32,000 nt of DNA, from the NCBI RefSeq assembly GCF_000015805.1, contig NC_009073.1:1920001-1952000 (forward strand), written 5' to 3'. Under the pieces are notes generated by a model. That model worked only from the letters and a program-made list of their open reading frames with translations, had not been told where the DNA came from and ran no database searches. This DNA comes from Pyrobaculum calidifontis JCM 11548 (GTDB lineage: Archaea; Thermoproteota; Thermoprotei; Thermoproteales; Thermoproteaceae). Of this stretch, positions 1-32,000 are shown piece by piece (position 1 is the stretch's first letter; each line of letters begins with the position of its first letter). A program made the translations under genes and the position numbers.

Positions 1-242
1 TTTATCAGCTCTTCTCTGCTTGTAAATCCCTCGGCCTCTACTACCTCTTCGCCGAGTTTTCCCAGCTCGGTGTAGTACACCCTTGTGATGAGGGCCTCGG
101 CGTATATTTTGTCGCAACAGACTATGTATATGAGAGAGAGCCTCGGCTTCACTACGCCGTATCTAACAGTGACCCTCTTCCTCCCGCTTAGTACGCTCTC
201 CAAATACTTCTCTTTGAATCTAACGAAGGGCCCTATGTCCAC
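1..242 (-). CDS. ASCH/PUA-like domain protein; N-terminal part only, since the gene runs off the left edge
   Basis: An open minus-strand frame reaches position 1. It is absent from the ORF track because it has no in-window stop. GTG at 242 is the likely start (alternative GTG at 254). Translation VDIGPFVRFKEKYLESVLSGRKRVTVRYG...EAEGFTSREELI has a G-x-K-x-x-x-x-R ASCH-like signature. The A/T box 268-277 lies upstream. Confidence 0.45.
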   Translation of the reverse strand, partial: MDIGPFVRFKEKYLESVLSGRKRVTVRYGVVKPRLSLIYIVCCDKIYAEALITRVYYTELGKLGEEVVEAEGFTSREELI

Positions 243-267
243 CTCTCTGCCCACAGACAGCCGAACC

Positions 268-277
268 TTTATATTAA
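268..277. promoter_or_regulatory. shared bidirectional TATA-like box
   Basis: TTTATATTAA lies between divergent starts 242 (-) and 286/295 (+). Confidence 0.5.
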
Positions 278-285
278 TCAACCTT

Positions 286-786
286 ATGTACCCCGTGTGC
301 GAGGTCGCCGCCGTGGAAGACCGCTTGGTCTTCTCAGGCCCCGAGCTTGAGACCGTAATGGCGTATCTAACCGTGAGAAACGTGGCGGAAAGGGTAGAGG
401 TGAGAGACGGGGCCCTTCACATAACGCCCCAGCTCCCGGAGTTGGCCAGCGCCTTGAAGGCCTTGTGCAACTCCGACGTCTCGTCGCTTCTCCTGGACGT
501 AAAAGAGTCGTTGTTGCACATGGGGTGGCTCGTGGAGGGGGGGAGGGACATTGTAAAAATTAGGAGAAGCAGGAGGGCTGGCGTTAGCGGCTTTATAACG
601 TTTGAATACGACAAATTGAACAGAACGGCGTCTGTGGTAACAACCCAGCTCTGCCTCGCCGGGGAGCTACAGAGGCTGGGGTTTGAAGTGTCAGCGTCGA
701 AGTACCTCCTAGAGGCGCGGAGGCACGTGAACTCCCTGGTGGAGGCCATAGAGCTGGAGGAGGAGCTGAGCAAGCTGACATGTTAG
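286..786 (+). CDS. hypothetical protein
   Basis: ORF track 85..786 trimmed, because its 5' part overlaps the divergent minus gene and the shared A/T box 268-277. Plausible starts are ATG 286 or GTG 295; GTG 295 is 23 nt from the box. A 7-nt overlap with the next gene suggests an operon. No family recognised. Confidence 0.5.
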   Translation: MYPVCEVAAVEDRLVFSGPELETVMAYLTVRNVAERVEVRDGALHITPQLPELASALKALCNSDVSSLLLDVKESLLHMGWLVEGGRDIVKIRRSRRAGVSGFITFEYDKLNRTASVVTTQLCLAGELQRLGFEVSASKYLLEARRHVNSLVEAIELEEELSKLTC

Positions 787-1124
787 CGCTTATACTCCTA
801 GTAGCTCAAATCGCGGTAGTGGCCTTCGCCGTGTATACGGGCCGGCGGAGGCTTAAGGCCATGATAAACGACGCACAAAACCACACAGAGGAGCTCGTGA
901 AAGAGGACTTGCCCGAGGTGGACAAGTCCATCCTAAAGCTACTGGCCGAGAGACAAGGCGTCGTGTACCAGAGCGAGATTATGAAGGTGTTAGGCCTTCC
1001 TAAGAGCACGGTACACAAGGCGTTGAGGAGGCTCAGCGAGGCTGGCTACGTCGAAATACAAAAACGCGGTCGGCTTAACGTCGTTGTGCTTAAACGTCCT
1101 ACTTCAGAGGCTTCAACAACTTAA
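780..1124 (+). CDS. membrane-anchored winged-helix (MarR/TrmB-like) DNA-binding protein
   Basis: N-terminal hydrophobic helix LALILLVAQIAVVAFAVYTG, followed by a wHTH-like segment DKSILKLLAERQGVVYQSEIMKVLGLPKSTVHKALRRLSEAGYVEIQKRG. Confidence 0.6.
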   Translation: MLALILLVAQIAVVAFAVYTGRRRLKAMINDAQNHTEELVKEDLPEVDKSILKLLAERQGVVYQSEIMKVLGLPKSTVHKALRRLSEAGYVEIQKRGRLNVVVLKRPTSEASTT

Positions 1125-1518
1125 CTTCGCCGTATTTGCGCAGAGTGTCGATTATCAGCGGGAGGGGGGCTTCCTCCAAGCCGCTGTAGCCCGCAAGTCT
1201 TACGTCGTCCTCTGTAACTCTGATAAATCCGCTTCCAACCCTAATAGTGACCTCTTTTGGCCCATAAACAATCTTAAACCTCTGCCTAGCCTCAGCCAGC
1301 AACTTAGCTATCTCGGCGGCTAGGGCCAATTGCTCCTTAGTAGGCTTACCCCGCGGCTTTCTCTTCTTCAGCTCACTCAAGTCCTCTTGAGAAAAGTCGC
1401 CCTTCACTACGCCTTTAACCTTATCCACCACCACTAAGTTCCCCTCGTAGTCTACTACCTCTACGTTCTCGCCTCTCTCCACCCTAGCCACTAGCTCTTG
1501 TAACGTTATCTTCTCCAC
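1099..1518 (-). CDS. hypothetical protein
   Basis: ORF track 1099..1596 trimmed to in-frame GTG 1518 (VEKITLQELVARVERG...), about 23 nt downstream of a TTTTAAAT box. The longer form would run through the divergent gene's start. No family recognised. Confidence 0.5.
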   Translation of the reverse strand: MEKITLQELVARVERGENVEVVDYEGNLVVVDKVKGVVKGDFSQEDLSELKKRKPRGKPTKEQLALAAEIAKLLAEARQRFKIVYGPKEVTIRVGSGFIRVTEDDVRLAGYSGLEEAPLPLIIDTLRKYGEVKLLKPLK

Positions 1519-1527
1519 GGGGGGCTC

Positions 1528-1545
1528 AAATATTAAATTTAAAAC
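1528..1545. promoter_or_regulatory. two crossed TATA boxes for divergent genes
   Basis: AAATATTAAATTTAAAAC. The left half is about 25 nt from + start 1558. The right half is about 23 nt from - start 1518. Confidence 0.55.
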
Positions 1546-1557
1546 GTTTAGCCGGAC

Positions 1558-1743
1558 GTGGACTCCGCTTCCCCAGCCTCCGAATATCTTGCACACTTGT
1601 CCAAGTGCCCCTCCTGTGGGAGAGATATGGAGGTGGTCAACCAGTTTCTGAGAATAGACCAGCTGACGGGCAGGAGAGTCTTTGAGAGAAGTCTAACGTG
1701 TAAGTGGTGTGGTATAAAAATTAGGCAGTATGTACAACTATGA
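1558..1743 (+). CDS. small zinc-ribbon protein
   Basis: GTG 1558 lies about 25 nt after the AATATTAAA box. Two CxxC pairs (CPSC ... CKWC). ATGA overlap with the next gene. Confidence 0.5.
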   Translation: MDSASPASEYLAHLSKCPSCGRDMEVVNQFLRIDQLTGRRVFERSLTCKWCGIKIRQYVQL

Positions 1744-2237
1744 GCAGGGCAGTGCTCTACAAAAGGTCGGAGGAGTTAAAACAGCGCTACTCCCTCTACG
1801 GCTTGTTCACAGCCGTGTTCTACCTAGTCACTCTGCTGGTCGGCGGGGTAGTATACGCCTCGAGTAATCTCCCAGTGTACTTAAGCAGAAACGCCGCGGC
1901 GGCAAGCGGCTACGGCGATGTCATTTTTCTACAGAGCATCTTGGTCCTCATCTCCTTTATACTTCTGGCAACGTCGGCGCTTTTGATCTTCCTCTCCAGG
2001 GCAACTACATCCAGGGGAGAGTTTGCGTCGAGCTTTAAACTCCTCTACTCAGCAATTGTAACCGCTGGGGTTGCTCTGGGCTTCTCCGCCTCTGCCGCAG
2101 CGCCGCCAGCCTCGGGGATAGTGGGCTGGCCCCTCTACCTCTACCTAGCCCTCATCGCCGCCTCTCTAGCCATGACCATTTTCGCCATTACAATCCTAAG
2201 AGGCGTCACCAGCTACTATGCGCCTAGGCGGAAGTAG
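1740..2237 (+). CDS. integral membrane protein (about 4 TM helices)
   Basis: Four long hydrophobic segments, e.g. LFTAVFYLVTLLVGGVVYA and LYLYLALIAASLAMTIFAITIL. Start is coupled to the upstream zinc-ribbon gene. Confidence 0.6.
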   Translation: MSRAVLYKRSEELKQRYSLYGLFTAVFYLVTLLVGGVVYASSNLPVYLSRNAAAASGYGDVIFLQSILVLISFILLATSALLIFLSRATTSRGEFASSFKLLYSAIVTAGVALGFSASAAAPPASGIVGWPLYLYLALIAASLAMTIFAITILRGVTSYYAPRRK

Positions 2238-2788
2238 CGCGCCGGATCGCCTGTCTTCTCAATAAGAGATAAGCTGACAAGCGCGTTTAGCAGGTTGTTC
2301 AAAGGCGCCTCCAGCCCTTCGCATTTGAAAACGGCGCAAAACGCTTTCAACGGCTGGTATAAGTCGAGCTTTACCACATACGGCGTTTTAACAAGCCTAG
2401 AAATCACGTCGCCTTTAAACACGGCTGATACCCACGCCGGAAATGCCCGCTCCTTTCTCTCCCGCTCCAAGAGTTTTACAAGTCCCATTAGGCTTTTGAG
2501 GAATACAACCCCCAGCTCAACTCTGTCGTATTTCTCCAGTTGCCGCGTTATGTGCTTCCCTAAGTCTATGTAGACGTCGAGCACTGGCTCAAGGCGCTTC
2601 ATGAACTTGACGCCCTCCACCGCCATGTCGCACTTAGCCTTGTCTGGACAAGTGGAGCAGGCATCGCCCAGCTTTTCTCGGGCACAGACGACGCATGTCC
2701 CAGTAATTTTACACATGTCAAGAGCCGGCGCCGTGAAGCCGCAGGAGGGGCAGGTGGCTATCCCCTTGGCAACCTCTAGATTGCCCAC
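2216..2788 (-). CDS. cysteine-rich protein (three CxxC motifs) with a helical C-terminal domain
   Basis: ORF track 2216..3169 trimmed, because the upstream 380 nt is antisense to the ATP-grasp gene. In-frame GTG 2788 (VGNLEVAKGIATCPSCG...) lies about 23 nt from TTATATAT (2815->2806). Cysteine motifs: CPSC, CVVC, CSTC. Start is uncertain. Confidence 0.45.
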   Translation of the reverse strand: MGNLEVAKGIATCPSCGFTAPALDMCKITGTCVVCAREKLGDACSTCPDKAKCDMAVEGVKFMKRLEPVLDVYIDLGKHITRQLEKYDRVELGVVFLKSLMGLVKLLERERKERAFPAWVSAVFKGDVISRLVKTPYVVKLDLYQPLKAFCAVFKCEGLEAPLNNLLNALVSLSLIEKTGDPARYFRLGA

Positions 2789-2790
2789 TA

Positions 2791-2815
2791 GTATAAATAG
2801 TCCCCCATATATAAT
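2791..2815. promoter_or_regulatory. two crossed TATA boxes for divergent genes
   Basis: GTATAAATAG (2791-2800) lies 25 nt from + ATG 2820. TTATATATGG on the minus strand (2815->2806) lies about 23 nt from - GTG 2788. Confidence 0.55.
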
Positions 2816-2819
2816 TGAC

Positions 2820-3698
2820 ATGAGCGTCGCCATAGTGGCGGAGGCCCAGACGCCGGATGAGCCAACGCGAGATATATACTTCGAAGTCAAGAAGAGGGGG
2901 CTTAAGACTAGGTATATACCTATACAGAGGCTATCTGTCAGAGTAGCCGAAGGGGGAGCCGTGGTGGAGACGCGCAGAGGGCCTCTCGACGCCTCGGTGG
3001 TTGTGGTAAGGGGGCTGGGGTATGTGGTAGACAGCAACACCTTAATGCGGCGTGTGTCCACAATTAGAATCCTCGAGAGAAGCGGCGTGGCAGTCATAAA
3101 CCCAGTAGACGCGCTTATGACGTGTAGAAATAAGCTGGAGAGCATATACCTCCTCAAGCTCGCGGGCATTAGAGTCCCCTACACGGTGGCCACGGAGGAC
3201 TTATACTACGGATACGCCGCCGCTAAGGAGATGGGGAAGGTGGTGATAAAGCCCATACAGGGTAGCCGGGGCTTCGGCGCCATGATGTTCAACGACCCAG
3301 AGGTGGCCTTCCAAGTAATGCGCACGCTTCTTGTGGCGAGGAACCCCCTCTACATACAGCAGTACATAGAAAAGCCAAATAGAGACATAAGGATAATAGT
3401 AGTGGACGGAAGGCCCATCGGCTGTATGTACCGGGTGTCTAACAGCTGGAAGACCAATATAGCGCAGGGCGCTGTGGGCATTCCTTGCAAGCTCGACGCC
3501 GAGTTAGAGGACATAGCGGTCAAGGCCACTAAGACGCTGGGCCTCGTCTACTCCGGAGTGGACATAGGCGAGGGGAGAGAGGGCTATGTGGTGTTTGAGG
3601 TCAACGCGAGCCCCGACTGGCGGGGGTTTAAACAAGCCACTGGGATAAACCCCGCCGTGTACTTAGCCGACTACATAGAGCGCGTGGCTAGGCGATAA
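2820..3698 (+). CDS. RimK/LysX-family ATP-grasp ligase
   Basis: ORF track 2601..3698 trimmed to ATG 2820, 25 nt after GTATAAATAG. The C-terminal half LYIQQYIEKPNRDIRIIVVDGRPIGCMYRVSNSWKTNIAQGA...FEVNASPDW closely resembles LysX/RimK as I recall them. Confidence 0.8.
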   Translation: MSVAIVAEAQTPDEPTRDIYFEVKKRGLKTRYIPIQRLSVRVAEGGAVVETRRGPLDASVVVVRGLGYVVDSNTLMRRVSTIRILERSGVAVINPVDALMTCRNKLESIYLLKLAGIRVPYTVATEDLYYGYAAAKEMGKVVIKPIQGSRGFGAMMFNDPEVAFQVMRTLLVARNPLYIQQYIEKPNRDIRIIVVDGRPIGCMYRVSNSWKTNIAQGAVGIPCKLDAELEDIAVKATKTLGLVYSGVDIGEGREGYVVFEVNASPDWRGFKQATGINPAVYLADYIERVARR

Positions 3699-3706
3699 TT
3701 ATTTTA
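3695..3706 (+). promoter_or_regulatory. TATA box of the small zinc-ribbon gene
   Basis: ATAATTATTTTA, about 26 nt upstream of GTG 3727. It overlaps the ATP-grasp stop codon. Confidence 0.5.
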
Positions 3707-3726
3707 CCTCCCACGAGAGCGGCCCT

Positions 3727-3915
3727 GTGACTAAGTGGATTTTGAAGTGCATGACATGCGGCGAAGAGAGGATACTCGACGTGGGGTTTAATCTGGCCCT
3801 CTTTGGGGGGAAGCTCTTCATATACTGCAGGCGTTGTAAGGCCAATAGAGAGCACCTAATACTGGGGTGCCTAGACGGCGAGTGCCCAGCGAGTGGGGCA
3901 GATGTAATAGATTAG
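3727..3915 (+). CDS. small zinc-ribbon protein
   Basis: GTG 3727 lies about 26 nt after ATAATTATTTTA. CMTC ... CRRC form two CxxC pairs. The tail after the second pair ends ...ECPASGADVID. Confidence 0.5.
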   Translation: MTKWILKCMTCGEERILDVGFNLALFGGKLFIYCRRCKANREHLILGCLDGECPASGADVID

Positions 3916-4583
3916 CAGATGAGCCTCAGTTGTATAATGCTACTGGTTATTAGGTGAGAAAGCGCGTTGATGCTCCCCAACGTGTTTAACACCTTGCCCA
4001 ACTCCTCCGCCTCCTCTGGGTCAAGCTTGTCTAAGATCCGCTTTGCCTCCAGCCTCTCCCTCTTCTTCTCAAGCTCCGCCTTTAGCTGAGACAGGGACTG
4101 GTTGACAGAGGCCATGCTCTTCTCCATGTCTAGGCAGGCTTGCCTAAGCCGCCTCTCCCTCTCCTGCAACCTCTTTATCTGCTCGTTGTACACGTCCATC
4201 CCTATGACTCCCTTTAGCAGCGCCTCCTCAAGCTTGTGGTAAGACTTGTCCAGCTCTCCTCTGGCCTTCTTCAACTCCTCAATCATCTTGTTAACTTCTC
4301 TGACCTTTATTTCGAAGAACTTGGGCAACGCCGAGACGTCTAAGTCCACGTACTCCCTAGTTATCTTAACCCTGGTGTTGGAAGTGTCTAGGTAGTACGT
4401 CTGCCCATTTGCGTCCTTTACCTCAAGCGAGACGAGCTTCTTCCTCTTTACGTCGAACTCCCCCTTCTCAGCCACGCCTATTAACAGAACTCCGCCAATG
4501 TAGACGGGCTTCCCTCTGACGGTGGGGAGCTTTACGTCCTTCTCCTTCTGCTTAGCGACAGCGCCGAAAAGCCTCCAAAACAC
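3912..4583 (-). CDS. coiled-coil protein with an N-terminal beta-rich, PRC-barrel-like domain
   Basis: ORF track 3912..4646 trimmed to GTG 4583, 22 nt from the shared TATTAATATA box. N-terminal segment: RGKPVYIGGVLLIGVAEKGEFDVKRKKLVSLEVKDANGQTYYLDTSNTRVKITREYVDLDV. It is followed by about 110 aa of heptad-like charged helix (EELKKARGELDKSYHKLEE...LKAELEKKRERLEAKR). Confidence 0.55.
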   Translation of the reverse strand: MFWRLFGAVAKQKEKDVKLPTVRGKPVYIGGVLLIGVAEKGEFDVKRKKLVSLEVKDANGQTYYLDTSNTRVKITREYVDLDVSALPKFFEIKVREVNKMIEELKKARGELDKSYHKLEEALLKGVIGMDVYNEQIKRLQERERRLRQACLDMEKSMASVNQSLSQLKAELEKKRERLEAKRILDKLDPEEAEELGKVLNTLGSINALSHLITSSIIQLRLIC

Positions 4584-4600
4584 GTAACACGCCGCACAGG

Positions 4601-4610
4601 TATTAATATA
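4601..4610. promoter_or_regulatory. shared bidirectional TATA box
   Basis: Near-palindromic TATTAATATA, 22-24 nt from both starts (4583 - and 4629 +). Confidence 0.6.
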
Positions 4611-4628
4611 GCCAAGGTTCAAGATACG

Positions 4629-5213
4629 GTGTATACGCTTGAGCAACTACATGAGGAGATAAAGAGGTGTACAAGGTGTCCACTGCACAAGACTAGGCGC
4701 AACGCTGTCCCTGGCGAGGGGAGTGGAAGACTTGGCATAATGATAGTCGGCGAGGCGCCGGGCTCCAGCGAAGACGAGCAAGGCAGACCCTTCGTGGGAG
4801 CGGCGGGCAGTCTGTTGAACAAGACGTTGTCGACGCTAGGCGTAGAGAGGGGGGACCTCTATATTACAAACGTGGTGAAGTGCAGGCCGCCGGGAAACAG
4901 GACGCCTACGCGCGAGGAGGTGGCCGCCTGTCTACCATATCTACTGCGCCAGATAGAGATATTGAGGCCTAGGCGCATAATTGCGCTTGGCGCAGTAAGC
5001 GCCGGCGCACTCCTGGGGCTCATTGGGCGCCAAGTGGAAAGAGTTGGAGATGTGAGAGGCAAGTGTTTCCGTGGGAAAGTGGCGGGCGTTGACGTAGAGA
5101 TCTGTGTGACATATCACCCAGCGGCAGTCCTTAGAAACCCAAGGCTTAGAGGGACGTTTGCAGAAGACTTGGCGGCTTTCCTAGGCGGGGGAGGGCTTGA
5201 GCGGTACTTCTAA
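4629..5213 (+). CDS. udg: uracil-DNA glycosylase, family 4 (Fe-S type)
   Basis: Motifs CTRCPLH and VGEAPGSSEDEQGRPFVGAAG, plus HPAAVLRNP near the C-terminus. GTG start lies 23 nt after TATTAATATA. Confidence 0.85.
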   Translation: MYTLEQLHEEIKRCTRCPLHKTRRNAVPGEGSGRLGIMIVGEAPGSSEDEQGRPFVGAAGSLLNKTLSTLGVERGDLYITNVVKCRPPGNRTPTREEVAACLPYLLRQIEILRPRRIIALGAVSAGALLGLIGRQVERVGDVRGKCFRGKVAGVDVEICVTYHPAAVLRNPRLRGTFAEDLAAFLGGGGLERYF

Positions 5214-5225
5214 AAAGTTTAATAG
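5211..5225 (+). promoter_or_regulatory. BRE/TATA-like box
   Basis: TAAAAAGTTTAATAG lies 20-24 nt upstream of GTG 5240. Confidence 0.45.
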
Positions 5226-5239
5226 GTGTAGTATGTCCC

Positions 5240-6127
5240 GTGGACTTTCTGTGCGCTAGGCGCGGGTGCTCTGCCGAGGATCACCTGAAGGAGTTTGACT
5301 ATGGGTCTAGCCGCTACGGCCTTGGACATGTCAAGAGGGCTCTGTTGAACCTCACCGCGGAGCAGATGGCGGTGTTGCAGAAGATCAGCGTCAACTGGGT
5401 TAATACGAAGAACCCCATCTACATGTTTCTCTCTGGGAGCGTCGTAGTTGACTGCATATGGGACGACAGTTTGTGCAAACACTTGGATGCCATTAGTAAA
5501 TCCGGCGCCGCGGAGCGCCAGGGCTCCGCCTTCTACCTGCCTTACACGTTGCTCAGCGAGGAGGTGCTAGAGAACCTGCCCCTCCCCGAGCTGTCCGAGG
5601 AGGACTATGAGATCAAGAGACCCTACGTAGTAAGCCTCAAGGGCATAGCCGGTGAGGCGGACGTAGTTGAAGCATTGGCGTCTTTCTTCGAAAGGGCCTC
5701 GGTGTTTCTGGGGAGGAGGATTGCCAAGGTTGTGAGGAAGGTGCCATATGTGCCTCAACTCGCCAACAAATACACAGACAGGATTGATATACTCTTAAAG
5801 GGGGTTGACAACAGCTTGATCGGATTTAGCTACGTGGACGTGACTAAGACATACCACCTGGGGTTTACAGCTGCCAAAAATCTCTTGATGTATGGGCTCG
5901 ACTACGTAGTCATACTCCACCCATATGTTGACCACGACTTTCACAAGGGCGTAGGTAATAGAATTAAGAACCGCTGGGACATCGCGGAGGTGGGCTACGC
6001 ATCGGTGAATTTGATGGAGGAGGAGGTGCACATGTACAAATTGCCTAGGGCTAACAGGTACCTAAAGATGAGCCTCTCTGCGCAGAAGTACTCCAGCCTA
6101 ATTAGGGACTACGTGGAGACGCTATGA
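5240..6127 (+). CDS. hypothetical protein
   Basis: Long ORF with a coding-like composition. GTG 5240 follows the A/T box 5211-5225. ATGA overlap with the next gene. Family not recognised. The segment DRIDILLKG...FSYVDVTK is only loosely nuclease-like. Confidence 0.6.
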   Translation: MDFLCARRGCSAEDHLKEFDYGSSRYGLGHVKRALLNLTAEQMAVLQKISVNWVNTKNPIYMFLSGSVVVDCIWDDSLCKHLDAISKSGAAERQGSAFYLPYTLLSEEVLENLPLPELSEEDYEIKRPYVVSLKGIAGEADVVEALASFFERASVFLGRRIAKVVRKVPYVPQLANKYTDRIDILLKGVDNSLIGFSYVDVTKTYHLGFTAAKNLLMYGLDYVVILHPYVDHDFHKGVGNRIKNRWDIAEVGYASVNLMEEEVHMYKLPRANRYLKMSLSAQKYSSLIRDYVETL

Positions 6128-7731
6128 GGACTTTTGAACGCGCCTATTCCATCCTCTTTGGCAAGTCTGCCAAGAACATAGCCGTCGTAGCAACGCTACT
6201 GCTGGCTCTACTGGCTACGATTGAGAGCTTGAGCCACCCACTTGCCCTACTTTACTACGCCGTATTTACGCTGGCCATGTTCGCCGTAGTGTTTGTGGCA
6301 GAGAGAGACGTGATTAATCCCAGGAGGGCTTATTACGTCTCCGCCGTGTCGGCCACTGCGACGGCGTTATTCGACGTGTTGTTTAAAAAGCCGCCTCTCG
6401 CCTTTGCCCTAATTGGCGCCTCCATAGTTGCCGTCGTTTTGCAGTCTCTCAAGTGCAAGTCGCCGGCCTTCTTAGCCCCCCTCTTCACAACCTCGGTTTT
6501 ATACTATGCGCTAGGGTTCGCCGCCCTAGCCGTGGCCACGTTACTATACGCCGCCGTTATATACGGCATAAAGCCCGTGATTAACAGAATAACCGGCGGC
6601 CTAGATGCCATGTGCATGTTTTCTAGCTTTATATACGCAGTGTTTGCCGAAGACGACGTAATAGAGGACGCGTTTAGAGAGCTTGGAACTGTGGAGAGAG
6701 TCCCTCTTCACCTCTACGTAATTGGCAAGAGGCATGTGGTAGTGGTATCAGACTTTCACCCTGGGCCTTTTAGGCATATTGGGGGAGGCATGTTGGTGGA
6801 TATTTTAAACAGAGAGGTTGAGAAACTTGGCTTCACTTTCACGTTTTTACACGGCGTGGGTAGCCACGAGAGAGACCCCGTCTCTCAACATGCCGTATCT
6901 AAGATAGTCAACGCGGTTAAGGACGCCTTGTACTATATGCAAGACGGAGCGCCGGCAAGCGGCGTGGCTCCCACTAAAGTGGTTATTGGCGATGTAAAGT
7001 TGGTGGGATTTAGCTTGGGGACTTTGCCTCACCTCGCGGTTGTGAGTAGGGTCAACTCTGCCACAGATGATATTCCGCTCTGGGTTGCCCGGCGCGTAGA
7101 GGGCGGTATGTACGTACTTGTGGACGCGCAGAATAGGTTTGATGGAGTGGTGAGGTGGCGGGAGGCCGACGTGGAGAACTTGGCTGAGGCAATCAAAGCG
7201 CTACACGAGGCTCCCCACTGCGGCGCTTTCGAAATCGGCGTAGGCAAAGCCAGCGCGGAGCATATAGATCCGCTGGGGCTTGAGATTGGGCCAGCCGGAG
7301 TCTCAGCCATAGCAGTGACGTGCGATGGGAGGAGGGGGCTCCTCATAGTGTTCGATGGGAATAACTTAGACAGGAAACTTTACGACGAGTTAGTGAAGAG
7401 GTACGGGTCAAGGTACGACGTGGTTGAAATAGCCACTACAGATACTCACAGGTCTACCGGTGTCGGATTTGGCAAGGGGTACCGCGTGGTGGGCGAGAGG
7501 CTAAGCCACCAGCGAATTTTGGAGGTGGTGGACAGGGCTGTTAAAGCGGCAGAAGCCTCTCTAGGCCCGCATAGAGTATCATACCGGAGGCTAGAGGTGG
7601 AGGCGGAGGTCTTGGGGGAGCTGGGGTTTCAGAGAATTCAGAGGGCGGTCAGAGTATACAAGAGGGTCGGCGCGTTAATCGTGTCTGTGATATTTGTTTT
7701 GCCTCTGGTCGTAATTTCGCTGTTGGCATAA
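6124..7731 (+). CDS. polytopic membrane protein with a large C-terminal soluble domain (DUF2070-like)
   Basis: The N-terminal ~170 aa are multi-TM and there is a terminal TM (ALIVSVIFVLPLVVISLL). The architecture matches archaeal DUF2070 proteins as I recall them. Family assignment is unverified. Confidence 0.6.
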   Translation: MRTFERAYSILFGKSAKNIAVVATLLLALLATIESLSHPLALLYYAVFTLAMFAVVFVAERDVINPRRAYYVSAVSATATALFDVLFKKPPLAFALIGASIVAVVLQSLKCKSPAFLAPLFTTSVLYYALGFAALAVATLLYAAVIYGIKPVINRITGGLDAMCMFSSFIYAVFAEDDVIEDAFRELGTVERVPLHLYVIGKRHVVVVSDFHPGPFRHIGGGMLVDILNREVEKLGFTFTFLHGVGSHERDPVSQHAVSKIVNAVKDALYYMQDGAPASGVAPTKVVIGDVKLVGFSLGTLPHLAVVSRVNSATDDIPLWVARRVEGGMYVLVDAQNRFDGVVRWREADVENLAEAIKALHEAPHCGAFEIGVGKASAEHIDPLGLEIGPAGVSAIAVTCDGRRGLLIVFDGNNLDRKLYDELVKRYGSRYDVVEIATTDTHRSTGVGFGKGYRVVGERLSHQRILEVVDRAVKAAEASLGPHRVSYRRLEVEAEVLGELGFQRIQRAVRVYKRVGALIVSVIFVLPLVVISLLA

Positions 7732-7733
7732 GG

Positions 7734-7742
7734 CTTATATAC
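7734..7742 (+). promoter_or_regulatory. TATA box
   Basis: CTTATATAC, 24 nt upstream of ATG 7762. Confidence 0.55.
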
Positions 7743-7761
7743 AGACACGAGGGGGTTAATC

Positions 7762-8229
7762 ATGTCTCATGAAGTCCCAACGTCGGACGTGGTGTTGGAA
7801 TACCTAGAGTCGATGATGGAGCGGCTGGATCAGTGGGTGAAAGAGCAGGAGAGACAGGTGAAAGAGCTGGAGTCCCACGGCGAGGCTATGAAGGCCGCCG
7901 ACCGCCTCGCCTTGCTCTATTCGGCGCAGGCAATGTTGAACTACATAGCCAGGGTGTTGAAGGACTTTGAATCATGGCTCAGCAATCCCGTTGTCACCTC
8001 GGTAATGCCCGAGGACATGTTGAGGAGGCTGGAGGCCATGCTGAGAGAAGTCGCAATCAAGTTTATCCAGGTGGACATAGCCCACACCTCTGAGTACCGC
8101 GACCTACTGTCAAAGTTCGCAAAAGAGGGAAAAGTCCCCTCAATCCTAATGCTGTATGTACAACAGAGGCCCCAGCCGCCAACTAGGAGGAGAGGCGGCG
8201 AAGAGGGAGGAACCCCGAGGTTCTTCTAA
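7762..8229 (+). CDS. hypothetical helical protein with an Arg/Gly/Glu-rich tail
   Basis: ATG 7762 lies 24 nt after CTTATATAC. Coding-like ORF followed by a T-run. No family recognised. Confidence 0.6.
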   Translation: MSHEVPTSDVVLEYLESMMERLDQWVKEQERQVKELESHGEAMKAADRLALLYSAQAMLNYIARVLKDFESWLSNPVVTSVMPEDMLRRLEAMLREVAIKFIQVDIAHTSEYRDLLSKFAKEGKVPSILMLYVQQRPQPPTRRRGGEEGGTPRFF

Positions 8230-8278
8230 GCCTTCAACTCCCTATTTAACTCTCAGAAGATATTCCTCTAGGCCGGTG

Positions 8279-8290
8279 TTTTCTCCGCTT
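8279..8290 (+). terminator. T-rich tract, possible archaeal terminator for gene 7762..8229
   Basis: TTTTCTCCGCTT lies 50 nt after the stop. Archaeal termination commonly uses oligo-T. Confidence 0.3.
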
Positions 8291-8354
8291 TGGGAATGTG
8301 CGCCTCTGAGAGGTGGCGCCGAGGCTTCACTGCGGAGGACGTCTTGCCGCCGCC

Positions 8355-9188
8355 CTAGGTGATGTGGTCGGGCTTGTAGATGTCTATTCTGACTTTGTAA
8401 ACTCCTGGAGCGTAGTCTCGTACGATTCTCCTGTTTATTACTATGCAGTTTGGACACACGTCGCGGACTATTGCCTCAGCTTCTGCAAACGGCGCCTCTT
8501 CTCGGCCAGTGTGGTAGAAGTGTACGACGCCTCCGCCGTCTAGACACTCTAGGGCTAGGGGGAGGTACCTATACGCGCCTAGGGGGAGCGTTAGGAGAAC
8601 TCTGTCAAATTTCCCCCTGAGAAGCGGCGCAACTGTCGCAACGTCGCCGTGGATGCCCACCGCGTTTTTCACCTTGTTTATTCTAAAGTTCTCCACCATG
8701 TACTTGAACCCCCAGGGGTTGAGCTCCACTGCCACAATTAGCCTGGGCTTTGCCAATTTGGCTATTGCAATGGCGTACGGCGCCACTCCGGCAAATAGGT
8801 AGAGCACTCTCTCGCCCTCTTTCACCATCTTCGCCACGTCTAGTCTATCTGTCTGATCTCTAGAGGAGAAGTAGACCTTGGTGGGGTCCACCTTTATGTA
8901 GTACCCGTGTTCCTTGTGTAAAACCTCCGTAGGACCCTCAACCAGTACTTCAAACTCGTAGAGCCTATATTCGCCTCTCCTCCCACCCAGCTTTCTCAAA
9001 ACTGCGCGTACGTGTTTATTCATCTGTGTAATCGCCTTGGCTATTACGTGTTTGTACTCCTCTAGCTCTGGGGGGATCTCTACCACCGCCACGGCGCCGC
9101 TCCGGGAGCCTATTATCTCAAATGAGGTAGGCACCTTGTCGAGTAGCTCCGGGGGAATTGCCCCAGCGACTCTTTCCTTAAGCGACAT
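8355..9188 (-). CDS. trm5: tRNA (guanine37-N1)-methyltransferase, Trm5/Taw22 family (Met-10+ like)
   Basis: SAM-binding segment ERVLYLFAGVAPYAIAIA and VELNPWGFKYMVENFRINKV. The N-terminal EIIGSRSGAVAVVEIP and overall length are typical of archaeal Trm5. Confidence 0.8.
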   Translation of the reverse strand: MSLKERVAGAIPPELLDKVPTSFEIIGSRSGAVAVVEIPPELEEYKHVIAKAITQMNKHVRAVLRKLGGRRGEYRLYEFEVLVEGPTEVLHKEHGYYIKVDPTKVYFSSRDQTDRLDVAKMVKEGERVLYLFAGVAPYAIAIAKLAKPRLIVAVELNPWGFKYMVENFRINKVKNAVGIHGDVATVAPLLRGKFDRVLLTLPLGAYRYLPLALECLDGGGVVHFYHTGREEAPFAEAEAIVRDVCPNCIVINRRIVRDYAPGVYKVRIDIYKPDHIT

Positions 9189-9214
9189 GCGTCACACATG
9201 TGGGGTGAGATGTA

Positions 9215-9264
9215 TCAGTCCCTGACCCACTCGTCACATTGTCAGAAGGGTAAGTTGTCTTCAT
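9215..9264 (-). ncRNA. C/D box sRNA candidate (2'-O-methylation guide)
   Basis: Minus strand reads AUGAAGA-CAACUUACCCUU-CUGA-CAAU-GUGACGA-GUGGGUCAGGGA-CUGA, i.e. C box, 12 nt, D' box, 4 nt, C' box, 12 nt, D box. Both C-type boxes differ from RUGAUGA only at position 5. An A/T box lies about 26 nt upstream. Confidence 0.65.
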
Positions 9265-9277
9265 TAAATATATAAAC
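9263..9277 (+). promoter_or_regulatory. radA TATA box
   Basis: ATTAAATATATAAAC, about 26 nt upstream of GTG 9297. Confidence 0.6.
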
Positions 9278-9288
9278 ACTCACAGGGG

Positions 9289-9296
9289 TTTAAAAC
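9289..9296 (-). promoter_or_regulatory. candidate TATA box of the C/D sRNA
   Basis: Minus strand reads GTTTTAAA, about 26 nt upstream of the sRNA 5' end (~9266). It crosses the radA TATA, as at the other close divergent pairs. Confidence 0.4.
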
Positions 9297-10295
9297 GTGT
9301 CTACTAGGAAAAAGAAGGCGGATGCCGAGGTGGCACAGGCGGCTACTGTCGCGGCTAGCCCAGATATCGACGTGGAGGAGCTCGAGGGCATTGGACGTGT
9401 CACTGGGGCCAAGCTGAAGGAGAAGGGGTACTACACTGTGAGAGACGTGGCCTACGCCTCTGTGAAGGAGTTGGCGGAGATCGTCGGTAGTGAGGAGAGA
9501 GCTCAGCAAATTGTGGAAGCGGCGAGGAAAATGCTTGGGCTTCACTCGTTTATCTCGGCTTTGGAGGTGTACGAGAGGAGGAAGAAAATTAGGCGTATTT
9601 CCACCGGCGTGAGAGCACTTGACGAGCTACTCGGCGGCGGCATTGAGACTAGGGCCGTTACTGAGGTGGTGGGCGAGTTTGGCTCGGGGAAGACTCAGCT
9701 GTGCCACCAGCTGGCCGTCATGGTTCAACTGCCAGAGGACAGGGGCGGGCTGGGGGCCAAGGCTATATACATTGACACAGAGAACACCTTCCGGCCAGAG
9801 CGCATTATGCAGATAGCCAAGGCCAGGGGCCTCGACCCAGACCAAGCCCTTAACAACATATTCTACGCCAGGGCGTACAGCGCCGATCACCAAATGGTGC
9901 TAGTGGAGCAGGCCAAGTCGCTGATTAGACAACACAACGTGGCCCTCCTAGTGGTAGACTCAGTAATCGCCCACTTCCGCGCCGAGTTCCCCGGCAGGGA
10001 GAACCTCGCAGAGCGCCAGCAGAAGTTGAATAAGCACATCGCCGACCTCCTCAGGCTGGCCGACGCCTACGACGTAGCCGTCGTTGTCACAAACCAAGTG
10101 ATGGCCCAGCCAGACGTCTTCTTCGGCAACCCGCTGAGGCCAGCGGGCGGGAACATCCTCGCCCACGGCGCCACCTACAGGCTGTGGCTCCGCAAGTCCA
10201 AGGAGAACATCCGCATTGCCAAGATATTCGACTCGCCCTACCACCCAGAGGGAGAGGTTTCGTTCCGCATTACCGAGGAGGGCCTCGTCGACTAG
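9297..10295 (+). CDS. radA: DNA repair and recombination protein RadA
   Basis: HhH segment [17 protein letters not shown] and Walker [10 protein letters not shown]; the full length is RadA/Rad51-like. GTG start lies 26 nt after AAATATATAAAC. Confidence 0.95.
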
Positions 10296-10867
10296 AGGAG
10301 CAACAGCCAGTTATACAAGGGGAGGAATTTGAAATTTGTCAATGCGAAGTCCCAGAACTGGCGATATAGTTGGTAGACCGGGTGCTCCGCCAGCCTATTG
10401 ACGATTTGCAACGCTTCAGAGAGGCGACCTGCCAGCGCTAGGCTTATTGACACGTCGTTGGCAAACGTGCGCACTATGGTATACGCCACTGTGTCTCCCT
10501 CTATTACTCCAGGGCTGGCACGCGCCATGAGAAGTTCGAAGTCGACCTTTGCCACCATGGAGTCCACTAGTCTGAGTAATAGGGCTAGGGAGAGCTCCGC
10601 CGCAAGCTCGTCTTGTCTTACGTCGGGCGGTATCGCCCATATCTCAATTAGCTGGGGGTCGACAACTGCGTGCGAGAGGGCGACCTCCCTCAGAACTGCG
10701 TACTTGTCCAAGGGCAGAGATATGTCTAGCCTGCTCAAGTCCCCTACCTCTAGCCGTGTTCTCTCTGCTCCCACCACTACCACGTCGATGGGGGGTGGGC
10801 CGTAGGCGTTGAGCAACTCCGAGATGAGGCGGCGTGTTTCTTCGTCGACTTCTTTCAACCATATCAT
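10292..10867 (-). CDS. hypothetical protein
   Basis: ORF track 10292..10960 trimmed to ATG 10867 ([14 protein letters not shown]...), about 29 nt from the shared TATAAAAA box. The longer form would cross the divergent gene's promoter and start. Confidence 0.5.
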
Positions 10868-10888
10868 GTCCACGGCTTGTCTTCGGCC

Positions 10889-10903
10889 AAAGTATAAAAA
10901 TGG
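10889..10903. promoter_or_regulatory. shared bidirectional TATA box
   Basis: AAAGTATAAAAATGG lies midway between starts 10867 (-) and 10920 (+). Confidence 0.6.
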
Positions 10904-10919
10904 AAACACAGAGAGATGT

Positions 10920-12512
10920 ATGCCTAAGTTCGACGTCATTTTAACCGCAGACCGCTCCATGATGTCTAACTACCACCGTAAGGAGTTTCTCGGCTTTGGG
11001 ACCACTGGGCCTATCTTCGTGGAGTTGCCGTTTGGGCTATCTGAGAAGTTCCACTCTTTCCTCTTTGCGCCTAAGCTCAAGGTAGACAAATGGGGGAGGC
11101 CGCTTGAGGCGCCCTACGGCATGCGCAAGATTGAGGCCAAGCTGCTGGACGCGGGCATCAACGCCGCCGTGATAGACCCAGACCACGTCCACAAGTACAT
11201 ACACGAGGCCAAAGTGCTCATGTTAAGCCACCACGACTACTTTGGCCTAAACCCGCCCAGTAGCACGTGGGGGGTCATAGTGGGCAAGGAGCCCATGAAC
11301 GCGTTATTCTTCAAGAGGTTCATGGAGAGACTGGCCCCCCATATAGCTAAAGCGAAGGCGTCCAACGGGCTCAAGGTAATAGTGGGGGGCCCAGCCGCGT
11401 GGCAGTGGCTCTACTTCCCAGAACTAGTGGAGCGCTGGGGCATAGACACGATCTTCGACGGCGAGGGGGAAAAGCTCGTAGTTGAACTTGTGAAAAACGC
11501 CCTCGAGGGGAAGCCGTTGCCTAGATATGTCTATGTGGGCGTCTCCGAGGCTCCCGACGTCTCAGAGATCTCCGAGATAAAGTACCCCAGCATAAACGGC
11601 TTAGTAGAAATTGGGAGAGGCTGCCCAAGGGGATGCGCCTTTTGCTCTGTGACGCTGAGGGCAATGAGGTGGTACCCCCTCGAGAAAATAGAGAAGGAGC
11701 TGAGGATAAACGCCGAGGCCGGCGTAGTGGACGGCATATTGCACTCAGACGAGGTCCCCCTCTACGGCTCCTCCGGCGTTGAGCCCAGGCCCGACAAGCT
11801 GATCGAGCTCCACAAGCTTGCCAAGAGGTACTACAGAAAGGTGGGGTGGAGCCACTCGACGTTCGTCGCAATTTACCACGGGGAGAAGAAGATGGGGAAG
11901 CTTTTCACAAAGCTCTCAGAGATCATCCTGGACGAACATCAGGACTGGTGGGGAGCGCAGATAGGACTGGAGACTGGCTCAATAAGGCTGGCGCGGCGGA
12001 TAATGCCCGGCAAAGCTGCCCCGTACAAGATTGAGCAATGGCACGAGATTGTAGTCGAGGCCGCCGCAATTATGCACGAGATAAGACTTATACCGGCGAT
12101 TACACTAATCGTGGGTCTGCCGGAGGAGGAGCCGGAGGACGTGCTAGAGACAATAGAGCTAGTGGAGAAGCTGAGACCCTACAGGAGCTTGATAGTGCCA
12201 CTGTTCTATGTCCCCATGAGCCACGTAAGATCTGACAAGACTGGCTGGCTGGACAAGTTAAGCCTCTACCCCGAACACATAGATCTGCTTAAAGCCGTGG
12301 CCAGACACTCGATCTTCTGGGCGCGCGACATTGTGAACAAGTACTACTTCAAGGGGCCTCAGTACTTCCTACTCCGCCGCCTAGTCAACTTCTTCATATC
12401 CTACGTCGACAAGAGAATCGCCGAATTGGAGGACTACGTGGAGCGCTACAAGGCCGAGCTTAGGGAGAGGAGAGAGAGGGAGAGGAGGGGGGTGCTGGTG
12501 TTCACCCAGTAG
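10920..12512 (+). CDS. radical SAM protein with an N-terminal B12-binding-like (Rossmann) domain
   Basis: ORF track 10809..12512 trimmed to ATG 10920 (MPKFDVILTADR...), 24 nt after TATAAAAA. CxxxCxxC motif GCPRGCAFC. These are the only cysteines in the protein. Confidence 0.8.
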   Translation: MPKFDVILTADRSMMSNYHRKEFLGFGTTGPIFVELPFGLSEKFHSFLFAPKLKVDKWGRPLEAPYGMRKIEAKLLDAGINAAVIDPDHVHKYIHEAKVLMLSHHDYFGLNPPSSTWGVIVGKEPMNALFFKRFMERLAPHIAKAKASNGLKVIVGGPAAWQWLYFPELVERWGIDTIFDGEGEKLVVELVKNALEGKPLPRYVYVGVSEAPDVSEISEIKYPSINGLVEIGRGCPRGCAFCSVTLRAMRWYPLEKIEKELRINAEAGVVDGILHSDEVPLYGSSGVEPRPDKLIELHKLAKRYYRKVGWSHSTFVAIYHGEKKMGKLFTKLSEIILDEHQDWWGAQIGLETGSIRLARRIMPGKAAPYKIEQWHEIVVEAAAIMHEIRLIPAITLIVGLPEEEPEDVLETIELVEKLRPYRSLIVPLFYVPMSHVRSDKTGWLDKLSLYPEHIDLLKAVARHSIFWARDIVNKYYFKGPQYFLLRRLVNFFISYVDKRIAELEDYVERYKAELRERRERERRGVLVFTQ

Positions 12513-12951
12513 CTCGGAGCCTCGCCTCAATTTGTTTTCTCAAGTCGACTTCTACCCCCACATGCGCTATTCCCAACACCTTGGCTAATAGGCAAGCCAG
12601 CCCGCACTCTCTGCAACATTCTAGTTTTAGCTCCTCGTCGCACTCTATCTCTCCCCCATTTTTACAGAACACTTCGCTGAGCATTTGCCACACTTCGTCT
12701 AGAAACTTGGCGCGGGGACTCCTAGTGGAGAAGGCTAGCGAGTTTGTAATTCCGTATAGGTCTGTTATATATAGTATGGACTTCGCTTGAAGCCGGGATG
12801 CGAGCGATGATATACACGGGAAATTCCTAGGCTTGAGATCCCCGCCGCACAGCTCTAAAACCTTCCTGAATTCGTTTAAGACGTCGTCGCTGGCCTCTAC
12901 ATACGCGATGACCCCTCTCCTCCAGTCCACAAGCGCGGCGCCTCGTCGCAT
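12502..12951 (-). CDS. hypothetical protein
   Basis: ATG 12951 lies 22 nt from the shared TTTTATAAATT box. Cys cluster ECDEELKLECCRECGLAC. No family recognised. Confidence 0.5.
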   Translation of the reverse strand: MRRGAALVDWRRGVIAYVEASDDVLNEFRKVLELCGGDLKPRNFPCISSLASRLQAKSILYITDLYGITNSLAFSTRSPRAKFLDEVWQMLSEVFCKNGGEIECDEELKLECCRECGLACLLAKVLGIAHVGVEVDLRKQIEARLRATG

Positions 12952-12967
12952 GTCTCTCAGCGTTGAG

Positions 12968-12978
12968 TTTTATAAATT
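12968..12978. promoter_or_regulatory. shared bidirectional TATA box
   Basis: TTTTATAAATT lies 22 nt from the 12951 (-) start and 24 nt from the 12997 (+) start. Confidence 0.6.
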
Positions 12979-12996
12979 GATTTCTTCAAGCGCGTC

Positions 12997-13308
12997 ATGG
13001 CAGAGCTGTGCTTCGCATGTACAGACAGAGAGTACGCAGTGCCTGTGGTAAACGTAACCTGTACTATATGTAAAAAGACTGTGAGCTGGCGCGAGGCGGT
13101 TAAGCACTATGCAGAGCACGGCAAGAGAAGCGGCGACAACGTGGCTTGTCCTCTGTGCGGCGCTAAGGTGAAAAGCCGCGAGTATAGGCGCCACGTGAGG
13201 ATGCACTTTGTTAAAAGGAGGGAGAGGGGGTACATGTGCGGCGTGTGTGGGAGGTCGTTTATCACGCTGAGGTCGTTGCTTGTGCATATACAGAAAATGC
13301 ATGAATGA
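12997..13308 (+). CDS. C2H2-type zinc-finger protein (three finger-like units)
   Basis: CTICKKTVSWREAVKHYAEH, CPLCGAKVKSREYRRHVRMH and CGVCGRSFITLRSLLVHIQKMH fit C-x2-C-x11/12-H-x3/4-H. Confidence 0.7.
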   Translation: MAELCFACTDREYAVPVVNVTCTICKKTVSWREAVKHYAEHGKRSGDNVACPLCGAKVKSREYRRHVRMHFVKRRERGYMCGVCGRSFITLRSLLVHIQKMHE

Positions 13309-13798
13309 AATTGTCCAACTTTTTCTCCTCATTTGGCCCCCCTATGTCGCAAACGGGTCGGCTGTCTTAGCCGCAAGACTGAGGCGTAGACACCCCCTAG
13401 ACTTTGGCAAAAATTTTCTCGATGGGAGAAGGATTTTTGGAGATGGCAAAACCTTTGAGGGAGTTGCCATCGGCGTATCTGCGGGCACGCTACTGGGCTA
13501 TGCGCCAAACCTAGCCTACAGCTATTTAACGCTTCTTGACGCATTTCTATTGGCCACAGCGGCCATAGTCGGCGATTTGCTTGGGGCGTTTGTTAAAAGG
13601 CGGTTGTGCATGCCCAGGGGCTACCCGGCATTTCCCCTAGATCAGCTCGACTTCCTCCTCATGGCCTTGCTGGTGTATAGCCTATACAGAGAGCTACACA
13701 TCCCGCTTCTCCTAGCCGCGGTGGTTCTGACGCCCGTAATACACCGCGCTACAAACTACGCGGCTTACAAGCTGAGGCTTAAGAAGGAGCCTTGGTAA
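13301..13798 (+). CDS. carS: CDP-archaeol synthase (CarS, DUF46 family)
   Basis: PPYVANGSAV, DGRRIFGDGKTFEGV, GDLLGAFVKRR and PLDQLDF match the CarS family as I recall it. ATG 13301 (MNEIVQ) overlaps the zinc-finger gene by 8 nt. The ORF-track start is 13280. Confidence 0.75.
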   Translation: MNEIVQLFLLIWPPYVANGSAVLAARLRRRHPLDFGKNFLDGRRIFGDGKTFEGVAIGVSAGTLLGYAPNLAYSYLTLLDAFLLATAAIVGDLLGAFVKRRLCMPRGYPAFPLDQLDFLLMALLVYSLYRELHIPLLLAAVVLTPVIHRATNYAAYKLRLKKEPW

Positions 13799-13809
13799 AA
13801 GATAAAAAG
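13796..13809 (+). promoter_or_regulatory. atpF TATA box
   Basis: TAAAAGATAAAAAG, 26 nt upstream of ATG 13829. Confidence 0.5.
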
Positions 13810-13828
13810 TCGGAGAATGCTTTACGCA

Positions 13829-14119
13829 ATGCACATTGTAGTTGGCGACGAGTACACAGTGGCGCTGTTTAAGCTTCTGGGATTTGAGGGCAGAGTGATT
13901 GAGGACCCCCACAGTGCCCTGGATTTTATTAAAAAGGCTCTCCAGAACTACGATGTAATATTCCTCACGTCTACTCTTGCCAAGGCGGTTCGAAGAGAGC
14001 TAGACGATCTGCGTATGGCTAATCCACGCAAGCTTCTAGTGGAGGTACCCAGCGTCAAAGAGGGCATGGAGAGAGAGGTCAACTATCTACAAATAGTACG
14101 ACAAGTGCTCGGCGGTTGA
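13829..14119 (+). CDS. atpF: A-type (V-type) ATP synthase subunit F
   Basis: MHIVVGDEYTVALFKLLGFEG is a typical AtpF N-terminus. ATG 13829 lies 26 nt after AAAGATAAAAAG. The ORF-track start 13817 is too close to the box. Confidence 0.8.
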   Translation: MHIVVGDEYTVALFKLLGFEGRVIEDPHSALDFIKKALQNYDVIFLTSTLAKAVRRELDDLRMANPRKLLVEVPSVKEGMEREVNYLQIVRQVLGG

Positions 14120-14121
14120 GA

Positions 14122-14132
14122 TTATTTAAAAA
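14122..14132 (+). promoter_or_regulatory. atpE TATA box
   Basis: TTATTTAAAAA, 26 nt upstream of ATG 14153. Confidence 0.55.
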
Positions 14133-14152
14133 CCTTCACAATAAGTGCGGCG

Positions 14153-14725
14153 ATGTCGCTTTTCGAAGATTTAATCAACGCAAAGATCAAGGAGCTGGAA
14201 GATCTTAAAAAGAACCTGTTAATCGATGTTGAGACTAAGATTAGGAAGGAGGCCGAAGCCGTCGTGAACAAGTCGCTTGAACGAATAGCCACGGTGGAGA
14301 GCGAGACGTTGCTTGAAAGAGAGAAGATTTTGTATGACGCCGTTGTTGAATCGAGGAAAATGATCGCAGAGACCTATGAGTCTCTACTTCAAGACCTCAT
14401 AAATTCAATATACAATGAAATAGAGAGGATGAGGGGAAGCGAGCGTTATATAAACTTCCTCTCTAGACTCCTTGAAAACGCAGTAACCTACATCCAGTCA
14501 AAAGAAGTGGTGATTTACGCCTCCCCTAAGGATAGAGGCGTTGTAGAAACCTTGGCAAGGAAGCTTGGTCTGTCCGGACTCATAGCAGAGAGGGATATGA
14601 AGGGCGGCGTGGTGGTGGCGTCGAAAGACGGCTCCATTGTAGTCGACTATTCGATAGAGTCCATTATAGCTAACAAGGTGGAAGAGATAAAACACCTCCT
14701 CTACGAGATGACTTATGAGCGGTAG
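14153..14725 (+). CDS. atpE: A-type ATP synthase subunit E
   Basis: Long charged N-terminal helix followed by a globular C-terminal domain. Position between atpF and atpA. Own TATA at 14122-14132. Confidence 0.75.
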
Positions 14726-16499
14726 AATAGAGTATATATCGGGGCCCGTTGTTAAGGCTGAGCTACCCGGCGCGAGACTGTACGAGCTGGTCTTTGTGGG
14801 AGAGCTAAAGCTCTTTGGAGAAGTGGTTAGAATCCAGGGAGACAAGGCGTTTATACAAGTATATGAGGACACCACCGGGCTTAAGCCGGGCGAGCCTGTG
14901 GAGAGAACTGGCGAGCCTCTAAGCGCCTGGCTGGGGCCTACTATCCTCGGAAGAATTTATGACGGTGTCCAGAGGCCGCTTAAGGACATAGAGAGCATCT
15001 CTAAGAGCCCGTTTATAGCCCGGGGCATCGGCTACGACAAGGCGCCGCCGCTCGATTTAAATGCTGTGTTTGACTTCAAGCCAGCAGTTAAGCCAGGCGA
15101 CTTTGTGCAACCCGGCGATGTGTTAGGCTCGGTTAAGGAAACCGAGCTTATAACCCACTACATAACCTATCCCCCTCTGCCAGAGAACGCGCCTGGCGAA
15201 GTGGAGTGGGTCGCCGATGGAAAATACAAGGTAGACGACGTAATTGCCAGGATTAAGACAAAGCGGGGCGTAGTGGAGGTCAAAATGTGGCATAAATGGC
15301 CCGTGAGAAGGCCTAGGCCATTCCGTGAGAAGCTCCCGCCAGTGGAGCCGCTTATCACAGGCGTGAGAGTTATTGACACAATGTTCCCAATTGCCAAGGG
15401 AGGGACGGCGGCGGTGCCGGGGCCATTTGGCTCTGGGAAGACTGTTATGATAAGGACTCTCTCCATGTTTGCCCAGAGCAGGATAATTATTCCAGTCTTA
15501 TGCGGCGAGAGAGGAAACGAGGCGGCTGATGCCCTCCAGGGTCTATTGAAGCTGAAGGACCCATCAACTGGCAGGCCTCTGCTAGAGAGGACCACCATAA
15601 TTGTAAATACGTCAAACATGCCAGTGGCCGCGAGAGAGGCGTCTGTGTACATGGGCACTACCTTGGGCGAGTACTTCAGAGACCAGGGATACGACGTGTT
15701 GGTGTTGGCTGACTCAACTTCGCGCTGGGCTGAGGCAATGCGTGAAGTGGCGTTGAGAATTGGCGAAATGCCATCGGAGGAGGGGTACCCGGCGTATCTG
15801 CCCACCCGCCTTGCCGAATTTTATGAGAGAGCTGGACGCGTGGTCCTAATTGGCAGCGGGGAGAGAGTGGGCTCGTTGACCATAGCGGCCTCCGTCAGTC
15901 CCCCGGGCGGAGACTTCACAGAGCCCGTCACGTCTAACACACTGCGCTTCATAGGAGCCTTCTGGCCTCTGTCGCCGAGGCTTGCATACTCCCGCCACTA
16001 CCCCGCCATTGACTGGCTCATGGCTTTTTCGCGGTATGTCGACACGGTGGAGGTTTGGTGGAGTAAGAACGTTTCGCCCGAGTGGAGGCGTATAAGAGAC
16101 GTATTGCAGTCGATCTTAGTTAAGGAGGCTGAGCTACAGGAAATTGTAAGAATTCTGGGCACAGAGGCGCTCAGCGAGTACGAGAAGCACATTCTCAACG
16201 TGGCATTTATGATAAGAGAGGGCTTCTTGAAGCAGGATGCATACAACCCGGTGGACACGCCCACCTCGCCCATTAAGCAGTTCCTCTTGATGAAGGCGAT
16301 ATACGTCTACTACGAGGAGGGGCTCAAGGCCATTGAGGCAGGGGTGCCCGCGTCTATTTTAAGAGAGCTAGACACTGTGAAGCGTCTGCCAAGGCTTAGA
16401 ATGGAGCTCACCAACGATGTGGCAAAGGAGGAGCTTACCAAGTTTATAGAGGCGTTAACAAGCGAAATTAGGTCTACAACGGCTGGCAGAAGGCCATAA
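14715..16499 (+). CDS. atpA: A-type ATP synthase catalytic subunit A
   Basis: Walker A GPFGSGKT; [10 protein letters not shown]-terminus; non-homologous-region insert. 594 aa with no intein. Confidence 0.95.
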
Positions 16500-16509
16500 T
16501 TTTTTAAAG
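16500..16509 (+). promoter_or_regulatory. rpoH TATA box
   Basis: TTTTTTAAAG, about 24 nt upstream of GTG 16528. Confidence 0.55.
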
Positions 16510-16527
16510 GGCTAGTTAAGTCGTCAC

Positions 16528-16755
16528 GTGTCTAAACAGACGCTTGGAGTAAGAGATGTGATACTAATTCCAAAAGAGGAGGCCAAGGCCTTAATGAGGC
16601 AACTGAGGCTAAGGCCTTGGCAACTTCCGTGGATTAGGGCAAGTGACCCACTTGCAAAATCTGTGGGAGCAAAGCCGGGGGATGTATTGAAGATCGTTCG
16701 CGATTCGCCTACCGCAGGCGAGGCGGTGGTTTACAGACTCGTGGTGCCTGGGTAA
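16528..16755 (+). CDS. rpoH: DNA-directed RNA polymerase subunit H (Rpo5)
   Basis: [42 protein letters not shown] is the conserved RpoH core. Confidence 0.85.
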
Positions 16756-16767
16756 CTTTTTAAAATA
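16756..16767 (+). promoter_or_regulatory. rpoB TATA box
   Basis: CTTTTTAAAATA, 24 nt upstream of ATG 16786. Confidence 0.55.
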
Positions 16768-16785
16768 CTTACTACGGGGGTCACA

Positions 16786-19700
16786 ATGGTCGACTTGCTC
16801 CCCCTCCCGATACTCTCTAAGGATGGCGATGGTGAGTTTCCTTCCCGGGACGACAGGTGGGCGCTTGTTGAGAGATTTATTAAAGATAAGGGGCTTGCGA
16901 ATCACCAGATAAAATCGTTTAACGATTTTCTAGACAAAAGGCTACCGCGCATTGTTGAAGAGTTTAAGGTTGTCGAAACTGAGATCAAGGGGCTTAAGCT
17001 GGTATTGGAAAAGATCGAGGTGGGGTGGCCTAGGATAAAGGAGAGCGACGGCTCTGAGTCTTTGATATACCCCATGGAGGCTCGACTTAGAAATGCCACC
17101 TACGCCGCGCCTCTTTATCTCACCGCGACGCTGTATGTCGATGACGAGCCTTATGTCACCGAGACTTTTTACATAGGTGAGTTGCCTATTATGGTTAAGT
17201 CTAAGAGGTGTAACTTGACGAGGCTAAAGCCCAGCGAATATGCGAAAAAGTTCGAAGACCCGCAGGATTTTGGAGGGTACTTCATCATCAACGGCAGTGA
17301 GCGCGTTATAATCTCACAGGAGGACTTAGTAACAGACAGGCCAATATACGACGTAGGCGATAAGCCTTCTGTAAAATTCCTAGCAAAGACGATCTCCACG
17401 GGGATTGGGTATAGGAGTACATTGACCGTGGAACTGAATAAAGACGGCGTTATATACGTCACGCTTTCCGCAATGCCTGTAAAAATCCCGTTCCCAATAT
17501 ACATGAAGGCCTTAGGCCTAGAGACGGATGAAGATGTGGTGAAAGCTGTCTCAGACGACCCCGATATTCAGAAAGAGCTTCTCCCCTCGCTTATCGCGGC
17601 GAATCAGGTGGCTATAACTAGGGAAGACGCGCTCGACTACATAGGCGGCAAAGTTGCAGTGGGCCAGCCGCGGCCTGTGAGAATTGAGCGTGCGCTTCAG
17701 TTGTTGGATAGGTACTTCCTCCCGCACCTTGGCACAACTACCCCAGACGAGAAGAAGCAACAGGAAATTAGGCTAAAGAAGGCGCTTATGCTAGGCCAAA
17801 TAGTCAAAGGGCTTGTCGAGCTTCAACTTGGCCGTAGAAAGCCCGACGATAAGGACCACGTGGGGAACAAGAGGGTTAGACTTGTCGGTGACTTAATGAC
17901 GCAACTATTTAGAACCGTATTTAAGCAGTTTCTGCAAGAGCTAAGGAGTCAGCTTGAGAAATACTACGCTAGGGGGAGGATACCTCACATCCAGACCATA
18001 GTTAGGCCAGACATTATCACTGAGAGAGTGAGGCAGGCGCTCGCCACGGGCAACTGGGTTGGAGGCAAGACCGGCGTCTCGCAGATACTAGACAGAACAA
18101 ACTACTTGTCCACGTTGAGCTATCTAAGGCGAGTAGTCTCGTCGCTTTCAAGGACGCAGCCACATTTTGAGGCCCGCGACTTACACCCCACCCAGTGGGG
18201 CAGGCTGTGCGCCGTCGAGACGCCGGAGGGTCAAAACGTCGGCCTAGTAAAGAACTTGGCCCTTCTCGCCGAGATTACCACAGGGGTAGACGAGAGAGAG
18301 GTTGAACAACTACTGTACAACTTGGGGACTGTGCCTGTGCTCAAGGCCCGCGAAGACGGCATACGCGGCGCAGAGGTGTATCTCAATGGGCGGCTCATAG
18401 GGATTCACCCCAACGCCGAAGAGCTTGTCGCCACTGTGAGAAGCCTTAGGAGGCAGGGGAAGATAAGCGATGAAATCAACATAGCCCACATAAACGGCTC
18501 TGTACTGGTCAACTGCGACGGCGGCCGCATTAGGCGGCCTCTCCTGGTGGTTGAAAACGGTAGGCTGAAGCTTACAAAAGACATAGTGGAGCGCGTGAGA
18601 AAGGGAGACTTGACTTGGGACGACTTAGTGAAAATGGGCGTGGTGGAGTACCTAGACGCAGACGAGGAGGAGAATGCACACATAGCTGTAGACCCCAGAG
18701 GGGATCTGTCCGGCTACACGCATGTGGAAATAATTCCATCGGCCATACTTGGCGCAATAGCCTCCATAATCCCCTACCTAGAACACAACCAGTCTCCGCG
18801 CAACCAGTACGAGGCGGCAATGGCAAAGCAGTCCCTTGGACTTCCGCAGTCCAACTTCCTCTACAAGCTGGATTCGAGAGGCCACATGTTGTACTACCCC
18901 GAGAGGCCCATTGTGACAACTAGGGGACTTGAGCTGGTGGGCTACTCCAAGAGGCCGGCTGGCCAAAACGCCGTAGTCGCCTTGTTGACATACACTGGGT
19001 ACAACATAGAAGACGCCGTAATCTTAAACAAGGCCTCTGTAGAACGCGGCATGTTCCGCTCAGTCTTCTACCGCACTTATGAAACAGAGGAGCAGAAGTA
19101 CCCCGGCGGCGAGGAGGACAGGATAGAGGTCCCCGACAGCTCTGTCAAAGGCTACAGAGGGCCCGAGGCCTACAGCCACTTAGACGAAGACGGCATCGCG
19201 CCGCCCGAGGTCTATGTGAGCAGCAACGAGGTGCTTATTGGGAAGACGTCTCCGCCGAGGTTTTACACAACGCTTGAGACCGAGCGCATTCTCAAGGAGA
19301 GGAGAGACGCGTCTGTGGCCGTGCGGAGGGGAGAGAAGGGCATTGTGGACAGGGTCATCATCACTGAGTCTCCTGAGGGCAACAAGCTGGTGAAAGTTAG
19401 ACTTAGAGAGCTTAGAATCCCCGAGCTTGGGGACAAGTTTGCCTCGCGCCACGGCCAAAAGGGCGTCGTCGGCATGTTGCTTAGGCAGGAGGATATGCCG
19501 TTTACAGAAGACGGCATAGTGCCCGACATAATTGTCAACCCACACGCGCTCCCCTCGCGTATGACCGTGGGCCAGCTCCTGGAGAGCATAGCCGGCAAAG
19601 TGGGCGCCGCCACGGGGCAATTGGTAGATGCGACGCCGTTCGAGGGCGTGGGGGAGGAGGACTTGAGGAAGTTGTTGTTAAAGCTGGGCTTCCGCTGGGA

Positions 19701-20169
19701 TGGGAAAGAGGTCATGTACAGCGGGATCACTGGGGAGAAGCTCGTCGCCGACATATTCATAGGCATAGTGTACTACCAGAAGTTGCACCACATGGTGGCC
19801 GACAAGATTCACGCAAGGGCGAGGGGGCCTGTGCAGATATTGACAAGGCAGCCCACCGAGGGGCGTTCGCGCGAGGGAGGCCTTAGGCTTGGCGAAATGG
19901 AGAGAGACGTCCTCATAGCGCACGGCGCCTCTGCGCTTTTGTACGAAAGACTCGTCGAGTCGAGCGATAAGTACGTCATGTACGTGTGCGAGTTGTGCGG
20001 ATTGCCCGCGTACTTAGACGCTAAGACAAATAAGCCGAGGTGCCCCATACACGGAGACACTGGCCAATTTGCCAAGGTGGTAGTCCCATATGCGTTCAAG
20101 CTACTGCTTCAAGAGCTAATGGCACTTGGAATTTACCCCAAGCTTGAGCTTTCCGAGGTCTTAGACTAG
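16786..20169 (+). CDS. rpoB: DNA-directed RNA polymerase subunit B (Rpo2), unsplit
   Basis: 1127 aa. Motif GDKFASRHGQKG and a C-terminal zinc ribbon CELCG...CPIHG. Confidence 0.97.
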   Translation: MVDLLPLPILSKDGDGEFPSRDDRWALVERFIKDKGLANHQIKSFNDFLDKRLPRIVEEFKVVETEIKGLKLVLEKIEVGWPRIKESDGSESLIYPMEARLRNATYAAPLYLTATLYVDDEPYVTETFYIGELPIMVKSKRCNLTRLKPSEYAKKFEDPQDFGGYFIINGSERVIISQEDLVTDRPIYDVGDKPSVKFLAKTISTGIGYRSTLTVELNKDGVIYVTLSAMPVKIPFPIYMKALGLETDEDVVKAVSDDPDIQKELLPSLIAANQVAITREDALDYIGGKVAVGQPRPVRIERALQLLDRYFLPHLGTTTPDEKKQQEIRLKKALMLGQIVKGLVELQLGRRKPDDKDHVGNKRVRLVGDLMTQLFRTVFKQFLQELRSQLEKYYARGRIPHIQTIVRPDIITERVRQALATGNWVGGKTGVSQILDRTNYLSTLSYLRRVVSSLSRTQPHFEARDLHPTQWGRLCAVETPEGQNVGLVKNLALLAEITTGVDEREVEQLLYNLGTVPVLKAREDGIRGAEVYLNGRLIGIHPNAEELVATVRSLRRQGKISDEINIAHINGSVLVNCDGGRIRRPLLVVENGRLKLTKDIVERVRKGDLTWDDLVKMGVVEYLDADEEENAHIAVDPRGDLSGYTHVEIIPSAILGAIASIIPYLEHNQSPRNQYEAAMAKQSLGLPQSNFLYKLDSRGHMLYYPERPIVTTRGLELVGYSKRPAGQNAVVALLTYTGYNIEDAVILNKASVERGMFRSVFYRTYETEEQKYPGGEEDRIEVPDSSVKGYRGPEAYSHLDEDGIAPPEVYVSSNEVLIGKTSPPRFYTTLETERILKERRDASVAVRRGEKGIVDRVIITESPEGNKLVKVRLRELRIPELGDKFASRHGQKGVVGMLLRQEDMPFTEDGIVPDIIVNPHALPSRMTVGQLLESIAGKVGAATGQLVDATPFEGVGEEDLRKLLLKLGFRWDGKEVMYSGITGEKLVADIFIGIVYYQKLHHMVADKIHARARGPVQILTRQPTEGRSREGGLRLGEMERDVLIAHGASALLYERLVESSDKYVMYVCELCGLPAYLDAKTNKPRCPIHGDTGQFAKVVVPYAFKLLLQELMALGIYPKLELSEVLD

Positions 20170-20368
20170 TAGCCTTTTCGGGGTAAGGAAGCAGAAGAAG
20201 TCTGGATAGGCAGAAGTGGTAAACACAGCGATCATGTCTGTCATCGTGCCGACAAGAGGCTGAGTCTTTAGGGCGTTACTCGCGTTCGCAGTCCATGACC
20301 TCGCGTGGCTCCCACGAGCCGCGTGGGCGAGGCGGAAGCCCTTAGCCGCGCTAGGCTAGGGGCGCGGC
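20170..20368 (+). ncRNA. candidate structured RNA of unknown class in the rpoB-rpoA1 spacer
   Basis: Four GC-rich helices can be drawn on the + strand: 20170-20181/20249-20262; 20205-20214/20237-20245; hairpin 20299-20332; hairpin 20345-20368. G.U pairs favour the + strand. No class assignment was possible. Confidence 0.3.
20175..20178 (+). terminator. T4 run directly after the rpoB stop, possible terminator
   Basis: TAGTAGCCTTTTCGG. A short oligo-T lies 6 nt after the stop codon. Confidence 0.2.
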
Positions 20369-20406
20369 GTAGATTAAACTTTATATATTGTTTTGTATCT
20401 ACCGCC
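20366..20406. repeat. inverted repeat bracketing the rpoA1 TATA box
   Basis: GGCGTAGAT (20366-20374) and ATCTACCGCC (20397-20406) are complementary over 9 bp, with one extra C. Confidence 0.6.
20379..20389 (+). promoter_or_regulatory. rpoA1 TATA box
   Basis: CTTTATATATT, 23 nt upstream of GTG 20407, preceded by AAA (BRE-like). Confidence 0.6.
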
Positions 20407-23061
20407 GTGTCCTTAAGGGAGGCCCTAGATAGCGTACCTCGCAAAATCATCAAGTCCATTAGGTTCGGGATCTTAAGCCCCGACATGATTAGGAAATATT
20501 CAGTGATGGAGGTCACCACGTCGGAGGTGTATGACGAGGGCGGGCTTCCCGTGAGGGGCGGCATTGCAGATAGGAGGCTTGGCGTGTCTGAGCCAGGCGC
20601 TAGGTGCGAGACCTGTGGTCAAACACATGACGTCTGCCCAGGCCACTTTGGGCACATAGAGCTGGTAAAGCCTGTGATACATGTGGGCTATGCGAGGATT
20701 ATCTACGACGTGTTGAGGGCTACGTGCCCCAACTGTGGCAGAATAATGCTCAAAGACGAGGAGATAAAGAGGTACAAGGAGAGACTTGATAGACTTAAGG
20801 GCAGGTGGAGGTTGTTGGCTCAAAACCTACAGGAGAAGATAAAGAAGAAGGCGGCGGAGCGGGCCACATGTCCACACTGTGGGTATAAGAGGAACAAGGT
20901 GAGGTTTGAAAGGCCTTACTACTTCTACGAAGAGACGGAGAACGGCGCCTTGGTTAAGCTGGACCCGGAGACGCTCAGAGAGCGGCTCGCCAAGGTGCCA
21001 AATGATGACTTAGAACTTTTAGGCATAAACCCAGTAGTGGCTAGGCCAGAGTGGGCTATACTCAAGGTACTGCCTGTGCCTCCGCCGCACGTGAGGCCGT
21101 CAATCCAGCTTGAAACAGGCATAAGATCTGAAGACGACTTGACGCACAAGCTTGTGGATATCATTAGGATGAATGAGAAGTTGAAAATAGCCCTTGAGAC
21201 AGGCGCCCCCACGAACGTCGTGGACAACTTGTGGGACCTCCTCCAGTACCACGTGGCCACTTACTTTGACAACGAGCTCCCCGGCATACCCGTCGCCAAA
21301 CACAGAGGGGGGAGGCCGCTGAAGGGGATTGCCCAAAGGCTAAAGGGGAAGGAGGGGAGGTTCAGAGGGTCTCTCTCAAGCAAACGCGTTAACTTCTCCG
21401 CGAGGACTGTCATAAGCCCCGACCCCCACATCAGCATAAACGAAGTCGGCGTGCCCATAGACATAGCCAAGGTCTTGACTGTGCCAGAGAGAGTCACCAC
21501 GTGGAATATAGATGCACTGCGTGAGTACGTGCTCAGGGGTCCCGAGGCGTGGCCCGGGGCCAACTACGTAATTACGCCAGAGGGGAGAAGGATAGACTTG
21601 AGATATGTGAAAGACCGGAGGGCGCTGGCGGAGAGGCTGGCGCCCGGCTGGATTGTGGAGCGACACCTCGTAGACGGCGACATAGTGCTATTCAACAGGC
21701 AGCCAAGTCTACACAGGGTGTCAATGATGGGGCACTTGGTGAAGGTGTTGCCTGGGAGAACCTTTAGGCTTCACTTGGCCGTGTGTCCGCCCTACAACGC
21801 CGATTTCGACGGAGATGAGATGAATCTCCACGTCCCTCAGACAGAGGAGGCGAGGGCCGAGGCTAGGACTTTGATGTTGGTGGAGAAGCACATAATAACG
21901 CCGCGCTACGGCGGCGCAATTATTGGCGCAAGACAAGACTACATAATTGGCGCCTACCTCTTGTCGCATAAGTCCACGTTTCTCACCAAGAAGGAGGTGG
22001 CGTACCTACTCGGGGCTGGAAAGTCCGCGGAGGATCCGCCGGAGCCGGCCATTTTACACCCAGTAGAGCTGTGGACTGGCAAACAGATAATATCCCACTT
22101 CCTTCCAAAAGACTTAAACTGGGTTCAGCCCACCGCGTTTAAGAGCAAGTGCCAAGACGCATATACCTGCGACGGCGACGAGTGGATCATTGTGATAAAC
22201 GGCAACTTGGTCAAAGGAGTTTTAGACAAGAAGTCCATAGGCGCCGAGCAAGTGGACTCGCTGTGGCACCGCATTGCGCGCGACTACCCGCCAGAGGTGG
22301 CTGGGAGGTGGCTCGACTCATCTCTCAGACTCTTCCTCAGGTGGCTAGATTTACGCGGATTCACCTTCGGCATGGACTCGGTGTACCTACCTAAGGAGGC
22401 ATACGACGAACTGGACAAGCTAATAGAGAGCGGCTTGAAGAAGGCCGATGAGCTAATCCAAGAGTTTAAGAGCGGGAGGCTTGAGGCAATGCCGGGCTTC
22501 ACAGTGGAGGAGACCTTTGAGAACAAGATTACAGAGGTGTTGTCGAGAGTCCGCGAAGACGCAGCAACCGTTGTTGAGAAGTACATCAGGAAAAATAGCG
22601 AGGGCTACCTAATGGCCAAGACGGGGGCACGCGGTAGCATTGTAAACATCGTGCAAATGGTGGCCACCCTTGGCCAGCAGACTATACGCGGCGAGCGTAT
22701 AAGACGTGGATACCGAACGAGGACTCTGCCCCACTTCCCTGTGGGAGACATAGGCGCCTACGTAGGCGGCTTTGTCAAAAGCTGTTTTAGGTGCGGCTTA
22801 TCTCCAGTGGAGTACTTCTTCCACGCAGCGGCGGGGAGAGACGGGCTGATAGACACTGCAGTACGCACCGCGCAGTCGGGCTACATGCAACGTAGACTTA
22901 TAAACGCGCTTCAAGACGTCTACGTGGCCTACGACGGCACAGTGAGATTCAGCGGGTCAACTTTGCTCCAAGTGTTGTACGGGGAAGACGGCGTCGACGT
23001 CAGCAAGTCCGACCACGGAAAAGTTGCTGACGTAAAATCGCTTAGGCTATGGGTGCGGTAA
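20407..23061 (+). CDS. rpoA1: DNA-directed RNA polymerase subunit A' (Rpo1N)
   Basis: Catalytic motif [11 protein letters not shown]-terminus (V)[32 protein letters not shown] 20407 lies 23 nt after CTTTATATATT. The ORF-track start 20305 lies inside the spacer and upstream of the TATA. Confidence 0.9.
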
Positions 23062-24197
23062 TCTCTAAGCAAGAGCTACTAGCAAAGATCAGGAGCATAT
23101 TACCACAGCCAATATATAAAGAGCTGGAAGCGGCGGTTAGCGAATTAGACGAGGAGCGTGCCACTAAGTTGATATACCGCGTCCTAAGGCTTTACCTCGC
23201 GTCTCTGATAGACCCCGGGGAGGCCATAGGAATCGTTACGGCGCAGTCCATAGGCGAGCCAGGCACGCAGATGATTCTGCGCTCTTTCCACTACGCTGGT
23301 CTTAGGGAATTCTCAATGGCGAGGGGTCTGCCCCGCCTAATAGAGGTCGTCGACGCCAGAAGACACCCATCGACGCCTCTGATGTTTGTATACTTAAAGC
23401 CTCCCTACAATAAGACGCGGGAGGCCGCAGAAAAAGTTGCCAAGCAAATACAACAAGTAACTCTTGAGATGTTGACCAAGGAGATTGATGTAGACTATGT
23501 CTCAGGTACTATTAGCCTAGTTCTCGACCAAGAACAGTTAAGGTACAGAGGGCTGTCTTTAAAAGATGTGGAAAAAATTGTGTCAAAGGTCAGGGGGAAG
23601 GATTTGAGCATCTCCATGAAGGGGAATGTAATAGTTGCCTCTCTTGCGGTTCCAGATATTTTAAAGATTAAGAAAGCTAGAGATAAATTGCTACAAGTAA
23701 AGATATCTGGGATAAAGGGTATTAAAAAAGTAGTATTGCAGTACGATTCTAAGAATGACGAGTGGTATATAGTGACTGAGGGCACAAATCTTGAGGCTGT
23801 GCTACAGTTGGAGGAGGTGGACAAAGCGAGGACCTACAGCAACGACTTACACGAGGTTGAGGAGGTCTTGGGCATAGAGGCGGCGAGGACGTTAATAGCA
23901 CACGAGATAAAACGTGTGTTGGACGAACAGGGCCTTGACGTAGATATACGCCACATGTACCTAGTGGCAGATGCCATGACTTGGTCTGGTAGAGTAAGGC
24001 CCATTGGCCGCCACGGCGTCGTTGGAGCTAAGGAGTCTCCACTCGCCCGCGCGGCGTTTGAGGTAACTGTTAAAACGTTGATAGAGGCCGCGGTTAGGGG
24101 GGAGGAGGAGCGCTTCAAAGGCGTAGTGGAGAACATAATTGCTGGAAAGCACGTGCCAATAGGCACGGGGATCGTCAAGCTCTTAATGCGATTTTGA
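23049..24197 (+). CDS. rpoA2: DNA-directed RNA polymerase subunit A'' (Rpo1C)
   Basis: [19 protein letters not shown] trigger-loop region. 13-nt overlap with rpoA1. Confidence 0.93.
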
Positions 24198-24198
24198 T

Positions 24199-24212
24199 AA
24201 AGCTTAAAAATT
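24199..24212 (+). promoter_or_regulatory. L30e TATA box
   Basis: AAAGCTTAAAAATT, about 24 nt upstream of GTG 24231. Confidence 0.55.
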
Positions 24213-24230
24213 CCTCTTAATCGCGCAGAC

Positions 24231-24536
24231 GTGATTGACATAGGCAGAGAGTTGCAGGTGGCAATAAACACTGGCAAGGTGATTATAGGGCTTAGGGAAA
24301 CTAAGAAGTCTCTCCTAACTGGCGCGCCGAAGTTGGTAATAATAGCGGCAAATGCCCCCAGGTGGGCTAGAGAAGACATAGAATACTATGCGAAGCTGGC
24401 GGGAGTGCCCATTTTCACATTTCCAGGTTCGAGTATAGAACTGGGCGCCGCGGCGAAGAGGCCTCATAAGATAATGGCACTCGCCGTAGTTGACCCAGGT
24501 CAGAGCGAAATTTTGAAGCTTGTGGAGCATGCCTGA
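24231..24536 (+). CDS. rpl30e: 50S ribosomal protein L30e
   Basis: [32 protein letters not shown] is typical of L30e. Conserved position after rpoA2. Confidence 0.85.
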
Positions 24537-24963
24537 TATCAGGCTTACTGAAGATGAAATTAGGTACGCCACTCTTTTCGAGAGCATAACGGGGGTCACC
24601 CCCATAGACGTCGTAGTAGACCACGAGTACTCTCGTATCATATTTGTGGTACAGAAAAACCAAGCGGCGCTGGCCGTGGGCAAGGGCGGCGCTAATGTGA
24701 AAATGTTGCGCCAAATAATTGGGAAAGACGTAGAGGTAGTAGAGGCAGGCGACACGCCAGAGGAACTTATTAAAAACAGTCTGTACCCGGCAAGGGTTAT
24801 CGTGGTGAAAATTACAAAGGCGCCGTCGGGGGCCAAGGTGGCTATAACTACGGTTGTGCCAGAGGACAAGGGAATAGCGATAGGGAAGAACGGCCGTAAC
24901 ATAGCTAGGGCAAAGCTTTTGGCCAAGCGTTATTACGACATCGAGAAAATTATCCTGGCATAA
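24529..24963 (+). CDS. nusA: transcription elongation factor NusA-like (two KH domains)
   Basis: [20 protein letters not shown] and [19 protein letters not shown] are KH GxxG motifs. ATG 24529 overlaps L30e by 8 nt. The ORF-track TTG start is 24520. Confidence 0.85.
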
Positions 24964-24974
24964 AGTTTATTAAG
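24962..24974 (+). promoter_or_regulatory. S12 TATA box
   Basis: AAAGTTTATTAAG, 25 nt upstream of GTG 24993. Confidence 0.55.
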
Positions 24975-24992
24975 CAAGCAGTTGCGGTAGGC

Positions 24993-25436
24993 GTGCCTGG
25001 GAAAAAGTCGCCGTACGGCCTCTTCGCAGGCGGCAAGCTTAAGAAAAAGCGGCAGAAGTTTAGGTGGAACGACGTGACTTACAAGCGCAGGATGTTGGGC
25101 CTTGCAGAGAAGTATGACCCACTTGAGGGCGCCCCCATGGCTAGAGGAATAGTGCTCGAGAAAGTTGGAGTTGAGGCGAGGAAGCCTAATGCCGCCGTCA
25201 GAAAATGCGTCAGAGTACAGTTGGTAAAAAATGGGAAAGTAGTGACAGCCTTTGTGCCATACGACGGTGGCTTAAACTACATAAATGAGCACGACGAAGT
25301 TATAATAGAACGCATAGGAGGCCCCGAGGGCAAGTCTCTTGGAGACATCCCGGGGGTCAGGTTTAAAGTCGTCAAAGTAAACGGCGTATCTCTCTGGGCC
25401 ATTTGGCGTGGTAAAAAGCAGAAGCCGACAAGGTAA
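24993..25436 (+). CDS. rps12: 30S ribosomal protein S12 (uS12)
   Basis: [25 protein letters not shown] and [14 protein letters not shown] are highly conserved uS12 sequence. Confidence 0.93.
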
Positions 25437-26213
25437 ATGCCAAAGGTCTCCATAGTTGAAAAGTCGCAGTTTTTTGCCAAGGCAGTTGTAGAGGGCGTGC
25501 CCCCATCGCTTATAAACTCGCTCAGGAGGGTAATCATCTCCGAGTTGCCCGTCTTAGCCATAGACAGCGTGGTTGTGGTTAACAATACGTCGGTGATGTA
25601 CGACGAAATGTTGGCGCACAGACTTGGCCTTATACCGCTTACAACGCCGCTCAAAGACCTGCCGCCGATAGAAGACTGCGAATCGGGCCTCGTGGACCCC
25701 TCTGAATGCACCGTTAGGCTTACTCTCCAAGTAAACGCGACAGGAGATGTGGTGGTATATGCCGGAGACCTAGTGGCCGATAGACCAGATGTCGCACCGG
25801 TATATAAAGATATTCCAATTGTAAAACTTGTAGAAGGCCAGTCAGTGGTTGTTGAGGCTTATGCGAAACTCGGCCGAGCCAGAGATCACGCAAAGTGGCA
25901 AGCCGCACTGGCAAGCTACTACTACTATCCCAAGGTAGTTGTGAAGAGAGAGGAGTGTAGAGAAATGTGTAAAGAGGTGTGCCGCAATCTTGAAAACCCG
26001 TTAGAGTGCACGTTTAACAAGGCGACCACGTGCAAAGAGATGTGCGGAGGCGGCATCGTGGTAGAGTGGGAAAAGGATAAGTATGTGTTTTGGATTGAGT
26101 CGTTTGGGAATTATGACGCCGAGACTGCGTTGCGCGAGGCTTTTAGAATATTGAAGAAAAAATTTGAAGACTTTCTAGACGCCTTGAGCAGGAAGGCTGA
26201 GGCAAAACTTTAA
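25437..26213 (+). CDS. rpoD: DNA-directed RNA polymerase subunit D (Rpo3) with a Cys-rich Fe-S-type domain
   Basis: SLINSLRRVIISELPVLAIDSVVVVNNTSVMYDEMLAHRLGLIPL, followed by the Cys cluster CREMCKEVCRNLENPLEC...CKEMC. Confidence 0.9.
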   Translation: MPKVSIVEKSQFFAKAVVEGVPPSLINSLRRVIISELPVLAIDSVVVVNNTSVMYDEMLAHRLGLIPLTTPLKDLPPIEDCESGLVDPSECTVRLTLQVNATGDVVVYAGDLVADRPDVAPVYKDIPIVKLVEGQSVVVEAYAKLGRARDHAKWQAALASYYYYPKVVVKREECREMCKEVCRNLENPLECTFNKATTCKEMCGGGIVVEWEKDKYVFWIESFGNYDAETALREAFRILKKKFEDFLDALSRKAEAKL

Positions 26214-26217
26214 ATAC
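26204..26217 (+). promoter_or_regulatory. L18e TATA box (inside the rpoD 3' end)
   Basis: AAAACTTTAAATAC, about 28 nt upstream of ATG 26239. Confidence 0.5.
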
Positions 26218-26238
26218 TGGGCATCTCGGGGTGGCGGT

Positions 26239-26607
26239 ATGCCTCCTAATCCCACGGGTCCGACAAATAGGCAGTTGAGGATGCTTATCAGATTTCTTAG
26301 AAAGGCCGCCACTGCCAACTCTGCCAACATATGGAGGGCCATTGCCGAACTCGTGGAGAGGCCTAGGCGGAGTAGAGTTGTAGTCAATGTGGGCAAGCTA
26401 AATAGAGTTGCCAATGATGGAGACGTAGTTGTAATCCCTGGGAAGTTGCTTGGCGGAGGCGAGCTCAAAAAGCGTGTCGTTGTAGCGGCCGTCAGCGTAA
26501 CTCCAAAGGCGTGGAAGAAGGTGGTAGAGGCCGGCGGAGAGGTTTTGACAATACCTGAGTTAGTTAGGCGGAATCCCAAGGGGAGCGGCGTAAAGATAGT
26601 GATATGA
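26239..26607 (+). CDS. rpl18e: 50S ribosomal protein L18e
   Basis: PTNRQLRMLIRFLRKAA...RSRVVVNVGKLNRV...VVIPGKLLGGGEL is the L18e pattern. Conserved position after rpoD. Confidence 0.85.
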   Translation: MPPNPTGPTNRQLRMLIRFLRKAATANSANIWRAIAELVERPRRSRVVVNVGKLNRVANDGDVVVIPGKLLGGGELKKRVVVAAVSVTPKAWKKVVEAGGEVLTIPELVRRNPKGSGVKIVI

Positions 26608-27164
26608 TCGTCAAAAAAGTTCTCGACCTTTCGCAAATACCTGAGAAAGGCGAAATAGTAATAGACGCCGAGGGACACATAATGGGCCGTCTTGCGTCAT
26701 ATGTGGCCAAAATCCTGTTGTCTAAGCCTGAGCTTCGGGTGGTGGTGGTGAACGCGGAGAAACTTGTTGTGACGGGGGATAGGAAGATGGTAGTGGAGTG
26801 GTTCATGCGCAAAATCAGCGAGTGGAGGACTCACTACAATCCTGAGAAGGCTGGGCCAAAGATACCGAGGAGGCCCGATAGGGTATTTAAGAGAGTTGTC
26901 AGGGGGATGTTGCCCAAGAAAGTTGAGAGTGGGCGTGATGCGTTAAAGAGGCTTAGGGTCTATATGTCGATCCCCCTGGACTTTATTCAGCGGCGGCGCC
27001 TAGTCCTCTATGAGGTTCCTGCCGCCAAGCTGAGGGTTAGGCCGCTCATGCAGTTTGTGACACTTGAAGAGGTGTGGCGCAGTATTGACCCAGCGGCGTG
27101 GGAGAAGTGGAACAAGGCCAAGGAGGTGTGGGCGAAAAAAATAAAACAAGCAACCAGCGGATAG
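26604..27164 (+). CDS. rpl13: 50S ribosomal protein L13 (uL13)
   Basis: VIDAEGHIMGRLASYVAKILL...VVVVNAEKLVVTG is typical of uL13. ATGA overlap with L18e. Confidence 0.9.
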   Translation: MIVKKVLDLSQIPEKGEIVIDAEGHIMGRLASYVAKILLSKPELRVVVVNAEKLVVTGDRKMVVEWFMRKISEWRTHYNPEKAGPKIPRRPDRVFKRVVRGMLPKKVESGRDALKRLRVYMSIPLDFIQRRRLVLYEVPAAKLRVRPLMQFVTLEEVWRSIDPAAWEKWNKAKEVWAKKIKQATSG

Positions 27165-27168
27165 GGTT

Positions 27169-27609
27169 ATGGAAGGCGAGATGCCTTGGGTCTCTATCTT
27201 GCAGGAGAACCCCAGAGTCATTATCTCTGTAGGGAAGAAGAAAACTGCGGTAGCCAGGGCCATAATTAAGCCGGGGATGGGGCGGGTGAGAATTAATGGA
27301 TATCCCCTTGAGCTTTGGCCGATAGAAATGGCGAGAGTCAAGATGCAAGAGCCTCTCATTCTCGCCGGCGATTTGGCTAAGAAGGTGGATATTGAGGTTA
27401 ATGTGAGAGGTGGGGGGTATATGGGGCAGGCAATTGCCACTAGGATCGCCATTGCCAGGGGTCTTGTAGCTTATTTCCAGAGCGAGGAATTGAAGAAGCT
27501 GTACGAGGAGTACGACCCCTACATGCTTAAGGGAGATCCCCGTAGGACTGAGCCTAAAAAGCCTGGAATAAAGCACGCGAGAAGCAAAAGGCAGAAGGCT
27601 TATAGATGA
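27169..27609 (+). CDS. rps9: 30S ribosomal protein S9 (uS9)
   Basis: [27 protein letters not shown] ... the C-terminus ends KAYR. The start could also be ATG 27181. Confidence 0.9.
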
Positions 27610-27806
27610 TTATTCCAGTTAGGTGTTTTACTTGCGGAAAGCCGCTGGGCCATCTCTACGCCGTTTTTAAAAAGCGGGTGCTGGCCGGCGAACATCCCGG
27701 CCGTGTCCTTGACGAGCTGGGCGTCGTTAGGTATTGTTGCAGAAGGACCTTAATGGCCCATGTGGAGTGGATAGACGACTTGCTGGTTTACGAGAGAAGG
27801 GGCTAA
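27606..27806 (+). CDS. rpoN: DNA-directed RNA polymerase subunit N (Rpo10)
   Basis: [15 protein letters not shown]...[11 protein letters not shown] zinc-bundle signature. Confidence 0.9.
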
Positions 27807-27818
27807 GTTTTATATATT
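27805..27818 (+). promoter_or_regulatory. Sm-like gene TATA box
   Basis: AAGTTTTATATATT, 25 nt upstream of ATG 27838. Confidence 0.55.
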
Positions 27819-27837
27819 GGAGGGTTTAAGGCTCAAT

Positions 27838-28098
27838 ATGTCGAAGTCGTCGCAACAAGTAAAGCTCCCATCTCCTATTAAAGTGCTTACAAAGATGTTA
27901 AACAAGGAGGTGGTGGCGCGGCTTAAGGGCGGCATTGCCGTAAAAGGCGTATTGACCGCCTACGACAGTTGTATGAACCTAGTGTTGGACGACGCCGCTG
28001 AGCTCGACCGAAGTGGAGAACCAGTCACTCGGTATGGCCGTATAGTGGTCCGCGGGTCGCAAGTTATATATGTCTCAGCCATCGACGTGTCCTCATGA
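27838..28098 (+). CDS. Sm-like (LSm) archaeal protein
   Basis: Sm1 motif LNKEVVARLKGGIAVKGVLTAYDSCMNLVLDDAAEL and Sm2 motif IVVRGSQVIYVS. ATG 27838 lies 25 nt after TTTTATATATT. The ORF-track start 27817 lies inside the box. Confidence 0.8.
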   Translation: MSKSSQQVKLPSPIKVLTKMLNKEVVARLKGGIAVKGVLTAYDSCMNLVLDDAAELDRSGEPVTRYGRIVVRGSQVIYVSAIDVSS

Positions 28099-29303
28099 TA
28101 GTCGTAGAGAAAGTTGATAAAATTCCGACGGCCAAGCGGCTTGTTGAAATAGTGGAGAGGAAGGGCCAAGGGCACCCAGACTACATAGCAGATGGGATTT
28201 CCGAGTGGGTGAGCCGGTACTTATCTAGGTACTACCTGGAGCACTTCGGCGTAATTCTACACCACAACGTGGACAAGACTTTGGTAGTTGGCGGCCAGGC
28301 TGCGCCTAAGTTCGGCGGGGGCGAAGTTATACAGCCCATATACATAATAGTGTCAGGCAGAGCCACTTCAGAAGTTAAGACAAAAGATGGGACTGTGAAG
28401 ATACCGCTTGGAACCATTGTGATCCAAGCCGCGCGGGATTGGCTGAAGAGCCACTTTCGTTTCCTAGACCCAGACGTGCATACAATAATCGATTACAGAA
28501 TTGGTCAAGGCTCGGCCGATTTGGTGGGCATCTACGACTTGGGAGTGAGGGGGGTGCCTCTCGCAAACGACACATCGGTCGGCGTGGGTTATGCCCCCTT
28601 GACGCCGCTTGAGGAGCTTGTGTACAAGACGGAGAGGTTGTTGAATTCCCGCGATTTTAAGTCCAAGTACCCCGAGGTTGGCGAAGACGTCAAAGTAATG
28701 GGCGTTAGAGTGGGGAAGGAGGTCAAATTGACGGTGGCGTGCGCCATGATTAGCCGACTTGTCAAAGATAAGAGTCACTACATCTCAGTGAAAGAGGATG
28801 TAAAACGCGCCATTGAAGACTTGGCGGCTAAGATTATGCCAGATTACAACGTGGAGGTCACCGTAAATGCGGCAGACAAGCCGGAATACGACATATTCTA
28901 TCTCACGGTGACAGGCACATCGGCTGAACACGGTGACGATGGAATGACGGGGAGAGGCAATAAGGCAAACGGGCTCATAACCCCTATGCGCTCCATGTCT
29001 CTTGAAGCGGCTGCCGGGAAGAACCCCGTCAGCCACGTTGGCAAGATCTACAACGTCGTGGCGCAGAGAATCGCGGATAGGATATACAAAGAGGTAAAAG
29101 ACGTCGTAGAAGTCTACGTGGAGGTAGTTTCGCAGATCGGCAAGCCGATAAACGAGCCCAAGATCTTGAACGTGGAAATATTAAGCAGTGGCGAGCTGAC
29201 TGGCGAACTGCGCAGAGAAGCCGAGGCTATTGCTAAAGAGGAAATGGACCGAATAACGCAGGTAACTGAGCTAATTCTGAGAGGCGAAGTAAGCCTATAC
29301 TAG
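28095..29303 (+). CDS. mat: S-adenosylmethionine synthetase, archaeal type
   Basis: [21 protein letters not shown] and [25 protein letters not shown] are archaeal MAT signatures. ATGA overlap with the Sm-like gene. Confidence 0.93.
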
Positions 29304-31046
29304 GCCCCGACGGTACTCCTCCACTATTTTCTTTAAGTCAACGCCTTTGCGCTCGTCTAACCTCCTCTTAATTTCGGCTACGAGCTCCGCCACCTTGTCC
29401 ATGTCTACTACGTAGAACTCGCCGAGGTCTAGCTTCACCACCTCCTTGAGGGGCACCCCGAGCGACTTGCGCGCAACTGCCTCATCGAGACTTTCAAAGT
29501 TTTTACATATGGTCCCGGCATATTCGCCGCCGCGGCACTCGGACAGCTCAGTCTTGTGAACCACCCTGTATCTCTCTCTGTCCATGAGGACTTCTACAAA
29601 AGTCTTCTTGAGCGAGTTGATCTCCGCCTCCTTTTCGCCTAATGTTCGCAGAAGCTGCTCTATTCTCATTTGCATTTCCCTGTATTTGACGTCCTTCCAC
29701 TTCTCGTCTTCCATTGCCCTACGCAAGGCGGCATTCTCTCTCCTCAACTCCTCTACTTCCCTCTGCAACTGTTGGTTCTCGTACTGCAACGCCTTTACAA
29801 GCGAGGACAACTTCTCGTCTTCTGAACTACAGGGCTTTTCGACCGTTATATACACCACCCTTGTCTCACCCCTCTCCTTTCTCTTAAGCGCCTCGGAAAC
29901 CGCCTGCGCAATAGAGTAGCCTCTTATTACCAGCGCCTTCGCATACGCCATCTGCTCCGGCTTAAGAATGGCGCCAAACTCTTTCTCAATTCTCTCAAAC
30001 TTGGGCTTGTACTCCAAATACGCCCTATACGCCGCGGCCAGCGCATCTCTCTCATGAGTAGTCTTGACCCGCCAGCCAGTTCTTTCAACTATCTGCGCCT
30101 TTTCCTCCGTCGACAAGTCTCTGCCAGGTGTGTACAACGCCGCCCCCACCATTGCGGCGAGGCGTTTGACGTACTCCGGGGCCTCTCCCACGTCTGTCGC
30201 CACGAGGACGGGGACGCCCCACTGTTGTACATATCTAACTAAATCCCCGCGTGAAAAACTGCGCCGTGCCACCGTGTCTAAAACTTCCCCGTCCAGCGTC
30301 AAAATGGCTAAGCCTGTCACAACGCCTGGGTCCACGCCGATTATTAGGTAGCGCAATGTATGCGCCTCCTCGCCGCGTTTGGCTGGGAGAGAAAATATGG
30401 AGACTGCCACGTCTATGCTCCTCATGGGCTTGACGTAGCGCCTCACCACCTCTCTATTTGCATACACTACAAACTTCGCAGAGCTCACCTCGCCAGACTC
30501 CTCTTTTACAAACAAGTCGTAGTCTAGTTTAGCCTCCTTAAGCCTTGCCTCGATCTTGGCCATAAGCGCCTTTATCCTATGAGTCACATTCCTCATATAC
30601 CGATTCCTGCTCATGCCGCCCGGCGTCGTGGAAATGCGGCGGTGTATCAAGATTACGGTCTCCTCTTCAAAAAGTTTAACCGGCGTGCCTACCCCCCTCT
30701 GTGCAAGCATGGCTAGGTAAAACGCGGTCTCAAGGGGGTCTAGCCGCCCCTTTTCAACACCGAAATATTCTCTGACAAGGTCCTCGGTGCTTTTAAGCTC
30801 CATGCCCCTGGTGACCTCCACCACGTTAACCACGTAGGGCAGTCTGCCCAACGCCTTGATCAACAGCCGGCCGTGTTGAAACAGCTCGCTTACGCTGTCG
30901 ACAGCCAAAACTTCGCAACGGTATTTTTTAAACAGATTAACCAAGTTGCGTACGTCTGTTACCCCTCTCTCCACGACGACATTATTCTCAAGAACCACGT
31001 AGGCAAATCCGCCGCCAGGCACAACGTCTATGCCAAGGATGGGCAC
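29295..31046 (-). CDS. COG2433/DUF460-like protein with two RNase-H-fold (RuvC/YqgF-like) modules plus a coiled coil
   Basis: N-terminal PILGIDVVPGGGFAYVVLE and mid-protein YLIIGVDPGVVTGLAILTLDGEVL resemble RuvC/YqgF nuclease starts. Coiled coil LQYENQQLQREVEELRRENAALRRAMED. GTG 31046 lies 3 nt after the rio2 stop. Confidence 0.7.
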   Translation of the reverse strand: MPILGIDVVPGGGFAYVVLENNVVVERGVTDVRNLVNLFKKYRCEVLAVDSVSELFQHGRLLIKALGRLPYVVNVVEVTRGMELKSTEDLVREYFGVEKGRLDPLETAFYLAMLAQRGVGTPVKLFEEETVILIHRRISTTPGGMSRNRYMRNVTHRIKALMAKIEARLKEAKLDYDLFVKEESGEVSSAKFVVYANREVVRRYVKPMRSIDVAVSIFSLPAKRGEEAHTLRYLIIGVDPGVVTGLAILTLDGEVLDTVARRSFSRGDLVRYVQQWGVPVLVATDVGEAPEYVKRLAAMVGAALYTPGRDLSTEEKAQIVERTGWRVKTTHERDALAAAYRAYLEYKPKFERIEKEFGAILKPEQMAYAKALVIRGYSIAQAVSEALKRKERGETRVVYITVEKPCSSEDEKLSSLVKALQYENQQLQREVEELRRENAALRRAMEDEKWKDVKYREMQMRIEQLLRTLGEKEAEINSLKKTFVEVLMDRERYRVVHKTELSECRGGEYAGTICKNFESLDEAVARKSLGVPLKEVVKLDLGEFYVVDMDKVAELVAEIKRRLDERKGVDLKKIVEEYRRGLV

Positions 31047-31049
31047 GTG

Positions 31050-31958
31050 TTACATTCTCAGGTTTTTATTTATGAGCTCCACAAACGCGTCCCCCATGCC
31101 GCGGCCGAGCTCGAAGTCCTTTAACTGAAGCTCAACCCCAACCCTTCGGAAAAACGCTGAGATGTTCTCAAGGTCGCGTCTTAGATACGCCTCGGCGCCT
31201 GGGCTATCTGTAGGCATCCACTGCGGCCAGTCGATGACGTAGCCGCGCTCTCCGGCAATGACGTTGTAGGGAGAAAGGTCTCCGTGGACGATGCCTATGC
31301 GCAAGGCCGTGGCCACCGTCTCTAACACGTCCTCCGCCACTCGTCTAAAGTCGCAACTCCTACATCTATACAACTCTACGCCGTCTATATATGCCATAAT
31401 AACGACGTGTCTATTCACCGCTATGGGCTCTGGGACGTGCCCCCCCGCTTCGAACACTTTTTCAAGGGCAAAGTACTCGGCAAGCGCAGAGAGCCTAGTT
31501 TCGTATACCTGGGCGAGGTGCGCGTACTTTTTCACAAGTCTTTGAAACGCCTTCTCATACCTAAAGACAGAGACTCCGCCCCTGTGGAACTTGACGGCGA
31601 GTTTAAAGCCAGAGGGGCTCTCCCCCACGTAAACTACCGCCTCCTTGCCAACGCCGACGGGCGTGGGAGACAGCTTCAAGACCTTTCTCTTAACCCTTAG
31701 AGTATGTATTGCAAGCACGTCGTAGCCTTGCGCCGTTATCTTCCACCCAAGATATGGGGCAACATTGCGGCGTAGTAGGCCGAGGTAGTGCAACCGCCGA
31801 ATTATCTGCGCCACCTCTTCGCGTCTACATCTGCACCACCTCTCAATAACCTCCTGTGGCACAAATTCGTACCTCCTATGCCCAGCCTCAATCATCCTCA
31901 GAACTCTCAAATCCCTCTTCTCCAGCTGGCCATACGCCTCTACGACGTCTTTTATCAC
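31050..31958 (-). CDS. rio2: Rio2-type atypical serine protein kinase (N-terminal wHTH)
   Basis: Catalytic loop IVHGDLSPYNV and metal-binding YVIDWPQ. The N-terminal winged-helix LRVLRMIEAGHRRYEFVP is typical of Rio2. GTG 31958 lies 24 nt after GTTTAAAAG. Confidence 0.85.
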   Translation of the reverse strand: MIKDVVEAYGQLEKRDLRVLRMIEAGHRRYEFVPQEVIERWCRCRREEVAQIIRRLHYLGLLRRNVAPYLGWKITAQGYDVLAIHTLRVKRKVLKLSPTPVGVGKEAVVYVGESPSGFKLAVKFHRGGVSVFRYEKAFQRLVKKYAHLAQVYETRLSALAEYFALEKVFEAGGHVPEPIAVNRHVVIMAYIDGVELYRCRSCDFRRVAEDVLETVATALRIGIVHGDLSPYNVIAGERGYVIDWPQWMPTDSPGAEAYLRRDLENISAFFRRVGVELQLKDFELGRGMGDAFVELINKNLRM

Positions 31959-31977
31959 ATATATACCCCGGCTACGT

Positions 31978-31986
31978 CTTTTAAAC
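31978..31986 (-). promoter_or_regulatory. rio2 TATA box
   Basis: Minus strand reads GTTTAAAAG, 24 nt upstream of GTG 31958. Confidence 0.5.
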
Positions 31987-32000
31987 GTGAAGAGGATTGT

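Follow-up and report, generated by a model that had tools for sequence, protein, structure and literature searches.

The 50-nt element found in the spacer between trm5 and radA of Pyrobaculum calidifontis JCM 11548 is almost certainly a genuine archaeal C/D box methylation-guide sRNA, namely the one published as sR112 of this species. It is located on the minus strand, at positions 9215–9264 of the window, i.e. of the whole 32,000-nt stretch analysed (NC_009073.1, positions 1,920,001 to 1,952,000); unless otherwise stated, positions given below are those of the window. Dennis et al. 2015 (BMC Genomics 16:632, PMC4644070) report, in Additional file 1, PCAsR112 at 1929264, strand "neg", along with its 50-mer. 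With 1920001 as the first genome position of the window, the reported coordinate corresponds to window position 9264: 50-mer, strand and coordinate are all identical to those of the trm5-radA element. The same file gives a read count of 16, a low one, obtained by 454 small-RNA sequencing, and indicates 23S U2183 and 23S G2216 as the predicted targets of the D and D' guide, respectively. Pca sR112 and the element are therefore the same object, with no difference in sequence, strand, coordinate or predicted targets.

This sRNA, with its genomic location and the two predicted targets, has been known since 2015, and the element is an ordinary one, with nothing new in it. In Lui et al. 2018 (NAR 46:5678, PMC6009581), the sRNAs of six species, P. 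calidifontis included, are grouped in 110 families. An initial annotation, made from the DNA letters alone, had proposed a C/D box sRNA candidate in this spacer: the candidate turns out to be the published sR112, found in single copy across the genus.

Architecture of the element

Read on the minus strand from 9264 to 9215, the element is composed of a C box, a 12-nt guide, a D' box, a 4-nt linker, a C' box, a second 12-nt guide and a D box, 50 nt in total; the corresponding letters are ATGAAGA / CAACTTACCCTT / CTGA / CAAT / GTGACGA / GTGGGTCAGGGA / CTGA, exactly as parsed in the initial annotation. The C box AUGAAGA (9258–9264) is followed by the D' guide CAACUUACCCUU (9246–9257), the D' box CUGA (9242–9245), the linker CAAU (9238–9241), the C' box GUGACGA (9231–9237), the D guide GUGGGUCAGGGA (9219–9230) and the D box CUGA (9215–9218), all on the minus strand; the C' and D boxes are identified both by their sequence and by the alignment of relatives. 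The boxes thus succeed one another as C, D', C' and D, with the internal CUGA and GUGACGA 4 nt apart and their columns conserved in 15 homologues, and both guide spacers have the 12-nt length expected of an archaeal C/D box sRNA.

The terminal boxes, AUGAAGA and CUGA, have what a kink-turn based on tandem G-A pairs requires. In the C box the G-A dinucleotides are intact, while position 5 is an A, a possible pairing partner for U2 of the D box; the 3b-3n position of the kink-turn, a variable one, is an A-U in P. calidifontis. Lui et al. 2018 (PMC6009581) note that Pyrobaculum, compared with Pyrococcus, has more variable boxes and less canonical kink-turns, which accounts for the deviation of the C-type boxes at position 5.

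The element is flanked by two genes. Downstream, and outside of the sRNA, lies trm5 (TRM5/TYW2 methyltransferase; 8355–9188, minus strand); on the other side lies the divergent radA (Rad51 family; 9297–10295, plus strand), starting with a GTG at 9297. No ORF covers the element.

Occurrence of the motif and similarity to known families

The frequency of the motif was evaluated with a relaxed pattern, RTGANGA-N12-CTGA-N3-6-NTGANGA-N12-CTGA. In the whole genome (2,009,313 bp) the pattern is matched only once, at the sRNA site; no match was found in five genomes simulated by a first-order Markov model, and by our own arithmetic about 1e-4 matches per genome are expected. The arrangement of the C/D motifs is not due to chance.

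When the whole window was searched against Rfam, no family was found at gathering score. A permissive search returned sub-threshold, box-driven matches to the C/D families sR12 (RF01147), sR17 (RF01144) and sR5 (RF01304), delimiting the region 9214–9267; the covariance-model check suggested along with the candidate gave no family assignment. Box order and spacing of the three models align with the sRNA along the full model length. Their scores range from 10 to 16 bits, versus gathering thresholds of 36–40 (for sR12, 16.4 bits versus 38), and their guides are unrelated, indicating that the sRNA is not a member of any of them. A match to the CRISPR-DR66 model in the promoter region (9259–9296, minus strand; 19 bits, E 0.63) is not accompanied by a repeat array, and was treated as a chance match.

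Conservation among relatives

A sequence-only covariance model, R1, was built from 14 homologues; the P. calidifontis element scores 53.9 bits. R1 identifies one copy in each of the 18 genus genomes out of 18 searched, and partial matches in 8 of the 9 genomes from the sister genus. When the spacer is compared by BLAST to distant members of the genus, the conserved segment is the 50-nt block itself. A further check suggested in the initial annotation, based on orthologous spacers, shows that boxes and D-guide core are conserved, while guide ends and linker vary.

In the two alignments produced, A1 and A2, no variation affects the T, the G and the terminal GA of the C-type boxes, C and C', or the CxGA columns of both D-type boxes, D' included; position 4 of the C box is a G instead of an A in 2 of 15 sequences. 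In the D-guide core, GGGTCAGGG is invariant in A1/A2, and GGGUCAGGG in 19 genomes. The linker (3–5 nt in relatives), the guide ends and the flanks drift. Guide spacers are 12 nt long in most of the 19 parsed homologues: in G021 the length is 11 nt, and the degenerate D' guide of G001 may be parsed as either 10 or 13 nt. At the 3b-3n position of the kink-turns, 18 out of 34 cases are canonical or G-U pairs, and none is U-U; the chance rate, about 37%, is not clearly exceeded.

The order radA-sRNA-trm5 is maintained in 13 of 15 homologues. The sRNA persists also where radA (G013) or trm5 (G009) is no longer adjacent.

Probable promoters and relation to trm5

An A/T box, GTTTTAAA, is located at 9289–9296 on the minus strand, about 28 nt upstream of the C box, where it abuts the start codon of radA; it is likely to be the TATA element of the sRNA promoter. 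In nearly all relatives an equivalent box is found, about 27–30 nt upstream of the C box. A second A/T box, AAATATATAAA, at approximately 9266–9276 on the plus strand, is located about 26 nt upstream of the GTG and is likely to be the TATA element of a leaderless radA; its TATATA is conserved in relatives. Since this second box falls between the first one and the 5' end of the sRNA, the two divergent promoters interleave, and the promoter geometry given in the initial annotation is correct.

The stretch of 26 nt separating the D box from the trm5 ATG (9189–9214, minus strand), which carries UACAUCUC and TACATCTCACC, lacks both a T-run and a clear TATA box; the earlier remark that trm5 lacks a convincing TATA was correct for P. 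calidifontis. On this ground, sRNA and trm5 might constitute, in this species, a single transcription unit, with trm5 read through from the sRNA promoter and the sRNA cut out of its 5' leader. Such an arrangement is possible, if somewhat less than probable. It is consistent with the trm5 ATG adjoining the D box, without any gap, in the relative G001, and with Lui et al. 2018 (PMC6009581), where sRNAs co-transcribed with downstream genes are described, both in that study and in work cited there. Yet 14 of the 19 examined genomes carry a T-run/TATA box directly after the D box, 23–31 nt before the trm5 start, which is the geometry of a leaderless trm5 having its own TATA box; moreover, in P. calidifontis itself a GATACAT occurs at the place expected for the TATA, and may be a weak promoter. 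The frequency of the T-run/TATA box indicates that a coupling of sRNA and trm5 is not ancestral; nor, as judged from these sequences, would any such coupling be conserved in the family. The further suggestion of a functional link between a guide RNA and a tRNA methyltransferase finds no support beyond the adjacency of the two genes.

In most relatives a T-run or A/T box, for example TTTTTATAAA or TTTTAAAAAC, adjoins the D box (L004, L006, L008–L012, L016, L018, L027–L030), and could serve both as terminator of the sRNA and as TATA box of the leaderless trm5. In G005 and G002 the gap between D box and trm5 measures 89 nt, with no obvious box directly after the D box. In G001 (L007:1494–1551), what remains of the D' guide is a decayed, A-rich sequence that lacks complementarity to helix 71; the body of this sRNA may now act as promoter or leader of trm5.

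Predicted targets in 23S rRNA

Targets were searched on intron-free rRNA; a site had to offer 9 or more consecutive pairs, with no more than one G-U among them, and Watson-Crick pairing five positions from the box. Exactly one rRNA site was found for each guide, with 33 nt between the two. Among 1500 shuffled guide pairs, only 5 did as well. For the D guide, the predicted target is ACUCUGACCCUC (5'-3'), in the helix 69 loop, with a U at N+5: guide positions 2–10 pair, one of them by G-U, with CUCUGACCC. For the D' guide, it is CCGGGUAAGUUC (5'-3'), in helix 71, where 9 Watson-Crick pairs are formed with GGGUAAGUU of the spliced 23S rRNA and N+5 is the third G; guide positions 1–2 and 12 are unpaired.

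The two sites, which we take to be equivalent to E. coli U1917 (D guide, helix 69 loop) and G1950 (D' guide, helix 71), are the published ones. E. coli A1912 corresponds to A2178 in the numbering of Dennis et al. 2015 (PMC4644070): counting from the latter, the sites of the scan are U2183 and G2216. The scan, independent of the published target table, led to the same two sites. A tentative D' target in 23S domain IV, GGGUAAGUU, had already been put forward in the initial annotation, and corresponds to the published G2216, though it was found here only after intron removal; the D-guide target was absent from that annotation, and emerged from the scan.

For a single guide, and with G-U pairs freely allowed, 48–75% of shuffled guides reach a run of 9 pairs. 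Single matches of this length being common by chance, the assignment of the targets is based on the proximity of the two sites and on their conservation in the family. The D-guide pairing to helix 69 is maintained in all of the 15 homologues examined; that of the D' guide to helix 71 in 13 of 15, having been lost in G001 and G021. In five relatives an A-A mismatch at position 7 of the D' guide is offset by extra pairs at positions 1–2.

The guide search according to the N+5 rule, also suggested beforehand, was positive for 23S rRNA, with one 9-pair site per guide, and negative for tRNA: no comparable site is present in the 31 tRNA genes found, an incomplete set, since some tRNAs with introns escape both aragorn and the Rfam model. 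A tRNA target considered for the D guide, the T-arm/acceptor-like UCCCUGACCC, was rejected, no such site occurring in these 31 genes. An alternative site for the D' guide, at position 1547 of the genomic 23S sequence, was set aside because it needs three G-U pairs. Complements of the guides searched throughout the genome gave only noise, mostly within coding DNA.

The region of 23S rRNA equivalent to that of U1917 and G1950 is a hotspot at the subunit interface (Dennis et al. 2015, PMC4644070). Other archaeal dual-guide C/D sRNAs are directed to this hotspot, in helices 68–71: Pca sR33, sR40, sR54 and sR103/109, for example, feature, like sR112, two 12-nt guides, and in all of them, sR112 included, fewer than 100 nt of domain IV separate the two sites. 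The positions targeted differ from those of sR112: the D' guide of sR103/109 is predicted to act at U2181, two nucleotides from the D site of sR112.

An intron splits the D' target

When genomic 16S and 23S sequences were first scanned, the D-guide site was found while the D' site was missed, because an intron splits the latter. The 23S gene of P. calidifontis is 4215 nt long (genome 1725738–1729952) and contains, directly after GGGTAAG, an intron of 553 nt (genome 1728445–1728997), the exon resuming with (G)TTCCGGCGTGCATGAATGG. The splice point falls within target positions 7–9; because of the bases that AAG and TAG, at either end of the intron, have in common, it may be placed from sequence only within this interval. 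An ORF contained in the intron is of the LAGLIDADG type (LAGLIDADG_3, Pfam PF14528, E 9e-19). Among the 18 genomes of the genus the full-length intron is found only in P. calidifontis, with one weak partial match elsewhere. Five relatives carry an uninterrupted CCGGGTAAGTTCCGG, in which the target sequence is identical; this fixes the sequence of the mature 23S rRNA. The published sR112 tables, as examined, carry no comment on the split D' target, nor on the missing TATA box of trm5.

Two other insertions were observed. Compared to the 2987 positions of the model, the 4215-nt 23S gene contains a further 600–700 nt, approximately, of insertion elsewhere, probably another intron. In G006 (contig 9, ~102537–103205) a different insertion or intron, of about 670 nt, is located in the helix 69 loop of 23S, between GGGGGTAA and CTCTGACCC; it adjoins the edge of the sR112 D target, and contains a 225-aa ORF whose translation features LAGLIDADG-like motifs.

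The D' guide of P. calidifontis forms 7 contiguous pairs with the unspliced 23S rRNA, versus 9 with the spliced one. It might be supposed, accordingly, that in this species the guide no longer directs methylation, its helix 71 target being interrupted by the intron, and that it either acts only as a weak folding aid or is on its way to becoming an orphan guide; the unpaired guide positions 1–2 and 12, and the disappearance of the D' pairing in G001 and G021, would fit such a loss. We consider this unlikely: once the rRNA is spliced, all 9 Watson-Crick pairs are intact, N+5 included, the published criteria accept 9 or even 8 pairs, and the guide core is kept in 13 of 15 homologues. The intron may also act in another way: as the D' guide attains its 9 pairs only across the junction of the exons, methylation at the G1950 equivalent would depend on prior splicing of 23S, or the sRNA would compete with the exon-exon helix presenting the splice sites. 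Together with a role of the sRNA promoter in driving trm5, following loss of the T-run/TATA box that lies between the two in relatives, this is advanced only tentatively, as a rather doubtful peculiarity of P. calidifontis.

Proposed mode of action

That the motif is a chance product of a promoter-rich spacer, or else a cis-regulatory leader of trm5 with no separate RNA, is highly improbable: the spacer does carry two interleaved promoters, both C-type boxes differ from RUGAUGA and Rfam provides no above-threshold match, but the pattern is found once genome-wide, the block conserved in distant relatives is exactly the 50 nt, the sRNA is kept away from radA in G013 and from trm5 in G009, small-RNA reads are published, the lengths of the linker indels are not divisible by three, and the element is free of ORFs running over it.

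In an archaeal C/D sRNP, L7Ae binds twice, at the kink-turn of the terminal C/D motif and at the kink-loop of the internal C'/D' motif, and a Nop5 dimer, bridging two fibrillarins, completes the particle; the guide duplex presents for 2'-O-methylation the nucleotide opposite guide position 5. Eukaryotic C/D box snoRNAs share with the archaeal form the set of C/D and C'/D' boxes, the N+5 rule and the fibrillarin-catalysed 2'-O-methylation. The archaeal form differs in being much shorter (50 nt), in its symmetric 12-nt guides, in the binding of L7Ae at both motifs and in a terminal stem which is little developed or absent.

Genes for fibrillarin, Nop5 and L7Ae are present in the genome, the best L7Ae match being at genome positions 425516–425782. 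A second ORF of the L7Ae family (Pfam Ribosomal_L7Ae, 111 aa, 61 bits) is found in the window, at 24246–24515 on the plus strand.

As a separate guide RNA, sR112 would be produced as a minus-strand transcript, starting from an A/T-box promoter of its own (9296–9289), and trimmed to about 50 nt. L7Ae would bind its C/D kink-turn and C'/D' kink-loop, followed by a Nop5 dimer and two copies of fibrillarin, and the two guides are predicted to pair with the 23S domain IV sites, 33 nt apart. The D guide, on the helix 69 loop, would place the ribose of the E. coli U1917 equivalent at the fifth position from the D box, while the D' guide, on helix 71, would likewise place the G1950 equivalent. The predicted outcome is 2'-O-methylation at both positions: a Um in the helix 69 loop and a Gm in helix 71.

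Because both guides bind close together, sR112 may also help the local folding of this subunit-interface region. In Dennis et al. 2015 (PMC4644070) and Lui et al. 2018 (PMC6009581), dual-guide sRNAs directed to the hotspot are seen as combining methylation with assistance to folding, and the folding-chaperone idea proposed there fits the 33-nt spacing of the two sites.

Significance

The finding has little value as a discovery, since the sRNA, its position and both predicted targets were in print in 2015, and the sRNAs of P. calidifontis were curated again in 2018. It shows that a reading of the raw sequence finds real C/D box sRNAs, even when their boxes are not canonical, and that targets have to be sought on spliced rRNA, since the intron makes the D' site invisible on the genomic 23S sequence. 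For the biology of the organism, two minor points are of interest: the order in which rRNA splicing and guided methylation may take place, and the dependence that trm5 may have, in this one species, on the promoter of the sRNA.
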